Below are positions 1 through 64,000 of a DNA stretch of 64,000 bases, one piece after another. The stretch comes from an uncultured virus (IMG/VR IMGVR_UViG_3300050509_000576). Its lineage: Duplodnaviria; Heunggongvirae; Uroviricota; Caudoviricetes. Both the position numbers and the translations under genes were made by a program. Location of the stretch: IMG/VR virus record IMGVR_UViG_3300050509_000576; one strand, given 5' to 3'. The notes below the pieces were generated by a model. That model did no database searches and was not told the DNA's origin. It was given only the letters and a program-made list of their open reading frames with translations. Positions within the stretch are counted from its first letter, which is position 1. Each line of letters begins with the position of its first letter.

Positions 1-253
1 CCAGGGCCAGGCACGGCTCCGCCAGGACGCAATGGCACGGCACGAACCGCGGCGTAGGCGGGAGAAATGGTGCTCTGCAGATCTAAGAAAGAAGAGAAGA
101 TCTCGGAGAAAACCTCGATAAATCCCTTCCCCCCTCCCACCGCTGCAAGCGTATAGATATATCGGCAGTCTTTGCAAGAGGGCAAAAGGAACCGCCGCGG
201 TGGGGGTGAGGGAGCGCGAGCGCACGGTGTGCGCCGAGAGAAAGCGTGTTACT

Positions 254-445
254 ATGGCGCGGAAAAAAGTGTCCTTTCGGACCGGAACCAAGGCCCGTGC
301 GGCACGGGGCAAGGTCGCGGAACAACTCAAGCGTCGGGGGGTGCGGAAAGGCAATGCCTTTGCCCTGGCGACGTATATTGCCAAGCGCGCCGGCGCCGCC
401 GGCCGCAAACGCCTTGCCCGTCGGGGCTTGCGCACAAGGAGATAA
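254..445 (+). CDS. Small basic hypothetical protein
   Basis: ATG at 254; Arg/Lys-rich 63 aa; first of a tightly packed plus-strand gene run. Confidence 0.55.
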   Translation: MARKKVSFRTGTKARAARGKVAEQLKRRGVRKGNAFALATYIAKRAGAAGRKRLARRGLRTRR

Positions 446-449
446 CCCC

Positions 450-662
450 ATGCCCGCTATCCCGGTCGTTCCACGCTCCGAGCGTGATCATCACCGTGCC
501 GTGGAGCGCGAGATGGTCCGCCAACTCCTCGCCACCTGGGATCCGCGCGAGGAGGATTATCACCTGACCTATCCCGGCCTGTTGCGCCGCCTCATGGCCG
601 TGCTGGCGACGCAGCTGGTCGAGGCCGAGCAGGCTCAGGCGGAGGAGTATGCCCGTGGCTGA
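450..662 (+). CDS. Hypothetical protein
   Basis: AAGGAG RBS then ATG at 450; overlaps the next gene. Confidence 0.6.
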   Translation: MPAIPVVPRSERDHHRAVEREMVRQLLATWDPREEDYHLTYPGLLRRLMAVLATQLVEAEQAQAEEYARG

Positions 663-858
663 CCACACGACCACCGCCTTTGAGACCCTGCAGGAGGAGA
701 TACGCCTCCGCATGCGCCAGGAAGACCGGGCATATGCGTTGCAGCGGCTGCTCATGGCGTTTCGCCCCCGGACGGCATCGCCCCGGTCCTATCGCCAGCT
801 CCTGCTCGATGTGCAGGAGTGTGTGACGGAAGAACTCCACCAGCAAGGAGACGACTAG
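649..858 (+). CDS. Hypothetical protein
   Basis: GGAGGAG RBS; coupled to neighbours. Confidence 0.6.
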   Translation: MPVADHTTTAFETLQEEIRLRMRQEDRAYALQRLLMAFRPRTASPRSYRQLLLDVQECVTEELHQQGDD

Positions 859-1268
859 TGGAACCCTACGATCCCACGCTCGAAGCTCTGATTGAGGCGA
901 TGCTTCAGGCCCTCGACGCTGAGGCCGACCTGGCACAGGGGTATATCGACCAGCTCCGCCATCTCGTGGTGGCCTTGCAGCGCATCCTTGCCGATCCCGA
1001 GAGTCACAAGGCGACCCCCGAGGAGGAGCAGGTGATGCGTCAGGCGCTGGGCCAGCTCGACGCGAAGGCCGGCGATGCGGAGCTGGAGTATCTCCAGGTG
1101 CTGCAGCGGCTCCAAGCGGCTATCGAGAAAGAGTTGTTTAAGTGGGCCAGCAGTCTTGTCCAGCCGGCAGGCTTTAGCGGCGAGATTCAGATTCCGGTGG
1201 GCGGGGGTGAATGGGAGCGCCATGAGGAAGCCTTGCCCGAGACGAGTCGGCTCCGGCTGACGGTATAG
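858..1268 (+). CDS. Hypothetical helical protein
   Basis: AAGGAG RBS; GTG at 858 overlaps the previous TAG. Confidence 0.6.
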   Translation: MEPYDPTLEALIEAMLQALDAEADLAQGYIDQLRHLVVALQRILADPESHKATPEEEQVMRQALGQLDAKAGDAELEYLQVLQRLQAAIEKELFKWASSLVQPAGFSGEIQIPVGGGEWERHEEALPETSRLRLTV

Positions 1269-1330
1269 TCGGCGTCTGGTGCAATAGCTGGCGCGGACGC
1301 TTGTCCACACGCCGACAGGGAGAGACACCG

Positions 1331-1543
1331 ATGGCGTTTGATCGTGCGCACGCGCGGCGGGTATTTGAAGAGACGATTGCGCAGGTGATGGCGGAGTCCG
1401 TGCCCACCGAGGATGTCCTGGTCGAGGCGCAGACGGTGAACGATCAGGGGCAGCAGATCGTGGTGGCACGCTATAAGTTGCACAGCGATGGGCGGATCGA
1501 GTGTTTCGAGGTGCTCGATGAGGTGCTTTGGCCGAGCGTATGA
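1331..1543 (+). CDS. Hypothetical protein
   Basis: GGGAG RBS, ATG 1331; stop abuts the CRISPR repeat. Confidence 0.6.
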   Translation: MAFDRAHARRVFEETIAQVMAESVPTEDVLVEAQTVNDQGQQIVVARYKLHSDGRIECFEVLDEVLWPSV

Positions 1544-1667
1544 GTGTTCCCCACGCCTGTGGGGATGAACCGAGTACATTAGGGAACGGTAGGCACACGG
1601 AGTTTCGTGTTCCCCACGCGTGTGGGGATGAACCGCAGACTGGCCGAACCTGTCAATGCCCCACGAC
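1544..1667 (+). CRISPR. Mini CRISPR array A, type I-E-like (2 repeats, 34-nt spacer, trailing putative 32-nt spacer)
   Basis: 29-nt repeats GTGTTCCCCACGCCTGTGGGGATGAACCG (1544-1572) and GTGTTCCCCACGCGTGTGGGGATGAACCG (1607-1635) fit the I-E repeat pattern with a CCCCAC/GTGGGG stem. Confidence 0.9.
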
Positions 1668-1687
1668 GGGGCGGGAGGGTGCACCAT

Positions 1688-1936
1688 ATGAGTACGTTAG
1701 GCAATGGGGCGCACACGCCGTATCCTGGCGCGGATGGGACGCTAGAGGGCGCCCTTGCCGAAGTGGATGCCCTGCTCGCGCGGTTTGTTGCCGAAGCTAT
1801 GGTCGATGCGATGCTGCAAACACTCGATCACGACACGGACGTCGCGATCGTCTCCCCGGCTACGCTGCTACGGACTCTGGAGGCGTGGCTGGATGCCGCA
1901 GACGTCCAGCGTACCGCCGAGGACGGCGTCGCATGA
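1688..1936 (+). CDS. Hypothetical protein enclosed by CRISPR repeats
   Basis: GGGAGG RBS, ATG 1688 (MSTLGNGAHTPY...). Confidence 0.65.
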   Translation: MSTLGNGAHTPYPGADGTLEGALAEVDALLARFVAEAMVDAMLQTLDHDTDVAIVSPATLLRTLEAWLDAADVQRTAEDGVA

Positions 1937-1939
1937 AGC

Positions 1940-1968
1940 GTGTTCCCCACATCTGTGGGGATGACCCA
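1940..1968 (+). CRISPR. Solitary degenerate type I-E repeat
   Basis: GTGTTCCCCACATCTGTGGGGATGACCCA; hairpin intact, 3' end diverged. Confidence 0.8.
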
Positions 1969-1985
1969 CGAACTGGGATTGAGAC

Positions 1986-3026
1986 ATGGCCGACGCTATA
2001 AACGTGCAAATCGCCGATGCTATGACGGCGCGCCTCCTCCAGGTCGGCCGGGCCGAGACGCGCGAGCGCCAGGAGGTGTGGGCTATTCTCCTCTTGCTGG
2101 AGCAGGATCTGCTTAGTGCGCTCCGGGAAGCCGACCCGGCGCAGTTCTCGTTGCTCGTAGCCAGGCGGCGAACGGTCCAGGCGCTGATGCGCGATGAGGT
2201 GGACCCCCTCGTGACGACCCGGTACGCGCAGATTGCTCGCGACGTGGACGCGTTTCTCATCGCCCTGGCCGAGCAAGAGGCGACCAGCACGCAGCGTATC
2301 GTCAATACCGCTACCGAGGCCCGGACCATCGAGGAGGTGCCTAGTGAGACGGCGCTGCGCCGGGTCGTACGGCAGACGCTCATCCCGAGCCCGGCGACGC
2401 CGACGGATCTGAGTACCACGGGCGCGGACTGGTGGAGCCGCGCGGCGGCCGGACTCGTGACCCGTCTCGGCGATTCGCTCATGGTGGGGGTGAGCCTGGA
2501 AGAACCCACGCCGACGCTCGTTGCACGCGTGCACGGCACGGCGGCCAACGGCTTTCAGGATGGGATTATGGCGAAGGCGAAAGAGGACGCGGCCCGACTC
2601 CTGCGTACGCAGACGACGAACGCGGTGAGCGAGGCACGGGTCAAGGTGGCCGATGTCAATGCGGACGTCGTACAGGTAGAACATAGCTCGATCCTTGACA
2701 GCCATACGTCTACTCTCTGCCTAGGCAGGCATGGGTTGCGCTATACCGTGCCGGAGCATGAACCTATCAATCATAGCGTCCCGTATCTCCATGGACCCCC
2801 GTACCATCCCGGGTGTCGTAGTGAGATGATCCCTGTCGTGCCGGACGGCGGACGCGTGCCGCAACAGACGGTGAGTCAGTGGCTCTCCCGCCGTGATACG
2901 GCGTATCAGGATGCCGTGTTAGGTCCCACGCGCGCACGCATGTTTCGCGCCGGGACGCTGACCCCCCGGCAACTGATCGACAGTCTCACGGGCAAGCCAC
3001 TCACCTTAGAGGAGTTGGGCGTATGA
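1986..3026 (+). CDS. Minor head / head morphogenesis protein (SPP1 gp7, Mu F-like)
   Basis: LD..TS..C and PPYHPGCRS motifs; C-terminal LTLEEL. Confidence 0.85.
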   Translation: MADAINVQIADAMTARLLQVGRAETRERQEVWAILLLLEQDLLSALREADPAQFSLLVARRRTVQALMRDEVDPLVTTRYAQIARDVDAFLIALAEQEATSTQRIVNTATEARTIEEVPSETALRRVVRQTLIPSPATPTDLSTTGADWWSRAAAGLVTRLGDSLMVGVSLEEPTPTLVARVHGTAANGFQDGIMAKAKEDAARLLRTQTTNAVSEARVKVADVNADVVQVEHSSILDSHTSTLCLGRHGLRYTVPEHEPINHSVPYLHGPPYHPGCRSEMIPVVPDGGRVPQQTVSQWLSRRDTAYQDAVLGPTRARMFRAGTLTPRQLIDSLTGKPLTLEELGV

Positions 3027-3171
3027 CGCCCCGTGATACCCGCTATGCCCACTGGCAGCAACACCCTGACGACGAGCTGGACTATAGCCCTGACCTCGAC
3101 CTGCGTTACGTGACGCTAGAGACGTTACCCCAGGTCGCAGAGGCCCTGCTGCGCGAGGCCGAGGAGGATCC

Positions 3172-3390
3172 ATGCCGGGATCGCTGACGCTGACCGGGGA
3201 TCTCGGTATTCCGGCGCTCGTGCTGCTGGGCCGGACCATGCCAGAGGTCGAGGTGCTGCTCCAGCGGGCCGGGATGCTCCCGAGTCAGGCCGAGCAGCGG
3301 CGCTGGCGCATGGACCCGGAGACGCCCGGCGCCTACCGGCTGAGTTATACGTTCACGCTGCCCGAGGAACTCCCGGAGGTGTCCGTATGA
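3172..3390 (+). CDS. Hypothetical protein
   Basis: GAGGAGG RBS; ATGA overlap with the next gene. Confidence 0.55.
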   Translation: MPGSLTLTGDLGIPALVLLGRTMPEVEVLLQRAGMLPSQAEQRRWRMDPETPGAYRLSYTFTLPEELPEVSV

Positions 3391-3737
3391 GTGCCTGTTG
3401 TGCGTGTGCGCAGTGTCAGTGCCTGTGTCATCGGCATTTGACTATGCAGGACTATCGTCGGATGACGCAGGAAGCCTTACGCGGAGAGCCGTTAGCGCGA
3501 GTGGCCACGCGCTGGCATACGCATACGTTCCAGCTGCGTCAGATCATCGCCTCTGTCTGTGCGGAGGCGAACCCGCCACGGTATGCCCAGCAGTGCAAGG
3601 GCGGAGGCAAAGTGCTGGAGAAGCTTCGCATGTATGCGACCGATTTTGGCTTTGAGGCGGCCCCCAAGTACGCGGCCTGGCGCCGGGAGCAGGAGGGACG
3701 GTATGATGGTCGAGGGGCGGCGACTCCCGCCGATTAG
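3387..3737 (+). CDS. Hypothetical protein with Cys-rich N-terminus
   Basis: GGAGG RBS; coupled start. Confidence 0.5.
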   Translation: MSACCACAQCQCLCHRHLTMQDYRRMTQEALRGEPLARVATRWHTHTFQLRQIIASVCAEANPPRYAQQCKGGGKVLEKLRMYATDFGFEAAPKYAAWRREQEGRYDGRGAATPAD

Positions 3738-3904
3738 TGCGACGCTGGAGGCCTTCGTGCGGGCACATCTCCCCCGCCTGCCCGCTGCCCCCGGTCTGCT
3801 CTGGGTCGGGGAGACCTGCTGGGTGGCCACGTATACGCATGCGGATATGTCGTCGCACCAGTTTGCGGGTTGGGAATGTCTCAACCCCCGCCAGGAGACG
3901 CCCG

Positions 3905-4129
3905 ATGCTTGATACCCACGTGTGGGAACGACTGGAACTGCATGGCGTGACCGAGGAACACCTGCGCATGTTGGCGTGTGCCCTGGAGCTCCAGAAGAAC
4001 GGCTCCCTCGCCTGGCATTTCGCCCACGGCCATCTCTCGCAGTGCGATTTGCGCGTCACGTTTGCGGCTCGGCGGGCGGAGGTGGCGCGGGTAAGTGATG
4101 TGGTGTTTGAAGAGGCGCATCGACGCTGA
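3905..4129 (+). CDS. Hypothetical protein
   Basis: AGGAG RBS, ATG 3905. Confidence 0.6.
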   Translation: MLDTHVWERLELHGVTEEHLRMLACALELQKNGSLAWHFAHGHLSQCDLRVTFAARRAEVARVSDVVFEEAHRR

Positions 4130-4149
4130 GTGTCGATCCGCCCCGTGGT

Positions 4150-4212
4150 GCCGGCGAGGCGCCGTCTAGCCATGCCACGCCGTGTTGCGCCGGGCACCGC
4201 CTAGCCTGCGAC
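4150..4212 (-). ncRNA. Single pentamer-repeat guide-like unit (distal array segment)
   Basis: Plus strand: gccggcgag gcgcc gtcta gccat gccac gccgt gttgc gccgg gcacc gccta gcctgcgac; 54-nt motif spacing. Confidence 0.7.
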
Positions 4213-4215
4213 GCG

Positions 4216-4740
4216 CTAGGGACCTGTAATCACGACATACGGATCGCTAAACCCCTCAAACGTCACCGTGTAGCTGAAATGCGCCAGCGTCAACGTGCCC
4301 GCGCGAATGACCGGCGTCCAGTTGGGATTGGGACAGCCTTGGGCGACTGCAGTGGGATTGACGCTCTGTGCTGGCACGCTCAAACGGCCATTCTTCCCCG
4401 ACGTCACGGTAATCTGTGTCGTCGCGCTAAAACTGGTGGTGTGCGATTCAATCGGGTTGTTCCGATTCGCGCCAGGATTGTTGCAGTCCACGATGGCCGT
4501 ATAGCTGGCGGTGAGCGCCACGTCGGCATCGGTGTGGCCGACGCCCGCCAGTTCAAACGTGCTACACGTGACGGACTGGTCGGCATTGACCGTACAGCCG
4601 ATGGCGCCGGTTTGCAGGTGCGTGCCCGAGGGCGCTTGCGAGGGATCGAGGCTACTCGTAATGGCGGCCAGGGCACCGCTGGCGCTGAGGCACAGGGCTA
4701 GGAGGCTGGCGACCAGCCGGGAGCGCGAACAACGAATCAT
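4216..4740 (-). CDS. Secreted beta-rich hypothetical protein
   Basis: N-terminal signal peptide (ALA), several Cys, AAGGAG RBS. Confidence 0.75.
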   Translation of the reverse strand: MIRCSRSRLVASLLALCLSASGALAAITSSLDPSQAPSGTHLQTGAIGCTVNADQSVTCSTFELAGVGHTDADVALTASYTAIVDCNNPGANRNNPIESHTTSFSATTQITVTSGKNGRLSVPAQSVNPTAVAQGCPNPNWTPVIRAGTLTLAHFSYTVTFEGFSDPYVVITGP

Positions 4741-4954
4741 GGCGTGTCTCCTTGTGTTAGACGGGTAGAGGGCATGAACGGGACAGCGGGACTACCCTAC
4801 ACGAAGGCGACGCGTGAGGCAAGCGGCGGGACGAGAGAAGCAACCAGGGCGGGTTCCGGCCCGCCCCAGTCGCCCTACAGACGTTCACGAGTAGCCAGGA
4901 GTGTAGCAGATCCTTGCGAGTCCTGCACGGGAGTGCGATGCTATCCGTCACCGG

Positions 4955-5530
4955 CGCTGCAGCCATGTGGTGCCGAGCCCTGCACGACGGCGTGCGCCCG
5001 GGCTAAGCACGAGGGGCCACGCCGGCAGGGCGACGCGAGGCGAGGCCACACCCAGCCGCGTCTCGTCGTGGCTCGCGTAGCGATGCCTGCGCAGCCGGGC
5101 CTTGCGACGGCACGGCCGGCCAAGTCGGGCCACGCCTGCGGCGCCTGGCCGCGCGCGGTCAAGCCAAGCACAGACTCGCGTTGCCTGCGGGGACGTGCCA
5201 AGTCTCGTCAAGTCTCGTCGCGCCACACCCAGCGATGCCAGCGATGCCAATCCTGGCCTGGTCGCGCGTTGCCTCGTCTCGTCAGGGCGTGCGATGCCAG
5301 CGATGTGCCGCCGAGCCTTGTCATCCCCCGCGTGTCCTGACGAGCCGAGCCTGGCCTGCAATGCGAATCCTCGCCGTGTCTCGTCGTGCCACGTCAGGAC
5401 GGGCGAGGCCTGCGCGGCCGCGCCATGTCGCGTCTCGCGATGCGTGTCTTGCGTGTCCTCGCGATGCCTGCGGCGCCGCGCCTTGCCGATCGCTCGAAGC
5501 GACGCCTAGACAGGCCTAGCTATGCCTGCT
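4955..5530 (-). ncRNA. Pentamer-repeat array segment 2 (about 10 units), putative VIPR-like guide RNAs
   Basis: GCC(T/A/G)GC(G/A) motif at 5021, 5085, 5134, 5183, 5237, 5296, 5354, 5408, 5466, 5524, separated by G(C/T)C-NN pentamers. Confidence 0.8.
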
Positions 5531-6302
5531 ACGGGCGGCGGCGTTCTTCAATCAAGGCCGCAATCAGGTCGAGCCGCCGGTAGACCGCTGGATTGCGGGT
5601 TTCGGCATCTGCGGCGATACGGTGCAGATGCGTAGGAAAGTACTCGTGGACCTCGATCAGGCCGAGTTGACGAAAATAGCGCGTATGCGACCGCGCTGTC
5701 CTCTCCTTAATACTACTCCGATGCGCGAGCTCACGATTGCTCAGCCATTCGTCAGTATGGCGTAACAGCGTCCAGAGGCGGGCCATGTGCCAACTGACTT
5801 CCGCATGTTCCTTGATGCGCGGGGTCGGCGGTGGAAGCTGTCCGTTGCGGGTAAGAGGCGTAGGCTCTGGGATATGCTCCAGGGCATCTAGGCGGGTGTG
5901 AATGGCCGCGATGGCCTCCTTGAGCGGGTCAATATGGACGGTGATTGTATGCACGACAGAGAGGAGGGCTTTTTCACACTGGATGAAATACTTTCGCGCA
6001 TCCCGTCCGCGTTCCGTGCGTTCGACCATACACAGCTCTTTGGCCATGTCCAGCGTCAGCGCATACATGTGCTCAGGTCTGCCTGGTTGGGTTTTACTAA
6101 AATTGTGGTAAAAAAGGTAGTCAACATCTTCAAGGAATTGATACTCGCGAATGCGATTGGTTATCCAATCATTAAAACGATGGGTAACCCGCAGCCAGGC
6201 ATGCAATTTCCGGGCATCGACCGTCTGCACAAAGGCATCCTGAATGGTCCGATATTGAATGTCAAGGACGAGTGGAGTTATGGTAAGATCTTGCTCAGAC
6301 AT
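5529..6302 (-). CDS. AntA/AntB-family antirepressor with C-terminal HTH-like domain
   Basis: VDARKLHAWL..F.DWI..RI..Y.F, Y.LTLDMAKELCMVERTERG..ARKYFI.CEK. Confidence 0.9.
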   Translation of the reverse strand: MSEQDLTITPLVLDIQYRTIQDAFVQTVDARKLHAWLRVTHRFNDWITNRIREYQFLEDVDYLFYHNFSKTQPGRPEHMYALTLDMAKELCMVERTERGRDARKYFIQCEKALLSVVHTITVHIDPLKEAIAAIHTRLDALEHIPEPTPLTRNGQLPPPTPRIKEHAEVSWHMARLWTLLRHTDEWLSNRELAHRSSIKERTARSHTRYFRQLGLIEVHEYFPTHLHRIAADAETRNPAVYRRLDLIAALIEERRRP

Positions 6303-6432
6303 GTCGTCTCTCCTACTAGAGGCGTGTGTTCAGGGGTGACAGGAGAACCCCATCTCCTGCCTACCCCGTTAGTATAGCCTGTTTCCTCTTCCCATACAAG
6401 CCGAAAATTACGCTAAGTCATTGATATGCTAT

Positions 6433-7585
6433 GCCTTGCCAGCCGCCCATAGCCCAGCCTGGCCTACATATGCCTTGGCTCGTCCAGCCACGCCTGCGGC
6501 GCCGCGTCGGTCCGGGTCACGCGGTATCATGTCGCGCGACGACACGCGCAGCCTGCCTGGCCCGGCCTTGTCGGGCCACGCTCCGTCGTCCATGCGGCGT
6601 CTCGCCATGCCCGCGATGCCCGGCCGCGCCTAGCCTCCCGGCGCCACGCGCTGGCTAGCCACGCCCGCGCCGCTTGGCCCCGCGGAGCCGCGCCGTGCCT
6701 TGGCTCGCCCTGCGACGACCTGCGAAGCCTGCGGAGTTGCGCCGAGTCTTGCCGAGTGCTGTCGAGCCCCGACGAGTCGAGCGATGTCGAGCCCCGCCTG
6801 CGACGCCTCGTCTGGTCCCGCGAGACGACGCCAAGTCTTGCCACGCCTGCGGGGCCTCGCCTTGTCTTGCCACTCTACGCCATCCTGGCTCAGCCTCGCC
6901 TGCGATGCCCAGCCCGTCCTGGCCACGCGGGGACTAGCGCCGCCCGGCGGAGCCTCGCCTGCGGCGCCTCGCCATGTCCGGCCTAGACCTGACGCGTCGC
7001 GCCGTGCCTGCGGTGCCTCGTCTTGCGATGGGCTGGCTAGCCACGTCACGCCCTGCCTGCGATGCCCGGTCCCGCCCCGGCTCGCGACGTCTTGCCGCGC
7101 GAGGCCTGCAGTGCCTCGTCTAGCGATGGGTCAGCTAGCCCCGACCCGCCGTGCCTGCGACGCCAGTCCCTGTCATGTCGCGCCCTGTCTCGCGATACCC
7201 GGACCCGCCTTGCCGTGCCTGCGGCGCCACGGTCCGCCTTGTCCAGACCTGCGCTGCCCATCCCTGCCATGTCTGTCCTGCCTGCGTCGCGCTGTCTAGC
7301 CGGGTCCCGTCGCACCTCGCCACGGCTCGCGCTGCCTGCGGCGCCTCGCCAGGCCCGGTCTCGTCAAGTCATGTCGCGCCTGGTCTCGCCATGCCTGCGG
7401 CGCCAAGTCTCGTCTGGTCATGCCAGTCGCGGCCATCGAGGCCTCGCCTGCGATACCTTGTCTAGCCATGCCCGCGAAGTCGGGCCAATCCCCGTCGGGT
7501 CACGTCTTGTCACGCCTTGCCTGCGGCGCCTGGCCTCGTCATGCGATGTCCAACCACGCCACGTCTCGTCGTGCCTTGTCTGTAC
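6433..7585 (-). ncRNA. Pentamer-repeat array segment 1 (about 21 units), putative VIPR-like guide RNAs
   Basis: GCCTGCG (minus strand CGCAGGC) recurs mostly at 49/54/59/64/69-nt spacing (9+5n), e.g. 6957, 7006, 7055, 7104, 7153; the intervening pentamers have a constrained triplet and a variable dinucleotide. Confidence 0.85.
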
Positions 7586-7592
7586 TTCTTAC

Positions 7593-8243
7593 CTACGCCA
7601 CCACGCTCGTCGTGCCGCGCTCGCTGCGCAGGGCCGCTTCCCATCGGGCGGCAAACGCCTCGATGTCCGGCGGGGGGAGGTCTGCGACTTCGCGCACCTG
7701 ATGCGCCCGGAGGGCCTGAACCGCACTGCCCATGGCCTCGATGCGCCGCTCCAGGCCGTTGCGTTGCTCGGCAAAGCCCGTCATCACAAATTCAAAATCT
7801 CCTATAGTAAAATGTACCAGTGGTTTCACGACCGTCTGCGTCGCATACAACGTCGTGGTCAAAATCCGAGGAAACACGACCTTCGGCCCTGTCCATGGCA
7901 GGCGTTCGACCCGGACCCGGACGGGCTTGCCCGCCTGGGCCGGATCGGTTGGGGTTGTCTGCTGGACGAGGATACTGCCCTGGGCCGCCGTCCAGCCCTG
8001 GCGTCCCAACTCGTACCCGTTTAAGGTCCGGACTTTGTGGCTCAGCCCGAGCTGGGCCAAGTGCATGAGGATCTTGCGCGGCATGCGCTTGACGAGGCGC
8101 GGCCACAGTTTGGTGGTCGCTTCGCTCACGCCACTCAGGCGTTGCGCATGCCGGCGATAATAGGCGAGGAGTTCGGCGACGACCTCGTCTTCCGTCTCAA
8201 ACATTGGCGGGGGCGGTTTAGGTGTCGTCGTCGGTGTCGCCAT
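7593..8243 (-). CDS. Hypothetical partner protein of the RAMP-like gene
   Basis: Overlaps the end of the upstream gene; stop lies a few nt before the array. Confidence 0.7.
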   Translation of the reverse strand: MATPTTTPKPPPPMFETEDEVVAELLAYYRRHAQRLSGVSEATTKLWPRLVKRMPRKILMHLAQLGLSHKVRTLNGYELGRQGWTAAQGSILVQQTTPTDPAQAGKPVRVRVERLPWTGPKVVFPRILTTTLYATQTVVKPLVHFTIGDFEFVMTGFAEQRNGLERRIEAMGSAVQALRAHQVREVADLPPPDIEAFAARWEAALRSERGTTSVVA

Positions 8244-8931
8244 CGTCGTCTCCCTCGCGCTCGATTGCTACCTGGAATAACCCGTATTCAATCCCGTTGG
8301 AATCCCGCGAATCCGGGCGGCCTTCGCCGACGCCCACCTGTCGGCCGGCCCGGATGAGGAGGTTGGTGACGTCCTGCGTGCTGAATTGTTCCTCATCATA
8401 GCGAATGGTCAGGTTGGCCGCCCATTCGCGCCACAAGGGCCGGACGCGCAAATCAATCACCCCCGTGGCATTCCGTACCGGGAGAATACTCTGTTCCGGG
8501 GTGCCTTCAATGCGCACGAGGGGGGTTCCGTCTACGACGTCCAGGCCGTCCGCCACAATAAAGACGGACAGTTTGGCAATCGTCATTTTAAAGCCCACGA
8601 GCCGGCACGTACTGATAAGGGCGTTGCGAAACGCGGCGCAGGGAATGCCGCAGGTGCCATCGGCAAAGAGGTGCATCGCTTGGCGGTAATCCTCGTCAAA
8701 ATCGCGGGCTTCCCGGACGCGTTTGGAGCGGGCCTGGGAGCCTTGCCGGTGCGTTTCTTGGATTTTGGCAATCGCTTTTTGGCTAAAGCGGCACTGCATG
8801 TACGGCGCCAGGCCGTGAATGCGAAAGGTCGCGGAGCTTTCGCGTAAGGGGCGAATGGTGACACCGGGATGTGCCGGAATGACAAACGGGGTGCCATTGC
8901 GAGGGCTCGGCGCGGGTTGCGTGCGTGGCAT
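8218..8931 (-). CDS. Stand-alone Cas7/RAMP-like RNA-binding protein (Vipr-like)
   Basis: F.I.G..P first strand, GIP..AF.NAL motif, R.RP.W.EW...L.I.Y, Gly-rich loop AGRQVGVGEGRP...G.EYGLF.V typical of RAMP proteins; AGGAGAG RBS. Confidence 0.8.
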   Translation of the reverse strand: MPRTQPAPSPRNGTPFVIPAHPGVTIRPLRESSATFRIHGLAPYMQCRFSQKAIAKIQETHRQGSQARSKRVREARDFDEDYRQAMHLFADGTCGIPCAAFRNALISTCRLVGFKMTIAKLSVFIVADGLDVVDGTPLVRIEGTPEQSILPVRNATGVIDLRVRPLWREWAANLTIRYDEEQFSTQDVTNLLIRAGRQVGVGEGRPDSRDSNGIEYGLFQVAIEREGDDDGDTDDDT

Positions 8932-9079
8932 AGGGTCTCTCCTCTACGTGTTAGACTATTCATGACTCTTGCTACACTCTATACATCTCGGGAGCGCACT
9001 CTACAGGAACGGTTGTGCGGAGGCAAGACGAGAAATAGTCCTTGACTTTTCCACAGGTTATCCACACTATGATTCTCTC

Positions 9080-9304
9080 AGAATCAGCGTACGTGTTCAG
9101 CCCAGTGCTGCGTATGCAGAACGATTCACACGCTTGCTGTACCTGATGCTGGTACAGTTGCTCTCCGCTAGGAAGCCTCGCTTCCGGGGCCTGGGCAAGT
9201 AAGAGAGACAGCAGAGCTCTCCGTTCAGGACGTTGAACGCCGTACTAGGGAATCTGCCAGGCTTGAGCCGGCAGAGGACGTCAAAACCTTAGCGCATAAT
9301 TGAC
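9080..9304 (+). ncRNA. Free-standing TnpB omegaRNA-like scaffold plus putative guide
   Basis: Homologous to 48495-48690 (minus); ends in IS605-type right-end hairpin GGAATCTGCCAGGCTTGAGCCGGCAGAGGACGTCAA (to 9284); TATGAT box at 9068. Confidence 0.65.
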
Positions 9305-9338
9305 TCTTGCCCTCGGGCGAGATCCGCCTCTGTCCAGC

Positions 9339-9380
9339 AAGCGGCCTTCGGGACCACGAGTCCTGGGGGCCGCTTTTTTT
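9339..9380 (+). terminator. Intrinsic terminator
   Basis: GCGGCC...GGCCGC stem followed by a T tract. Confidence 0.75.
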
Positions 9381-9465
9381 GTGCCTGCTCCTCTGTGGGA
9401 TGCAGAGAAGCTGATGTCTGCCGGCGGGATGCCGGCCCACCCACGCAACCGGGAGGGTTGTCGAG

Positions 9466-10242
9466 GTGCTCAAGCAAAGTTACGACAGTCAAATCGAGAT
9501 TCCCGCAGGCATCCAAGAGCACTATGCCGAAAAAGAGGGCCGGTGGCTGCTCCAGACGGATCCTGCGGTGGACCAAGCCGTGGAAGTCAAAAACGCCTTA
9601 AACCAGGAACGCGCGTTGCGCCGTGACACCGAAAAGCAGCTCGTAGAGCTCAAGACCAAGTTTGAAGGCGTCGATCCCGAGGACTACCGCAAGCTTCAGG
9701 ACCGGGTAAAGGGCCTGGACGACGCGGAGGTGTATGACAAACAAGGCATCGAGGTCCTCATTGCCCGGCGCACCGAGTCGATGAAAAACGACCATGAACG
9801 CCATGTTGGCATGCTGAAGCGTGAGAATGACCAGCTCAAGACGACCGCCGCGGACCTGGATCGCCGCTGGCGCCAGGACCGGATTAAAACCGCGCTGCTC
9901 GACGCGGTCACGCACAGCGGTGTCCACGAGAAAGCGGTCGATGATGCGGTCCATCGCGGCCTGGCAGTCTTCACCGACCTGGACGAGCAGGGCAACGTCA
10001 TTGCCCGCAAGGGCGACGACACGGTCTATAGCAAGGATGGGGTCAATCCCCTCAACCCGAGCGAGTGGATCAGCACGCTCAAAGCCAGTGGCCAGGCCTC
10101 GCACCTCTGGCCCCCGTCGTCCGGGGGCGGTGCCCCGGCGAGTCATAGTGGCAATGGCGCGGGGATTGATTGGAACAGTATCGCGAATCCGGCAGAACGC
10201 CTGACCCGCTTTCGCGAGTGGCAGGCGACGCAAACCCGCTAA
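9466..10242 (+). CDS. Capsid scaffolding protein
   Basis: Coiled coil, HLWP.SSGGGA C-terminal motif, directly upstream of the capsid gene. Confidence 0.8.
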   Translation: MLKQSYDSQIEIPAGIQEHYAEKEGRWLLQTDPAVDQAVEVKNALNQERALRRDTEKQLVELKTKFEGVDPEDYRKLQDRVKGLDDAEVYDKQGIEVLIARRTESMKNDHERHVGMLKRENDQLKTTAADLDRRWRQDRIKTALLDAVTHSGVHEKAVDDAVHRGLAVFTDLDEQGNVIARKGDDTVYSKDGVNPLNPSEWISTLKASGQASHLWPPSSGGGAPASHSGNGAGIDWNSIANPAERLTRFREWQATQTR

Positions 10243-10315
10243 CTCCTCCCCTGACAAGCCTCCTGGCAGGGCGCTACGGCAGGGGTAGGGACATCCGTAC
10301 GGAGGAAACACCCCT

Positions 10316-11251
10316 ATGGCCCTGACAATCGTCGAAGCCTCGAAACTGAACTCTGGTGACGTCGCACGCAATGCGATCGTCGAGATGTACGCGAGGAATT
10401 CTGACATCCTGAGAGTGTTACCTTTTGAAGGCATCGCGGGCAACGCGCTCAAGTATAATCGTGAGGATATTTTGCCTGGTGTGGGATTTCGTGGCGTGAA
10501 TGAGGGTTTCACCGAGTCGGTTGGCGTGCTCAACCCTATCACAGAATCCCTTGTCATTGCTGGGGGAGACCTGGATGTTGATCGGTTCATCACGCAAACC
10601 ATGGGAGCCAACCAACGCAGCGTGCAGGAGGGTCTGAAGGTCAAGGCTCTCGCGCATCGCTGGACACTGGCTTTTATAAAAGGTGACAGTTCAGCCGACC
10701 CGAGAGAGTTCGATGGTTTGCAACGGCGCATCCCTCCAGGCTCCAGTCAGCTCCTTGACGCGGGTGCCACGTCAGGGGGGGATGCGCTGTCGCTGTTCAA
10801 GCTCGATACGCTGATCAGTAAGGTCGATGACGCGAATTTTCTCATTATGAACAACACGATGGCTTTGAGGCTGGCGCAGGCAGCGCGCAATACCGCGGTC
10901 GGCGGGTTTATCACCTGGAATCCGTCGGAGTTCGGCCAACGCGTCATGAGCTATAACGGGATTCCGATCCTTGTGGCCAAGGAAGACAACCTGGGCAACG
11001 ACATTCTTCCCTTTACCGAGGCCAATCCCGGTGGCGGTGCTGCCGCTAGTACCAGCGTCTATGCCGTCCAGATGGGCGACGGCGGGCTCGTGGGCATTCA
11101 GAACCAGGACATTAGCGTGCGCGATCTTGGGGAGCTTGAGGCAAAGCCGGTTTTTCGTACCCGCGTAGAGTGGTATGCCTCCGTGGCGGTTTTCAGCGGA
11201 CGAAGTATGGCTAGGCTGCGTGGAATCAAGGATGCAGCAATCGTAGTATGA
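10316..11251 (+). CDS. Major capsid protein
   Basis: ILRVLPF..I.GN...YNRE..LPGVGFR.VNE, F..GD.....EFDGL, RTRVEWY motifs; 311 aa. Confidence 0.9.
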   Translation: MALTIVEASKLNSGDVARNAIVEMYARNSDILRVLPFEGIAGNALKYNREDILPGVGFRGVNEGFTESVGVLNPITESLVIAGGDLDVDRFITQTMGANQRSVQEGLKVKALAHRWTLAFIKGDSSADPREFDGLQRRIPPGSSQLLDAGATSGGDALSLFKLDTLISKVDDANFLIMNNTMALRLAQAARNTAVGGFITWNPSEFGQRVMSYNGIPILVAKEDNLGNDILPFTEANPGGGAAASTSVYAVQMGDGGLVGIQNQDISVRDLGELEAKPVFRTRVEWYASVAVFSGRSMARLRGIKDAAIVV

Positions 11252-11409
11252 TAATGAGAACTATGATTATTGCGTCCTATGGAGACGTTGGAGGTGTGTG
11301 TTAGGCCCTCGCGTGGATAGGCACACAAGGCTTTTGATCGGGAGCTGGCCACTCCACCTAACTCACGCGAGTATACAGCATATGCCTTTGAAACTAAAGG
11401 AGAAATATA

Positions 11410-11838
11410 GTGACTACTGCTGTGTTCGACAAGGCCACGGAGCTTTTGGCGCCCGGTGCAGCCCTTGCAGCCAACGGGAGCGGTACAGGAGTGTTGCTGT
11501 ATCCTCGCGATTTTCCGATGGCCGATTGGGTTGTATACGCCTCGGGCGTCGTAGCGACCGGGACCTACGTGTTCAACCTCCAGGTCAGCGATCTCGTCGG
11601 TGGTACGTATACAACCATAGCGAGTATAACTTGGCCTGCGACGACAGCCGGGGGCAAGCTCCATGTCGGGATCAATGGGGCCCAGGCACAGTGGTTCGAC
11701 AACGATAGTAAATTTGTGCGCGTCAACTATGTGATTGGCGGCACAACGCCAGGCATTGTCGTGGGCTCTTATATCACGCTCCCGTCCAACAATGCAGGCC
11801 TGGCTACGGATGTGGGTGACATATATACTTTTGTTTAG
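11410..11838 (+). CDS. Putative capsid decoration protein
   Basis: Beta-rich, follows the capsid gene, AAGGAG RBS. Confidence 0.6.
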   Translation: MTTAVFDKATELLAPGAALAANGSGTGVLLYPRDFPMADWVVYASGVVATGTYVFNLQVSDLVGGTYTTIASITWPATTAGGKLHVGINGAQAQWFDNDSKFVRVNYVIGGTTPGIVVGSYITLPSNNAGLATDVGDIYTFV

Positions 11839-11846
11839 ACTAGTTA

Positions 11847-12620
11847 TTATAATCCCTTATGGCGTTGGAGGGCAAGGCGCATACCATTGACAGTAACGCC
11901 AAAGTATTGCGCAATGTCCTTGCGTAGGAATTGTCCTGAAGCTAAAAGTCGCTCGATTTCATCGAGGATTGCCTCAGTAAATTTGACTTGAGGATGTGTA
12001 TCACCCCGGCGGCGGTTCTGAAGGTGTGACATATGACCTTTGATACTCGCGTCAATCAAATTGTCTTGTTGGGTTCCATCCCACAAGTGTTTGAGGTTCA
12101 CACACGGGGGTGTGTCACACGTATGGCAAATGTTGATACCGGACTGGGGCCAGACGCCATACTCCAAGAACCATCTGACGACATGTGCCCCTACGGTCAT
12201 GCCACGCTCTGGAACCCAGATTTTGCCGTATCCATTGCCAAAGGTGCCTGCTTGCCACAGCCAGCACTCATCCGGGCCAGCGAGCAACACTTTTTCCCAG
12301 AATCGCTCGGCAAGTGGCCGTGTTCTGAGGGGAATACCGGCTCTACTCGTACAGGCTCTGGAGCAATACGTTCCTCCACCTTCTGGCAGGAGGTCGGAAG
12401 GTTTGACGGTAAATGTTTTGCCACACGGTTCATAGGCACATATCCTCACCGGACGTATCGCGTGGGCGTGGAGATGTTTCGCTTCGGCATTCGCCCGGTT
12501 ATGACACAGTTTCGAGCAATATTTAGCGCGATCTCGTTGGGATTGAATGACGGTAAAGGGTTGGCGACAGGGAAGATAGGCACAAATCAGCGTATAGCGC
12601 GGCGAGCGTGGCTTACCCAT
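11847..12620 (-). CDS. HNH homing endonuclease with N-terminal Cys-rich repeats
   Basis: RFWEKV, CWLWQ, GYG, AH, ICHTCDTPPCVN..HL..GT..DN..D; YCS..C repeats. Confidence 0.9.
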   Translation of the reverse strand: MGKPRSPRYTLICAYLPCRQPFTVIQSQRDRAKYCSKLCHNRANAEAKHLHAHAIRPVRICAYEPCGKTFTVKPSDLLPEGGGTYCSRACTSRAGIPLRTRPLAERFWEKVLLAGPDECWLWQAGTFGNGYGKIWVPERGMTVGAHVVRWFLEYGVWPQSGINICHTCDTPPCVNLKHLWDGTQQDNLIDASIKGHMSHLQNRRRGDTHPQVKFTEAILDEIERLLASGQFLRKDIAQYFGVTVNGMRLALQRHKGL

Positions 12621-12775
12621 CGAATGACCTCCTTGTTCGGTCAAAAGGTATGGTACCAGGCTCTTGCATGAACAAGGCATACAAGACGAGGCGCTGATCA
12701 GGCGCACCTGGCAATAGAGAATTATAGCACAAACTATTGATTTTGCGCTATGTATTCATGAAGGAGTAGTACGCA

Positions 12776-13183
12776 ATGCCCCAAAATCCAGTTTTAGTTT
12801 ATGCCAAAGAGGACGGGACTCCCTGCTATATGCACACCGTCGATGCGCGTGAAGCGGTGCGCCTGGGCGATTACACGGCCGCCCCGCCAGGGGGCAAGGA
12901 CCCGGAGCCCGAGGCGCGGGCGTCGGCGATGAGCCGCTTTCGCACCGGCCAGGGCACCACGCATCCCGAGCTCCAGACCGAGGAGGAGCGCGACGAGGCC
13001 CGGGCCAAGGCGAATGAGCAGGCGGAGCTCATGGCGGGCGTGCCGGAAGGCGCGCAGGTCGTCGTGATGGCGCCCAGCAAGGCCGATGCGCCGAGTGCCC
13101 GGAGCACGGCGCGGAGTCATCAGGCCACGGCCAGTAGCAGTACGCCCCCGGCCAATCCGCCCGCCTCGCGGCGCAGTGAATAG
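12776..13183 (+). CDS. Hypothetical protein (head module)
   Basis: AAGGAG RBS. Confidence 0.65.
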   Translation: MPQNPVLVYAKEDGTPCYMHTVDAREAVRLGDYTAAPPGGKDPEPEARASAMSRFRTGQGTTHPELQTEEERDEARAKANEQAELMAGVPEGAQVVVMAPSKADAPSARSTARSHQATASSSTPPANPPASRRSE

Positions 13184-13191
13184 GCGCGGCG

Positions 13192-13725
13192 ATGGCCCTC
13201 GATGCCACGCCGGCGGGGAGTGCGAGTAACAGTTACGTGACTGTTGCGGACGCGACCCTGTACCTTCAGCAGCGCCCGTATCACGAGGCGTGGGATGCCG
13301 CGCTGGTCAGTGGCGATGCGGCCCCGGCACTCATGTGGGCCACGAGCCTGCTCGATAGCCTGGTGCACTGGTACGGGACGCCGACCACACCGACGCAGGC
13401 CCTGGCCTGGCCGCAAACGGGGCAGGTCGATCGCTATGGGCGCCCGATTGATCCGCTGCTCATTCCCATTCGGTTGGAGCAGGCGACGGCCGTGTATGCC
13501 CTCGCGCTGCTCGGCGATACGACGCTGAGCCAGCCGAACGGCGGCAGTCAGCAGGCAGGGATCAAGTCCACGAAGATTGGCGGGACGACGATCACCTATC
13601 AAGACACGACTAACGCCGTGGCGGCCACGTCTCCCGTTACCAGCGTGCCGAGCGAGGTACGGGCCTTGCTCAAGGGGTACGGGGTGATGGCGGGCATGAT
13701 CGCGATTCCGATTCTGCGGACGTAG
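13192..13725 (+). CDS. Head-tail adaptor
   Basis: NSYVTVADA..Y, AL..AT..LD, QALAWP motifs; position after the capsid genes. Confidence 0.8.
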   Translation: MALDATPAGSASNSYVTVADATLYLQQRPYHEAWDAALVSGDAAPALMWATSLLDSLVHWYGTPTTPTQALAWPQTGQVDRYGRPIDPLLIPIRLEQATAVYALALLGDTTLSQPNGGSQQAGIKSTKIGGTTITYQDTTNAVAATSPVTSVPSEVRALLKGYGVMAGMIAIPILRT

Positions 13726-13835
13726 GCGTATGCCGTCGAGCGGGGGGGATGTGATCAGGACCCCGCGTCCTCAAGGGACGTGAGATAGAGGGTTGATCAG
13801 GCCCACCTGACCACAACCGCCGGGAAGTATAGCAT

Positions 13836-14150
13836 ATGCACGCTGCGCTTGTCGCCTTCTTAACGGATACGGTGCTGGTGGCCCCCTACACGGGCCAGGA
13901 CGGCTATGGCGTGCCCACGTATGGCGCACCCGTCGCGACCCCCTGCCGCGTCGAGTACCGCACGCAGGTCTTTACTAATGCGCAGGGGCAAGAACGGGTC
14001 AGCCGGGCGCTGTTGTTCTTTGATGGTACGGTCACGCTGGGCATCCGCGATAAGCTGACGCTCGAAGATGGGTCGAGCCCGACGATTGAGCGGGTCGATC
14101 TGTGGAAAACGCCGCAAGGGACGCCCGACCACCTGGAGGTCATCATATGA
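13836..14150 (+). CDS. Head closure protein
   Basis: D.YG.P.YG, CRVE, G.E.VS; synteny. Confidence 0.7.
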   Translation: MHAALVAFLTDTVLVAPYTGQDGYGVPTYGAPVATPCRVEYRTQVFTNAQGQERVSRALLFFDGTVTLGIRDKLTLEDGSSPTIERVDLWKTPQGTPDHLEVII

Positions 14151-14536
14151 TCACCATTACCCTTGAAGGCATCGACGCCCTGCGCCAGTCGTGGCAGCGG
14201 CTGCAAGCCCAGGTTGGCCCCGCGGTCGCCCACGCCTTGAAGACGGAAGCGGATCAGATCCTAGAGGCCAGCTTGCCGCTCGTGCCGGTGGACACGACGC
14301 TGCTCATTCTGACGGGCATGGTCGAGGGCCCCACGGCCAGCGGCCAGGAGACGACGGTCGACATCCGCTATGGGGGGCATGGGCTCGCGCCGTATGCCAT
14401 TGTGCAGCATGAGAATACGGCGTTCAACCATCCCAACGGGGGTCAGCACCACTATTTGTCCGAACCCGTGTTTACCGCCACGGGCGGGATGGCCGAGCGG
14501 TTCGCTGCCCTCATTGGCCCCGCCCTGCGAGGCTAG
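14147..14536 (+). CDS. Tail completion / neck protein (HK97 gp10-like)
   Basis: I.LEGID.L, VPVDT..L, YA..QHE, YL..P. Confidence 0.75.
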   Translation: MITITLEGIDALRQSWQRLQAQVGPAVAHALKTEADQILEASLPLVPVDTTLLILTGMVEGPTASGQETTVDIRYGGHGLAPYAIVQHENTAFNHPNGGQHHYLSEPVFTATGGMAERFAALIGPALRG

Positions 14537-14538
14537 CG

Positions 14539-14802
14539 ATGCCCCAGTTTATGCGCCACGATGGCTATGGCAATCCGCTGCCCGAGCTGGCCGACGCCCG
14601 CCAGGCCGTCCTCTACGAGCGGCCCTTTAATGTCCAGCAGCGGCGCACCATTCTCCAACTGCTCGACGAACAGTGGCGCAAACTGCTCCGCAAGGGCATG
14701 CACGGCGACGTGACGCTCACCTTTTACGTCCGCGACGGGCTCATTCAACCCGACCTGGCCGTCACGGAGACGCATGTCTACCGTAGCGTCAAGGACGAGT
14801 AG
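14539..14802 (+). CDS. Hypothetical protein
   Basis: Packed within the operon. Confidence 0.6.
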   Translation: MPQFMRHDGYGNPLPELADARQAVLYERPFNVQQRRTILQLLDEQWRKLLRKGMHGDVTLTFYVRDGLIQPDLAVTETHVYRSVKDE

Positions 14803-14803
14803 C

Positions 14804-15217
14804 ATGGCACTGCTAGACGAGTTAGGGGCGTATCTCCAGAGTCACGGCGTGGCGGCCGTGGGGAACACGCTCTTTAAGGGGCGGTTGCCGCTCGATACGC
14901 TCGAGAACACGGTGCCGGTCCTCGCGCTGATCGAAGTGCCGGGGTTGCCGCCCGTGCGCAGCCATGACGTGCCGGTGGCGCGCTACGAACAGCCCGTGGT
15001 GCAAGTCGCCACGCGTGGGGCGCCGTATGGCTATCCGGCCGCGCGGGCGGCAGCACAGGCGGCGTGGGACGTCCTCGACGGCGTGCAGAATGCGTCGCTC
15101 AGTGGCACGTTTTACCTCTGGCTCCAGGCGCTCCAGAGTCCGTACTGGCTGCGCACCGATGACTTTCAGCGACCCGTGCTGCTCTTTAATGTGCGCTGTG
15201 CGCGGGCACTGGGCTAA
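14804..15217 (+). CDS. Tail terminator-like protein
   Basis: P.VQV..RG, A.QSP..L..D...R....FN; synteny. Confidence 0.7.
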   Translation: MALLDELGAYLQSHGVAAVGNTLFKGRLPLDTLENTVPVLALIEVPGLPPVRSHDVPVARYEQPVVQVATRGAPYGYPAARAAAQAAWDVLDGVQNASLSGTFYLWLQALQSPYWLRTDDFQRPVLLFNVRCARALG

Positions 15218-15226
15218 GGAGTCGCC

Positions 15227-15538
15227 ATGGCCCTGATCGAACGCTTGATGGGACAGCCGTTTGAGCCCGACCATGCGCGGAAAATTTCCGTCCACGAGTT
15301 TGCGGCGGCGGCCTATGAAGTCGCTTTTGGCCCACGCACGGTGGCGCAGATTAAGCAGTATTATGCCATGACGCCCGAAGATGCCGCAGAATATGATGCC
15401 CTCATTGCCCAGGTGAGCGGCACGGATGCCGTCAAGCACCGTATCATTTTTCAGTTCGAACAGGTCTTTATCCTGGCGGAGATGCGGGCGGGCTTCTACG
15501 ACACCCCGGCGCTTGTGCGGTCGCGGCTAGGACTCTAG
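15227..15538 (+). CDS. Hypothetical protein
   Basis: AAGGAG RBS. Confidence 0.65.
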   Translation: MALIERLMGQPFEPDHARKISVHEFAAAAYEVAFGPRTVAQIKQYYAMTPEDAAEYDALIAQVSGTDAVKHRIIFQFEQVFILAEMRAGFYDTPALVRSRLGL

Positions 15539-15540
15539 GC

Positions 15541-16827
15541 ATGCCCCTGCAATGTTTTGTCGATGCGTTTAATATCGGCACTGGGGCCGTCGCCAGTACG
15601 GTCGTCCGGACCGGGTACGGGTTCCAACCCAAAGCGTGTTTGTACTGGTGGAGTGGGCGGACCGAGAGTACCACGACGTTTGCGCGCAAGAACCTGCAAA
15701 TGGGGGCGGGGATGGCGAGTAGTGCAACGGCACGCGCCTGTGTGACCATGCTCTCCCAGGATACGACCACAACGATGGTGACGAATCGGCGTCATGACGC
15801 CGCCAATGTGATTGCCTGCACGACGACCTCAGACACGACGGACGGCAGTGCGGACCTCCAAAGCTTTGATGCCGGGGGGCAAACACTGGTCATTACCGAC
15901 CAATTTACGACGAACCTGCGCGTCCACTGCCTGGCGTTGGGTGGTACTGATCTGACGAACGCCATTGTGGTCCAGTTTGCCGGGCCGGGCGCCAACGGGA
16001 ACCAGGACACGACGACCGTGGGCTTTCAGCCCGATGCGCTGGTGCTGCTCTCCAGCATTCAGGACGTGGCGAGTGGGACGACCCAGAATTTTACCGGGCA
16101 ATTGCTGTTTGGTCTGGCAACGGGGCCCAGCAATCAGGGGGTAGTGGCGCTGACCGATAAAGACGCGTCGGCCGATGCGTCCACCAGTCGCTATAGCTAC
16201 GGGGGCGAGTGTCTGGCGTCGCCCAATGACACGGCGACTGCGGTGGGGCGCCGTGCCGCGTTCGTGAGTTTTCTCTCCAACGGCTTCCGGCTCAACTGGT
16301 TAGAGTTTAGCTCGGCCGGCTTTCAGTATTTTGCGCTCGCCCTCAAGGGGGGGCGCTATGCGGTGGGCAATGTTGTCACCTCAACGACGATCAACACGAC
16401 GATTCCTGTCACGGGGTTGGGCTTTGCCCCCTCGGGGCTCTGGCTCATGAGTGCGGCGGCGCCGGTGGATGTGCAAGCCACGGTGCGGACCCAAGCGACG
16501 GTAGCAGTAGGTGGGGCAACAAGTCCCACGAACCGGGCGTGTCAGGGTGCGGTGTCCGAACATGCGGTCGCGACGGCGGTCTGTGCCAGTAGTACGCGCG
16601 AGGATGGCTGCCTGGAACTCCTCAATAGTGGCAGCGTGAGTGCCGGGGTCGTGGATGTGCAGAGTATGGATGCTGGCGGGTTTACGCTCATTATGGACGT
16701 GGCAGACGTGACCACGACGAAGTACGTGACGTATCTGGCCTGCGGCAGCACGCCCGTAACCGTGGTCCCCCGGTCACTCGACCATAGCACGGTCCTGCAG
16801 GCCGTCACCCGCGCCCGGTATTTTTAG
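15541..16827 (+). CDS. Putative virion protein with three internal repeats
   Basis: Three G.GF.P ... GFTL/GFRL modules; Thr/Gly-rich. Confidence 0.65.
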   Translation: MPLQCFVDAFNIGTGAVASTVVRTGYGFQPKACLYWWSGRTESTTTFARKNLQMGAGMASSATARACVTMLSQDTTTTMVTNRRHDAANVIACTTTSDTTDGSADLQSFDAGGQTLVITDQFTTNLRVHCLALGGTDLTNAIVVQFAGPGANGNQDTTTVGFQPDALVLLSSIQDVASGTTQNFTGQLLFGLATGPSNQGVVALTDKDASADASTSRYSYGGECLASPNDTATAVGRRAAFVSFLSNGFRLNWLEFSSAGFQYFALALKGGRYAVGNVVTSTTINTTIPVTGLGFAPSGLWLMSAAAPVDVQATVRTQATVAVGGATSPTNRACQGAVSEHAVATAVCASSTREDGCLELLNSGSVSAGVVDVQSMDAGGFTLIMDVADVTTTKYVTYLACGSTPVTVVPRSLDHSTVLQAVTRARYF

Positions 16828-16836
16828 GAGGTTGCC

Positions 16837-17301
16837 ATGGCCGCTGGCTATGTGGTATCCACGATAGGGTCGTTGGCCCTCGCCGCCACGACGGCGAAGA
16901 CGATCCTCAACGTGATTTCGGGCGCCAATGCCCTAACCCGCATTGTCGAGCTCTCCGTCTCCTTTGACGGCGTAACGGCGACGGCCGTGCCCGCCGTGGT
17001 TGAGCTGGTGTCATCCACGCAGGCAGGCGCTGGGACGCCCGGGACCACGCCGACCATTTACCAGATGCGCGGGCCGACGCGCACCGTGCAGGCGACGGCA
17101 GCCCAAAACTATAGTGCGGAACCCACCGTGCTTTCACCCTGGAAGCGCTGGTTGGTCCCCGTGTTTAACGGCCTCCTGGTGGTGCAGTTTCCCCTCGGTC
17201 GAGAGCCCGAGCAGATCGTCACGGCTGATGCGATTGGGATTCGCGTTACAGCACCGGCCATCGTGAACGTATCTGCTTTTTTGGAGTGGGAGGAAGGATA
17301 G
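16837..17301 (+). CDS. Putative virion structural protein
   Basis: AGGAGG RBS; beta-rich; ends WEEG. Confidence 0.65.
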   Translation: MAAGYVVSTIGSLALAATTAKTILNVISGANALTRIVELSVSFDGVTATAVPAVVELVSSTQAGAGTPGTTPTIYQMRGPTRTVQATAAQNYSAEPTVLSPWKRWLVPVFNGLLVVQFPLGREPEQIVTADAIGIRVTAPAIVNVSAFLEWEEG

Positions 17302-17305
17302 CCCG

Positions 17306-17488
17306 ATGGTCTATCTCATTACCTCGGGGCGGTTTTGGGGGCTAGCGGACGTGGAGGAAGTGCGTCTGCCGTATGCCACGCTCGAAGAAGCCCGGGCCCA
17401 GGCCACGCAGGAACAGGCGACGGGGAAGCCGCCGCTGCGGATTGAAGACGAGACGCAGGGCGTGCTGTGGACACCGCAGAAGGAGTAA
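17306..17488 (+). CDS. Hypothetical protein
   Basis: RBS and operon packing. Confidence 0.5.
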   Translation: MVYLITSGRFWGLADVEEVRLPYATLEEARAQATQEQATGKPPLRIEDETQGVLWTPQKE

Positions 17489-17618
17489 CCCTTGGGGTCG
17501 TTATCAGACGATGCGGCCGTGCCCTTTCCGCCACCTTCGGGAGACTGGGGCACGATTACCCATTGGCTCATTGTGCTCCCGCCAGCCGAGCCTGAGCCAG
17601 ACTCGAAGGAGTAACGCC

Positions 17619-18458
17619 TTGGGCAGTTTATCTAATTATGCGGAAGACCAGTTGCTTCAGCACGTGTTCAATGTTGCATATACCTCTGTGGCCACAGTCT
17701 ATGTGGCCCTCTCGACCGGCACCCTGACCGATACGTCCACCGGCGCCAGCATGAGTGAAGTCGCCAATGCCAATGGGTATGCGCGCACGGCCGTTACGTT
17801 TGGTGCGGCGGCCCTACGTAAGGTCATGCAGAGCGGCGCCGTGACCTTTCCGCAGGCCTCGGGGGCCTGGGGCACGGTGACGGACTGGGCCATTGTCGAT
17901 ACCAACACCTACGGCGCGGGCAATATCCTGGCCTACGGCTCCTTTACCGCGTCCTTTGCGCCCGTGACCGGGAATACGCCAACCATTCCGAGCGGGGAGC
18001 TTCAGGTCATCTTCAATGCGTCGTCCGGCGCGGGGTTTGTTGATGTCTGCGTACATCTACTCCTGAACCGCATGTTCCGCAACCAGGCATATACCAAGCC
18101 GGCTACGTACATTGCCCTTGCGACGGCAACGATTGCGGATACGGCGGCAACCGAGGCGAATGTGACAGAGGTGAGCACTGCGGCGACCGGGTACTCACGC
18201 AAACTTGTCAATATCTCAGGCGGAGCCGCCCCGAAGTGGAATACGGCGAGCGGTGGTGTCGTCACGAATGCTGACGCGATCACGTTTACGACGCCGACGG
18301 CCTCGTGGGGCACGATTACGAGCTGCTTTATTATCGACAGCGCGAGCGGTGCCGGGAACATTATTGGGTATGACAACGGCAACATCGTCGATCAGCCTGT
18401 TGCGGCGAGTGATACTGTGCAATTTGATATTGCAGCTTTTTCGATCAGCCTATCCTAG
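17619..18458 (+). CDS. Tail-associated protein with a duplicated domain
   Basis: TTG start after AAGGAG; two copies of Y.AL.T..EV..GY.R..F..A...WGT.T..I.D...GN. Confidence 0.7.
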   Translation: MGSLSNYAEDQLLQHVFNVAYTSVATVYVALSTGTLTDTSTGASMSEVANANGYARTAVTFGAAALRKVMQSGAVTFPQASGAWGTVTDWAIVDTNTYGAGNILAYGSFTASFAPVTGNTPTIPSGELQVIFNASSGAGFVDVCVHLLLNRMFRNQAYTKPATYIALATATIADTAATEANVTEVSTAATGYSRKLVNISGGAAPKWNTASGGVVTNADAITFTTPTASWGTITSCFIIDSASGAGNIIGYDNGNIVDQPVAASDTVQFDIAAFSISLS

Positions 18459-18562
18459 TCTCTTTGCTCATTCGTAGCCGCTGGGCCTTGGTGGTATCTC
18501 TGCTGTGTGCGGCTCAGCCGTGCCGGACCCCTCATGCCTTCCCCTAGGGCAGGATCACGCCT

Positions 18563-20182
18563 ATGCCGGTGCACGGTCGCAGCTTCGTGTATCATGCCCT
18601 GCTCCTGCATGGGCGCCCCGCCGCCCCTACGGTCCGGTTGCTCACTGCCGCGCTGGTGGGCGCCAGTACCACTCCCACCAGCGGGGGGGCCTTGACCCGG
18701 CGCCTCACCGCGGCCCTGCCGCCCACCAGTACGACCCTCGCCATCCAGACGACGACGACCCGGCGCCTCACCGCTGCCCCAAGTCCTGCGAGCCAGACCC
18801 CGCCTGCCGCGGCCTCCCAGACGCGGCGGCTCAGTACAGCGTTGCTCGGGAGTAGTACCACTCCAGCGAGTCTGCAGACGAGTACGCGGCGGCTGACGGC
18901 CACGCTGCCTGGAGCTAGTACGACCCCCGCGAGTGCCCGGACGACGGTGCGCCGGCTCACAGGGGCCCTGGCGGGGAGCAGTGCCACGCCCACGAGTGCG
19001 CAGACGAGCGTGCGCCGTCTCCAGGCCGTGCTACCTGCGGCGAGTACGACGCCCAGTGCCTCAGCACTCCTGCTCACGCTGCGCCACCTCACGGCGGCGC
19101 TGAGTGGCCAGAGCACCACGCCGACCAGTGCACGGACCCTCATGCGGCGCGTGACGGCGGCGGTTGCGGCGGCCAGTACGACCCCGACGAGTGCGCCGAC
19201 CGTCCTGCGGCGCCTCGTGGCAGTCCAGGCGGGTACGAGTACGACGCCGGCCGCCCAGGCCGTGGTGACCGCGCTCCGATCGCTGACGGCGGCCCTGAGT
19301 GGCGCGAGTGCCACGCCCACGGCGGCTCGCACGCTCGCACGACGCCTGACGACCGCCGTCCTCGGGGCCAGTACGACCCCCGCCGCGACCACGACAATCA
19401 CCCGGCGCCTCACGACGAGCATGAGCGGGGCGAGCACGACGCCAGCGGCGACGGCCACCATGGGCGTCCTGCGGCATCTCACCGCGCAACTCACATCCAG
19501 CAGTACGACCCCGGCCAGCGCGCGGACCCTCGTCCGTCGCCTTCAGAGTACGGTCCTGGGGACGAGTCTCACGCCCACGGCCACCGCCAGCCTAGGCGCC
19601 GTGCGCTCCCTCACGGCGACGCTGACGCTCACGAGTACCACGCCCGCCAGTACGCGCCAACTGGCACGACGGCTCCAGGCTCTGGTCAGTAGCCCCAGCC
19701 AGACGTCGCTGGCCCAGGCCGTGAGCCTCCGGCGCCTGACGGCCCTCCTGGCGTCTACGAGTCTCACGCCACCCGCGAGCCCGGGCTATGTGCGCGTGCT
19801 GCAGGCCACGCTCGCTATCGTCAGCCAGACGCCGCTTGCGGCGCCGGTCCTGGTGCGCGCTCTGGCGGCAGCGCTTCTCGCCGTGAGTCAGGCGCCGCCC
19901 AGCGTGCAGGCGACGCTTCGCGCGCTCCTGAGTGGGCTCGTCGGCAGTAGCGCGACACCGCCTGCGCATACGAGTATGCTCGAAATGCCCGTGGTCCTGA
20001 TGGGGACGGGCGCCATGCTGCAGCGGACAGGCCAGGCAACAACTACCACGCTGACGCGCAGCCAGGCGATAGGCACGCTTACCCGGACGAGTCCTCGTAG
20101 CAGTCCGACCTTGCGGCGTGGCGACGGCCAGGCGGGCACCCTCCGGCGCACCGCGTTGCCCCGCGATCCTGACTTGAGGTGA
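18563..20182 (+). CDS. Ala/Thr/Ser-rich repeat protein
   Basis: About 20 repeats of RRLTAAL.G.STTP.S (about 21-24 aa). Confidence 0.7.
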   Translation: MPVHGRSFVYHALLLHGRPAAPTVRLLTAALVGASTTPTSGGALTRRLTAALPPTSTTLAIQTTTTRRLTAAPSPASQTPPAAASQTRRLSTALLGSSTTPASLQTSTRRLTATLPGASTTPASARTTVRRLTGALAGSSATPTSAQTSVRRLQAVLPAASTTPSASALLLTLRHLTAALSGQSTTPTSARTLMRRVTAAVAAASTTPTSAPTVLRRLVAVQAGTSTTPAAQAVVTALRSLTAALSGASATPTAARTLARRLTTAVLGASTTPAATTTITRRLTTSMSGASTTPAATATMGVLRHLTAQLTSSSTTPASARTLVRRLQSTVLGTSLTPTATASLGAVRSLTATLTLTSTTPASTRQLARRLQALVSSPSQTSLAQAVSLRRLTALLASTSLTPPASPGYVRVLQATLAIVSQTPLAAPVLVRALAAALLAVSQAPPSVQATLRALLSGLVGSSATPPAHTSMLEMPVVLMGTGAMLQRTGQATTTTLTRSQAIGTLTRTSPRSSPTLRRGDGQAGTLRRTALPRDPDLR

Positions 20183-20256
20183 TACTATGATATAATGAGG
20201 AGGTAAGGCTTTCGCGCTTGCCTTCTGGGACAGGCGAGGATTGAAACAGGTGACCT

Positions 20257-20649
20257 ATGCCCACGATTCCCTTGTTATCGACGACCCTGCTCGAAGCCAC
20301 GACCGGCCTCCTCACCTTTACGCTGGTCGATAGCGACGGCGCGGGCGTGCCCGTGTCCATGCTGACCACGGTGACGCTGACGTACTACGACGTGATCAGT
20401 GGCACGATCGTCAATGCCCGCAACGCGCAAAATGTGCTCAATGCCAATGATGTGAGTATCGTGACGGCAGGTTCGCCAGCCGTGACGACCATCGAATGGC
20501 AGATTCAGCCCGCCGATACGGTAATGGTGGATCCGGAGCTCGCGCTAGAGTACCGCGTGGCACAATTCCGCTGGACCTGGGACAGCGGCACGCGTCATGA
20601 TGCCTATCAGGTACAGTTTGGCGTGGAGAACCTCGCGTTTGTGGTCTGA
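20257..20649 (+). CDS. Putative tail/baseplate-associated protein
   Basis: FTL.DSDG..V, W...P.DT...Y..QF..TW pattern. Confidence 0.55.
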   Translation: MPTIPLLSTTLLEATTGLLTFTLVDSDGAGVPVSMLTTVTLTYYDVISGTIVNARNAQNVLNANDVSIVTAGSPAVTTIEWQIQPADTVMVDPELALEYRVAQFRWTWDSGTRHDAYQVQFGVENLAFVV

Positions 20650-20736
20650 GGGGAGGCCCACAAAAAAGAGGTGTCATTTGTGTGCGGCTATGCTAGTCTC
20701 ACGCTATCGACTGAGGAGGTAGCTCGGGATGCTAGT

Positions 20737-20858
20737 CTGTTCCCCGCGCGCGCGGGGATGAACCGTACACACTGACCTTTTTCATAGCACCTAGTATCTG
20801 TTCCCCGCGTGCGCGGGGATGAACCGAACCACCTCTGCACATCATACACGGTAGTCAC
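20737..20858 (+). CRISPR. Mini CRISPR array B, type I-E-like
   Basis: Repeats CTGTTCCCCGCGCGCGCGGGGATGAACCG (20737-20765) and CTGTTCCCCGCGTGCGCGGGGATGAACCG (20798-20826); 32-nt spacer; trailing putative spacer. Confidence 0.9.
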
Positions 20859-20888
20859 TGGTCGCCTGATGACCTTCAGGTAACACAT

Positions 20889-20947
20889 ACCGCCGCAGTT
20901 AAGCGAGAACCTCACCCCTCTCGCTGCTGTCGGCGGTTTTGTCTTTC
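20889..20947 (+). terminator. Hairpin/terminator downstream of mini-array B
   Basis: ACCGCCG...CGGCGGT stem followed by T-rich sequence. Confidence 0.55.
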
Positions 20948-20960
20948 TGGAGGCTTTCTC

Positions 20961-21203
20961 ATGGCAGACGCCCCCTATCTGGCTGAATCCTGGTCCGGTC
21001 TCATCCAATTCCGCTGTCCCGCCTGTGGCTACGATACGCTGCTCCAACCGCGCATTGATGCCCACATGGCGCAGTGTCCCCGCTACCAGGAGGCCCTCCA
21101 CGCGAGCACGCTGCGTGCAGGCGAACCGCCCGCGCCACCGCCCCCCGAGCCTGACCCGGATGAGGAGCCCGAACCGGCGCAGCCGACGCCTGCGGGGGCG
21201 TAA
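20961..21203 (+). CDS. Small zinc-finger protein
   Basis: CPAC..H...C; GGAGG RBS. Confidence 0.6.
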   Translation: MADAPYLAESWSGLIQFRCPACGYDTLLQPRIDAHMAQCPRYQEALHASTLRAGEPPAPPPPEPDPDEEPEPAQPTPAGA

Positions 21204-21206
21204 GCC

Positions 21207-21863
21207 ATGCCCACCCAAGCCATTTCTGCGTTTGGGATCGCCTTGCGCCTGGGCGATGGGATCGCGGCTGTTTTGAATATTACCGCCGCCACGAATGCCA
21301 CGCCGATTGTGATTACAACCAGCGCTGTCCACGGCATTGTCGATGTATCCAAAGTTACCGTAACGGGCGTGCTGGGCAATACGGGGGCGAACGGCAGCTG
21401 GATTGCCGAGGCCGTCACGCCGACCACGGCGCGGCTGCGCGGTTCGGTCGGGAACGGGGCCTACACGTCGGGTGGGGTCTTCACCTTAGATAGTACGTAT
21501 GCAACTATTGCCGAAGTGACGGATATTCAGGACGCGGGCATTATGGCGTCGGTCATAGACGTATCTGCGCACGACGGCATAGGCGGCTGGGGCTCGCAAA
21601 TCCCGACCATGCTCTCCAATAACAGCATGCGCCTCGTCGTCAACCACGTCCCCGAACATCCTACGCATGATGAAGTCACGGGTTTACTCTATCTGATGGA
21701 AAACCGCATTCGCCGGCCCTATTTGCTTGTACTGCCTAATGCAACCAAGACAACATGGTGGTTCTCTGGTTATTGTGTCGGCTGGCGTGATCAGGCACCG
21801 ATGGCTGGGGCACTGACGGCGCAAGTCACGTTTGAATTTCCTGACGCGCCGATTTTGGCGTAA
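21207..21863 (+). CDS. Tail tube protein paralog with an inserted beta domain
   Basis: IAEVTDI..IDVSAHD..W..IPT..L tube motifs; insert ITAATNATPIVITTSAVHG. Confidence 0.7.
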   Translation: MPTQAISAFGIALRLGDGIAAVLNITAATNATPIVITTSAVHGIVDVSKVTVTGVLGNTGANGSWIAEAVTPTTARLRGSVGNGAYTSGGVFTLDSTYATIAEVTDIQDAGIMASVIDVSAHDGIGGWGSQIPTMLSNNSMRLVVNHVPEHPTHDEVTGLLYLMENRIRRPYLLVLPNATKTTWWFSGYCVGWRDQAPMAGALTAQVTFEFPDAPILA

Positions 21864-21878
21864 CAGAAAGGATGCGTT

Positions 21879-22280
21879 ATGCCAACCCAGGCGATTGCGG
21901 CAACTGGCCTTATTATCAATATGGCGGGGACGCCCATACCCGAAATCACGAACGCCTCTGAGATTGGGGCGCAGTTCAATGTGGTGGACGTATCTGCACA
22001 CGATGGTGGTAATTGGGCTAGTAAGATTCCTACTCTATTAGACGGTGGCACGATCCGCGTCTCGGCGAACTTTGTTCCTGCCAATGCGCAGCATGTGGCC
22101 CTGCGGACGGCGATGATTAACCGGGCCTCGACGGCGTTTACCGTCCGGTTTCCCAATGTCGGCGCCACGACCTGGAGCTTTAATGCGTTCGTGACGCGCT
22201 ATCGCATCCCGTCTGCGCCCGTCAACGGCGCCTTACCGCTGGAATTTGAACTGACCGTAGATGGGGCTATCACTTTTTGA
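21879..22280 (+). CDS. Major tail tube protein
   Basis: VDVSAHD..IPTL.DGG.I....NF.P, W.F.AFV, LTVDG. Confidence 0.8.
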   Translation: MPTQAIAATGLIINMAGTPIPEITNASEIGAQFNVVDVSAHDGGNWASKIPTLLDGGTIRVSANFVPANAQHVALRTAMINRASTAFTVRFPNVGATTWSFNAFVTRYRIPSAPVNGALPLEFELTVDGAITF

Positions 22281-22322
22281 AATATACTATTTTCGATTCA
22301 ATCATCACAAAGAGAACGCGGC

Positions 22323-22658
22323 ATGATTGATGTCAGCATCACCATGACGGTGCATGTCCCGGAACTCATTACGGTAGGAGAACTCCTGGTGGCAGAACTC
22401 AGCGGGATTCACGAAGCCTTAACCGCCCTCGGCACCAATCAGGCCGATGGTCAAGCGGCGCTCTCGGCCCACTTGACCGCGATTGAAGAAGAGATCCGAC
22501 AATTGGGGGAGTCGCCAAGTCAGGCGGACTTGGATGCCATCGCCAATCAAATTCATGAGGCGGCCGGCGTCTCGGCGAAAGCCGCAGAGGACCTCCGGCA
22601 GATGACGGAGCAGGTAAAGGGCATGGTCCCGGATGCCCCCGCTTCGCCCCCGGCGTAG
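22323..22658 (+). CDS. Hypothetical coiled-coil protein
   Basis: ORF within the tail operon. Confidence 0.55.
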   Translation: MIDVSITMTVHVPELITVGELLVAELSGIHEALTALGTNQADGQAALSAHLTAIEEEIRQLGESPSQADLDAIANQIHEAAGVSAKAAEDLRQMTEQVKGMVPDAPASPPA

Positions 22659-22667
22659 GAGACGTGT

Positions 22668-23144
22668 ATGCCGTCTCTGGTTGCCCTCGTGCCCGTCGAC
22701 CTCGATAAGCCACGCCAGCTGCTCTTTACCCGGGCGGCGGTCAAGACGATTGAACTGCGCCTGACCCAGATCTGGGGCCGCGATTATACCTTCTTTGAGG
22801 CCGTCCGGCGGCTCAGTGAAATGCTCCTCGATAACGACCTGAGCAAGCTCTCGTTTGTGAATATTAGCGTGCTCCTGTGGCAGGGCTGCGTCCATGAAGA
22901 CCCGGCGTTGACACTCACGCAAGTCGAAGAGGCCCTGCCCTATGCGGATCCTACGGGGCTCATTCCCTACGTAGGGCTCATCCTCCAAGCCTGGAGCAAT
23001 ACGAGCCCGCTGGCGGTGGGAGGCGCCGTGCCCGCCGAGGCGGAGGCCACCGATACCGACCCTTTGGGCGCATCGACTGGGGCAAGCTCTGGGCCTTTGA
23101 ACGGACCTGCCTTGGTGTCAGCGACGGCGAGTTCTGGGGCATGA
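22668..23144 (+). CDS. Tail assembly chaperone (G-like)
   Basis: Upstream of the tape measure gene; slippery CCCTTTG at 23060-23066. Confidence 0.75.
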   Translation: MPSLVALVPVDLDKPRQLLFTRAAVKTIELRLTQIWGRDYTFFEAVRRLSEMLLDNDLSKLSFVNISVLLWQGCVHEDPALTLTQVEEALPYADPTGLIPYVGLILQAWSNTSPLAVGGAVPAEAEATDTDPLGASTGASSGPLNGPALVSATASSGA

Positions 23145-23416
23145 CATTCCTCGAAGGGCATCTGCTGGCGGAGGCGTACTGGCAGCAGCAGGCCCGGCAG
23201 GTGCGCCCCATGGCGATGCTGCTCCAGGCGTACTGGAACGTGCACCGCGATACCGATCAGCGCCGCGACCCGTTTACGCTCGAAGACATGCTCGCAGTCT
23301 TAGGGTATCCCGAGCCGCCACCGCCGCCTCCACCACCTCCAAACCTGGAAGCGATGCAGGAGCGGATCGGGATACTGCATAGCTTATATACGGCCAATGG
23401 AGAAAGAAAGGTCTAG
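23060..23416 (+). CDS. Tail assembly chaperone extension (T-like, -1 frameshift product)
   Basis: -1 frame from CCCTTTG is open (..LGVSDGEFWGMTF..) and continues into ORF 23141-23416. Confidence 0.7.
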   Translation, partial: PFGRIDWGKLWAFERTCLGVSDGEFWGMTFLEGHLLAEAYWQQQARQVRPMAMLLQAYWNVHRDTDQRRDPFTLEDMLAVLGYPEPPPPPPPPPNLEAMQERIGILHSLYTANGERKV

Positions 23417-23418
23417 TC

Positions 23419-26400
23419 TTGGCAGAGATTTTGGTAGGAGATGTAGTAGCCCGATTAAGACTAGACGCCAGTGGCTTTGACCAGGCGCTGACGCAGGCCC
23501 AGCAACGCCTCGCGCAGCTGACCCAAACCATGGGCCAGGTGCAGCAGCAGCAGCAAGGTGGCCAGCAATCGACGGCGCAACTCTCGCAAGCCTATCTCGC
23601 CCTCGCCCAGAGTATTACTGAGCAAACCCAGGCCTACAGCCAAGCCCAAAGCGCTGCCCTCCAGTACAAGCAAGCCCAAGATCAAATCCGGGAAGCCACC
23701 CGGCAACAGCAAGTAGCGACCCGGGCGGCGGCTACGGACGCGCAGCAAGCCTCGCAGGACGTGGTAGCGGCGGCGCAACGAGCTGCCCAAGCCCAACAAG
23801 CGGCGGTGCAGCAACAACAAGTCGGGGCGCGGACGGCGGCGACGGAAGCCCGCCAAGCGGCACAGGAAGTCGCGGCGGCGGTGCAGCGTGCCGCGCAAGC
23901 CCAACAAGCGGCGGCGCAGCAACAACAAGTCGCGGTGCGTATCGCTGCCAATGAAGCCCGCCAAGCCGCGCAGGAAGTCGCGTCCGCCGCCCAGCGGGCC
24001 GCGCAAGTCCAACAAGCCGCGGTGCAGCAACAGCAAGTAGCAGCCCGCCAAGCAGCCCAAGAGGCACGCCAGGCAGCCCAAGAAGTCGCGGCAGCTGCCC
24101 AGCGGTCGGCGCAAGCCCAACAGGCGGCCGTGCAGCAACAGCAAGTCGGGGCGCGCCAAGCGGCCCAGGAGGCGCGGCAGCTCGCCCAAGAGACCGCGCG
24201 GGTCCAACGGGAGGCCATGCAAGACGCGGCGCAGGGGGCGGGACGGCTGGGCGCGGCCCTGAGTACGGCGCTCAGTGTGGCCGGGGGCATCGGGATTGCC
24301 ACCAGTATTGGCGCCATCATCGGTCAGATGAAAGAGTTGGCGACGAGTATCGTCGCCGTGGGCATCCAATTCCAGCAACTACGGCAACAATTTACCGCGA
24401 TCCAGGGCGTGAGCGCCGGCGCTGCGGCCTTCCAGCAGATGATCAACTTAGCGCAGCGGTTGGGGATCGAAGTCCTGCCGCTCGCCGAAAACTTCCGGCG
24501 GTTTGATGCCGCGACCCGTGGGACGTCTATTCAGGGTGAGCAGGCTGCCCGCATCTTTGAAAACATGGTCGTGGGCATGCGGGCCATGGGGGCTAGCTCG
24601 CAGCAGACCGAGCGCGGCCTCCTCGCCCTCCAGCAGATGGTATCCAAAGGCATCGTCTCGCAGGAAGAACTGCGGCAGCAACTCGCCGAGGCCATTCCGG
24701 GGGCTACGCAGATTGCGGCGCGGGCCTTTGGGATGACGACCCAAGAACTCAATAAGATGATCGAGAAGGGGACGGACAGTATTGAGTTTGCCCGGCGCTT
24801 CAGTGAGCGATTTCGCATGGAGTTCGGCACGGCCGTGGCGACCGCGGTGGATACGGCTGCGGCGGCGTTTCAGCGCTTGGCCAATGAGATCAAACTGGCC
24901 GGAGAAACGATCGCCGCCTCCGGGCTCCTCGATACGCTGCGGAGCATGGCCGAGGCCGCCACGACGCTCCTGGCCACCGTCCGCAAGGCGCAGGAGGAAC
25001 GCAGCCGGGAAGCGGGTCCCCCGGTCGGCGCCCTCCCGCAAGGGGGCATGGGCTTGCCGCCCGCCATTCGGGAGCGGCAAGCCGAGTTACAGCGCTTGCA
25101 AGAGCAGATTACGGGCGCCCAGGCGGCGCAATTGGTCGAGGGCATGCTGCCCGGCTTTGCGGGACCGATTACGGCGGAGGAGCGGCGGGCCATTCGGGAC
25201 CGGCTCCAAGCCCTCCAGGCCGAACAAGCCAAGGCGATGGCCGAGTTTCAACAGAAACTGCAAGCGGAAGGCTTTGGACCGGGGGGGCAAGTCGGCTTTA
25301 AGTTCGAGATTGCGGCGGACGAACGGCCGCTGCAAGCAGCGGAAGACCGCTTGGCGAAAATCCTGGAACAAGGGCGCCAGCAACTGCGCGATATTGACCT
25401 GAATGCCCCGTTTCTCTCCGCGCTGGACGTGGCGGACCAGAAGTTCAAAGCCTGGGAAAAGACGCTCAAGGCCGTGCAGGAGGAAATTGGCAAACTCGGG
25501 GAAGGGCTGCGCCGCACGATCACGCCGAGTGGGGCGCCCAACTCGCTCGACGCGCTGATTGAGCGGATCGCCGGCGAAAAAGGGCTCGATCCGACCCTCA
25601 TGCGTGCCTTAGTCGAGCAGGAATCCGGTTTTAATCCGCAGGCCGTCTCCCGTGCGGGGGCGCGGGGGCTCATGCAACTCATGCCCGGGACCGCCGCCGC
25701 GTATGGCGCCGGGGGCCGGGAGTTCGATCCCGAAACCAATCTGCGCGCCGGCATGACGTATTTTGCCGAGCTCCTCCAGAAATTTAACGGCAACGTCGAG
25801 CGCGCCCTCACCGCCTATAATGCCGGGCCAGCTCGCGGGGGTATTCCGCTCCCGACCGGGGAAAACGCGACCTTTGCGCAGGATGTTCTCCGGCGCATGC
25901 CGCAGACCATGCAGGGCATGCTCGACGCCGCCGGGCGCCAGCAACGGGCATTGGAAGCGGGGCAAGAGGCGCAGACGCCCGACCGTGAGCGCATGCAGCA
26001 AACCATGGCGACGGGCCGCGAGGCCCTCCGGGCCATTGACGAGGAAGAGCGGCAGCAAGACGTCGACGCGCGCGAACGGCGCCAGCAGGCCATGGCGACG
26101 GGGCGCGAATATCTCCGTGCCCTCGACGAGGAAATGCGCAAGCGGGATCAGGCCGTCGAGAGTCTCAAGCGCTTAGAGCAGCAATACTCGCTCACGGCGG
26201 ATGCCCGCAAGGAAAGCGAGGCCGCGCGCCTCGCAGCCCAGTTTCCCCAGGATGAGGAAATCCAAAAACGGGCCGAAAACGTCCGGCTGCTCATTGAAGA
26301 AAAGCAAGCGATGGAGAGCAGTTTTGCGGCGATTAAGGCCCGCACGGATGCGCAGCGTCAGGCGCAAGAGACCGCCGACGCGATGACGCAGAGCATACAG

Positions 26401-27141
26401 GGCACGCTGGAACGCGTGCGGGCGCCGCGCGAGGAGCGGACCGAGGTCCGCCTCCGGGCGCAAGCGCGACGCCAAGGGGTGGAGTTGACGCCCGACGATG
26501 ACGCGCGCCTACGCGCCATTACCGCCCAAGAACGCTTTAACGAGATCATGCAAGTCACGGAGCGGATTGGCGACACGGTCGCGCAGACCCTCACGCAGGG
26601 CCTGCTCACGATTATTGATGGCACGCAGCGGGTGGGCGATGCGTTTAAGCTCATGACGAAAAGCATCCTCGACTCGATTGCGCAGATTACCCTCAATGAA
26701 GGGTTTAAGATGCTCATCCGCCTCGGGCTGACGGCGATTGGGACGGCGCTCGCTCCCGGGACGGCCGGCGCGGCCGCCGGGAATCAAGCGGCCCTCGGCA
26801 TTGCGCCGGGGACAACGTTTGTCCAGGCACAGGGCGGGGCCATTGTGAACCGCCCGACCGCCATCCTCGCCGGCGAAAACCCCGCGATGAATCCCGAATA
26901 CGTCCTCAATCGGCCGCAGATGCAAGCGCTCATGAGTGGGGCCATGCGTGCGGCGCCCACGGCCGGTGGGCAAGCAATGGGGGGCGTGACGGTGATCAAT
27001 GTAGCCAATCGCGAACAAGCGGCCCAAGAGGCCGCGCGGGAGAGAGCCCTCGGGAAAGCCGTCATCATCAACGAAGTGCTGAACGAAATCAGTCAAGGGT
27101 CGGGGTCGCGTATCGCGCGGACGTTACAAGCACTGCGATAA
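23419..27141 (+). CDS. Tape measure protein with lytic transglycosylase (SLT) domain
   Basis: AL.QMVSKG.V..EELRQQLAE.IPGA; SLT motifs QESGFNP.AVS.AGARGLMQLMP.TA and ALTAYNAG; 36-aa Gln/Ala repeats at 23701-24190. Confidence 0.92.
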   Translation: MAEILVGDVVARLRLDASGFDQALTQAQQRLAQLTQTMGQVQQQQQGGQQSTAQLSQAYLALAQSITEQTQAYSQAQSAALQYKQAQDQIREATRQQQVATRAAATDAQQASQDVVAAAQRAAQAQQAAVQQQQVGARTAATEARQAAQEVAAAVQRAAQAQQAAAQQQQVAVRIAANEARQAAQEVASAAQRAAQVQQAAVQQQQVAARQAAQEARQAAQEVAAAAQRSAQAQQAAVQQQQVGARQAAQEARQLAQETARVQREAMQDAAQGAGRLGAALSTALSVAGGIGIATSIGAIIGQMKELATSIVAVGIQFQQLRQQFTAIQGVSAGAAAFQQMINLAQRLGIEVLPLAENFRRFDAATRGTSIQGEQAARIFENMVVGMRAMGASSQQTERGLLALQQMVSKGIVSQEELRQQLAEAIPGATQIAARAFGMTTQELNKMIEKGTDSIEFARRFSERFRMEFGTAVATAVDTAAAAFQRLANEIKLAGETIAASGLLDTLRSMAEAATTLLATVRKAQEERSREAGPPVGALPQGGMGLPPAIRERQAELQRLQEQITGAQAAQLVEGMLPGFAGPITAEERRAIRDRLQALQAEQAKAMAEFQQKLQAEGFGPGGQVGFKFEIAADERPLQAAEDRLAKILEQGRQQLRDIDLNAPFLSALDVADQKFKAWEKTLKAVQEEIGKLGEGLRRTITPSGAPNSLDALIERIAGEKGLDPTLMRALVEQESGFNPQAVSRAGARGLMQLMPGTAAAYGAGGREFDPETNLRAGMTYFAELLQKFNGNVERALTAYNAGPARGGIPLPTGENATFAQDVLRRMPQTMQGMLDAAGRQQRALEAGQEAQTPDRERMQQTMATGREALRAIDEEERQQDVDARERRQQAMATGREYLRALDEEMRKRDQAVESLKRLEQQYSLTADARKESEAARLAAQFPQDEEIQKRAENVRLLIEEKQAMESSFAAIKARTDAQRQAQETADAMTQSIQGTLERVRAPREERTEVRLRAQARRQGVELTPDDDARLRAITAQERFNEIMQVTERIGDTVAQTLTQGLLTIIDGTQRVGDAFKLMTKSILDSIAQITLNEGFKMLIRLGLTAIGTALAPGTAGAAAGNQAALGIAPGTTFVQAQGGAIVNRPTAILAGENPAMNPEYVLNRPQMQALMSGAMRAAPTAGGQAMGGVTVINVANREQAAQEAARERALGKAVIINEVLNEISQGSGSRIARTLQALR

Positions 27142-27155
27142 GAAAGGTATAGCAA

Positions 27156-27743
27156 GTGCCGGTCTACCCGATTGATCCCATACCGTCGAGCATCTCCGTT
27201 GCCGCGATGCAAGATCCCATGCATACGTACCTGACCGACCAAGGCTATGAGGTGCGTCGGTCGAAGCATAGCCGGCCCTTGCGCCAGTATCAGCTGGAAT
27301 ACCTAGGGCTGACGACCCCGCAGATGCGCGTCCTACGGGACTTCCTGCTCCAGCAGCGTCTGGGCGTGCTGTCGTTTGAATGGCTGCACCGCACCGGGGG
27401 GGATCGCGTCAACTATAGCAATACGACGCCCGTAATCTGCACGCTCCAGCACAGCTACGTCACCAATCAGTGGCTCTGGATCAATGGCGCGACGCATGGC
27501 GGGCTGAACGGGTTCTGGACGCTGACGCGCTTCGATTCTACGAGCTTTGCGCTCAATGGCTCGGCAGCGCAGGGCGGGACGGGGAGTGCCATCGCCGTGC
27601 CGTATCTGCCCAATGCGACGGCCCGCTTTGCGCAAGATGTCATGGAACCTGCGGTGAAGTTGATTGGTCCCGAGGCGGCGGATGTGTTCACGCAAGGGCG
27701 CGGGCGATTTAACATGGTGGTACTTATTCAGGAACAGTTCTAA
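27156..27743 (+). CDS. Distal tail protein-like
   Basis: Follows the tape measure gene; G.E.RRS..RP.R..L.Y, F..F..G..SF.W. Confidence 0.65.
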   Translation: MPVYPIDPIPSSISVAAMQDPMHTYLTDQGYEVRRSKHSRPLRQYQLEYLGLTTPQMRVLRDFLLQQRLGVLSFEWLHRTGGDRVNYSNTTPVICTLQHSYVTNQWLWINGATHGGLNGFWTLTRFDSTSFALNGSAAQGGTGSAIAVPYLPNATARFAQDVMEPAVKLIGPEAADVFTQGRGRFNMVVLIQEQF

Positions 27744-28250
27744 ATGCCACGCATTCTCTCAGCGGCGCTTCTGCGGGAAAAGAACCAGCTGCAATCGGAT
27801 CATGTCATTACGTGGCTCTTTCAAGTCGATATATTAGGCGCCCCAGTACCCTATCGACTGGTGAATTATGACCAGGACATTCAGTTTCATGGGATTTGGT
27901 ATAACCGCTATAGCGTGGACGTGGACGCGCTCGAAGACGCCACGAGTCAATCCCTGGTGCGGCTGCGGGCGACGGTGGGCAACGTGGATCAGGCGTTCAT
28001 CTCATTACTGGAGCACTATTGGGGGCCGGATGCTCCCTGGGTCGTGACCATCTGGCCGATTGATACGCAGCAGCCCGACGCGACGCCCTTTGGTACGGGC
28101 GAAGTGTTTCAGGTGGTGCAGGTGGCGACGGACTTTCTCACGGCGGTGGTGGATTTGCAGGCGGAGGGCATTACGCTCACGGGCACGATCCCGAAGCGAC
28201 GGTTCACTCAGTCCGGGGGCTTTCCAAACATACCTAGAAGGCTTAACTAG
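27744..28250 (+). CDS. Minor tail protein (lambda L-like)
   Basis: EKN.L, RLV..DQDI.F.G..Y, GGFP.IP. Confidence 0.7.
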   Translation: MPRILSAALLREKNQLQSDHVITWLFQVDILGAPVPYRLVNYDQDIQFHGIWYNRYSVDVDALEDATSQSLVRLRATVGNVDQAFISLLEHYWGPDAPWVVTIWPIDTQQPDATPFGTGEVFQVVQVATDFLTAVVDLQAEGITLTGTIPKRRFTQSGGFPNIPRRLN

Positions 28251-28260
28251 TAAAGTTCTA

Positions 28261-28956
28261 TTATATATGATTCCATGTCTTCCGATGAATGATGCACTGA
28301 ATAGCAAATTTCGAGACGCCATAATATTCGCCAAGATCGTGCATCGTGATAAAGCCCTCCGCATAGCAGGCACGAATGTCCAGCACCTGTTGCGCGGTCA
28401 GCTTGGCTTTGTGGTGCTGTTCGCCGCGTGGAAACGCTTCAGGCTTCGTATGGATACCCGTCGCCTTGCCGCGTGCCTGGCGTCCTTTGTTCACGGCATC
28501 TTGGCGGTTGCTTTGCCACGTACCTGGCCAGAGGTGCAGCGGGTTGCAGCAGCTAGGGGTATCGCAATGGTGAGCAATCAGCAAGCCTGGCAGCAATGGT
28601 CGAGCATTCCAAAGTTCATATATCACATGGGTTGCTCTCAGCGTCAGATGTTTGCCGTGAAAGGTCAGCGTAAATTTGCCATACCCATCTTGATCCGTAC
28701 TTTTCAGCCATGGCCAGCAGCAATACACACAGTCCTCGCCATGGCCGCATTGCTGAATCGCGCTCCACAAGCGTTCCAGAAACGGCAACCTGGGCGGGAC
28801 GCCGTGTGCATGCCGATGGGCATTGACGAGTCTATTCCAGCAGGTACGGCAATAACTATTCTTGCCGTCGCCGCGTTGCGTATTGGTACCAAAGTCTTCC
28901 AAGGATTTGACCAGATGACAGCGGGAACACGGTTTCTCAGTGCGGTGGCGTTTCAT
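28261..28956 (-). CDS. HNH homing endonuclease
   Basis: CW.W..GYG, HHCDTPSCCNP.HL..GT...N..D, AKLT..QV..IR HTH. Confidence 0.9.
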   Translation of the reverse strand: MKRHRTEKPCSRCHLVKSLEDFGTNTQRGDGKNSYCRTCWNRLVNAHRHAHGVPPRLPFLERLWSAIQQCGHGEDCVYCCWPWLKSTDQDGYGKFTLTFHGKHLTLRATHVIYELWNARPLLPGLLIAHHCDTPSCCNPLHLWPGTWQSNRQDAVNKGRQARGKATGIHTKPEAFPRGEQHHKAKLTAQQVLDIRACYAEGFITMHDLGEYYGVSKFAIQCIIHRKTWNHI

Positions 28957-29066
28957 AACGTGACCTCCTGGATCACAGGTGCATCGTTGTGGGAAGTGGC
29001 TGGCAGGCGATGAACTCTGCCCCGGTTTCGAACCCGGTGCCACTCGACAGAAGAGTATAGCAGGTT

Positions 29067-29450
29067 ATGAACAGTATTGTTATCCCTGAGATTGAGCCCT
29101 TAGTCGAGCCCTTACTGGGCTTGTCCTATGCCGAGTGCCACTGTTGGGACCTGCTGCGTCGGCTCTATGGGCAAGGCTGGGGGATTGACTTGGACGCCGA
29201 TCCCGCTACGGCGGCCGCACAGGTGCAAGAAATCTGGTTTCAGCATGACGAGCGCGACCCGCTCAGCCTTATGCAGCCGTGGGATATCTTGATTCTGAAG
29301 ACGACGGGCATGGCCTCAAGCCATGTCGGGGTGGTCGTCAATCGTGTGCATCTCATCCATACGAGACAAAGCGTAGGCGTATGTTTAGAACCCTTGAAAC
29401 GCTGGGCGCCCCGCCTCATGCAAATGGCGCGGTTGCGGCGGCTCCTGTAG
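29067..29450 (+). CDS. NlpC/P60 tail protein (lambda K-like)
   Basis: CW.L...Y, HVGV, IHT. Confidence 0.8.
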   Translation: MNSIVIPEIEPLVEPLLGLSYAECHCWDLLRRLYGQGWGIDLDADPATAAAQVQEIWFQHDERDPLSLMQPWDILILKTTGMASSHVGVVVNRVHLIHTRQSVGVCLEPLKRWAPRLMQMARLRRLL

Positions 29451-32400
29451 CCACGGTCACCTGTCTCCTGGTGCTGTCGCCCCTGCGGGCAGCCGATGGG
29501 CGCCTGCGCGTACAGCGCGAGGTCTTTCCAGCGGGCGATACGCTCGACGCCTATCTCCCCGAGGGGGAAGCCCTGCGCCATGTCACCGTGAACGGGGCGA
29601 CGATTCTCCCCGAGCATTATGCGCGCTACGTCCCACAGGCCGGGGATGAAATCTGGCTCTGGCCGACGTGGGGGATTACGGGCGGCATTCTCGAAATCCT
29701 GGTGCCGATTCTGATTGGCCTGGCCGTCTCCGCCGCCTCCCATTTCCTCTTTCGTCCGAAGCCCCTCCTGCTCCCCCAGCAAAATCAGATGAGCGGGGAG
29801 TCCGAACGGACCTTCTCCTTTGAGGGCATTCGCACGGCGATTGGCCCGGGCGCCGTGGTCCCGGTCGTCTATGGGCGCCACCGCATTGGCGGGCAACTCC
29901 TCCTCGCCACCGTCGACCAGGCTGCCGTCGTCCTGGATGATGGCACCGCGGCCCACACGGCGACGATCAGCAACGTCACGCATGGCGCGCCCTCGGACAT
30001 TGTCTATGTGACGGCGCCTGGTCACGGCTTTGTGACCGGGCAGGTGGTGTTTATCCAGGGCGTCCAGGGCAAAACGGAAGTCAATACGACCTGGGCCATC
30101 CACGTGGGCGATGCCGATACGTTCGTGCTCGATAGCTCGTGGGCCGTCGGCATCACGCATCCCTACCAGGGGGGCGGGACGGCCACGCTCTACAATCAGG
30201 GCTCGCGCACCTACCAGGCCATCACGAATCCGCCGACGCTGACGCTCATGATTGCCCTCTGTGAAGGCCCGATTGACGCGGTGCTGACCGACACCATCCA
30301 GATTAACGGGCAACCCCTGGCGAACTTTCCCGGCGTGCAGGTCTATACCGGCCTCGGCACGGCCACGCAGCCCGCCTTTGCCGAATTTGGCGGCGCCCGG
30401 AACACGTTTGCGGACGGGCGCGACATCGGCGACACCCCCCTGACCTATACCTCCAATGCCGCCCTGCATGCCTTTATTCTCAATCTCGTCTGGCCCGAAG
30501 GCCTCTATTTTCTCAACGACAAGGGCGAAAAGCACAACAACAATGCCGTGCTCCAGTATCGCTATGCGCCGGCAGGCACCGGCAGTTGGTCGGAGTGGTC
30601 CGTCTTTCAGGTCCAGGCCGACCGCACGGCCACCGTGCGCCTGGGCGTACGCCGTGAGGGGCTCCCGTATCAGTCCTACGATATTCAAATCCAGCACCTG
30701 CGGGCGGGGAATACCGATGAACTCCGGGCACGATACAAGAGTGTGCTCGAAAGTGTCACGGAGTATATCCCCGACACCTACGCCTATCCCTATACCGCCT
30801 GGCTGGGCTTACGCGCGCTGGCGACGGATGCCTTGCGGGGGGCCTTGCCCAACGTGACCGTGGAGGTACGGGGCCGTCAGGTGCGTGTGGGCTCGCTGGC
30901 CGTGCCCGAAACGTGGTCCGATAATCCCGCCTGGTGCGTCCTCGATGCCTTGACCAATGCGCGCTATGGGACGGGCGTCCCGGACGGCGATATTGACCTG
31001 ACTGCCTTTGCCCTCTACGCGGCGTACTGTGATCAGGCCATTCAGGGCGAGCGGCGCCATACGCTCAATTACGTCCTCGACCGCGAGATGCGGGCCCAGC
31101 AATTTTTCCTCGAAACCATGGGCGGCTCGCGCGGCATCCTCCTCAAAACGGCCGGGCTGTGGACGCCGCGTCCGACGCGGGATGAAACGCCGACGTGTCT
31201 GCTGTCCTGGACGTCCGTCAGTAATGTGCGCCTCACCTATATCCAGGACGTCGATGGCATCAACGTGGTGGAAGCGCGCTTTGCGAGCGAGGCGCAGGAC
31301 TTTGAGCAAGACGTTATTACGTGGCCGGCTCTAGCGCAGTGGCCGCCCGAGGTCCATAAGCATAGTTTTGACTTGCGCGGCGTGACCAAGCCGAGCCGGG
31401 TCATGCGCGCGCTCCAGTATGAACTGAATCGGCGGCGCTTTGAAAATCTCCTGCTGGAGATGGACTGCTCCCTCGAAGCCCTGCCGTTGCAACTGCATGA
31501 TCTGTTTCGGTTTGCCCATCCCTTACCGGGCTGGGGCACGTCAGGCCGGATTCAACAGGGCTCCAATGCGGCCGTCCTGGAAGTCGATGAAGACTGCCTC
31601 TTTGAGCAGGATCTCACGTATGTGGTGTACGTGCGTCACGAAGACGATACGCTCGAAGCCCGCGAGCTGCTTACGATGACCCTGGGGCCGACGCGTACGC
31701 TGTATCTCGCGTCGCAACTCAGTTTCTTTCCCGTCCCGCGCACGTCGACGTTTGTCTTTGGGACGCTCACGACCAATGCCAATACGCGCACCTTTCGCGT
31801 CACGGGCCTGCGCCGTAAAAACGATCTGACGGTCAGTGTCGAGGCCCTCATTCACAACCCGAGCATCTATGATGAGGCGGTCGCCTCGCCGCTGGGCGTC
31901 ATTACGACGCTGTTTAACCCCGAAGGTCCGCCGCCGCCGCTCCTGAGTCTCGTGGCGACGGAAGTCACGCGGATTCAGACGAGCGGCGCGAGCCTGCGCG
32001 TCATCAATTTGTCGTGGGACGTGGCCCCCCTCAGTAGTGGGTATGCGCTGTATGGGGGCGCCATGATCTTGCGCCGCGTGCTGCTCGCGACGGGGCAACT
32101 CGGCCAGGTCGAGGCCGGGACGATTGGGGCTGGGGCCATTAGTGACCCCAATGACCCCAACTATAACTATACGCCGGTCACGCAGGTGCGCGGGCATGTG
32201 CTCGATTGGGATGACTACACCGCCATCAGTGGCTCGACGTATCAGTACCGCGTCGTCCCCATCTCGCACCTGGGCGTGCCGAACAACATTGGCGCGCGGG
32301 AGGTGGTGATTCATGTCGCCGGCCCTACGACGCCGGGGTACTTCCCGGGGACGCCGCGCAACCTCCGCCTCCAGGGGCAGGCCGTCGGGGTGACGAGCTG

Positions 32401-34666
32401 GGAAGGCCGCGACCTGCATGTGGAGTGGGATACCGTGGCGGAGAGTCCGCTGTTTAGCGAGACGTTCTTTGTCGCCTTCTACATCGTCCAGGTCTGGGCG
32501 CCGGGACAACTCTATCTGTTGCGGGCCTATAACGCGCCCCTGGCCCCCGCCGGCCAAAGCGTCCAGTGGACGTATACGCACCAGCAAAATGAAGAAGACC
32601 AGATTCGCAGCGGCTACGCCGGCGCGCGCCGGGAGTTACAGGTGATGGTCTGGGCGGTCACCAATACGGGGCTGCTCTCGCTGGACCCTGCCGTCATCGT
32701 CGTGAGTAATGCGGCCCCCGATATGGGGAACATTCTGCCGGAAACGCTCGCGCTGTTTGAGGCGGCCCGCGTCGACTGGAAACAATGGGTGCGGCCGCGG
32801 GATTTCGATCATTTTGTCGTCCTGCTCGATGGGGGCAATCCGCCGACCATTCCCAATCAGACGCTCGGCATCGATTTCCAGGTGCTGCTCATTCCCGATC
32901 TGCTCGCGGGCGTGACGTATTATGTCCAGATTATCCCCTATGACTCCTTTGGCCCCGGCATTCCCAGTCAAATCGCCTCGTTTACGCCGGTGGCCCTCAC
33001 GGCGGACAAGCTCGACAATACGCCCCCGGCCGTCCCGACCGGCTTCCGCCTCACCACCGGGACCGATGCCAGCGCCGACGGGACCGTGATGACCTTTGTG
33101 CAGGCGCACTGGGACCCCCAGTTTGAAGAGGACCTGGCGGGCTTTCAACTCTCGTTTCGGGTGGCCTCGCCCAACATCCCGACGGTCGTGCGGCCGGGGC
33201 GCTTTGATACGACCTACAAAATGTATGTGCCCGGCAATGTCACCGTGTTTGCCAAGATCGCCTCGATTGATCGCCTGGCGAACCTCAGTGTGTATACCGA
33301 TCCCGAGATCTCCATTACGACCGGCCGCGATGGGACGCCGCCGAGCCCGGCCGCGAACCTGTATGCCGTCGGCACCGTGCAAAAGATTGCGCTCCTCTGG
33401 ACGCCGCCCGGCGATCTCGATTACGACTACTGTGAGGTCTGGACGTCCGGGCTCAACGATCGGAGTACGGCGGGCGTCATCGGCCAGGGCAGCTACAGCT
33501 TTGAACATACCGGGTTTGTCGCCAATCAACGCGCCTATTACTGGATTCGCCCCGTCGATACCTCCGGCAATGTGGGCCCGTTTCACCCGGCCTCCCCCAC
33601 GGCGGGGGTGACGGCGGTCGCCGGGCAACTCGATGACACCTTCATTAGCTCGCTCGTGGCCACGAAAATCCTCACCGGGAAACTGACCGCGCTCGTGAGT
33701 ATTGGGGTGGCCGACCGCGTCTATATTGATGGCACGAATAGTTTGATGGTCATCCGGGATCAGTATCTCGGCAATAACCGCGTGCTGCTCGGCAAGTTGG
33801 GGCCGTTGTCCGATCAGTACGGCATTCAGATTTTTAATAATATCGGCGGCCTGATGTTTGATGCCAATGCGGAAGGCGTGACGGCGGCGGGGATTAAAAC
33901 CGGCGTCATTAATGCCGGCCATCTACGCACCGATACCGCCGTCATTACGGGGGTCGCCCAAATTCAAGACGCGCTGATTCGCGATGCGCACATTCTGGAC
34001 CTCGCTGCCGATAAGATTATCGCGGGGACGATTAATGCGCAGATCTACCTCGGGGGGCCGCTGGCGGGCGCGATCGCGCCGATTACGCTCGACGGCGTGA
34101 ATCGCCAGATCATTATCCGCGATGACAATGGCACGATTCGGGTCTGGATCGGCCGGATTGCGGCCGGGCCGACGGATTATAGCATCCTGATCTATAAGGC
34201 CGATGGCTCGCTCATGTGGAGTCCGGACACGGGGGCGCAAACGGCGGGCATTGCGCCCGCCGCCGTCATTACCAACACCATCCAGGACAATGCCGTCACC
34301 AACAGTGTGTCCTATAACGACATTGTAGGGTTGAGCGTGACGGTGAGTGAAACGGCACTCGCGTCGCTGGTCTTTGCGCTGAACGCGGGCGATCAGGTCT
34401 GGATGACGCTCACCGCCACCGTGAGCGTGGCCACGAGTAGCGATGCCTGTTATTTACGGATCCGCGAGGATAGTGTGGCGGGTGGGGAGTTGACCTATGG
34501 GCAGATGATTGGCAGTTTTCGCTCGACGATGGTCGTGCAAGCGGTCTATACCGCCCCGAGTAATTTCTCGGCGAAAGCGTTTGTGGCCACGTTCATGAAC
34601 GGCACGGGGACGAATGCGATTGGCGCGGATCATATCAAAATGGTCGGCTTGCGGAGGCAGCGCTGA
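29381..34666 (+). CDS. Tail tip / host specificity protein (lambda I+J-like fusion); start uncertain
   Basis: VPVVYG.HRIGG, LCEGPI, YPYTA..GL, WSDNPAWC..D.LTN.RYG, fibronectin-III-like repeats. Confidence 0.9.
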   Translation: MFRTLETLGAPPHANGAVAAAPVATVTCLLVLSPLRAADGRLRVQREVFPAGDTLDAYLPEGEALRHVTVNGATILPEHYARYVPQAGDEIWLWPTWGITGGILEILVPILIGLAVSAASHFLFRPKPLLLPQQNQMSGESERTFSFEGIRTAIGPGAVVPVVYGRHRIGGQLLLATVDQAAVVLDDGTAAHTATISNVTHGAPSDIVYVTAPGHGFVTGQVVFIQGVQGKTEVNTTWAIHVGDADTFVLDSSWAVGITHPYQGGGTATLYNQGSRTYQAITNPPTLTLMIALCEGPIDAVLTDTIQINGQPLANFPGVQVYTGLGTATQPAFAEFGGARNTFADGRDIGDTPLTYTSNAALHAFILNLVWPEGLYFLNDKGEKHNNNAVLQYRYAPAGTGSWSEWSVFQVQADRTATVRLGVRREGLPYQSYDIQIQHLRAGNTDELRARYKSVLESVTEYIPDTYAYPYTAWLGLRALATDALRGALPNVTVEVRGRQVRVGSLAVPETWSDNPAWCVLDALTNARYGTGVPDGDIDLTAFALYAAYCDQAIQGERRHTLNYVLDREMRAQQFFLETMGGSRGILLKTAGLWTPRPTRDETPTCLLSWTSVSNVRLTYIQDVDGINVVEARFASEAQDFEQDVITWPALAQWPPEVHKHSFDLRGVTKPSRVMRALQYELNRRRFENLLLEMDCSLEALPLQLHDLFRFAHPLPGWGTSGRIQQGSNAAVLEVDEDCLFEQDLTYVVYVRHEDDTLEARELLTMTLGPTRTLYLASQLSFFPVPRTSTFVFGTLTTNANTRTFRVTGLRRKNDLTVSVEALIHNPSIYDEAVASPLGVITTLFNPEGPPPPLLSLVATEVTRIQTSGASLRVINLSWDVAPLSSGYALYGGAMILRRVLLATGQLGQVEAGTIGAGAISDPNDPNYNYTPVTQVRGHVLDWDDYTAISGSTYQYRVVPISHLGVPNNIGAREVVIHVAGPTTPGYFPGTPRNLRLQGQAVGVTSWEGRDLHVEWDTVAESPLFSETFFVAFYIVQVWAPGQLYLLRAYNAPLAPAGQSVQWTYTHQQNEEDQIRSGYAGARRELQVMVWAVTNTGLLSLDPAVIVVSNAAPDMGNILPETLALFEAARVDWKQWVRPRDFDHFVVLLDGGNPPTIPNQTLGIDFQVLLIPDLLAGVTYYVQIIPYDSFGPGIPSQIASFTPVALTADKLDNTPPAVPTGFRLTTGTDASADGTVMTFVQAHWDPQFEEDLAGFQLSFRVASPNIPTVVRPGRFDTTYKMYVPGNVTVFAKIASIDRLANLSVYTDPEISITTGRDGTPPSPAANLYAVGTVQKIALLWTPPGDLDYDYCEVWTSGLNDRSTAGVIGQGSYSFEHTGFVANQRAYYWIRPVDTSGNVGPFHPASPTAGVTAVAGQLDDTFISSLVATKILTGKLTALVSIGVADRVYIDGTNSLMVIRDQYLGNNRVLLGKLGPLSDQYGIQIFNNIGGLMFDANAEGVTAAGIKTGVINAGHLRTDTAVITGVAQIQDALIRDAHILDLAADKIIAGTINAQIYLGGPLAGAIAPITLDGVNRQIIIRDDNGTIRVWIGRIAAGPTDYSILIYKADGSLMWSPDTGAQTAGIAPAAVITNTIQDNAVTNSVSYNDIVGLSVTVSETALASLVFALNAGDQVWMTLTATVSVATSSDACYLRIREDSVAGGELTYGQMIGSFRSTMVVQAVYTAPSNFSAKAFVATFMNGTGTNAIGADHIKMVGLRRQR

Positions 34667-34992
34667 TGGCCTATCTGCTCAAATACCGCACGGACGATGG
34701 CAGCATTGTCGGGATCTGGGAAAGTACGACGCGGGCCTTTGTCGAGGCCCAGCGCGGCCTGGACGAGCCTGGCATCGGGTATCTGGTCCGTGACGAGACG
34801 CCGCCCCCGCGCATGCAGGAGCAGTGGCGCGTGCTCGGGGACCAGGTGGTGCAGGACGTCCGCCCGCGCCCCATGCAGCCGCAGGGACTCCCCCTCGCCG
34901 GCGCCGGGGTGACGCTCGACACCCTGGTCGCGCAGGTCGCGGCCCTGACGGGACGGGTGGAGGCACTCGAAGCCGCGAAAGGACAGGTCTAA
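34666..34992 (+). CDS. Hypothetical tail-associated protein
   Basis: TGATG coupling. Confidence 0.6.
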   Translation: MAYLLKYRTDDGSIVGIWESTTRAFVEAQRGLDEPGIGYLVRDETPPPRMQEQWRVLGDQVVQDVRPRPMQPQGLPLAGAGVTLDTLVAQVAALTGRVEALEAAKGQV

Positions 34993-34993
34993 C

Positions 34994-36487
34994 ATGGCCC
35001 AGCTTGGGGCGGGGATCGGAACGGGCTACCCAGGCGTCATCGACACGCGCCAGACGTTTATCAATGCGGGACCCATAGCCCCTGATAGTGCCAGCCGACT
35101 TGATTCTGAAGTGATTAACGATAGCCTCGCGGCTACGGTGGCGGTGCAGACGACCTTGGGCACGAATCCACAAGGCACGTTTGGCTCCGTGGCGGCTCGG
35201 CTCCAGCAGTTCCTACCGGGCGGCGGCGAGAGTCCCCTCTTTTTCACCTTCAATGCCACCACCAGCGTCACCATTGCCGGGACCACGCATCGCCTCGGCA
35301 CGGCCGCGCCCCTCTTCCAGGCGTACAATGCCGAAACGCCGCGCCAGGTCATTCAGCCCAATACGGTGGCGATTAATACGCTCACCTATGATGCGACCTT
35401 TACGTTTCTAACGCCGCAAACGGGGATCATCAGTCTAGCGGCCCCGAGCCCCCAATATACGGTGTCGTTTACCAATCAGACGACCGTCAGCATTCTCGGC
35501 AGCACCCACGCCCTCGGGACCGCCGATCTGCTGGTGCGCGTCTATACCGTAAGCGGAAGCCAGAATATCCTGACGCAGGTGCCCGTCAGTATTGCGCCGG
35601 CAACGGCAGACGTCACCGTGACGTTTGTCACGCCCGCGAGTGGGACGATCATTGTCAGTGCGGCCGGGCCGCGCTTTGTCGCTACCTTTACCAGCGCCAC
35701 GACGGTGACCGTTCCCGGGGCCACGCATGGGCTCGGGACGGCGGCGCTGCTCTTTGCCGTGTATGACAATGCGAGCCCACGCCAAAGCCTGCTCCCCAAC
35801 AGCATTACGGTTGATCCCAATAGCTTTGACGTCGTGATGACGTTTGTCACCCCGACGAGTGGACGACTCCTCATTGTCAAAGCCACCGCGATTACCGGCA
35901 CCGACTTTGAGATCCGGGACGCGGGGGTGACCAATGCGTCCGCCGTACGCGTGTTGAGTGACGAGGGCGCCCTGCTCCTCCAGATGGGCAGCGGGGAGGT
36001 GGTCGAAACCCTGAGTAAAACAGGCAGTGTGGTGCAGCGTGTCGATAACAGCGGCAATCTGACGATTACCGGCACGGCGACCAAGCCCGGCGGCGGCAGT
36101 TGGCTCAGTCCGTCGGACGAGCGCCTGAAAAAGGACATCGAGCCGTTTGTCGAGGGGCTCGACGTGCTCCTGGCGCTCGATCCGATCTGGTTTCGCTACA
36201 ACGGCCAGGGCGGGATTCCGATCACGCGGCAGCGCCATATCGGCTTGCGGGCACAAGCGGTCCAGGCCGTCGCGCCCTATATGGTCACGAGTCGCCGGGG
36301 GGTCTTGACGCCGAACAGTGCGGAGACCGACCTCCTGGCCCTGGATACGGAGGCCCTGCCGTATCTGCTGCTCAATGCACTGAAAACGGTGTCGCAGCTC
36401 CTGGAGACGGCACGCCAGGACAAGGAGGCGCTGACGGCGCGCGTGACGGCGCTGGAAGCCCTCGCAGCCCAAGGAGGGACGGCATGA
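34994..36487 (+). CDS. Tail fibre with C-terminal S74 intramolecular chaperone
   Basis: SDERLKKDI, L.P..F.Y, G..AQ.V..V.P, terminal coiled coil; three H.LGT repeats. Confidence 0.85.
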   Translation: MAQLGAGIGTGYPGVIDTRQTFINAGPIAPDSASRLDSEVINDSLAATVAVQTTLGTNPQGTFGSVAARLQQFLPGGGESPLFFTFNATTSVTIAGTTHRLGTAAPLFQAYNAETPRQVIQPNTVAINTLTYDATFTFLTPQTGIISLAAPSPQYTVSFTNQTTVSILGSTHALGTADLLVRVYTVSGSQNILTQVPVSIAPATADVTVTFVTPASGTIIVSAAGPRFVATFTSATTVTVPGATHGLGTAALLFAVYDNASPRQSLLPNSITVDPNSFDVVMTFVTPTSGRLLIVKATAITGTDFEIRDAGVTNASAVRVLSDEGALLLQMGSGEVVETLSKTGSVVQRVDNSGNLTITGTATKPGGGSWLSPSDERLKKDIEPFVEGLDVLLALDPIWFRYNGQGGIPITRQRHIGLRAQAVQAVAPYMVTSRRGVLTPNSAETDLLALDTEALPYLLLNALKTVSQLLETARQDKEALTARVTALEALAAQGGTA

Positions 36488-36960
36488 GAAACGCGATAGG
36501 CCTGGCACTGGCGCTCCTGGGCCTCTGGAGTGTGCCGGTGTGGGCCCAAGGCCAGTTTTTTAACTCCAACCTGACGGTCGCGGGCACGATCAATGCCGGG
36601 ACGGCAACGGGGAGCGGCAATGCGTTTGTGTTGACGCTCAACCCGCCGATCGCGGCCTATGTGACGAATCAGTGCTTTATGTTCGCCGCGAATCATACCG
36701 TGACGGGCGCCGCGACGCTCAATATCAATGGGCGGGGCGTCAAAGCGCTGCGGAAGTTTGTCTCGACGGTGTCGACTGACTTAGCGGCCAATGACATTGC
36801 CAATGGGCAGATTATTACGGTGTGCTACGATGGTACGAACATGCAGCTGACCGGCGGGGGACCCGGGGGCAGTGGCGGCGGGGGCGGGGGCGGGAGTATT
36901 CCCGCCTTTGTGACGGCCACCGCGGCCCTCAGTGCTCATGCCCATGCGGGAGGGCTCTAG
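36484..36960 (+). CDS. Signal-peptide protein with a tail-fibre-like domain
   Basis: MRNAIGLALALLGLWSVPVWA; TGAATLNING.G.K..YDGT. Confidence 0.65.
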   Translation: MRNAIGLALALLGLWSVPVWAQGQFFNSNLTVAGTINAGTATGSGNAFVLTLNPPIAAYVTNQCFMFAANHTVTGAATLNINGRGVKALRKFVSTVSTDLAANDIANGQIITVCYDGTNMQLTGGGPGGSGGGGGGGSIPAFVTATAALSAHAHAGGL

Positions 36961-36961
36961 G

Positions 36962-37465
36962 ATGCGCGGACGACGACTGATGGCTTGCCTGGCCCTGCTC
37001 GGGGCCTGCCTCGTGGGGCAGAGTGAGGCCGCCGTAACCCCCAATAGTCCGGTGTTTATGCAGACGCCCACGGTGGGCAAGGTGCAGTTTCTCCAAGGGA
37101 CGGACTCGGCGGGCACCTATAAAACGCTCTATACCGCCGTGACCCCGGGCAACGGCGCCCGCTGTAATGCCCTGTGGCTGACTACGGATGACGGGACGGC
37201 GACCCATCTCGTGACCGTACAGGTCGTGGCGGGCGGGATACGCTTTGGCGGCGTGGCAGCCCTGACTACCTTCAGCCAGGGCTTTGCCAATGGGGTGCCG
37301 GCGCTCAACTTGTTCGCGCCGGCGCTCTGGCCGGGCTTGCCGCTCGATAGTGACGGGAATCCCTATCTGCAACTGGCGCCAGGCGATACGCTGCAGGCGA
37401 CCTATGCCACCGCCCTTACGTCCGCGACGCGGATTAATTTGATGATAAGCTGCGGTGAGTTCTGA
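36962..37465 (+). CDS. Signal-peptide hypothetical protein
   Basis: Hydrophobic N-terminus ending SEA. Confidence 0.6.
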   Translation: MRGRRLMACLALLGACLVGQSEAAVTPNSPVFMQTPTVGKVQFLQGTDSAGTYKTLYTAVTPGNGARCNALWLTTDDGTATHLVTVQVVAGGIRFGGVAALTTFSQGFANGVPALNLFAPALWPGLPLDSDGNPYLQLAPGDTLQATYATALTSATRINLMISCGEF

Positions 37466-37493
37466 CAGGTTGTCTTGCACTATGGGAGTGTTC

Positions 37494-38441
37494 ATGTTAC
37501 GACGCGGCGTGCTCTGTCTGCTCCTCCTACTCACCAGCGGTTTGTACGTCCTGAGTGAGGCCCAACAACTCGGCGGGCGCATGCACCAGAGCAACATGCG
37601 CCTCAACAAATTGCGTGCCGGCACGCTCGGCAACTGCGGCACCAATAATTTTGTGAGCGGCTTTCGCCCCGATGGGACCGCGATTTGTGCCACGCTCTCC
37701 CTCGCCACGCTGACCGATGGCAGTGACGTCGTCAAGCTCACGGCCGTCCAACGCGTACGGAATAAGCAAAACGTTGCCCGCGTCGTGGCGCAGACCATTG
37801 TGTCCGGCCCGCCCAACAATATCACGCCAGACGTGGACACGACGGATATTGCCACCCTCGATGCGATCCCGGCTGACCTCACGATCAATGCCCCCGTCGG
37901 GACGGGCGGCAATCCTGAACCGGAGCAGGAGCTGGAATTTCGCTTCCTGTGTGCGACGTCGCGGGCACTGACGTGGCATGTCATTTATACGAACGAAAAC
38001 GGGATTCCGCTCCCGACCGCCTGTCTCGGCAACGGATTCTATAACCGCATCAAGTATCGGTTTAACGCTGTATCGGCCAAATGGGGGCTCATTGCGACGA
38101 CCGTGGGGGTCGGGCGCGGCCTGACGACGCTGGCAAGCAATGCTACCTACACGTGCAATCCCGCCCTGGCGGAGAGCTGTGAGATGCAAAACACGCTGAC
38201 GGCCGGCACGGGCGTCACCCTGGCGATTACGGCCGGGACGTACGCCAACGGCACGAAGGTACTGCTGCGTATTCGGTGTACCGGGACGCAGGCCCTCACG
38301 CTGCCCACGGGCACGTTTCTCGGCTCGACCACCGTACCGCTCACGGGCCTGAGCTGTTCGTCCAATAGCTACTGGACGCAACTCGGGTTCATTTACTCCG
38401 GGGTCGATACCCGATGGCAATTGTATGCCTTTGCGAACTAA
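37494..38441 (+). CDS. Signal-peptide protein with duplicated fibre-tip-like domain
   Basis: Signal ..SEA; two copies ending F.Y......W.L. Confidence 0.6.
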   Translation: MLRRGVLCLLLLLTSGLYVLSEAQQLGGRMHQSNMRLNKLRAGTLGNCGTNNFVSGFRPDGTAICATLSLATLTDGSDVVKLTAVQRVRNKQNVARVVAQTIVSGPPNNITPDVDTTDIATLDAIPADLTINAPVGTGGNPEPEQELEFRFLCATSRALTWHVIYTNENGIPLPTACLGNGFYNRIKYRFNAVSAKWGLIATTVGVGRGLTTLASNATYTCNPALAESCEMQNTLTAGTGVTLAITAGTYANGTKVLLRIRCTGTQALTLPTGTFLGSTTVPLTGLSCSSNSYWTQLGFIYSGVDTRWQLYAFAN

Positions 38442-38451
38442 GGGAGCGACC

Positions 38452-39060
38452 ATGCAACGACACGGCATGCTGAGTCTGGGGCTGCTGCTGCTCTGGGCGG
38501 GCCAGGCCTGCGCTGGCGCCGCGACGACGCTGACCGAGGCGCAGTATCAGACGCTCAAAACCTATATCACGGCCACGGCGGTCAATGAGTTTGCCGCCGA
38601 TGTGGCCGCGGGGAATGACCAAAACATTGCGACGGCGATGAATCAACCCTTTACGCCGACCTTCCAGGTGTTTCGCACGTCCGTCGCGCGGCGCACGGTG
38701 CTCTTTGAAAAGTCGCCAGCCGGTACGAGCTTTCTCTTTGAAGGTAATGGCTACTTGACCTTAACCGTCCAGGAACTCATGACCTTCCATGACTTTTTTG
38801 ATGGTCCTGGGGCGTTCATGGATCCTTCTCTGCCTAACGTCCAGACCGGGCTGGATGCGATTTTTAAGCTGCCTGGCAATGCCACTAACAATCGCAACCA
38901 CATTAAGCAGCACTCGACGCGTGCCGTTACCCGCGCCGAGAAACTCTATGTCACCGGGACCAATGTAGGCACGGCCGCGGATCCGGGCACCCTCCAATGG
39001 GAGGGGCTACTCACCCATAACGACATTGCGCACGCGCTCCGGGGCATTCCGCTGAATTAG
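38452..39060 (+). CDS. Signal-peptide hypothetical protein
   Basis: MQRHGMLSLGLLLLWAGQACA. Confidence 0.65.
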   Translation: MQRHGMLSLGLLLLWAGQACAGAATTLTEAQYQTLKTYITATAVNEFAADVAAGNDQNIATAMNQPFTPTFQVFRTSVARRTVLFEKSPAGTSFLFEGNGYLTLTVQELMTFHDFFDGPGAFMDPSLPNVQTGLDAIFKLPGNATNNRNHIKQHSTRAVTRAEKLYVTGTNVGTAADPGTLQWEGLLTHNDIAHALRGIPLN

Positions 39061-39695
39061 GAGATTCGATGTTGCCTTTGTGGTGGCGTAGACAAGGTTC
39101 GCTCAACCGACCATCCTCTATAGAGGCGTGTTGCAAGTACGAGACGCGATATCCCTGTAATCTCGGCCCATTCCGTTGTACAAAGCGTACGGCCATTGTA
39201 CGTCAACAGTCGGTTTCTGCGCGTGTTGCGGGCCTGTTGCTTCGGTGTGGCCCATCGTGTGTTATGGGGGGCATATGGGCCATTCGTATCTGGAAAGCGG
39301 TCCAGGCTATGTTGGGGCGTTGGTCGCTTGCCCATGTCAGCAAAAAACTGCATAAACGATGTGCGCCACTGTTCACATACCGTAATGCCACGACCGCCGT
39401 ACTCAGGAAAGTCTTGAAATTGCGGACTCAAGCAGCGTCGACGCATGGTTTTCCAGTGCCGATATTCGGGGCTGTTCGTCATACCATGTCGTCGGTTTTT
39501 AGCGCCAGTGATTTCCTTGCGCTTGCAGCCACAACTGGCGGTGCGACCGTTACGCAGCAGTGTGCTCAGAATGAGCTTGCGCGTTCCACAGGCGCACAGA
39601 CACCACCATTGCGTTTGTTTGTTGCGGGCGTTTGGTCCGCGTTCAATGACGTGCAAGCGTCCAAACGGTTGTCCAGTGAGATCAATCAGCGGCAT
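39057..39695 (-). CDS. HNH homing endonuclease
   Basis: DLTG..FGRL, W.C.C.CG, SCGC, YGGRGI.VC..W, SLDR..NG.Y.P.N.RWAT. Confidence 0.9.
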   Translation of the reverse strand: MPLIDLTGQPFGRLHVIERGPNARNKQTQWWCLCACGTRKLILSTLLRNGRTASCGCKRKEITGAKNRRHGMTNSPEYRHWKTMRRRCLSPQFQDFPEYGGRGITVCEQWRTSFMQFFADMGKRPTPQHSLDRFPDTNGPYAPHNTRWATPKQQARNTRRNRLLTYNGRTLCTTEWAEITGISRLVLATRLYRGWSVERTLSTPPQRQHRIS

Positions 39696-39808
39696 GGTGC
39701 CTCCTTACAGGCAAAGGGGAGTTGGTCAGGCTCTCGACGGGTAAGGCCATCAAGACTTAGGCTAGCAAGGCAACCTGACCGCTCTATTGTACCAGAAAGG
39801 ATGGCCGC

Positions 39809-40324
39809 ATGAAAGAACATAAGGGCCGCATCGCGGCATGGATACTCGTGGTACTGCTCCTCTGGGCCTCGCCGCTCTGGGCAGCAGCGACCTTTGTGTG
39901 GCTTCGGGGCGCCATCGACACCTGGATTAGCAATAATACGAACGTGACGAGTGGCAGTCGTATTCTCTCGGCGGCCATTACGCTGACGAGTGCGAACTAC
40001 ACCCGCGCGGACTGTGAGCTCAACGTCCCGAGTTGGAGCACGACCGTCACCGCGAACACGGCGGTGGTCGTCTGGCTGATTCGCCAAGCCGACGGCACCA
40101 ACTACGAAGATGGCGATGCGTCGAACGATCCGGGCCGTATCCCGGATATGGTGTTTCCGCTGCGCAACGTGAGCAGCGCACAGCGCGTCATGATTCCGAA
40201 CATTGAGTTGCCACGGGGGCTCTTTAAGGCCCTCCTCAAAAACGAGGGCACCGGCGCCACCATGCAGGGTGCGACCACGGTCTGGACGCTCAAATGTACG
40301 CCCTATATCTTGCAATCACCCTAA
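39809..40324 (+). CDS. Signal-peptide hypothetical protein
   Basis: Hydrophobic N-terminus; DGTNYEDG motif. Confidence 0.65.
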   Translation: MKEHKGRIAAWILVVLLLWASPLWAAATFVWLRGAIDTWISNNTNVTSGSRILSAAITLTSANYTRADCELNVPSWSTTVTANTAVVVWLIRQADGTNYEDGDASNDPGRIPDMVFPLRNVSSAQRVMIPNIELPRGLFKALLKNEGTGATMQGATTVWTLKCTPYILQSP

Positions 40325-41136
40325 GCCTCAGCCTGCTCGTTACCGCCGTGCCGGCGCAGCCGGTGGTCGATCGCACGGCGCCGACCGCCCGCGGCCTCCT
40401 CGGCTGGTGGCGGGTCATGCCGGGCGTGAGTGGCGGCCCCTTCTGGTACAACCTCATGGGGCCGGCCAGGGGCACGCTCGTCAACATGAGCGCCGGCCTC
40501 GGCTGGGCCTCCACCACGCGGCCCGGGGGGCAGGGGGAGATGCGCTTGAATGGCACCAATACGCGTGTCACGTTTCCGGCGAATGCAGCCCTGGAACCGC
40601 CCGAATTTACCATCACGCTCTGGGTGAAGGTGGCGAGTGTGGGCGTCGATTACAGCGTCCTGTGGGGGCTCAATGCGGGGGGGGGCGCGGTGCGGGAAGT
40701 GATGCTCGACACGAGTGGTCGCCTGGCCGTCTATCTGCAGACGTCGGGCGGGCTGGTCAGCTTCGATCCGGCCGCGACCGCGCTGGCGCTCGGCGTGTGG
40801 ACGCACGTGGCGGTCTCCTATAGCCAGGCAGACGGCCTACGCGGCTTTGTCAACTGCACGCCCGATGCGACGACGGCCGGCACGGGCACCATGAGCGTGA
40901 CCAATTCGGCAGGCGCGTTCGGGATGAATCCCAACTCGCTCAATCGCTTTTTTGCCGGGGCCATGGATGATGTGCGGCTCTATAACCGGGTCGTGCCGCG
41001 CGCCGCCCTCTGTACGATGATGCGGGACGCCCAACGCGGCGAGCCGACGCTGCTGCGGCCGTCCGCGCTGACCCTGGGTGTCCTCGCGCCGTCAGGGGCT
41101 GGCGGCCGGTTCTTTCCCTTCTTCGGCACACCGTAA
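40294..41136 (+). CDS. LamG/concanavalin-A-like domain protein with signal peptide
   Basis: FTITLWVK, WTHVAVSY, F.G.MDDVRLYNR. Confidence 0.85.
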   Translation: MYALYLAITLSLSLLVTAVPAQPVVDRTAPTARGLLGWWRVMPGVSGGPFWYNLMGPARGTLVNMSAGLGWASTTRPGGQGEMRLNGTNTRVTFPANAALEPPEFTITLWVKVASVGVDYSVLWGLNAGGGAVREVMLDTSGRLAVYLQTSGGLVSFDPAATALALGVWTHVAVSYSQADGLRGFVNCTPDATTAGTGTMSVTNSAGAFGMNPNSLNRFFAGAMDDVRLYNRVVPRAALCTMMRDAQRGEPTLLRPSALTLGVLAPSGAGGRFFPFFGTP

Positions 41137-41149
41137 CAAAGGATACCCT

Positions 41150-44100
41150 ATGCTTTGGCTTACCCTTACCCTTCTCTTCAGCCTGGTATTACCCACCACT
41201 GTGCGTGCCGCAGAATACTATGCGTCAACAGGAGGAAGTGGTAGTACGTGTTCCATAGGCTCTCCATGTACCATTCCTGGTGGTATTGCCAAGCTGAGTG
41301 GTGGCGACACGCTCCACATTCGGGGTGGCGATTACAGTGACCTCGAAATTGGCAACGCTATCCCAAGCGGCTCGGCAGGTGCACGAACACTCATTACAGG
41401 ATACCAAGCTGAGACGGTCAACTTGCTTCGTAGTAAGATCACCATGGACGGCTCATCCAGTAATCAGTATATTACCTTTCAAAACTTCAACATTGACTGC
41501 CAAACGACGAATTGTTGGATTCGTCTCGTCAATCCCGTCAATAACATTCGCTTCAATCATGTCAACATCGGCAATAGCACGACCAGCAGTACCGGCGCCG
41601 GGATGATTACCGGCAATGCGGCCTATATTGAATATCTCCACATGAAGATTTACAACGCTGGTGCAGGGAACTGTTCCACGTATGCCAACCAAGGGTGTTA
41701 TGGCTTCTATGTCAATGGGCACCATCTCTTGTTCGATGACATTGAGGTGTATGATCATGGCGGCACGGGGCTGGTCATCTATCATTCTGGATTCACGGAT
41801 GTGCACGATAATGTCGTCAGGAACAGTAAGTTTTATAACAATGGCTATAACGATGCCCGTGGATACGCCGGCAATGGTTTTATCCTCACCTCTGGTGACA
41901 ATAACGTCGCCTATAACAATGTGTTGTGGGGGAATAACGGCACAGCTATTTCTGTCAACTATAGTTGCAACAACTGTGCCGTCTACAATAATACCGTCGT
42001 GAGCAATGGGACCACGGGGAATGGCTATGGCATTGAGGTGGATAATAGCTCCGGGGTGATCGTCCGGAACAACATCTCGTACAAGAATGGCAATGGGTCC
42101 GTCGGACAGCAACTGGTCGATTGGGCGGGCAATCTCACGCAGGACCATAACCTCCTGGCGACGAATCCCAACTTTAGCAACGAGGGGGGGCATGACTATA
42201 CGCTCCAGCCCGGGAGCCCGGCCATTGATCAGGGCGTCGCGGTCGCCATGGTCACCACGGACCAGGCGGGCACGGCTCGCCCCCAACCGCCGAGCGGCGC
42301 CTACGATATTGGCGCCTATGAGCGGGCGCAAGGCACGCCGCCCCCCGTCACCCTCACGGCGTATTATACCGATAAGAATGGGCTGGGGGGGCCGTGTAAC
42401 AACAGTAACAGTGGAGCCATTAACAGCCCTGTCTGTACGATTCAAGCAGGGATTGGCAAGCTGACGGCCGGGAGCACCCTCTATATTCGCGCCGGCACGT
42501 ACAATGAAACCATCAATCCAGCGGCCTATACCTTACCCACAGGCACCGCGGCGAACCCCATCGTGATTGCCGGGTATCAAAGTGAAGTGGTCACCATCAC
42601 CAATGGTATCATTCTCCAAGACAATGTGAACAGCTCCATTGTGGCGTACCTCATCTTTGACCATTTGACCGTTCGCAATAATGGTGACCCTGCTTTCCGC
42701 ATCGCTGGCAATTCCCACCACATTAAGATTCAGAATAGCGACCTCCAAACCTTTGCGACCTCCCAAACCCAGCAGAATGCTCCCAACGTCGTGCAGATCA
42801 CGCAGACAGCGTGGTACAACGAAGTCATCAACTGTGACGTGCATGATGCACCAGTCTCCTTTGACCTTGGTGTCACCCTTGGCCACTATGGATTCTATGT
42901 CGGTGGCCAGTACAATACCTATGATGGCAACCGCATCTACAATAATACGGGGTATGGCATCAACTTATTCCAGTCAGGGAGCTCACAAGTTAGCAACAAT
43001 ATCGTTCGGAACAATACCCTCTATGGCAACTGCTACGATGATGGCAATAGACGCAATAGTGCTAACGCCATTATTATTGGCTCTGGATCTGACAATCAGC
43101 TCTACAATAATGTGATTTATAACAACACGTGTACTGGGGCTGGTGCTGCCGTGTCCATAGGCTATACCAATGGTGGGACCAACAATCAGGTCTACAATAA
43201 CACCATTTACAATAACAATGGCCCCGGTATCCAGATTGATGCGACCGCCCCCGGCACCATCGTGAAAAATAATATCATCTATAACAACGGCGGTCCCCCC
43301 ATTCAAGATGACGCGAGTAACACCGACAAATCCCATAATCTCACGACGAACCCCCTGTTTCGGGATGCCGGCGCGGGGGACTTTCAACTCCAGCCACAGT
43401 CTGACGCCATTAATACCGGGACCCCGTTAGCCGCGGTGCCTACCGATAAGGCGGGGGTCACCCGTCCCCAACCGGCGAACGGCAACTATGATATTGGCGC
43501 CTATGAGTTTGTGCAGGGCGGACCGACACCTCCCTCCGGCAATCCCATCTATGTCCGGAAAACGGTGGGCAGTCCGAGCAATGACTGTAGCGCCGCGGAA
43601 AACCCCGCGACCGCCAAACAAACTATCGCGGATGCCTGCCAGTGCATGTCCATTCCCGGCAAAGTCATGCTGATTGAGGGCAACGGCAATGTGTACGCCG
43701 AAGAACTCGATACGCTCACCTGTCCCCTGACCGGGGGCAATGGGCCCTCCTATGATACGGCGACCCGACTGGAAGGCTACGGGACGACCCTCCCGATCCT
43801 ACAGTCCCCGGTCGCGACCAGCGGCATTACCCTCTATCTGCGCAGCACGCAGGATCACTACCTGCATTTTAAAAAGCTCGTGGTGGATGCGGCCTTCCGG
43901 GCCGGGAACGCGCTCATTGTGAATAGTACGGCGCACCATGTGCGCTTTGAGCAAGTCTCGTTCACCGGCAGCCCGTTTGAAAATGCGCTCCTGATTGGGG
44001 CCTCCAACATTGAGATGATTGACGTCTTTTCGAGCGGCGCGGGTACCAATGGTCTGGGGCTGGCGCAGGGCTTTACGAACTTTCTGTGCCACCGCTGCCA

Positions 44101-45865
44101 TTTGTTTAGCAATGGGGCCAAGGGCCTGGAGGTGCGCGACGCCGGGACGCGGACCAACATTACCGTGCGGGAAAGCGAAAGTCGCAACAATACCGGGGAC
44201 GGCGTGGACCTGGGGGCCAGTACGGGGACGCTCCTGCAAAATCTCCTCGTGCACTCCAACGGCGGCATGGGCATTCGGGTCCGGGGAGGGTCGCAGAGTA
44301 CCCGCGTCTATAACAGTACGGTCTATAGTAATACCGGCAACGGCATTCAGTGTGATGCGCCGGCGACCAGTACCGAGATTACCAATAATATTGCGTACAA
44401 TAATGCCGGGGGTGGGGCCAATAACATTGTCAATAATTGTACGGCGAACGTCTCCACGAATCTCACGACGAACCCCCTGTTTGTGAATCCCCCGACGGAT
44501 CTCAAGCTCCAGGACGGCTCGGAGGGGATTAACCGGGGGACGAATCTGCCCAGCGTCACCGTGGACTATGACGGCAACCCGCGCCCGCTCGGGCCGTACG
44601 ATATCGGGGCCTATGAGCGCGATCAGGGGACCCCGCAGCTGCCGCCCGGGCCCGGCATTCTGCGGGTCTCCACGACCAACCGGCGCTATATGGAAAATCC
44701 CGCGGGCGAGCTCGTCTATCTCACGGGCGCCTACTCCTGGAACTTTGCCTCCACGATGCCCGATGCCGAGGTGACGGCGTATCTCAATTATGTGGTCGCG
44801 CATAACCAGAATTACATCCGGGCCCCCAGTCAGGACTATAGTGGCACCGCCCAAAGTACGACCTACTTTACCACCCTCGCCGCCCGCGTCCAGCAGGCGG
44901 CGTCCCTGGGGATTTATGTGGGGGTGAACATCTTTCCCTTGACCGCGGCGCCCTTTAATAGCCAAAGCTTTAACGACGCGTATGCGCGCGCCCTCGTCCG
45001 TGCGGTGGGGAGTCAGCCCAATGTCCTCTACGAAATCGGCAATGAACTCAATACCGTCGCCTTGGATGGGGGGACCATCGGCGCGTTTGTCGCCAGTATG
45101 GTGACCGCGATCAACAATGAACAAGCGCTGCAAGGGTTTGCGCCCCGCCGTATGGTGGGCATCAGTGACTTCTTGGGCGAAGGGGTGATTGCGGTGTCGT
45201 CCCCGATCGTGACGTTTCTCCTCAACAGCAGCGCCGACTTTATTGGGCCGGGCTTTAGTGCCGTGGGGACCGATGCCTGTGATCCCCTGCCGGATTATGC
45301 CGGGCAAAAGGTCATTATCGTGGATTCTGACCATATTACCCCGTACCACTGCGACCATACCTGGGTCTGGAAAAGCCTCATGCTGGGGGCCAATCCGTCC
45401 ATCCTCGATGGCAATGCGTTTTACCCCGATAAGGTGGTGCCGGATAATCCGGACGATACCGTCGGGGCCGCCCTGACCTTTGATGCGCAAGAGCGCATGG
45501 GGGATACCCGAACCTACGCGCTCAAACTGCGGCTCGGCCAGGCCGTCCCGCATCCGGAGCTCGCCTCGACGGGCTATGCGCTGGCCTGGCCGAACAACGA
45601 ATACCTCGTGTATCAGCCGACGACCGGCGCCTTTACCGTGCAACTCCCCGCGGGGCCCTATACCGTCGAATGGTTTGATCCCACGGCCCGCACGACCACG
45701 ACCACGACCACGACGGTCGCCAGCGCGGGCGCGATCAGCTTTACGAGTCCGCTCGATCCCTCGCATGATGCCGTGCTGTTCCTCAAGACCGGGACGGCGC
45801 CGCCGCCGGAGCCGGACGTAACGGCCTTCCAGCAGGATGGTACGCAGGCTGAGAGCTTTTTTTAA
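41150..45865 (+). CDS. Large secreted protein: three parallel beta-helix modules plus a glycoside-hydrolase-like C-terminus
   Basis: Signal peptide; NN..YNN repeats, each module ending D..G..RP....YDIGAYE; NVLYEIGNE; Y.VEWFDP. Confidence 0.8.
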   Translation: MLWLTLTLLFSLVLPTTVRAAEYYASTGGSGSTCSIGSPCTIPGGIAKLSGGDTLHIRGGDYSDLEIGNAIPSGSAGARTLITGYQAETVNLLRSKITMDGSSSNQYITFQNFNIDCQTTNCWIRLVNPVNNIRFNHVNIGNSTTSSTGAGMITGNAAYIEYLHMKIYNAGAGNCSTYANQGCYGFYVNGHHLLFDDIEVYDHGGTGLVIYHSGFTDVHDNVVRNSKFYNNGYNDARGYAGNGFILTSGDNNVAYNNVLWGNNGTAISVNYSCNNCAVYNNTVVSNGTTGNGYGIEVDNSSGVIVRNNISYKNGNGSVGQQLVDWAGNLTQDHNLLATNPNFSNEGGHDYTLQPGSPAIDQGVAVAMVTTDQAGTARPQPPSGAYDIGAYERAQGTPPPVTLTAYYTDKNGLGGPCNNSNSGAINSPVCTIQAGIGKLTAGSTLYIRAGTYNETINPAAYTLPTGTAANPIVIAGYQSEVVTITNGIILQDNVNSSIVAYLIFDHLTVRNNGDPAFRIAGNSHHIKIQNSDLQTFATSQTQQNAPNVVQITQTAWYNEVINCDVHDAPVSFDLGVTLGHYGFYVGGQYNTYDGNRIYNNTGYGINLFQSGSSQVSNNIVRNNTLYGNCYDDGNRRNSANAIIIGSGSDNQLYNNVIYNNTCTGAGAAVSIGYTNGGTNNQVYNNTIYNNNGPGIQIDATAPGTIVKNNIIYNNGGPPIQDDASNTDKSHNLTTNPLFRDAGAGDFQLQPQSDAINTGTPLAAVPTDKAGVTRPQPANGNYDIGAYEFVQGGPTPPSGNPIYVRKTVGSPSNDCSAAENPATAKQTIADACQCMSIPGKVMLIEGNGNVYAEELDTLTCPLTGGNGPSYDTATRLEGYGTTLPILQSPVATSGITLYLRSTQDHYLHFKKLVVDAAFRAGNALIVNSTAHHVRFEQVSFTGSPFENALLIGASNIEMIDVFSSGAGTNGLGLAQGFTNFLCHRCHLFSNGAKGLEVRDAGTRTNITVRESESRNNTGDGVDLGASTGTLLQNLLVHSNGGMGIRVRGGSQSTRVYNSTVYSNTGNGIQCDAPATSTEITNNIAYNNAGGGANNIVNNCTANVSTNLTTNPLFVNPPTDLKLQDGSEGINRGTNLPSVTVDYDGNPRPLGPYDIGAYERDQGTPQLPPGPGILRVSTTNRRYMENPAGELVYLTGAYSWNFASTMPDAEVTAYLNYVVAHNQNYIRAPSQDYSGTAQSTTYFTTLAARVQQAASLGIYVGVNIFPLTAAPFNSQSFNDAYARALVRAVGSQPNVLYEIGNELNTVALDGGTIGAFVASMVTAINNEQALQGFAPRRMVGISDFLGEGVIAVSSPIVTFLLNSSADFIGPGFSAVGTDACDPLPDYAGQKVIIVDSDHITPYHCDHTWVWKSLMLGANPSILDGNAFYPDKVVPDNPDDTVGAALTFDAQERMGDTRTYALKLRLGQAVPHPELASTGYALAWPNNEYLVYQPTTGAFTVQLPAGPYTVEWFDPTARTTTTTTTTVASAGAISFTSPLDPSHDAVLFLKTGTAPPPEPDVTAFQQDGTQAESFF

Positions 45866-45877
45866 GCGGGGTCCCCG

Positions 45878-46330
45878 ATGGCGACACAACCTCCCGTCCC
45901 TCCTGCGCGCAACGGCGAGAGCATCAATTTGGCGATTGGGGGTAAGAGCATTGGCATCCAAGCCGGCAACCTGATCCCGATTCTCCTCTTGCTCGGGGGC
46001 ATCGTGGGCGGCTACCTCATTTTCATTGCCCTCGATCGCCGCATTACGAGCCTCATCGAGGGCCAGGAGCGGGTGTTGACTGCCACCGCCACCTACCGGG
46101 TGGCCCTCCAGGACGCGCTGGCACATCAGCAAGCGACGATTGTGGAGCACGCGACGCAGGCCGAGGCGCTCCTTCTCGCCATGGATCAGGCCCACAAGCT
46201 GGCAGCGACGCAGGCCATTGTCGCGGTGCAGGCCATGCTGCGGACGCATGAATACAATCAGTTCCAGGAGCCGAATCAGCGCGTGCCGCTCGATCTCCCC
46301 CTGGAGATCTTCGGCAAGCCCAAGCCCTAG
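45878..46330 (+). CDS. Single-TM membrane protein (possible lysis protein)
   Basis: One TM segment plus coiled coil; paralog of the next gene. Confidence 0.55.
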   Translation: MATQPPVPPARNGESINLAIGGKSIGIQAGNLIPILLLLGGIVGGYLIFIALDRRITSLIEGQERVLTATATYRVALQDALAHQQATIVEHATQAEALLLAMDQAHKLAATQAIVAVQAMLRTHEYNQFQEPNQRVPLDLPLEIFGKPKP

Positions 46331-46338
46331 GAGACGCC

Positions 46339-46848
46339 GTGGCGGACGATATTCAGGTGCAGAGCCAGGGCAGCGGCGGCAACGGTTTTAGCGTCGATCT
46401 CAAGCAGCGCAGCTTAGGGATTACCGGCCCTATCGTCATTCCGGTGATCTGCCTCCTCTTGCTGGGGGTCATGGGGTGGATACGGACCAAAGACCTCAAC
46501 GAGAACCTGAAGGCCTTGGGGGCACGGCAAGAGCAAATCCGCACGGAACTCCGGGAGCAAAATGCCCTGGTGGCGGCCCAGACGGAAGCCTTACGGGGCG
46601 AGTTGCGAGAACAAAACGTCCTCGTGCATGCCCAAAGTGAGGAGTTTCGCAATGAGTTCCGTCTCCAAAACCGCACCATGGCGGACCAGGCGGTGACCGC
46701 GCAGCAGGCCCTGGCGGTGCAGATGCAAGGCGTGGCCGAGCGCCTCAGTATTCTGTCCTATAATCTCGGCAGACCCCCCGAGGAGCGCTTACCCCTTGAG
46801 GTCTCGCCGAGTCATATACCCCAGCCACCGCCAGAGCGCGGACGCTAG
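46339..46848 (+). CDS. Single-TM coiled-coil membrane protein
   Basis: Shares S.GI....IP..LLL and R.PL motifs with the previous gene. Confidence 0.55.
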   Translation: MADDIQVQSQGSGGNGFSVDLKQRSLGITGPIVIPVICLLLLGVMGWIRTKDLNENLKALGARQEQIRTELREQNALVAAQTEALRGELREQNVLVHAQSEEFRNEFRLQNRTMADQAVTAQQALAVQMQGVAERLSILSYNLGRPPEERLPLEVSPSHIPQPPPERGR

Positions 46849-46859
46849 GAGGAGATGTC

Positions 46860-47030
46860 ATGAACCCGCCCAGAGACGCGCAACAATCGCGCTGCCCGTC
46901 CTGTCAGCAGACGGTCGAGACGGCCCTCCTCCGCCCGACCCTCGACGGGACGGTGCTGCTGTGTACCTGCCCGCATTGCGGATCGGTATGGGGCGCGTGG
47001 CCCCTGCCGGTGCGTGGGGAGAGGCCGTAA
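46860..47030 (+). CDS. Small zinc-ribbon protein (56 aa, not in the ORF track)
   Basis: AGGAGGAG RBS; CPSC...CPHC. Confidence 0.6.
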   Translation: MNPPRDAQQSRCPSCQQTVETALLRPTLDGTVLLCTCPHCGSVWGAWPLPVRGERP

Positions 47031-47179
47031 TGGTGCTCGTGCTCATTGTCATACTCATCGTGGTGCTCCTCGGAGGCCTCCCCAACTGGGGGTATCATTC
47101 GTGGGGATGGGGACCGTCTGGGATTGTCGGGGTGCTCCTCGTGGTCCTCGTGGTCTTGCTGCTCATGGGGCGTCTCTAG
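47030..47179 (+). CDS. DUF3309-like small membrane protein
   Basis: LLGGLP.W...SWG.GPSG..G.LL...LLLMGRL. Confidence 0.8.
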   Translation: MVLVLIVILIVVLLGGLPNWGYHSWGWGPSGIVGVLLVVLVVLLLMGRL

Positions 47180-47426
47180 GACGGGAGCGCGGGATGAGGG
47201 CCTGCGCGGCCTGCATGAGCGGTTGCTGCAAGGCGGCGCGAATCTCCCGGAACGCCTCGGCCGGGTGAGCACTTTGCAGGGCTTCAAGCCAGGCGTCTTC
47301 CACCAGCGGGTCTCGACTCCAGGCATCATAGAGGACCGCAAGGAGCACGGCACGGGTGGCCTCGGGAAGACGGTGAAACTCTTCCTCGGTGACATCGAGC
47401 AACGACAACAATAAACTGGAAGCCAT
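47163..47426 (-). CDS. Hypothetical protein
   Basis: GGAGG RBS. Confidence 0.45.
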   Translation of the reverse strand: MASSLLLSLLDVTEEEFHRLPEATRAVLLAVLYDAWSRDPLVEDAWLEALQSAHPAEAFREIRAALQQPLMQAAQALIPRSRPRDAP

Positions 47427-47438
47427 ATCTGCCCTCCG

Positions 47439-47870
47439 CTACAGGATGTTGAGGGTCGTGGCCCTGGTTGCAAGCAGCGTCTGTAAGCGCGTGAGCAGCT
47501 CAGGAAACCGGGACGGATCATCCAGGACCGCTGCAGCAAGCCAACTCGTGTCCCGATCGTATTTGAGTGCCCACAGGAGCGCTTCGCCTAAAGCGCGCTG
47601 CGTGTCGGGGGGCAGCGCGGCTTGCTCATCCTCGCGCAGGAGTAGTAAGTGGCCGGCCGCTTCGGCGGCCTCGGTGAGGGCATAGGAGGCTTTGCCTAGC
47701 GCTGCGGCAGGTGGCACGAGGCGCGGAGCCAGTGTGAGCAGCGGCGCGGCCAGGGCATACGCGAGTACGGTGCGCCGACTCGGGCGCAAACATCCCTCTT
47801 CCATACGATCCTCTTCCATACGATTCCTTTGCCTTGACGTGGCAGGAGTGCCGTGGCAGAATAGCACCAT
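47439..47870 (-). CDS. Hypothetical protein (start uncertain; Tat-like RR motif)
   Basis: SRRTVL followed by a hydrophobic stretch. Confidence 0.45.
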   Translation of the reverse strand: MVLFCHGTPATSRQRNRMEEDRMEEGCLRPSRRTVLAYALAAPLLTLAPRLVPPAAALGKASYALTEAAEAAGHLLLLREDEQAALPPDTQRALGEALLWALKYDRDTSWLAAAVLDDPSRFPELLTRLQTLLATRATTLNIL

Positions 47871-47908
47871 ATCGTTAGGCTAGTATAGCGCTTTTCTGGA
47901 GCATGCTC

Positions 47909-48124
47909 ATGAAAAAAGTGTCGGTCTATCTCGATGACGACCTCTGGCACTGCCTGCGGCTGGGCTGTGTGCAGCGGCAGATCTCGGCCAGTGCGCAGGT
48001 GAGCCAACTGGTAAGCGACCTGCTCGCCCGGTGGCAGCACGAGCGGCCGGACCTCCCTCCCTTTGGGACGGCCGAACTACCGACCCCCATACCTGACACG
48101 AGAAAGGACCGACGCCATGCCTGA
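47909..48124 (+). CDS. Ribbon-helix-helix-like regulator
   Basis: MKKVSVYLDDDLW..LR....S.S..V..L. Confidence 0.7.
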   Translation: MKKVSVYLDDDLWHCLRLGCVQRQISASAQVSQLVSDLLARWQHERPDLPPFGTAELPTPIPDTRKDRRHA

Positions 48125-48494
48125 ACTCCTCCCGTTCCATTTTGGCAACCATGAAGTCCGCGTCGAGGTGGATAGCCACAACGATCCATGGTGGGTTGCG
48201 AAAGATGTCTGTGACATCTTAGGGCTCGACCAGATCAATCGTGTCATGGCGCGCCTGAAGCCGGCAGAAAAGGGGGATACTCGAATTATGACCCCTGGCG
48301 GCATACAGACCATGCGGACCGTGAATGAGTCCGGGCTCTATCGCCTTATTTTTCGTAGCGACAAACCGGAAGCTGCACGTTTTCAATCGTGGGTCTTTGA
48401 GGAGGTATTGCCCCAAATCCGCAAGACTGGCACGTATGCAGCCCCGGCGGTCCCCCAGGTGAAAAATCCTGCCCATCAGCTGCTCATTGATACC
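48117..48494 (+). pseudogene. BRO-N antirepressor interrupted by an IS-like element
   Basis: PWWVAKDVC.ILGL, VNESGLY.LIFRS.KPEA..FQ.WV..EVLP.IRKTG.Y; element begins at 48495. Confidence 0.8.
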
Positions 48495-48836
48495 TTGACG
48501 TCCTCCGCCAGGGAAACCAGGCGGATTCCCAAAACTGGGGCTCCACGTCCGGAGCCGGGTGCTATGCTGTCACCCTTATTTGTTCGAGGTTCTGATCCCT
48601 CGAACCCCCATGCCAGCACCAGGCATGTTAAGTATGGGCATCGTGCTGCCTATGCAGCACTAGGCTGAACACATAGGCTGATGCTGGAGAAGAGTATAGT
48701 ACTTTATAACAAAGAGAAACAGTCAACAAAGACTAAACACGGAAGAGAAAAACCTTGAACAAAGGCTGTTGCCCTGACAGGGCACCCTTTCATTCCCCTG
48801 TCTGCTGAGGCGGACAGCCCCCTGAAAGGTATCTCG
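48495..48836 (-). mobile_element. Non-autonomous IS200/IS605-like element with omegaRNA-like scaffold
   Basis: Subterminal hairpins at both ends; right end ..GGCGGAGGACGTCAA; preceded by CCAC; homologous to 60078-60512 and 9042-9284. Confidence 0.7.
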
Positions 48837-48863
48837 GTGGCATCGTCAGAAAGGAACGTCGCC

Positions 48864-49055
48864 ATGACCAATAGCGACCGCAATTTGCTGAATGCCTTGA
48901 CGACCCAACTCTGCGATAGCCTCGACGCCCTTACGGATACGCTGCAGGAGGTGGGCGCCGCACTGCGGGCACTCCAGGAAACCTCGCCGGCGCCTTTTGT
49001 GACGCGCGAGCATGTGCTCGTCCCGCCGCCGCCGCTGCCGGGTCCCTCGTTGTGA
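48864..49055 (+). CDS. Hypothetical protein (or C-terminal part of the BRO gene)
   Basis: AAAGGA RBS; in frame with BRO once the element is removed. Confidence 0.5.
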   Translation: MTNSDRNLLNALTTQLCDSLDALTDTLQEVGAALRALQETSPAPFVTREHVLVPPPPLPGPSL

Positions 49056-50272
49056 CGTACGGGCGCATCGCGGCGGCGGCCTTCGTGCTCTACGCCATCG
49101 GGCAAGGCGTCGCCGTGCAATCCCATGCCCTGTGGTATCTCCTCCTAGGGCAGGACGGCGGCTGGAGCCGCGCCACGCTGGCCGTGGGGACGATGCTCTT
49201 TCACCTCGCCGCGGCTGGCACGGGCGTCCTGGTCGGCCTCTGGATCGACGGTCACCAGGGCCGGACGCCGCTCGTGTCAGGAACGTTCTGGTTGGTGCTC
49301 GGCTGCCTCTGGCTGGGCGTCGCCCCGTGGCTCTGGGTCGTGTATGGGGGGTTTGTCCTGCTGGGGATGGGCTTTGCCTGCCTGGGGCCGGTGGTTGTCG
49401 GCAAATGGCTCGCCTCCCACGTGCCCGCACACGACCGCACCGCCGCCATGACCCTGGCCACCAGCGGGACGCAAGTCGGGTTGCTCCTCGCCCCGGTCAC
49501 GACCTGGCTGGCCCTGCATGGAGGTCGCACCGTCTTCGGGCTCGCCCTGGCCGCCTGCGCGCTGGCGGTGCTGCCGCTTCAGTCGCTCCTGAGTACGCAG
49601 GCGCATGCCCCTGCGTCAGTCCCGCTCGACGGGCCAGGAGCGGCACCCATGACCCTCACGCAGGCCAAGCGCCAGGGGGCCTACTGGCGCCTTGCTGCGA
49701 GTATCTTCCTGGTGGTCCTGGCGCAAGCCGGCTACGCCGCGCATAGTGTGCTGATTTACGGGTCGCTCACCGACCTCGCCACCGGGGCACAGCTCCTCGC
49801 CCTCTCGGCGGCGTGTGGCGTAGGGACGCGTCTGTGGCTGTGCCTGAAGCCCCCGGCCTGGCCACCGCCCACCCTCGCGGCCGTGGTCTACGGGGTGGAA
49901 GCCGTGGGGCTGGCGCTCCTCGCCTGGGGCGTCGCGCTGCCCGGGGCGATGCTCTTTGGTGCGTGTGCCACGCTCACGCTGATGCTGGAGCCACTGCTCG
50001 CTGCCCACCTCTGCGGCACGCATGCCTACGGCACACTGTACGGTCCCATCTACGCCGGCAGTCGTGTCGCTGCGGCGCTGGGCGCCATGGTCTATGGGGG
50101 AGGGTATGCCGGCACGGGGAGCTATACGCCCGTGCTCTGGGTAATGGCTGGGGGGCTCCTCGTGGCCAGTGCCCTGATCCGGGGAGCGATGCCACTCGCT
50201 GCACCGCAGGCGGCGGACGTCAGCCCGGCTCGCGCTCGCGGGTCGCGACGCGCCACGTTTTCCCGTGAATGA
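49052..50272 (+). CDS. MFS transporter
   Basis: About 12 hydrophobic segments, G.W.D..G.R loop, G...YG.LYG, TGSY. Confidence 0.8.
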   Translation: MTYGRIAAAAFVLYAIGQGVAVQSHALWYLLLGQDGGWSRATLAVGTMLFHLAAAGTGVLVGLWIDGHQGRTPLVSGTFWLVLGCLWLGVAPWLWVVYGGFVLLGMGFACLGPVVVGKWLASHVPAHDRTAAMTLATSGTQVGLLLAPVTTWLALHGGRTVFGLALAACALAVLPLQSLLSTQAHAPASVPLDGPGAAPMTLTQAKRQGAYWRLAASIFLVVLAQAGYAAHSVLIYGSLTDLATGAQLLALSAACGVGTRLWLCLKPPAWPPPTLAAVVYGVEAVGLALLAWGVALPGAMLFGACATLTLMLEPLLAAHLCGTHAYGTLYGPIYAGSRVAAALGAMVYGGGYAGTGSYTPVLWVMAGGLLVASALIRGAMPLAAPQAADVSPARARGSRRATFSRE

Positions 50273-50450
50273 TGTTGTGGACCGTGCCCGGGGAGACGTG
50301 GAACTGCCGGGCCAGGGCCGTTTGGATGCCCCACTCGTCCCGGCGCGCCTGCCAGCAGCACAGAATGCGCCGCGCGTCCGCATTGGTCATTTGTGCCTTG
50401 TGGTGCCGCTCCCCACGCGGGTGCCGCACGTTGTCGTCATCAGGATACAT
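50220..50450 (-). CDS. Small HTH protein resembling HNH-endonuclease C-termini
   Basis: RGE.HHKA..T, LARQF.VS..TV..II.GKTW. Confidence 0.55.
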   Translation of the reverse strand: MYPDDDNVRHPRGERHHKAQMTNADARRILCCWQARRDEWGIQTALARQFHVSPGTVHNIIHGKTWRVATREREPG

Positions 50451-50709
50451 CGTGGGTCTCCTTAGATGGTGTACCGATAAAAGCCATCATGCGTCACGGG
50501 TGCTCCACCCGCCGCCGCCTCCTCGGCCCGGCGCCGCAGCTCGGTCTGCCAGACACAGATCGCCTCGCGGTAGCGCAGGCCGCAGTCCCCGCAGACGACG
50601 TAGACCCACCAGCCACTCTGGCTCAGGGTCGCACAGCGGGCGTGGGCCAGGTCGTGGGCGTGCTGCGCGGGGTGCCTAGCGGGGCAGAAGGATGTCACCT
50701 TTCTTCTCC

Positions 50710-51276
50710 TCAGAGGCACGGGCAGGTCGCCTGGAGCAGGGCCTCCTGAAACACCTGTGCGTACCCCGCGATGGCGTCCGCGCAGTCGAGGCCGTTGACG
50801 ACGCGCCGGGCATTGACATAGTCGCACTGGCCGTCGTCAATATAGTCGCTGACGCTCACCCCGGTAAAGTCCCCGTCGCACATGCCCTCATACAGAATCT
50901 CGGCGGCGTACGCGGCGTGTAAGGCCAGGTCGGGCTGCACGAGCAGGGGGAGGCCGAGCTTGGCCTGCTGATAGGCGTAGTTCTGTTTCCAGGTCAATTG
51001 AATATAGCCCCTTCCAAAATATACCTCTCCGGTCTCTGGATCAGGCACGCCATAGGGGTAGCCCGCGCCACAGCCGTACTCGGCAATCGGTTGCATGGTG
51101 CGGGCCGTTTCGTGGTACGCGGTGGCGAGCATATAGGCGGTCTGCCGCAGGTCAAGCCGGGGCCTGCGGGGCTCCGCGTAGTCGAGCAGATGTTCCAGGC
51201 CATCCACCTGGGACTGCGACAGGGTGCCGTGAAACAGCGGCAGGCGAATAACGTCGTAGAAACGCGCCCGATTCAT
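50710..51276 (-). CDS. Endolysin, glycoside hydrolase family 19-like
   Basis: AYMLAT.YHET..TMQPI.EYG, YFGRG.IQLTW..NY, ARR.VNG.D.A. Confidence 0.85.
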   Translation of the reverse strand: MNRARFYDVIRLPLFHGTLSQSQVDGLEHLLDYAEPRRPRLDLRQTAYMLATAYHETARTMQPIAEYGCGAGYPYGVPDPETGEVYFGRGYIQLTWKQNYAYQQAKLGLPLLVQPDLALHAAYAAEILYEGMCDGDFTGVSVSDYIDDGQCDYVNARRVVNGLDCADAIAGYAQVFQEALLQATCPCL

Positions 51277-51509
51277 GACGGCGCTCCTTCCCCACAGGTG
51301 CACGGATGTTCGCGGTGCACGTGCGTATCGCAGTGCGGGGCATGCACGCCGTTGTCCAGCGACCGCAGTGGTCGTAGTGGCGTGATCACGATACGCGGCA
51401 TACCGAGGACCTTGTCGCTGGGCAGGAGCGGCAGTACGCTATCTAACACCTGCTCCTCGTCATTGGCCTCGCAGGCGATCGTGTAGGTGAGAATGACGCG
51501 GTAGTGCAT
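51273..51509 (-). CDS. Hypothetical protein
   Basis: AGGAGG RBS; coupled to the endolysin gene. Confidence 0.55.
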   Translation of the reverse strand: MHYRVILTYTIACEANDEEQVLDSVLPLLPSDKVLGMPRIVITPLRPLRSLDNGVHAPHCDTHVHREHPCTCGEGAPS

Positions 51510-51518
51510 GCGGCCTCC

Positions 51519-51926
51519 TTACCGTGGGGGTTCGCTGGTCAGGCGGGGCAGTGTCCGCCTGCCAAAGGGAAGACGCTCAAACGTCACCCCGGCCTGGGCG
51601 AGGATGGCGAGCAAATCCGTCATCCATAGGTCTGTCTGGGCGCCAAAATCTTTCAGGTGGTAGAGCATATGGCCGGTGCCGAGGGCGAGCTGGTGGGCCC
51701 GTTCCTCGCCCAGCTCCGCGGTTTTGAGCCGGAAGCGCAAGCCCAGCGGGTGCGTGGCATCTTCTACGACCGCATTGAAGCTAGTAAAGAGTTGGTAGCC
51801 AAACCCCATCTCCTGCGCATTGACGACACAGACGGCGCCGGCCAGGTCGTACTCGCGCATGATGAGCAAGATCATGCTCAGGGCTTCTTGCGTGCGGGGA
51901 TCGTGTAAGCGGCGATCATTTTGCAT
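51519..51926 (-). CDS. Hypothetical protein
   Basis: GGAG RBS, ATG 51926. Confidence 0.55.
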   Translation of the reverse strand: MQNDRRLHDPRTQEALSMILLIMREYDLAGAVCVVNAQEMGFGYQLFTSFNAVVEDATHPLGLRFRLKTAELGEERAHQLALGTGHMLYHLKDFGAQTDLWMTDLLAILAQAGVTFERLPFGRRTLPRLTSEPPR

Positions 51927-52187
51927 CCCATCGTTCTCCGAGGCGAAGGCCAAAGTGCCGCGTAAAGTGCGTATCGGCTTGGGCCGGCTGGGGCAACACG
52001 AGCACCGCGCCATTGGCAAACAGCCAGACCATATGGTGGGGGCGGTCAGCGTCGCGTTTACAGAGCGTGCCGTCGCTGGCACAGTGAAAGAGGCTGTAGG
52101 CGTAGAGGCGGTCGCCATGGGCCGGCACTGCCGAGTCGGTAAACACAGCTACCATCTCCTGCTGACAATAGAGACACCAGGGCGTCA

Positions 52188-52415
52188 TTACGGCTCTTTC
52201 GGCGTCGGGATGCGACGCCATATCTCGCGCCAGGGGGTTTTCAGGCTGTCGCTGGGCCACAGGTTCACCGTGCCATCGCCGTTGTCCTCGACCAGGACCT
52301 CGTCATGCCCACGCCTATAGCCCCGGACGTGCTGAGCGTAGGGAATGGGCGCGTAGCCGTCGAGCACGCTGCGGGGCCAGCGGCCGTAGGGGGAACCGGG
52401 GATCGAGTCACTCAT
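52188..52415 (-). CDS. Hypothetical protein
   Basis: AAGGAG RBS. Confidence 0.5.
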   Translation of the reverse strand: MSDSIPGSPYGRWPRSVLDGYAPIPYAQHVRGYRRGHDEVLVEDNGDGTVNLWPSDSLKTPWREIWRRIPTPKEP

Positions 52416-52904
52416 AGGGGGGCTCCTTGCTGCTCATTGGTGGGCATCACTCATGGTCCCAGGCGCCCTCGCCGAGATACCGTACGCGCACGCACCGCCA
52501 GCCGCGGGGCTGGCCCGTGTAGGCATCCACGACCTGCCGCAGGAAGCGCCCGCAGGTCGGGCACTGGGGCCGGGGCGGGGGTGGATGCTGCATGGCCGTT
52601 GGTCTCCTGTCCACAAAGATGGCGGCTCCCCTCACTGTGACAGAGAGGGTTGTCTCGACCATCCTTGCGCTAATGTGTTACTAAAATCCGCCAAATTAGT
52701 ATGTCCATCACCCGCGCGTTTGTCGTAGGTGCCCAGTCAAGGAGGCCGTGGCTCAGGAAGTTTTGCCGAAATGCCCCTCCAATTGTTCTGGCCTCTCTGA
52801 CGCTCGCAGAGTGGCCTCTTTGCCACGATCAGGCACTCGGGAGTATCTCCAGACGACATTTTGTAACCCCAAGGCCATTTTCGCTTGCAGACACCAAAAA
52901 TGGC

Positions 52905-53846
52905 CTATGAGGCATTTCTGTCCTTCTCTCCCTGCTCCGCCGCCTCCCGCTCCTCCCGCGCAAAAAGATCCTCGCTGCTCAGCTGCGGCGGGGGGGGCGA
53001 CGCCCCCTGGGGCGGCGTATCGGCGGCCTCAGACGCCGCTGGCGGGGGCTCGCGGCGGGTTCCCCGGGCCGGACTCCGCGTGGCGGGGGGGGGCACGACC
53101 TCGCCCGTGACCGTCGCCTCGGGGCCAGGCGGGGCGGTCGCGGGCATGGTCGGATTCAGGACCTCGCCGTAGAGGTCGGCAATCGTCTCGGCCAGCGGGA
53201 CGTCCGGCGCGGGGGGCGCGGGGGTCTGCAGGGCGAGCGCCATGGGGTGGGCCGACTGGCCGGGTTCCGGGTCCCAGTCGGGGAGCCCCAGGCCACAGAT
53301 GGCGAGGGTGACGCGGCGCTTGGCCTTGGTCTCGGCCCGCATCATGCCCGCCGCGCGCTCCGCCACCGTGAGCGGGGTCGTCACTTCCTTGCCGTCGCCG
53401 TCGATCTGCGTCTTAAAGTAGCGCTTGCCCTCCCGGGTCTGTTCCCAGCTGCCTTTGGCCTTCGCCATCGGCACTACGCCCTGGGCCTCTTCCTGCCGCC
53501 CATCCGGGGTACTGGCCCGGACGGTCACCACGTAGAGATCGTCCAGAAACTCGCGGCCGACCACCATGACGCTGACGCGGTGCAGCTTGCGCAGTTGCTC
53601 GGCGCAGCCCTTATCGGGGTAGAGGGTCACCCTGCCGTCGTCGCCCTTGAGCGCTTGGAACGGCTTGGTCAGGGGATTCAGGCCGACACTGCGGCACGTG
53701 GCAATGTAGTAGGCAATGCGCACCTCATCGGTCATCTGGGAGAGATCGCCAACGAGGAGCGCCTGCTCCACCGCTTTGGGGTCGACACTCGGGGGCAGAT
53801 AATCCAGCGTCGTCCGTACTACCTCGGTGCTCACCTCGGTACGCAT
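52905..53846 (-). CDS. Putative single-strand annealing (RecT-like) protein
   Basis: Y..A.C...GLNPLTKPF, M.AETKAKRR..L..CGL, disordered C-terminal tail. Confidence 0.6.
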   Translation of the reverse strand: MRTEVSTEVVRTTLDYLPPSVDPKAVEQALLVGDLSQMTDEVRIAYYIATCRSVGLNPLTKPFQALKGDDGRVTLYPDKGCAEQLRKLHRVSVMVVGREFLDDLYVVTVRASTPDGRQEEAQGVVPMAKAKGSWEQTREGKRYFKTQIDGDGKEVTTPLTVAERAAGMMRAETKAKRRVTLAICGLGLPDWDPEPGQSAHPMALALQTPAPPAPDVPLAETIADLYGEVLNPTMPATAPPGPEATVTGEVVPPPATRSPARGTRREPPPAASEAADTPPQGASPPPPQLSSEDLFAREEREAAEQGEKDRNAS

Positions 53847-53877
53847 AGAAACTCCTTTGCGAAGCAAGACCCCCGCC

Positions 53878-54144
53878 TCACCCCGAGGCGCGTGAGCCTT
53901 TGCGTTGTTGATACTGCGTGCGGCCTCCCGCCCGCTCGCGGGCTTCTCCGGCTCGCACTGCCTGGCAGACGGCGGCGTGTTCTACGAGGCTCCGACTCCG
54001 ATGCACGGGGTCGCCGTCCTCGGGAAAGAAGTGCGCTTCCTCCAGGCTCGTCCAGGTGACCGCATGGGCATCGAGGCGGACGAGCGCGCCGCCGGGCCCC
54101 ACGGCCTCGATCACGTCATGCTGGCACTGTGGGCAGCGGGGCAT
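53878..54144 (-). CDS. Hypothetical zinc-binding protein
   Basis: CPQC..H...C; GGAGGAG RBS. Confidence 0.55.
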   Translation of the reverse strand: MPRCPQCQHDVIEAVGPGGALVRLDAHAVTWTSLEEAHFFPEDGDPVHRSRSLVEHAAVCQAVRAGEARERAGGRTQYQQRKGSRASG

Positions 54145-54146
54145 GG

Positions 54147-54818
54147 CTAGGGCTCCTCCGTGGCCGCGGCCTGGGGGGCCGGGCCTGCGGGCATTGAGCC
54201 CAGCATCACGTCATGAGAAATGCCTAGGCTGTCGTTGGGGGGCTTGGAACGATACCAGCCAATGGGAGCATTGCTCTTGGGCGGCGTGGCACCCTGCTTG
54301 ATGGCATCCCAATACGCTTGTTTGTGGACGCTGCTATGGCAACTGACGCACAAGATTTGCAGATTGTCGGGATGATTGTTGTAATGATCGAAGTCAGTGT
54401 GATGCACACAGAGGTTCTGCGTTCCTCTACAGCGCTCGCAGGCTTCGATGGGCTTGGCATGGCGATAGGCATGGATGCCCGCGTTTTTCCCATGCTTGTA
54501 ATTCCCGTTATCTTTGCCTGAACGAGGTCGAGGCACGATATGGAAGTCCTGTATGCGGCGCCGAATCGACCGGACGGACACCTGGAGTATGCGAGCGATT
54601 TCCTTCTGGGTTTTGCCTTGAATCTCGTAGAGATCTCTCAGGGTCATTTCGGCAATATCGACTTGATTCGTTACGCGGGCTTTGATCCCGTACAACTTCA
54701 TCCACTCGCGCACCGTATAACGATCTACCCCTAGGCTATCCGCGATAGCTTCTTGCGTCATATGCTGAGTGTGGTACATCTGCATGAGCACGTCCCTGGC
54801 TGGTCTCTTGAGGATCAT
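54147..54818 (-). CDS. HTH-HNH endonuclease
   Basis: Two HTH repeats, CERC..L.VHH.D...NN..DNL..LC.SCH..H. Confidence 0.85.
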   Translation of the reverse strand: MILKRPARDVLMQMYHTQHMTQEAIADSLGVDRYTVREWMKLYGIKARVTNQVDIAEMTLRDLYEIQGKTQKEIARILQVSVRSIRRRIQDFHIVPRPRSGKDNGNYKHGKNAGIHAYRHAKPIEACERCRGTQNLCVHHTDFDHYNNHPDNLQILCVSCHSSVHKQAYWDAIKQGATPPKSNAPIGWYRSKPPNDSLGISHDVMLGSMPAGPAPQAAATEEP

Positions 54819-54877
54819 GTGTGCCCCCTTTCTGGCCTAATATGATCGCAGAAAGAGGACAAAAAGGCAACATTATT

Positions 54878-56536
54878 CTATGCCCGTCGTCTCGCATCCA
54901 GGCGGCCGGGTCGCATCGTGCCCAGCTGCCCCTCGCTCTGGCCGTAGGGCTGCATCGCCCGGCCGGGCGTCAGGCGCTGGCCGGTGCCGGTGACTTTGCT
55001 GTAGTCAATGCCATGGTGCGCGCCAAGGACCTCGCCGGCCCCGGCGTAGGGCGGCGAACTGAGGCACGCGTCGAGACTGCCGGGCGCCGTGTCGAGCGGC
55101 TTCTGCATGCAGTACACAACCTCGTGGTTAATCGCGAGGTCGGGGCGCTTCTTCTCGTGCAGGCGCCGAAAGAAGGACTTTCGGTGGGTGGTATGCGTCG
55201 TGTCCGCGCCAAACAGCCCGCCCTGCGTGCCGTGGTCCTCGACGAGCAGCGCGTGGTGCTCGTGCAGGGTGACGAGGCCCAGGGATTCGCATAAAGTTCT
55301 CCATTGTCCTGGAAAATCAACGATTTGCCCATTACGAACATACGATTTCACGACCCATACGGCAATGCCGTTAGGCTTAAGGAGGGCTACGACCTGGGCG
55401 AGTATCTGCTTGCTGGCTTCCCAGAAGGTATGACCGAGATCTTCGCCACGAAATTTCCAGGCAGGCTCGGCACAGTGACACCGTCGTGCCCCCCGTTTGC
55501 GACCACCGCAGAGGGTACACGTTGGGTTGCAGGCAGCATCTCCTGTCGCGCCTAATTGTCCAGGCGTTGTCCCGTAGATTGCATCCATTGAGCCAGGACT
55601 AGCGCCTGCTTCGAGCCTGGCTCTGCTAGGAGTCGCAGACTTGCTATTCGTCTCTTCCATCCATGGCGGGCTGGACACCACCGCCTCCACCGTCCCCGCT
55701 GGCAGGTTCCCCAGTTGCGCCGGGTCGCTGCCGTAGTCCTGGCTGATAGAGGGACCAAGTTTGCCGCCGTGTCCGTGACCATCGCGCACGACTGCGGCAT
55801 GGAGTCGGTCGAGCCTGGCGCGGTCTTTGTCGCGATTATCGCTGTTGCAAAATGGTGGCGACGACAGACACGCATCGAGCGAGCCGGGGGGCAGGTTCCC
55901 CAGTTGCGCCGGGGAGATGCCGTACGTGGCCTCCTTATTGGAACTGGCACGCCGGCCGCGTGCCGGCGTTGCCGGTGTGCCCTTGCCGTGATTGATGTAC
56001 GACCAGCCTGCCGCATAATCCTGGTTACTGCTCGCGTACGGTGGACTACTCACGCAGCACGTCACCTGCTCCCGCAGCACCTCTGCGAGTCGTCTCGAAT
56101 CCCCTTGCAGCAGCGTCGGCGCCACGTACTGCGGCAGGTGCCCATAGCGCCGCTGCCACAACTCCAGGTTGCCGGTGACGTGGTGCGGCGCGTGATCCCC
56201 GTGCTGGCTACAGGCCTCGTGCTTGGCACGACTGCCGCCACAGTCGAAGCCGTGGGCTAACGCCTGAAAACGGCCCTCCAGCTCGCACCCGACCCAGTGA
56301 ATCCCCTGGAGCAGGCAGGGCAGTGCCCCCAGTGCCACGCCCCCGAAGGGGTCAAGGCAGGTGGCCCCTGGCCACAGCCAGCCCTCTTCCAGGGCGTGCG
56401 CGACGAGGCGAAAGGCGAGGCCCTTCGCGAACTTGGCCGGGTGGGCCATACAGGCGTCCGTGGCGATGCCGACCCAGTTGTCTCGGTACAGGCCGGGCCA
56501 GGTGTCGACGGGGTGCGCGGGCGTGGTCGTTGGCAT
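54878..56536 (-). CDS. DNA methyltransferase (N4-C/N6-A type) with repeated SPPY motifs
   Basis: HPAKF, LDPFGG.., G.ELE, GDSR.L, four SSPP(Y/F/W), LKP.G. Confidence 0.8.
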   Translation of the reverse strand: MPTTTPAHPVDTWPGLYRDNWVGIATDACMAHPAKFAKGLAFRLVAHALEEGWLWPGATCLDPFGGVALGALPCLLQGIHWVGCELEGRFQALAHGFDCGGSRAKHEACSQHGDHAPHHVTGNLELWQRRYGHLPQYVAPTLLQGDSRRLAEVLREQVTCCVSSPPYASSNQDYAAGWSYINHGKGTPATPARGRRASSNKEATYGISPAQLGNLPPGSLDACLSSPPFCNSDNRDKDRARLDRLHAAVVRDGHGHGGKLGPSISQDYGSDPAQLGNLPAGTVEAVVSSPPWMEETNSKSATPSRARLEAGASPGSMDAIYGTTPGQLGATGDAACNPTCTLCGGRKRGARRCHCAEPAWKFRGEDLGHTFWEASKQILAQVVALLKPNGIAVWVVKSYVRNGQIVDFPGQWRTLCESLGLVTLHEHHALLVEDHGTQGGLFGADTTHTTHRKSFFRRLHEKKRPDLAINHEVVYCMQKPLDTAPGSLDACLSSPPYAGAGEVLGAHHGIDYSKVTGTGQRLTPGRAMQPYGQSEGQLGTMRPGRLDARRRA

Positions 56537-56733
56537 CTAGGCTATCTCCTTGGCCACACCGCGGCGGCGCAGGGCGGCGTTGTATTGGGTGGCGCGCACG
56601 GTGGCGTGCCACCGGCAGAAAAGCCGCGTGTGGCGGGGCTGTGTTACGCGGCGGATGCGCCACCACGCGTGGCGATGGCGCAGGACATGCGTCGCGGCAC
56701 GGGGCGGCGTCAGGGTACAGTCGACGCAGGGGG

Positions 56734-57258
56734 TCATAGGACCTCGCCCTCCTCTGGCAGGGCCAGGAATCCCGCGGGTGCCCGCATGGTCTCATCGCGT
56801 TGAGGCTGCGAGGCTGCGATGGCCTGGGCGTGCTGGAGTTCCCGGTAGCGGCTTACAAACTCCCTGCGTTTCTGGTCTTCCTTCGTGAGGTCCCAGTTGC
56901 CAAAGCCCCAGTCTAGGATATAGCCGCCGCCCATCGCCTCGAAGACCTGCTTGGTAAGGGGATCGCGTAACGCCTCACGGTTATAGCGGCATTCCAGATT
57001 GCGCAGCCGCTGCCACGCCGCTTCCGCGGCTGGGAGCTTCTCGGTGGCATAGCCCGCCAACTCGCGTAGGGTGGCCGGGACCGGAAAATACTTCTCGCAG
57101 CGGATCGCCTCATGCATGGCCCGCTCGATGGCGTCCCACGCGACATCTTCCAGGGCAGCAAAATAGGCCCGCTTGCGGGCAGCGGAGAGTTCGACGTTGA
57201 ACACCTCGGCGACGGTGTCGAGGGCGAGATAAAAGTCTAGGCGATCATCGTGGGTCAT
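56734..57258 (-). CDS. Replication-associated protein (helicase-loader-like)
   Basis: Y..AL.D, FP.PA.LRE, A..AW, F...Y; directly downstream of the initiator. Confidence 0.6.
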   Translation of the reverse strand: MTHDDRLDFYLALDTVAEVFNVELSAARKRAYFAALEDVAWDAIERAMHEAIRCEKYFPVPATLRELAGYATEKLPAAEAAWQRLRNLECRYNREALRDPLTKQVFEAMGGGYILDWGFGNWDLTKEDQKRREFVSRYRELQHAQAIAASQPQRDETMRAPAGFLALPEEGEVL

Positions 57259-58190
57259 ACTAAGCCATCCTCCTTGAGGAGTTGCTGCGTGACGGCGAGG
57301 TTGCGGAGCCCTTTGGCGCTGACCTTGCTGCCGGTGGGGCCGGGCGTGCGGCGGCCCTGCTCATGCCACTGCTGCGCGGCGGCCCGGTAGTCGTCAAAAT
57401 GTTCGGGCTTGAACGGCGTCGAGGCGTTGAAATTGATGGCCTGGTTCGGCTGCTCGACCACCTTGACGGCCTGCCACCAGTCAATCACCAGCGTGCACTC
57501 CGCGACGGTCGCCTCGTGGTCGAGGAGCGCGGCAATCAGTGTGGGGTTTTTGTGGTCGCGCTTGGTGACCTTGTTGAGATACGCGAGGACCTCGTGTGCC
57601 TCCACCTGGGCTTGGCGATTAAAACTGGCAGCAAAGCCATTATCCCCACCCATACCTCCAGAGGGGTAAGGGGTGTGTGTACTCTCAAGATTAACTTCTT
57701 TCAATTCTTCTTCTTTAAGTCCTTTATAACTAGTGACGGTTTTGCCGACTTCGGTTTTGCCGACTTCGGTTTTGCCGACTTCGGTTTTGCCGACTTCGGT
57801 TAGACCGAGATCGGCAAACCCGTTTTCGGTGTCTTCACCGGGAAACGGCGGGGGTATTTCCTGGTCAAAGGCGGTGTCGTCCTGGGCCAGCTCGGGGGTT
57901 TCATAGATTTTCGTATCCCAGCCTTCCATACGTCCTTGCGTATTGCGCAGTCGTTTGCGACGGATATAGCCCGCGTCTTCGAGTTCTTTCAAGGCCCCAG
58001 CAATGGCCTCTCGGCCCTCTTTAGGAGACTCCTTGGCGAGTTGCTTGATATAGACCCGCCAATTATTGGGCTTCGACATCAGATAGGTGTGGAGCCCCTT
58101 AGCCCGAAAGCTCAGCCGAGCGTCGTTCAATGCGGTAATTTCTAATTGCACATAGGGGGCCGTTTTCTTCGAGGTCCGTGCGACGCTCAT
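57255..58190 (-). CDS. Phage replication initiator (HTH)
   Basis: D.RLS..AKGL..YL.SKP..W, G.EA...ALKELE.AGYI.R; internal iterons. Confidence 0.85.
   Translation of the reverse strand: MSVARTSKKTAPYVQLEITALNDARLSFRAKGLHTYLMSKPNNWRVYIKQLAKESPKEGREAIAGALKELEDAGYIRRKRLRNTQGRMEGWDTKIYETPELAQDDTAFDQEIPPPFPGEDTENGFADLGLTEVGKTEVGKTEVGKTEVGKTVTSYKGLKEEELKEVNLESTHTPYPSGGMGGDNGFAASFNRQAQVEAHEVLAYLNKVTKRDHKNPTLIAALLDHEATVAECTLVIDWWQAVKVVEQPNQAINFNASTPFKPEHFDDYRAAAQQWHEQGRRTPGPTGSKVSAKGLRNLAVTQQLLKEDGLV
57737..57826. repeat. Iteron-like 15-bp repeats (putative origin)
   Basis: Four perfect CGGTTTTGCCGACTT plus two degenerate copies, next to an AT-rich tract. Confidence 0.75.
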
Positions 58191-58332
58191 GGCGGTGTCC
58201 CACTGATTAGATTTTCGCGTTTGAATGCGCTATGATTTCATTCGGTAGCCAAAACGTACCCAGATCATAACTATAATTTGGTTGCATTGCAATACTAAAA
58301 TAGGTATTCTTACTGGCAAAGGAGGTGCATCT

Positions 58333-58539
58333 ATGGCACGCAGCAAGGCAGCTTCGGACGCGATCGAGTCGTTGACCGTACGCTTTCCCAAGGAGGTATT
58401 GCAAGCACTGCGCGAGAGCGCCAAGGCCAATGATCGCAGCCTGAACCAAGAGATTGTGAATGTAACACGGCGTCGCGTAAAGTCCCATCAAACTACGCAA
58501 AGAGACCATGATCTTGTGTGCTCCAATACCGAGGAATGA
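58333..58539 (+). CDS. Arc-family repressor
   Basis: LTVRFP.E....L...A..NDRSLNQEIV; divergent AT-rich promoter region upstream. Confidence 0.85.
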   Translation: MARSKAASDAIESLTVRFPKEVLQALRESAKANDRSLNQEIVNVTRRRVKSHQTTQRDHDLVCSNTEE

Positions 58540-58569
58540 TACCGCTACCCCCTCACCCTGGAGGTCCCC

Positions 58570-58833
58570 ATGTCCCCTGCACGCGCGTATCTCGGTAGCC
58601 TGGCCTTTCCCGCCGACCTGCTGGCGTGGGCGGAGGCCCAGCCGGAGGGCCTGCACCAACTCCTGCTCGACCTGCTGCGCCGCGAACAATGGTTGCGGGA
58701 GGAGGTCACCGGGGGCGATCCCCTGTGGGTGGACACCCTTCGCGCGCAGATCGCGGAGGCCTTCGCGGCTCTCCCTCTCCTTGCGGGGGAGATGCCTTTT
58801 CCCCCTGTGCCTGGAGGTCCCCATGCCCACTGA
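58570..58833 (+). CDS. Hypothetical protein
   Basis: GGAGGT RBS. Confidence 0.55.
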   Translation: MSPARAYLGSLAFPADLLAWAEAQPEGLHQLLLDLLRREQWLREEVTGGDPLWVDTLRAQIAEAFAALPLLAGEMPFPPVPGGPHAH

Positions 58834-59047
58834 TCGTATTCCGCTGGGCCCGCCCCCGCGAGCGCTCCATATGGTCGCCTGTGCGGCGGGCTCTTTCCGG
58901 CCCGGTGACCCCTTCGCGGTGCTCTGTGCCTCGCGTGGCCGTCGGCTGCACGGTACCCTGAGTCAGGCCATGGTCACCTGTCCGCGCTGTCTGGCGTTGC
59001 TGGCCGACCCACCGGCGCCGGCGCGCCCTTTACCCTGGAGGTCCTGA
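58823..59047 (+). CDS. Hypothetical zinc-binding protein
   Basis: GGAGGT RBS; VTCPRC. Confidence 0.55.
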   Translation: MPTDRIPLGPPPRALHMVACAAGSFRPGDPFAVLCASRGRRLHGTLSQAMVTCPRCLALLADPPAPARPLPWRS

Positions 59048-59451
59048 TGCCTTTTCGCCGTGAGCGCTATCCCCGTAACTGGGAGGAGGTCTCCCGCTTT
59101 ATTCGGTTCGAGCGTGCCGAGCACCGCTGTGAGTGCACCGGCCGTACGGCGACGCGCGTTCTCTGTGGCCTGCACTGTACCCATCCGGGCCCCCGGCGCT
59201 GCGTCGAGGTGAACCATACGCCCGCCCTCTGGGCCAGAGGCCGTATTATCTTGACCGTGGCCCATGTGTGCGACTGTGAACCCTTGTGTGCCGATCCGGC
59301 TCATCTCCTGGCGATGTGCCAACGGTGCCACATGAGGACAGATATTACTCTCCACAGCCACCATGCCGCTGAACATCGGCGTCTCCGGCGCCAACAGGCG
59401 GGACAACTCACGTTTCTGCCGGAGACGCCCCTCTACGGTCATCCTCACTAG
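59047..59451 (+). CDS. HNH-like nuclease
   Basis: YP.NW..S..IRF.RA..RCEC, LTVAH, L.A.CQRCH. Confidence 0.75.
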   Translation: MPFRRERYPRNWEEVSRFIRFERAEHRCECTGRTATRVLCGLHCTHPGPRRCVEVNHTPALWARGRIILTVAHVCDCEPLCADPAHLLAMCQRCHMRTDITLHSHHAAEHRRLRRQQAGQLTFLPETPLYGHPH

Positions 59452-59460
59452 GAGGTCCTG

Positions 59461-59700
59461 ATGCCCCCTGAGCTGCTGACCCAGTGCCGCGCGCTTCTGG
59501 CGGCCTACGCCGCTGCGACCTCGGCCCCGGAGCGCCTCACGCTCGGCGTGCGCCTGGCCCATCTGACACTCGTCCACGGTCCGGCCCTCGCCCGCCTGGC
59601 GCCGGAGACCTACGCCGCCGCCATCGCTATTACACGGGCCCCGGCCTATCCGCCGGAGCCGCAACTCGCGTTGTTTCCCGCGGCACCCTGGAGGCCCTGA
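59461..59700 (+). CDS. Hypothetical protein
   Basis: AGGAGGT RBS. Confidence 0.5.
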   Translation: MPPELLTQCRALLAAYAAATSAPERLTLGVRLAHLTLVHGPALARLAPETYAAAIAITRAPAYPPEPQLALFPAAPWRP

Positions 59701-59921
59701 TGCACACCACCCTGACCCTGACCCATCCGTCCGCCGCCTTCCCCGCGCTGCTCCAGCTGCTGACCGCCTGGCACGATAGCCAGCCCCCGGGCACCGTGCA
59801 GATGCGGATTGCTGCCGATGCTCCGGAGAGCGGGGTGCAGGACATGCGCGAGCTGCTGCAGCGCTTTGTCCCTCATGTCACGACGGTTCCCCCGCCCCCG
59901 GGAGGTGCCGATGGCCCGTAA
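59700..59921 (+). CDS. Hypothetical protein
   Basis: GGAGG RBS; TGATG coupling. Confidence 0.5.
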   Translation: MHTTLTLTHPSAAFPALLQLLTAWHDSQPPGTVQMRIAADAPESGVQDMRELLQRFVPHVTTVPPPPGGADGP

Positions 59922-60831
59922 GACGTCCTGATGACTGTGCCGCTCCTCCCCGAGACGCCGTCCGTGCCGTCGGGCGCATATGTTCAATGGGGCGAACGCA
60001 CACCGGCCCCCAATGCGGCGTGGCGTAGCCCCCTGTGGGCGGCCGCTTGGCCAGGGGGAAGGTAAGCATCGCCCCATCAATCGTCTCCTCCAAGGGGACT
60101 GCCTGCCTCGGCTGGCAGGGGAATTGGAGGTTGAGCCGCACAGGCTCAACAGGTGTTCAAGGCTTGCTCCGTCTTTGTGTAGGCTTTGTTCACTGTTTCT
60201 ACTAGGCATATCGCGGTATACTTTCTCTACGTCACGCTGCTTTGAGGCCGACGAGAAGGTGTCGCAGCCGAGACGTGCTCCTGTCACCGGGGGCACCGGG
60301 CAGGCTAAACGACCTTGAGCTACCAGGGACACCGAAACCTCCTTAATCCGCTGCCGTGCATGCGACGGCAGCCGGGGGCGTACTGTGCGTGTAGCGGATA
60401 GGTACCCCAGCCGTGAAGTGGTCAGCTACCCAGAGCATGCCACCACGAGGGCTGGAAATCTGCGCCTCAGGTTGCGGGAAGCCGCTGACCTTGAGGTAGC
60501 GGAGGATGTCACCAATCAGGTAACTGGTGAGCGAGCACGGCTCCTGCCAGATGAGGTGCGCCGTGAACAGCGCCTGGAGCGTCTCGACCCAGGCCTCGCT
60601 CATGCCGGCCCAGAAGAGGAGATTGGGCACCTGGGACGCTTCCGTGGCCATCTCGCCCCGCGTCTCCATAAACGGCGCGAGGACCGTCGGCATCTCCGCA
60701 AACGTCACGGAATCGTTCGCACGGATATAGGCGAGGAGGGCGGCGGCCGCGGGCGGCAACCCCTCGGCGGAGCGGTACGGCTCATACGGCGGCCCGGAGG
60801 GCGGTGTCTGTGTTCGGCCTCTCTTACCCAT
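59878..60831 (-). pseudogene. Hypothetical gene split by an IS-like element
   Basis: Removing 60078-60512 joins ..SYLI to DGAMLTFPLAKRPP.. in frame. Confidence 0.75.
60078..60512 (+). mobile_element. Non-autonomous IS200/IS605-like element
   Basis: Preceded by CCAT; left hairpin CTGCCTGCCTCGGCTGGCAG; right end GGAAGCCGCTGACCTTGAGGTAGCGGAGGATGTCAC. Confidence 0.75.
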
Positions 60832-61048
60832 GGGTCACCTTCCGTGTCTGGCGCAGTGTCTTACGCTGTGTCTTACGCTGATGCCGTATGAGATAGGTTT
60901 CAAGCGCCTCATGGACGATCTGTGTCGTAGACACAGGTGCTCCGTCGCCCTCGCGTTGTTTTTCGAGCACGCAGATCTGGAGTCTGGTGTAGAGATCGGT
61001 GGGCACCCGTATCGTCAGGCTACGGCTCGGCGCGCGGCGGGGTGCCAC
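60824..61048 (-). CDS. Ribbon-helix-helix-like regulator
   Basis: SLTIRVP.DLY.RL...S...IV.EALE.YL. Confidence 0.7.
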   Translation of the reverse strand: MAPRRAPSRSLTIRVPTDLYTRLQICVLEKQREGDGAPVSTTQIVHEALETYLIRHQRKTQRKTLRQTRKVTHG

Positions 61049-61049
61049 G

Positions 61050-61946
61050 CTATTTTACCCGCTGGAGTGGGATGGCATATTGACGTTTGAGCCACGGCTC
61101 CAGACACTGCGCCAATACTTCTACATGATAGCCATGTGCCGAGGGATAGGGTTTGCCGATCACCCCCATGTTGCGCATCGGGATACCTTTTTCCAGGCAA
61201 TAGCCGGTTAGATAGCGACCAAACTCCGGCCAGAGCTTTTCAGGAAACTGGCGCTCGAGCTTTTCTTGGTAGACATACTCGGCAATGGTAAACCAGTGCT
61301 GGTGTTGGATGGCCATCTCCGCTTTGACCTCGGCCCTCGCTGCCTGGATCTGGGCTTCGTGGGCGGCGAGCCGGGCCTGGGCGACGCCCTCGACCAGTTC
61401 GATAATGGCGCGCAGTTCCGGGAAGGCCGCCGCCGCACTCTGGCGTTGGAGATTCTCCTGGACCCCGAGGCCGGTCTGTTCCCGCGATTCCTGGTCGGCT
61501 TCCGCATAGGTCAGCTGTTCCTGGATATACGTCCACATCTTGCAGGCAAACTCGGTATCGCCTTTCGCTCCCGCCAGGAGCACATGGGGCCAGGCGACAA
61601 AATTGGCCTGCGATGTGTGCTTGTTGAGGCCAAAGTGATCTATAATGAACCTCCGGTCATTGTAACCGGAGGTTCCAATAGTCAGAAATTCAACGTCATA
61701 GCGCTTTAGGAGTTTGCCAAGCGTTGAGGTGTCGCCGTCTTCATAGCAGAGTCGGGCCAAATCGCGGGCGAGTATGACGCGGTGGCCCTCAAAACTGTCT
61801 TCGCGGTGCCAGCTGCGGTAGGTATAGCGCTGCGCTAGGGTCAGTAACTGCTGATTCCCGCGTTCCTTGGCCAGGGCGTGAATAAATGCCTGGATTGCGT
61901 CACGACGGCCATGCAGCACATCGCTGCGGAATTGTTCGAGATTCAT
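61050..61946 (-). CDS. Antirepressor-like protein
   Basis: LARDLARL.YE N-terminal part, coiled coil, W.TIAEY...G..L...C C-terminal part. Confidence 0.55.
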   Translation of the reverse strand: MNLEQFRSDVLHGRRDAIQAFIHALAKERGNQQLLTLAQRYTYRSWHREDSFEGHRVILARDLARLCYEDGDTSTLGKLLKRYDVEFLTIGTSGYNDRRFIIDHFGLNKHTSQANFVAWPHVLLAGAKGDTEFACKMWTYIQEQLTYAEADQESREQTGLGVQENLQRQSAAAAFPELRAIIELVEGVAQARLAAHEAQIQAARAEVKAEMAIQHQHWFTIAEYVYQEKLERQFPEKLWPEFGRYLTGYCLEKGIPMRNMGVIGKPYPSAHGYHVEVLAQCLEPWLKRQYAIPLQRVK

Positions 61947-62041
61947 GCGGAGTCCCTTTCGTAGTGGCTGCTTTGTCGCAGTTGCAGACTGCAGCCTAGA
62001 CCTGCAGGAGGTCGCGTAACCGTTCTTTGTCTGTGCCGTCT

Positions 62042-62308
62042 TCACCTCCGTCTTTGCCTCTTTTTCCCATGACACGCTCTGCACAGCGTTACGAGGGCCT
62101 GCATCGGCACCTCCCAGGGCATCACCCCGTACACGTACCAGCGATGATGCACCTGCAACTCCCTGTTCGTTGCCCCGCACTCTTGGCAGGCCCAGCGATC
62201 GCGAGCAAAAATCTCCAGCCGCCGCTTCTGCCAGCGCGGATCGCGCAGCAACTGCCGATAGGCCCGGCGCCTGGATGGGGGTGTGCGGCGCCGGGCCGTG
62301 CGACTCAT
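62042..62308 (-). CDS. Small HNH endonuclease
   Basis: L.DPRWQK.RLEIF.RD.W.CQ.CG..LQVHH..L.TLC..CH. Confidence 0.85.
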   Translation of the reverse strand: MSRTARRRTPPSRRRAYRQLLRDPRWQKRRLEIFARDRWACQECGATNRELQVHHRWYVYGVMPWEVPMQALVTLCRACHGKKRQRRR

Positions 62309-62620
62309 CTACTCCTCCTCGACGCCACCCTGTAACGCCCGACGCTCATGCGGTGTGAGCATCTCACTCAAGAAGCGTAGGCGATCCTCCGGCGTGACCT
62401 GGCGCCAAGAGCGATGGAGGGAGTCGAGCGGGGTCGGGCTCTCTGGCGCTCTTAGGGCCTCGTGGGGCACCTCCTGGGCGCGGCACCTTTCACAGCGATT
62501 CCCCGGCGTGCCGAAGAAAATACCGCCGCACTCGTAGCAGCGGACGCGCGGCAGGACCTGCGCTGGCACAAACGCCTGCGGCGTCCGGGAGGTGTGGGCA
62601 TCATGCCTGCGTGTGGCCAT
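62309..62620 (-). CDS. Hypothetical zinc-binding protein
   Basis: CYECG..CERC. Confidence 0.5.
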   Translation of the reverse strand: MATRRHDAHTSRTPQAFVPAQVLPRVRCYECGGIFFGTPGNRCERCRAQEVPHEALRAPESPTPLDSLHRSWRQVTPEDRLRFLSEMLTPHERRALQGGVEEE

Positions 62621-62637
62621 CGTGTTCCCTTTCTTCG

Positions 62638-62910
62638 CTAATTGCGCCGCAGCCACACGCTCAGCCGTGCCTGGGCGCCGTGCCAGAGTCCCTCCTGGGC
62701 ACGGCCGTGCACGAGGCGCTGGGCGCGGTCTGTGTGTTCCTCCCGGTGGCGCCAGGCACGCAGGAGCTGCAACGTCTCCGCTTTGGCCTGGGACGTCTGT
62801 CCCGGCATCGTGAGATACGGGGCGGCCCAGGGTTGCGTCACGACCTGCAGGGCCGTGCCGTCCTGGCGTTCGCGCGCGTGGATGAGCGTGCGGAGGGCGT
62901 CGTGGTTCAC
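62638..62910 (-). CDS. Hypothetical protein
   Basis: GAGGAG RBS, GTG start. Confidence 0.5.
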   Translation of the reverse strand: MNHDALRTLIHARERQDGTALQVVTQPWAAPYLTMPGQTSQAKAETLQLLRAWRHREEHTDRAQRLVHGRAQEGLWHGAQARLSVWLRRN

Positions 62911-63317
62911 AGCGGTCTCCTCGTAAGGATGCGTTCGATTGCTGGCATATCACGCGGGCGCCATTCATAGACTTCGACCCCAGGCACCGAATGCCGTAGG
63001 AGATCGAGCCAGATGGTTTGCTCGGGTGTCAGCTTGCCTTGCTGGCTTTTGAGTTCGGTAAAAATCAGACGTCCTGGCTTGACCAAGGTCAGATCCGGAA
63101 ATCCTACGTCTGATTTGCGACTATCAAAGACGTGGAACGTTTCAAAGGCATGGGCTTTGGCGAGCGTACGCACGCGCGCCAAGAGGACCCCCTCGGGCGT
63201 CTCAGGGTCCATGGTGCGTGCCTTGGCGGGCAGGGTCAGGGCCGGGTCGAGCGCCAGGCCGTGGCGCTGGGCGTGGGCAATGGCGTCGGCTTCGGTCCAC
63301 CGATCTGGCGGGCGCAT
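62907..63317 (-). CDS. VRR-NUC domain nuclease
   Basis: GFPDL.L, F.ELK...G.L..EQ..W, WRP.D. Confidence 0.85.
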   Translation of the reverse strand: MRPPDRWTEADAIAHAQRHGLALDPALTLPAKARTMDPETPEGVLLARVRTLAKAHAFETFHVFDSRKSDVGFPDLTLVKPGRLIFTELKSQQGKLTPEQTIWLDLLRHSVPGVEVYEWRPRDMPAIERILTRRPL

Positions 63318-63490
63318 GGGTCACTCCTCACAGGAGGCTCCTTGAGCGTAGAGCAAGCGGGGACAGTCGGCTGGAATCCTACGACTCTCGGGCGCGTGAG
63401 ACAACCCTAAAAAGCAGGACCATCCTGCCCTGGTGCAGCGGCTGCCGGACGAGGCGGTCGTCCGGCTCTGGCGCTTCGTGTGGTGGTGGG

Positions 63491-63697
63491 TCAGTCATCA
63501 GTCGTAACGGTGTCAGGGCAATCCGTGGGGGTGAGCAGGCCGGCCTCGATCTCGTCGGCGAGGCCGCGTAAGAGTGTCACCAGCCGGGCGGGGGTCCCCT
63601 GTACGTAGTCTTCATAGACGCGGGGCCACTGCGCCTGCGCGGCATCGTAGCGTTCGATACTGATTTCCAATCGACATCGCGGCGATGGACGGGCCAT
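63491..63697 (-). CDS. Hypothetical protein
   Basis: AAGGAGG RBS. Confidence 0.5.
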   Translation of the reverse strand: MARPSPRCRLEISIERYDAAQAQWPRVYEDYVQGTPARLVTLLRGLADEIEAGLLTPTDCPDTVTTDD

Positions 63698-63744
63698 CGT
63701 TCCTCCTTGTGGTGAGAGGGCGGCGTACGCCGCCCCGGTGGTGG

Positions 63745-64000
63745 TTAATCACCGAAACATACGCCGCCGCCTGCCGCCGTGTGGCACCAGTACGGCTTGC
63801 CGTTCTTCTTGCTGCGGCGCTGCTCTAGCGGTACGCCATGCCGGGCACAGAGGCGTTGCTCCGGCTCGGACGCCGTGCTCCTGGGCGTCGGGGCCGCCGG
63901 GTAGCGCGCCAGGACGCGCTCCAGTCGCGCCAGGACCTCGTCTTCTGCCACGCCGCGGAGGGTGAGCTGCACCTCGCGCCCGTCGATCGTCAGGCGCACA
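63745..64000 (-). CDS. Hypothetical protein, 5'-truncated by the window edge
   Basis: Q.TLRG..E and C..H...W.H...C motifs. Confidence 0.5.
   Translation of the reverse strand, partial: VRLTIDGREVQLTLRGVAEDEVLARLERVLARYPAAPTPRSTASEPEQRLCARHGVPLEQRRSKKNGKPYWCHTAAGGGVCFGD

Follow-up and report, generated by a model that had tools for sequence, protein, structure and literature searches.

The 64,000 nucleotides of phage DNA analysed here (the window) contain a mini-CRISPR of two 29-nt type I-E-like repeats around one 34-nt spacer, and this apparently cas-less array probably borrows the type I-E machinery of the host to attack related phages. The array would be transcribed within the head-gene operon, whose strand it shares (a promoter or leader of its own was not found), and host Cas6e would cut the two hairpin repeats and deliver spacer 1 into Cascade, as is established for type I-E systems. 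Cascade-Cas3 would then destroy a co-infecting relative with the matching allele of ORF 1688, for which the match and the PAM are seen and the cutting is predicted. The carrier would survive, its own allele having six paired mismatches from position 15 on, an escape expected from E. coli data. As phages of the population recombine, tight linkage would then stop the guide from being parted from the resistant allele.

Repeat 1 (1544..1572, + strand; 29 nt) begins directly after the upstream stop codon, with no leader, and is followed by spacer 1 (1573..1606, +; 34 nt), the putative guide against the ORF 1688 allele of relatives, and by repeat 2 (1607..1635, +; 29 nt), which differs from repeat 1 by one mismatch, with 0 matches expected from 100 shuffles. 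A degenerate repeat 3 (1940..1968, +; 4-5 mismatches), absent from the preliminary description of this DNA, as was a second I-E-like mini-array at 20737-20826, constitutes the terminal repeat of a second slot, in which the relatives G006 and L024 have 2-spacer arrays, that of L024 closed by a repeat identical to repeat 3. All three repeats fold into a 7-bp hairpin, intact in repeat 2 and kept in repeat 3. We take them to be of type I-E from the consensus of such repeats, together with the 32-34-nt spacers and AAG/ATG PAMs seen here; an Rfam search returned nothing near the gathering score, and no sigma-70-like promoter was found in 1-2300. Terminal I-E repeats are recurrently trailed by a copy of their own last 4-5 bases (L024 564-597 and 903-936; window 20827).

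Genes for head morphogenesis, capsid, tail, and tape measure mark the window as a piece of a tailed phage, whose capsid relatives among cultured phages show less than 60% identity. Its six reading frames contain 209 ORFs of 100 aa or more, and no cas family was detected in the 71 selected ORFs scanned with Pfam or the 30 scanned with PHROGs, in a window that covers part of the genome; to that extent the array can be called cas-less. The repeats and spacer 1 of the preliminary description are confirmed. Because neither the host nor its cas genes were found, the head gene having no match in GTDB, we infer both the I-E type and its activity. Contigs from the same sequencing runs bear the repeat of the array with other spacers, and no RNA run was listed among those with this DNA. 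Integrase and serine recombinase were each found in 0 of 5 records, all five incomplete, and the relative G002 is classed as a provirus. A Major facilitator superfamily transporter gene lies inside the phage at 49052-50272 (PF07690, E 2e-14).

As had been described, spacer 1 matches 1691-1724 at 25 of 34 positions directly behind an ATG; shuffled spacers gave best matches of 19-23 in the window, and 24 was reached in 0 of 300 shuffles. This ATG is both the PAM and the start codon of the accessory ORF 1688 (1688..1936, +; 82 aa), which contains the phage's own diverged protospacer, with mismatches at positions 6, 12, 15, 18, 19, 20, 28, 29, and 32. Translation bears out that the spacer encodes STLGNGRHTEF against the resident STLGNGAHTPY and that the first four mismatches are synonymous. 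In the array-less relative G011 (L007/L022), the match rises to 32 of 34, with mismatches at 18 and 21 only and the ATG start codon again as PAM, while the allele types of G002, G006, L024, and the window reach 25-26/34. The earlier proposal that host Cascade is directed at an array-less allele is supported by this relative, and the homing coupled to it is possible. The perfect protospacer that had also been anticipated was not found in IMG/VR, and in the metagenome collection a degenerate pattern for spacer and alleles retrieved 5 stretches, among them neither a perfect target nor a host array with spacer 1.

Viral contigs hold seven relatives of ORF 1688, three of them identical to the window. 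All seven homologues are small and unannotated or hypothetical, and ORF 1688 has no Pfam or PHROG family, its Atlas matches falling below the bar. The alleles identifiable in four sequencing runs are the poor targets (25-26/34), the 32/34 allele coming from another contig; in run X2 one low-depth contig differs at 1709, representing either the targeted allele or an error.

In type I-E pairing every sixth base is unpaired, and of the nine mismatches between spacer 1 and the own allele, six fall at paired positions from 15 on. For E. coli, ATG is among the optimal PAMs listed, in agreement with the preliminary description, interference needs more than 18 bp, and Cascade does bind a target mismatched over 19-32 but neither interferes with it nor primes from it (PMC5904413). 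By these rules on PAM, pairing length, and distal mismatches, if they extend to the host of this phage, cutting is expected for the G011 allele and at most binding for that of the phage itself. The seed of the own allele is intact because the M-S-T-L-G start is invariant (first five residues, 7/7 homologues). No escape signature is seen in the protospacers of ORF 1688 and ORF 1331; that of ORF 1688 is no more variable than the rest of the gene (mean pairwise differences 7.0 vs 2.0-9.2 in other segments).

Comparison with relatives revealed several states of the locus. Upstream of the array lies ORF 1331 (1331..1543, +; 70 aa), without a Pfam or PHROG family and with 11 relatives in viral contigs, and beyond ORF 1688 lies the Mu gpF-like head morphogenesis gene (1986..3026, +; PF04233, E 4e-7; phrog_241, E 1e-57). 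In the simplest state, that of G005, the head gene follows directly on the 70-aa gene, and ORF 1688 is missing at the slot in G003, G004, and G005. G002 and G011 also contain ORF 1688, as a module with a duplicate of the head-gene start at its flank, while the window, G006, and L024 have I-E-like repeats on either side of ORF 1688, with different spacers. The first slot of G006 has collapsed to a single repeat, and this relative has nearly the ORF 1688 allele of the window without spacer 1. A relic of the duplicated head-gene start persists in the window as resident DNA (1636..1687, +) flanking the module; it aligns to the array-less G011 and G002, its first four bases matching no relative, and G005 has this very sequence as its head-gene start.

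Within this relic, 1640-1663 had been regarded as a trailing spacer resembling the head-gene start. The 15/24 match was reproduced and is at chance level (in 300 of 300 shuffles the best match in the window is 15-19), a closing repeat is absent, and array-less relatives have orthologous resident DNA (32/40, 31/40), for which reasons it was rejected as a spacer. The claim that the spacers encode variants of the two adjacent genes thus holds for ORF 1688 and fails for the second gene, there being only one spacer here. Removal of repeat 1 plus one base does arithmetically give the ATGAGT overlap that had been pointed out, but this is uninformative, as the left junction of L024 is almost identical although its first spacer differs; G011 does have an ATGA overlap, but through a longer upstream ORF, so that the proposed overlap is not supported.

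Alleles with and without the array were recovered from the same runs (joints in X7 and X8), and in both of these runs several locus states stand alongside the window allele, contigs indicating presence only. The window is 90-96% identical to L024 left of the array and 94-97% identical to G006 right of it, against ~80% further off. Judged from sequence comparison, these patches of a few hundred bases among array bearers fit a guide and a resistant allele that travel together, and are as compatible with ordinary recombination as with homing. No further junctions between an I-E repeat and the head gene were found beyond three window-identical contigs. The more distant relative G007 (L020) has a six-repeat I-E array (4880-5215) upstream of the orthologue of ORF 858, two spacers of which weakly resemble family genes at least 3 kb upstream.

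A second type of repeat shares these slots. Directly before the head-gene start codon, the window retains the relic of a type I-D repeat 3'-end (1975..1985, +), of which G003 and G004 have longer remnants, and in relatives this repeat end occupies the same slots as the I-E arrays, and others. The assignment to type I-D follows from the long host arrays that the same repeat end builds in several bacterial genomes and from its position beside Csc1, Csc2, Cas6, and Cas1d in L080; in L075 it lies beside a Cas4g/Cas1g fusion, and the host search returned it in 32 stretches from unrelated taxa. Type I-D systems are described as having a GTH PAM and 3'-trimmed crRNAs (PMC10212523). Relatives exchange I-E and I-D arrays at identical slots. 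G014 (L095) has a four-repeat I-D array at 13422-13690, whose second spacer matches relatives at the beginning of the following gene (30/34, GTT), its own PAM being CTT.

The proximity of the targets to the arrays was assessed by mapping 23 spacer queries on 594 kb, of which 18 (17 distinct) came from the family and 5 from further phages carrying the I-D repeat. Four of the 17 distinct family spacers were firmly matched, all with targets at most 300 nt from their own array and all with the PAM proper to their type: the window spacer at 32/34 behind ATG, L024 at 30/32 behind AAG, G002 at 31/38 behind GTN, and G014 at 30/34 behind GTT. In each of the four, the own orthologue (118, 202, 99, and 275 nt from the spacer, respectively) fits worse than the best relative. 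L024, with a different spacer in the same slot, matches the other flanking gene (30/32, AAG), its own allele being mismatched in the seed, and the I-D spacers of G002 and G014 likewise match adjacent genes with GTN PAMs. The window has the orthologue of two such targets in segment 1364-1402 of ORF 1331, which the I-E spacer of L024 fits at 26/32 with a seed mismatch at position 2 and the I-D spacer of G002 at 29/38. The own alleles of L024, G014, G015, and G002 show PAM or early seed changes. Eleven of the 17 spacers had no target in the 594 kb mapped, and two had weak matches at least 3 kb away without an AAG PAM.

Since the relatives had been found through local genes, sensitivity was measured: random 33-mers were detected (at least 28 matches) in 117 of 300 cases, and in 69 of 80 cases close to the slots. 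Weighted by detection, adjacency has a chance of ~0.02 per detected spacer, which, with the selected window spacer left out, gives P ~9e-6 for adjacency in 3/3, 4e-4 under pessimistic sensitivity, and 8e-5 if the two weak matches count as distal; of these three, that of G002 stands behind a solitary repeat and was first noticed through its match rather than picked blindly. Outside the family, the G013 spacer has a 33/38 match behind GTC in G018, within the gene immediately upstream of either array, the G015 spacer fits the neighbouring gene of its own genome at 30/36 behind ATC, which is not a PAM, with all six own-copy mismatches at every-third positions, and three of the five had no target. 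These unrelated phages (L102 and L105, that is G020 and G015; L091 and L093, that is G013 and G018) share the I-D repeat end, with spacers that match the repeat-adjacent gene.

The array is thus a further example of a known strategy, and the family raises its weight. As in SPV1 and SPV2 (Medvedeva 2019, PMC6858448), the mini-array has 1-2 spacers between repeats, a PAM-bearing target in close relatives near or adjacent to the array, a mutated own orthologue, and relatives with different spacers at the same slot. Like the mini-arrays of bacterial phages it is leaderless (Faure 2019, via PMC6858448 and PMC7099407), and the former source cites the same work for phage arrays that target adjacent genes. 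Compared with these mini-arrays, the present case concerns an uncultured soil phage in which the same slots carry now I-E-like, now I-D arrays; an accessory gene separates two of the slots, alignments show repeats in the place of PAMs, and the own allele retains the PAM and the seed. The family bears on target proximity, the origin and consequences of which PMC6858448 calls unclear, and its co-occurring relatives, in which a given slot may be empty or filled with an I-E or I-D array, should, together with the adjacency figures and the junctions at which a repeat stands for a PAM, make capture, linkage, and homing separable.

Other phage-borne repeat units resemble the array less closely. Cracr/CreR guides are likewise phage-borne I-E repeat-spacer units that use host Cascade on a partial, PAM-bearing match, but those described have 21-24-nt spacers and are directed at host cas promoters (10.1101/2024.10.29.618823), whereas here the spacer is full-length (34 nt) and its best, near-perfect target is the coding region of a related phage. 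The solitary repeat units known as Racr (PMC10651486; PMC11656645) resemble the solitary or truncated intergenic repeats of the window (repeat 3, 1975-1985, and 20233-20247), while the main unit here has two repeats and a true spacer.

The I-D junctions bear on whether arrays enter by capture. At the head-gene start, the repeat end in G003 and G004 stands where the repeat-less G005, G011, and G002 have GTG, GTC, and GTC. At a second locus, a gene ~5 kb (5.1 kb) upstream of the window, present in G012:13475 and G005:10475 (G012 is identical to the window across 8340 bases), a repeat-length I-D piece displaces the native leader and ribosome-binding site, and its end point in repeat-less orthologues is GTC in G002 and G004 and GCC in G003. 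With a GT frequency of 0.054, GTN at the repeat end in 3/3 and 2/3 orthologues has a chance of ~0.003 as a pair, a figure that comprises two events only, and a role of the repeat in ribosome binding would also limit where it can lie. Because the I-D repeat ends exactly at the GTN PAM of relatives, these alignments suggest that arrays land by spacer-protospacer recombination; the I-E junction of the window is not clean in this respect, the four bases after repeat 2 matching no relative. Recombination of a host spacer into its protospacer has been reported for staphylococci (as cited in PMC8616872), and leaderless phage arrays are presumed to arise through recombination with host arrays (PMC7099407). 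That arrays enter in this way and carry with them neighbouring spacers primed from the same region, which would place the target next door, is a reading we hold to be evenly balanced.

A doubtful but compatible addition to competition through host Cascade is RNA-only homing, in which, during mixed infection, host Cascade-Cas3 or I-D Cascade would cut an array-less genome beside the slot and repair would copy in the array with the resistant allele, as in intronless homing but with a borrowed nuclease, possibly adding a drive component. The targets at 99-275 nt from the slot have the geometry of the free-standing homing endonucleases of T4, which act hundreds of bases away in a neighbouring gene and leave the carrier resistant (PMC2988022); array bearers share the flanking identity patches, and the insertion removed the PAM at two I-D loci, much as a homing insertion destroys its own site. 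The T4 elements encode their nuclease, whereas the slot here holds only repeats and spacer and would need host Cas3 or Cas10d. Array bearers also target one another (the L024 spacer matches the array-bearing G006 at 30/32), capture with ordinary recombination accounts equally well for patches and adjacency, and the target gene, accessory and missing at the slot in three relatives, is a poor lasting homing site. Furthermore, Cas3 carries out processive degradation rather than making a clean break.

An equally tentative extension is that the repeats themselves are selfish, guided by RNA alone: once a host spacer has recombined into its protospacer, a repeat that replaces the PAM would turn the resident gene start into a guide, make its carrier immune at once, and spread through relatives by homing. 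Host I-D or I-E Cascade would then attack repeat-less relatives at the exact orthologous site, driving the repeat, the array, and the linked alleles. If so, many of the solitary repeats that precede phage genes would be armed guides instead of decoys, and the target adjacency of mini-arrays would be a direct consequence. A literature search returned no paper with homing, linkage, or repeat-for-PAM readings of mini-arrays, ideas that may nevertheless be in print.

It is unlikely that the captured pieces are inert scars or RNA decoys, which would persist by being harmless, supplying a ribosome-binding site, or titrating host Cas6/Cas7 as RNA anti-CRISPRs, the spacer having lost its importance. 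The phage family does contain many solitary and truncated repeats, often 0-4 nt ahead of a start codon, a repeat takes the place of the native ribosome-binding site at one locus, slots shrink to single repeats (repeat 3 of the window; first slot of G006), and most family spacers have no known target. However, repeats 1 and 2 are intact, even the degenerate repeat 3 still has its 7-bp hairpin, and the poorer fit of the own allele in 4/4 firm family cases looks as if the guides were active now or formerly. Very unlikely is self-repression, in which the crRNA would park Cascade on the own 1691-1707 without cutting and tie ORF 1688 or the head operon to the level of host Cascade: although the PAM is intact, pairing to position 14 is unbroken save at 6 and 12, E. 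coli Cascade binds such targets without interference (PMC5904413), and phage guide RNAs that redirect I-E Cascade to repress transcription exist (10.1101/2024.10.29.618823), the latter as described have short spacers and promoter targets, whereas this full-length spacer matches the relative much more closely than the phage's own allele (32 vs 25 of 34) and targets a coding region with no promoter-like site found in 1-2300, the seed is kept through the M-S-T-L-G invariance, G006 with almost the same allele has no such spacer, and the own alleles of L024, G014, G015, and G002 are changed in PAM or early seed, so that any such effect is probably a by-product.

The second I-E-like mini-array (20737..20826, +) has another repeat variant and one AT-rich 32-nt spacer (20766-20797), and sits between tail-region genes. 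No target was found for this spacer or for the shared second-slot spacer, viral contigs containing only array copies of them. In relatives the same slot holds a decayed I-E array (G002), the four-repeat I-D array (G014), or single I-D repeats (G003, G016). Close by, at 20211-20247, a solitary hairpin with a ATTGAAAC-type repeat end lies 9 nt before a 130-aa gene and is possibly a third repeat type, a candidate solitary repeat unit. Elsewhere in the window, long low-complexity stretches at 4900-5500 and 6400-7500, composed of short GC-rich imperfect repeats with strong strand skew, flank an antirepressor gene (5529-6302).

Follow-up and report, generated by a model that had tools for sequence, protein, structure and literature searches.

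How does an omegaRNA come to stand in a stretch of phage DNA that encodes no TnpB, and what could it do there? The RNA gene that raises this question lies in the window, that is, the whole stretch of 64,000 nt analysed here, which comes from an uncultured virus (IMG/VR IMGVR_UViG_3300050509_000576, Caudoviricetes) and to which all coordinates refer. The window is a segment of the genome of a tailed soil phage, possibly less than the whole phage, with capsid, tail and replication genes, including a head morphogenesis gene at 1986-3026. The gene for a head scaffolding protein (9466..10242, plus strand; phrog_206, E 1.9e-31) lies 3' of the RNA. The record of a close relative (G003) is classed as a provirus, and the phage group is thus probably temperate. 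The window also holds an MFS transporter gene at 49052-50272.

Based on comparison with related phages and with IS605 elements, we interpret the RNA gene as a stand-alone omegaRNA, derived from a PATE, whose left end was lost within a promoter of the phage. In the following, we delimit the insert, describe its transcription signals, structure and relatives, and weigh what it might do.

Limits of the insert and its empty site

A search with the scaffold protein yielded 19 loci, of which two are identical to the window, one is short upstream, one is too distant and 15 are informative. All 15 informative relatives carry the same -35 box and lack the RNA. The tetranucleotide CCAC, the IS605 target or TAM, stands at the insertion point (9062..9065, plus strand), and the original prediction had proposed to look for CCAY plus the guide at the empty site of related phages. 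This was found in 7 of the 15 (L011-L014 and L016-L018, 3 distinct sequences), where CCAC is followed directly by 17 of 17 guide bases. In three further relatives (one sequence), CCAC is retained but guide positions 2 and 3 are mismatched, and the remaining five have no guide match within 3 of 16 bases. Since CCAC and guide are contiguous in the empty alleles, the insert extends over 9066-9284 on the plus strand and comprises 219 nt, the exact number of bases that a contig of run X9 skips at this place. Among the 17 loci with sufficient upstream DNA, only the two identical to the window carry it.

The left edge is uncertain from 9066 up to 9071, because the next 3-5 bases are common to some empty alleles; at its start, the insert recreates a -10 box identical to the native one of L007, and the edge may have arisen by a crossover with an L007-type promoter allele. 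Towards the right, 9073-9284 aligns with the reverse complement of 48495-48691 (140/212 identical, 66%, E 1e-14). The earlier claim that 9042-9284 is homologous to the interior of the element at 48495-48836 therefore holds for 9073-9284 but not for its 5' part, as the insert starts at 9066; the motifs named in that claim, the right-end hairpin and the following flank were all recovered in place.

The insert, a protein-less remnant consisting of omegaRNA scaffold and right end, contains no protein gene and has no adjacent effector or transposase. As had been predicted, the locus has no IS left end: five family left ends compared with the window matched only 48777-48836, 60078-60141 and, weakly, 53180, with no match better than E 4.8 within 2.7-7.5 kb and none at or near 9066 or 4130. 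The stretch 53180-53238, weakly similar to the left end of the element at 60078 (E 0.008), is possibly a fourth, decayed end. A tblastn search of the window for tnpB returned nothing, PF07282 was absent from all five records searched (G001 and G017 included), and TnpB was found in none of the four relatives searched. The prediction of a TnpB-type omegaRNA with an IS605 right end, lacking both tnpB and a left end, is borne out by this empty search and by homology to the 3' ends of tnpB genes.

Phage promoter, leader and terminator

The TTGACT box (9042..9047, plus strand), first taken for a part of the element, belongs as the -35 box to an ancestral promoter of the phage and lies outside the insert; in 15 of 15 informative empty relatives, it sits 17 bp before a -10 box of the form CA-N-N-N-T or a related one. 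The insertion point falls inside this phage -10 box, right after CCAC, and the first bases of the insert restore a putative -10 box, CACTAT (9065..9070, plus strand), at 17-bp spacing and identical to the native -10 of the L007/L008 allele. A second -10-like hexamer (9068-9073) aligns with the -10 of the element at 48495-48836. A sigma-70 scan of 8800-9600 gave no promoter sites, and the assignment is based on the alignment of relatives. Tandem 9-mers resembling DnaA boxes (9047-9055 and 9058-9066) overlap the promoter spacer, the second being shortened in some empty alleles.

Downstream, a putative intrinsic terminator (9339..9382, plus strand) combines a 16-pair hairpin (9339-9375) with a T run. 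One terminator-like site was found, near the shuffle expectation of 0.8, and its support is the conservation of the same hairpin in L009, L016 and L017. The empty alleles also carry the leader hairpin and the terminator, which indicates that promoter, leader and terminator before the scaffold gene are ancestral phage DNA. The terminator would end a transcript of about 305 nt. A terminator had been predicted after the element, and it is there, but it is not the element's own; likewise, the free-standing gene with signals of its own turns out to borrow both from the phage. The succession of promoter, conserved -10-like hexamer just past the start and terminator before head genes resembles the arrangement at lambda pR'. 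L019 (6745-6900) has another structured insert, of about 150 nt, after this phage promoter, and an AT run before the terminator; twister-sister is its best Rfam hint (17 bits vs 34).

Structure of the omegaRNA

Three domains can be recognized, all on the plus strand. The 5' domain (9081..9132) is common only to the insert and the element at 48495-48836, and by eye these two sequences allow a hairpin (9105-9122) and a possible pseudoknot (9081-85/9123-27 and 9092-96/9128-32). The middle domain (9138..9221), supported by covariation in seven protein-less copies, contains a hairpin at 9138-9156, a variable hairpin at 9158-9198, an AAGTAAG linker and a hairpin at 9203-9221, with loop-loop pairing between 9147-51 and 9209-13. 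The omegaRNA core with the IS right end (9222..9284) is also found in the tnpB-ending loci L127, L130 and L133; here, the loop of the hairpin 9222-9239 pairs with 9278-9282 to form the terminal pseudoknot. The right end itself shows GAAT (9250-53), a hairpin (9253-9275) and the terminal TCAA (9281-84), of which GAAT presumably pairs with TCAA as in IS608. The base after the first arm of this hairpin is A in the insert and T in 12 of 13 other distinct hairpins. This deviation might point to release from TnpA, but one copy from run X10 (see below) stops precisely at TCAA in front of a new flank.

In six core helices, among them both pseudoknots, the insert has preserved 32 of 32 pairs, and core pairs remain intact at only 66-78% identity to other family members. 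Two variable helices retain 3/6 and 1/3 pairs in the alignment register, where the insert folds its own versions. In the alignment of the seven protein-less copies with this 3' region, from which the structure was itself derived, 96.5% of cells are paired and 22 of 41 pairs changed on both sides, a result reached in 0 of 500 shuffles. The terminal pseudoknot shows 5/5 pairs in all seven copies with no two-sided change among them, and in L130 and L133 a G-C to A-U change was seen by eye. A model built from these protein-less copies (R1) scored L133, L130 and L127, none of them in the training set, at 63.9, 59.9 and 48.9 bits. Rfam gave no match in the window at the gathering score and only weak, chance-level matches in 8900-9500. 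An IStron was considered and rejected, as no group I intron matched at the gathering score, no intron of any kind at E <=10, and the insert lies in a promoter.

The predicted guide (9285..9304, plus strand) is the native phage flank, with 17/17 matches to the empty alleles and differences at positions 18-19. A match of this kind is the automatic outcome of IS605 insertion and by itself no evidence of domestication. Beyond 12 nt with 2 mismatches, there is no second target in the window, and the genome contains no junction of CCAC and guide, hence no self target. Guide positions 16-20, changed only in the window allele, can pair with the terminal GTCAA (probability ~0.47), and such a pair-back would compete with the terminal pseudoknot. 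A TldR-type domesticated guide was discarded, since the window has no TnpB homolog and the guide is the flank rather than another site.

The IS605 family and its TnpB-bearing members

The right-end pattern was found in 26 viral stretches. In 15 of these, it ends an ORF with a TnpB-like C terminus, as read from translations, so that the association of homologs with tnpB, on which the original prediction depended, is present; the others are two broken tnpB genes, one case at a contig end, the two of the window itself and six loci with protein-less elements. The TnpB of L127 has 348 aa (phrog_506, E 3e-57; ISDra2 TnpB, E 1e-18), and by eye its RuvC-II position is a glycine, with a glutamate further downstream; in an assignment made by eye without a tree, it would thus belong to the RuvC-II-rearranged type. 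Proteins of that type are described as active in PMC10530073 (TnpB2) and PMC10691335 (RIIr-5). L127, L157 and L158 encode full-length TnpB between near-identical ends, and compatible-looking TnpB elements occur in other viral records. The tnpB gene of the family at L133 (1433-2535) has its middle replaced by unrelated coding-like DNA, with both ends intact.

The window carries two further members of the family. The sister element (48495..48836, minus strand) is a complete protein-less IS605 MITE with left end, promoter, omegaRNA and right end, located after CCAC in a Bro-N gene; the left end of L127 is 86.5% identical to its left end over 52 nt. The third element (60078..60512, plus strand), also protein-less, follows CCAT and encodes a different RNA to which R1 gives no full-length match. 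The left ends of 12 family elements are preceded by CCAY in nine, by CAAT in two and by ACAC in one (L143), a count that is partly circular, as the edges were set by eye. Left-end damage is seen in other phage copies: L140 lacks the hairpin and L150a has it changed.

Two complete phage records with such protein-less elements (G014 and G016) gave no PF07282 match, so that use in trans would be the only use of their elements. The scaffold gene is absent from five of five records with tnpB or MITE copies, which are therefore other phages, and R1 found no copy in nine of ten further records. G014, a complete phage of 54 kb to which L140, L141 and L143 belong, carries at least four IS605 elements that encode no protein, and L140 weakly resembles HgcC RNA (31.4 bits vs 50). 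A further conserved 5' RNA domain, made of two crossing helices and an A-rich linker, is present in L141, L143, L149 and L150; it has no Rfam match and is possibly an undescribed structured RNA.

Copies in databases and metagenomes

Database copies of the insert are all identical to the window, and the four loci of a metagenome scan are all identical to the insert or the sister element. The region 9060-9290 had no blastn match in the plasmid and phage collections. A 17-base motif matched 12 viral and 83 genome sequences, and those not identical to the window never aligned past the motif (best E 0.001). Filled and empty alleles are both present in sample X9, and in X7 and X9 the filled allele still occurs together with the matching empty one, read depth giving no share of cells.

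Two short, non-overlapping contigs from X10, a soil run of another, unrelated study, carry diverged copies. The first contains 9028-9197 with 3 differences in 170 nt behind L004-like upstream sequence, and is the same promoter fusion in another phage background, after a different upstream gene. The second contains 9199-9284 with 1 difference in 86 nt, ends exactly at TCAA and continues into a different flank. Of this flank, 30 letters were covered; they match a site behind ACAC near 4900 on the minus strand of the window (17/17 bases) and of L016-type phages (19/19), and 10 of 12 matches are this site. The site, at 4884..4904 on the minus strand of the window, is a second conserved phage promoter-like site (ACAC + 17 nt), which corresponds to the alternative X10 guide. 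X10 yielded only these two records at similar depth, so that they may form one locus; they may be accounted for by a guide swap at a single locus, by inversion between two copies or by two separate insertions. Around the second site, 4825-4929 (minus strand) contains a conserved extended -10-like box followed by a GC-rich hairpin leader that is likewise conserved. Both are present in L011, L016 and L195 whatever surrounds them, and the stretch possibly encodes a small RNA.

Neighbouring systems

The gene divergent from the insert (8218..8931, minus strand), outside the element, encodes a Vipr-like protein (SUSP1 Vipr 36pp_D, E 9.3e-5), and downstream of it lie arrays of pentamer repeats (16 runs vs 0.16 in shuffles). 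The neighbour had been described as a RAMP operon back-to-back with the RNA; the divergent arrangement is confirmed, but the match to SUSP1 Vipr and the pentamer arrays identify a separate, VIPR-like system. It spans 4950-5450, 6430-7590, 7593-8243 and 8218-8931 (all on the minus strand), and in its arrays the NN pairs are separated by G(G/A)Y or CGC triplets; an AntA gene divides the arrays into two blocks. CRISPR repeats at 1544-1635, 1941-1968, 3905-3935 and 20736-20829 form two one-spacer mini-arrays and single repeats, which we take to resemble type I-E. Two related phages (L006 and L019) have CRISPR arrays at the same place as 1544-1635. Neither the VIPR arrays nor the mini-array spacers had a convincing target among the loci compared.

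The insert was also thought to mark the right boundary of an accessory block at 4130-9284, which does not agree with an insertion of only 219 nt. The VIPR part (7466-9027) is present in L008 at 84% identity without the RNA, 4216-4929 occurs in L016 without the element, and other parts of the block are found separately in L011. The region is best described as a mosaic accessory slot of which the element is not the boundary.

Relation to known guide RNA systems

According to Meers et al. (bioRxiv 10.1101/2023.03.14.532601), PATEs encode omegaRNAs on which TnpB acts in trans. The insert resembles them in having no protein gene, an IS605 right end, a need for TnpB in trans and a flank guide that matches a TAM-bearing empty site. 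PATEs keep both ends, whereas the insert lacks the left one and depends on the promoter and terminator of the phage; the true PATE-like copies are the elements at 48495 and 60078. PMC10691335, which summarises Altae-Tran 2021, describes stand-alone omegaRNAs as functional in trans and calls their biological role unknown. They share with the insert an effector-less gene and a compatible effector expected elsewhere, but those in that account are mobilised and have their effector in the same genome, in contrast to a TnpA-immobile insert in a phage.

The terminal pseudoknot is a hallmark of the ISDra2 omegaRNA (PMC10097598), and, as in ISDra2, the scaffold ends at the right end, its last bases form the pseudoknot and the flank supplies a guide of 16-17 nt. 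On the other hand, the TAM is CCAC/CCAT here vs TTGAT, and the scaffold is clear of an ORF and has extra helices and loop-loop pairing. A TnpB gene drive on plasmids has been outlined that works without TnpA (bioRxiv 10.1101/2025.02.20.638934). In this system and in intronless phage homing endonucleases (PMC13565253), as proposed for the insert, the carrier cuts the empty allele of a related replicon and TnpA is unneeded; these systems encode their own nuclease, whereas the insert encodes a guide only. Viral CRISPR mini-arrays (PMC11656645) and VIPR (10.64898/2026.04.26.720920) are described as inter-phage weapons. Like a mini-array, the insert would supply a guide from the phage genome and rely on an effector of the host to act against related phages, but it has no repeat-spacer structure and its guide is its own flank, not an acquired spacer. 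An omegaRNA that lacks the left end and is joined to a phage promoter is not described in the titles and abstract openings searched, which cover few subscription journals; loci of this kind may be listed in the supplements of TnpB surveys.

Origin and possible function of the insert

We propose the following history. As the sequences show, a protein-less IS605 MITE of the CCAY family inserted after CCAC in the -10 box before the scaffold gene. Either a deletion or a crossover with a different allele of the promoter would then have removed its left end and its own -35 box, and in the resulting sequence the phage -35 box lies 17 bp from a rebuilt -10. From there, the phage promoter would transcribe omegaRNA, guide and leader up to the phage terminator, and the omegaRNA would load onto a compatible TnpB made elsewhere in the cell. 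This TnpB could cut CCAC plus guide in co-infecting or resident relatives with an empty promoter and spare its own genome; repair off the carrier would copy the insert (homing), and failed repair would remove a rival. Without a left end, the insert can be neither transposed nor excised by TnpA, which leaves homing and ordinary phage recombination as its only ways to move. That the locus is a left-end-less stand-alone omegaRNA, transcribed by the phage and homing with TnpB in trans, seems to us somewhat probable, and we lean slightly towards a homing element that consists of the guide alone, and not a weapon built for the purpose. Use in trans is supported by the family members with near-identical ends that bear TnpB (L127, L157, L158).

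The main rival, which we regard as rather unlikely, is that the MITE damaged a needed promoter, that the deletion was kept for the restored spacing, and that the RNA is an idle passenger not yet decayed. Promoter, guide and terminator are all native phage DNA, the two further family MITEs in this phage suggest that insertions are common, and left-end damage recurs (L140, L150a), all of which speaks for this rival. However, all core pairs are kept in spite of the divergence from the family, and the deletion left the RNA whole from the first helix onward, which argues against an idle remnant, unless the left end was lost recently; an intact scaffold would then be expected as well, and no parent copy with a left end was found for dating. 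The persistence of matching empty alleles in X7 and X9 favours idleness and tells against homing, as does the pair-back of the guide, which could silence the RNA; the two carriers among 17 loci, which give no sign of a sweep, also tell against homing. The near-identical fusion in the X10 background, in contrast, is what spread between phage backgrounds predicts and supports homing over an idle remnant, but ordinary mosaic recombination would also explain it and the contigs are short. Besides, an omegaRNA that is intact and transcribed would be active in any cell with TnpB, selected or not.

Apart from homing and idleness, the insert could be a domesticated, reprogrammable guide of phage against phage, a TnpB counterpart of the CRISPR mini-array that benefits the phage and takes new guides. 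Its partner could be an active TnpB or, as a repressor of the promoter of a rival, a nuclease-dead one. We consider this improbable, and hold it equally improbable that soil phages keep an immobilised guide scaffold under their own promoter and swap its guide between conserved phage promoters (that of the head operon here, a second one in X10), where borrowed host TnpB would cut or silence rivals. The right end shared by the second X10 contig joins a second promoter-like target, possibly in one locus, both targets are -10 regions, and a VIPR-like system and CRISPR mini-arrays lie in the neighbourhood. In this phage, though, the guide is simply the flank, and the X10 junction could also come from TnpA insertion of a sister copy (compare ACAC in L143) or from inversion between copies; only 30 letters of the X10 flank were covered, and tblastn of the window gave no nuclease-dead partner. 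Finally, the insert might terminate, on the right side, a 5-kb cargo element (4130-9284) that would move or home in one piece, VIPR operon included. Several relatives lack the entire block, and homing endonucleases are known to co-convert neighbours (PMC13565253), but in empty alleles the native promoter and CCAC run straight into the guide, there is no left end near 4130, and pieces occur separately without the RNA in L008, L011 and L016. These findings already contradict the cargo element, which is very improbable.

Implications

If the insert is idle, it is an ordinary IS scar. If guide swapping is true, rivals would be hit at promoters that they cannot easily mutate, and the locus would be an OMEGA analogue of CRISPR mini-arrays, reprogrammable and free of protein, that shares its island with VIPR and mini-arrays. 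For the homing that we somewhat favour, the locus names every piece: empty alleles with their TAM, a candidate TnpB and a guide that no transposase can move. It also offers natural escape-like alleles, with seed mismatches or a lost TAM, and allows a direct test of whether a 219-base RNA gene can drive through a phage population with a borrowed nuclease. Overall, the locus shows a route by which the end of a selfish insertion sequence may become a phage-expressed guide.

Follow-up and report, generated by a model that had tools for sequence, protein, structure and literature searches.

INTRODUCTION

Mini-CRISPR arrays borne by viruses have reportedly been surveyed in phages by Faure et al. in 2019. 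Such arrays take part in conflicts between viruses, as described for SPV1/SPV2 (PMC6858448), reviewed in PMC11656645, and modelled in PMC7099407. According to these three papers, the known mini-arrays are cas-less, hold one or two spacers, are directed at related viruses but not at their carrier, turn over their spacers at a fixed position, and have targets that adjoin the array. Racrs are searched for as solitary repeat units (SRUs), and the accessible part of PMC10651486 states that SRUFinder excludes clustered repeats. For Cracr arrays, the available text (bioRxiv 10.1101/2024.10.29.618823) requires at least 9 PAM-proximal bases that match the CreR/CreA spacer or the host cas promoter.

Here, we analyzed a window of 64,000 nucleotides from an uncultured virus (IMG/VR record IMGVR_UViG_3300050509_000576; one strand, 5' to 3'); the window denotes this whole stretch. 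A preliminary description had reported that, in addition to array A, a second mini-CRISPR array (array B) is present at 20650..20947. It was read as an independent acquisition that is used against a related phage and targets a homolog of the phage's own ribbon-helix-helix (RHH) regulator gene, while the phage's own copy is immune. We confirm the observation; this interpretation of the spacer is partly supported and probably right.

RESULTS

Genomic setting

The window belongs to a tailed phage. Its + strand carries genes for head morphogenesis, scaffold, major head, head-tail connectors, major tail, tape measure, and tail fibre J, as assigned with PHROGs, which likewise detected antirepressors and a replication initiator. 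Array B is intergenic and lies within the structural module, with head and tail genes around it. No cas gene was matched in the window among the ORFs chosen for scanning (80 with PHROGs and 55 with PADLOC, out of 401 listed for the 64 kb), and the genome may extend further. At least half of the words of the region were present in seven sequencing runs, of which four are flagged as possible sources and three are rhizosphere metagenomes from one year; no RNA dataset was listed among the runs with the region. A GTDB search for the host with ORF 20257..20649 found nothing. One of the sibling records carries a provirus classification, which, together with the antirepressor genes, suggests a temperate life.

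Three further features of the window were recorded. Long patches of degenerate short repeats (5039-5490 and 6470-7590) lie on either side of an antirepressor gene (5529-6302), perfect 15-bp tandem repeats of iteron-like appearance lie within the replication initiator gene (57737-57800), and the tail fibre genes are followed by the gene for a protein of 1595 aa in which right-handed beta-helix regions recur (41078-45865). Among the siblings, record L150 (11016-19958) continues into genes for conjugation (Trb/VirB) and for a relaxase of MobQ-like type, which suggests that this sibling is inserted in or beside a conjugative element.

Anatomy and type of array B

Array B consists of two 29-nt repeats on the + strand (20737-20765 and 20798-20826) that enclose a single 32-nt spacer, spacer B (20766-20797). 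The repeats are one mismatch apart, follow each other with a 61-bp period, and each folds into a hairpin with a 7-bp stem and a 4-nt loop. A degenerate motif of the repeat had five matches in the window, compared to 0.04 expected from shuffles. The second mini-CRISPR of the preliminary description is thus real, and so is the claimed difference between its repeat and that of array A, as 4-6 of the 29 positions differ. A third repeat with a second spacer was considered and rejected: the sites 61 bp to either side mismatch at 19 and 22 of the 29 positions. The stretch that follows repeat 2 (20827-20848, + strand) is a trailer, not a second spacer; it comprises five novel bases and then leader sequence common to the siblings. 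A -10-like box that siblings L009 and L013 have at this position is lost in the window.

Two arrays were examined among the best plasmid matches in a blastn search. Both have repeats with 1-2 mismatches to those of array B and a 61-bp period, and each is preceded on its own strand by a complete cas3-casA-casB-cas7e-cas5e-cas6e-cas1e-cas2e operon. Because these arrays behind complete I-E operons match in repeats, orientation, and period, we assign array B to type I-E and read it on the + strand. Judged by its sequence, array B is a type I-E array, with a 29-nt hairpin repeat, a 61-bp period, and a repeat like those beside casA-cas2e. The I-E arrays at 1-2 mismatches from its repeats belong to other bacteria. 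With one spacer between two repeats in a virus genome in which cas was not detected among the ORFs scanned, array B is a cas-less virus-borne mini-array, a class defined by 1-2 spacers.

In sequencing run X5, the summed contig depth over window positions 20730-20763 was 136-243 on repeat 1 compared to 17 on the leader. A similar repeat is therefore present on other contigs of this run, possibly in host arrays.

A polymorphic slot before a conserved leader RNA

Array B sits in a slot whose left anchor is an ORF of 130 aa (20257-20649, + strand) without a family match that is conserved in the siblings. This ORF is followed by a putative promoter-like motif (20662-20699, + strand) composed of an A-run, a -35-like box at 20671, and an extended -10-like box at 20691; a scan of the region for the sigma-70 consensus promoter gave no match. 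Downstream of the trailer is a conserved leader RNA (20849-20945, + strand) with a 5' stem-bulge-stem domain, the 3' strand of which overlaps the 5' arm of an intrinsic terminator (arms from 20889 and 20931). The terminator was confirmed (fold z = -5.75). The leader RNA of ~100 nt occurs once per genome and in all seven slot alleles, with a nearly invariant 5' domain, and Rfam held no family for this region. Its proposed fold has weak covariation support, as 23 of 500 shuffles reach the same level and one of the 15 proposed pairs never pairs. The next ORF (80 aa, 20961-21203, + strand) has a weak zinc-ribbon match below the cut-off and is followed by the major tail protein genes. In this position, before a zinc-ribbon-like ORF and tail genes, the leader RNA looks like an attenuator.

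The conserved element downstream of array B was found in 17 records with seven slot alleles (18 matches in total, of which that in L040 was left out as a chance match). The window and L010 carry two different I-E arrays. L009 has a three-spacer array with repeats of a 37-nt type and L033 a degenerate one-spacer unit of the same type, L013 and L036 have half repeats only, and L008 has no repeat; a further allele was seen in run X7. The 37-nt repeat had no plasmid match and may be I-D-like with a GTT PAM. Different sibling alleles co-occur within single sequencing runs. With one sibling lacking a repeat in the slot and two having a half repeat only, the array is dispensable.

The preliminary description had credited array B with a leader-like region and a downstream terminator-like hairpin. 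Both are present, but neither is specific to the array: the promoter-like motif is also found in L010 and in the array-free L008, and L008 has the terminator as well. Because an array-free sibling has both, we regard them as the phage's own conserved leader, which hosts the array. The proposed independent acquisition of array B fits the data, because its repeat differs from that of array A and its slot is separate and polymorphic.

Half repeats of the 37-nt type, which retain the hairpin and the final 8 bases, were also seen immediately ahead of gene starts or of sequence resembling genes at L059:3540, L063:11711, L076:6236, and L152:10489. In six of the seven slot alleles, a CRISPR repeat or remnant of one of two types lies upstream of the terminator-overlapping leader RNA. 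It is conceivable, and in our estimation a long shot, that cleavage by host Cas6 and loading of Cascade could set the state of the terminator. Tail-gene expression would then be adjusted to whichever CRISPR system the current host has, and the phage would at the same time direct guides against the gene starts of siblings.

Spacer B and the RHH gene of the carrier

On the reverse strand, spacer B reads as 12 nt of upstream sequence followed by the codons for MKKVSV and two bases of a Tyr codon. As the preliminary description had noted, this peptide is identical to the N-terminus of ORF 47909 (47909-48124, + strand, 71 aa), which lies upstream of a Bro-N antirepressor gene, and the DNA identity is 14/20; both values were reproduced. 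A match of at least 6 aa anywhere in the six frames of the window arose in 240 of 5000 shuffles, and the 6-aa match alone is therefore weak. A 6-aa match to the N-terminus of an M-started ORF arose in none of 2000 shuffles. Two short boxes upstream of the RHH gene (47861-47868 and 47880-47886, + strand) cover the PAM-distal 14 nt of spacer B. Full coverage by two boxes was obtained in one of 1592 80-nt windows, namely that over the RHH upstream region. This test and the N-terminal shuffle test were both chosen after the match had been seen and are post hoc. The boxes are possibly shared operator sequence or half-sites.

ORF 47909 has five close relatives (67-84% identity). One of these, P0004 (84-86%), starts with MKKVSVYL; in the remaining four, the sixth residue is Leu. 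In the AF2 model of ORF 47909, helices span residues 10-22 and 27-45, the core has pLDDT >90, and the strand is unassigned in this monomer model. The best Foldseek rows were the RHH proteins CopASO, ParG, CopG, and Arc (probability 0.97-1.0, but E-values of 0.1 or higher). The relatives match RHH_5 at 8e-6, and the Atlas neighbours are RHH proteins. Going by these predictions of a strand and two helices, ORF 47909 is an RHH-like protein, for which we infer a regulator role. It resembles the RHH family (CopG/Arc/ParG fold) in its predicted strand-helix-helix core and differs from it in having no Pfam match of its own and in the weak Foldseek E-values.

Seed and PAM requirements, as given in the available part of PMC5904413, were applied to the pairing of spacer B. 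At the carrier's own RHH locus, 18 of the 32 positions are mismatched, including positions 3, 7, 8, and 9, and the PAM is AGA. No site in the window pairs with spacer B beyond position 8, and the one site that reaches it has a TGC PAM. Self-targeting by spacer B was thus rejected, and, on this predicted pairing, the own RHH gene is not a plausible target. The claimed immunity of the own copy therefore holds at the sequence level, with seed positions 3, 7, and 8 broken.

Search for the protospacer of spacer B

The PAM of the presumed target is predicted to be AAG, from the Tyr7-Leu8 codons; with CTN as the leucine codon, it would equally be AGG. The preliminary description had proposed searching viral metagenomes for the protospacer and its PAM; in IMG/VR and JGI this search returned only copies of the same array. 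The exact 32-mer and the exact 20-mer of spacer B had two matches each in IMG/VR, both in the array of the same phage. A codon-degenerate pattern had 67 matches there, two of which are the array, one of which lies at an edge and was unscorable, and 65 of which are non-array. The best other degenerate match has 7/32 mismatches and an AGA PAM and lies on a contig with 43% GC. These 65 matches indicate that MKKVxVY starts are common in unrelated viral genes. The exact 21-mer was absent from JGI metagenomes outside the array context and from GTDB genomes, and blastn against INPHARED and PLSDB gave only chance matches (E >=3).

In 28 sibling records, the 20-mer with up to three mismatches was found in the array only. 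This absence is weak evidence, because the records are fragments (5-70% complete) and an RHH match is present in only 2/28. None of the RHH loci compared (1 viral record and 16 metagenome loci) fits spacer B, and there was no loose end at spacer B among the loose ends listed for four sequencing runs. As no protospacer was found in these collections, the target of spacer B and its AAG PAM are predictions.

Spacers of the family and their sibling targets

Array A (1544-1635, + strand) has two I-E-like repeats and a 34-nt spacer (1573-1606) with a protospacer in sibling L072. This target has 2/34 mismatches (positions 18 and 21) and an ATG PAM, and lies directly after the start codon. The own copy at 1691 has nine mismatches to the same spacer. 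The second matched spacer of the family is spacer 2 of L009, which occupies the slot of array B. It differs from L013-L015 at 3/33 positions, all PAM-distal, and covers the RBS and start of the next gene there; the own copy of L009, like that of the window, has at least nine mismatches and a different flank. Of nine internal family spacers, these two have near-perfect, PAM-flanked sibling targets and diverged carrier copies, and seven have no match. Most were compared with 89 redundant loci (892 kb); for the L033 spacer and the first spacer of L009, the comparison covered 68 loci only. Both matched spacers are aimed at gene starts, and the presumed target of spacer B likewise lies at a gene start. 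The proposed use of the array against relatives is thus supported indirectly, by two of nine family spacers (including that of array A) that fit siblings, but not by a protospacer of spacer B itself.

The array A spacer also pairs with the phage's own next gene (1688-1724), which follows the array at a distance of 55 nt. With every sixth base disregarded, this pairing extends to position 14, next to an ATG PAM. Judging from this pairing, Cascade with the array A guide might bind and damp this gene without cutting it. A solitary I-E-like repeat (1940-1968, + strand) precedes the head-morphogenesis gene of the window. In L071 (879-1345), array and solitary repeat trade places: the site of array A holds a solo I-E repeat, and an I-E array with two spacers occupies the site of the window's solitary repeat; the L071 spacers had no match in the sibling loci compared.

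DISCUSSION

Mechanism and alternatives

The anatomy, I-E type, and orientation of array B are established, as are the likeness of its spacer to the start of an RHH gene and the finding that the carrier's own gene is not its target. Taken as a whole mechanism, we consider it likely that the phage uses array B, a cas-less mini-array of type I-E, against a related phage or a similar mobile element. In this mechanism, the leader promoter would transcribe the repeat-spacer-repeat unit together with the leader RNA up to the terminator, and this short terminated RNA would be made even when the tail genes are off. Host Cas6e would cut both hairpins, and host Cascade would load the 32-nt guide. Cascade would then bind the 5' region of the sibling's RHH gene next to an AAG or AGG PAM formed by the Tyr7-Leu8 codons; by eye, the presumed target has a hexamer of -10-like appearance, 7 nt ahead of its ATG. 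Cas3 would destroy the incoming sibling genome. The carrier would escape because its own gene uses synonymous codons, is preceded by a different sequence, and has an AGA PAM, and in temperate life the guide could act as superinfection exclusion. This mechanism is favoured by the likeness of the repeats to arrays behind complete I-E operons, the lack of a cas match among the scanned ORFs, the N-terminal and box statistics, the MKKVSVYL start of P0004, the sibling targets of array A and of L009 spacer 2, the co-occurrence of sibling alleles within single runs, and the provirus classification of a sibling; the pattern is that of PMC6858448, PMC11656645, and PMC7099407. Counting against it are the missing protospacer in the collections searched, the seven family spencers with no match, the dispensability of the array, the frequency of 6-aa matches in shuffles, the post hoc choice of both statistics, and the sigma-70 scan that gave no promoter.

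It is unlikely, in our assessment, that array B is a non-functional relic, that is, a host-array fragment brought in by recombination at a phage-like spacer that once came from a sibling RHH gene and is now inert. Half and degenerate repeats at several gene starts of siblings run straight into phage sequence, only the five novel bases separate repeat 2 from the shared leader sequence, and siblings carry RecT genes; recombination has been proposed as the origin of phage mini-arrays in the available parts of PMC6858448 and PMC7099407. However, both repeats are intact with full hairpins, the spacer has canonical length, and the array has a conserved promoter-like motif on one side and a terminator on the other; an origin by recombination is, moreover, compatible with function. 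We judge it rather improbable that the array yields an anti-CRISPR RNA, with its repeats as Racr-like decoys or its guide silencing a host promoter in a Cracr-like manner, for example that of a leaderless host RHH gene. The family does have solitary and half repeats of two CRISPR types, spacer B by eye spans a -10-like box and the start codon, and both I-E Racrs (PMC10651486) and I-E Cracr arrays (bioRxiv 10.1101/2024.10.29.618823) are described in the accessible text of these sources. Against this, array B has the canonical form, with two repeats and a spacer of 32 nt, compared to 21-24 nt in the I-E Cracrs of that text, its closest peptide match is a phage gene and not a cas gene, GTDB genomes lack an exact 21-nt match, and the two matched family spacers fit sibling phages almost perfectly.

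There is a small chance that array B is real and the RHH likeness coincidental, with the spacer aimed at something unrelated. The frequency of 6-aa matches in shuffles, the many unrelated viral genes with MKKVxVY starts, and the missing target in the collections searched speak for coincidence. The match is, however, at a real gene start, which no shuffle reproduced, the non-coding part of the spacer points to the same gene, and the two family spacers with real targets show the same gene-start pattern. We find it very hard to credit that the array serves self-regulation, with Cascade guided to the RHH gene of the carrier itself: the peptide-level identity and the DNA identity over the coding part invite this idea, but the AGA PAM, the seed mismatches, and the lack of any extended pairing in the window oppose it.

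Comparison with known systems

The solitary repeat of the window and the half repeats of the siblings resemble the SRUs described in the available part of PMC10651486. Array B differs from the Racrs of that text in having two full repeats 61 bp apart and a full spacer; it was rejected as a Racr or solitary repeat unit, which is a single repeat without a neighbouring repeat. Like the Cracr arrays and host CreR/CreA in the accessible text of the preprint (bioRxiv 10.1101/2024.10.29.618823), which include I-E examples, array B is phage-borne and cas-less, and its guide overlaps promoter-like sequence. It differs from them in its canonical repeats and 32-nt spacer and in that no cas-promoter target was identified.

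Array B is most fully compared with the mini-arrays of the SPV1/SPV2 type. It is like them in its single spacer, in that no cas gene was detected, and in its intergenic site and presumably host-type repeat. The homologous locus of the carrier is diverged here too, siblings have different spacers at one and the same site, and two spacers of the family target genes that adjoin the array in relatives. In contrast, the homolog of spacer B lies 27 kb from the array and its protospacer was not found, siblings differ in which of two CRISPR types their repeats in the slot belong to, and the array precedes a conserved, terminator-overlapping leader RNA. The principle that phages use host Cas proteins against relatives is already known. 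What this locus adds is a bacterial phage family whose mini-arrays can be compared across siblings, with one slot, seven alleles, two CRISPR repeat types, and two sibling-targeted spacers, and which is suited to studying how such arrays are acquired, replace one another, and decay in phages.
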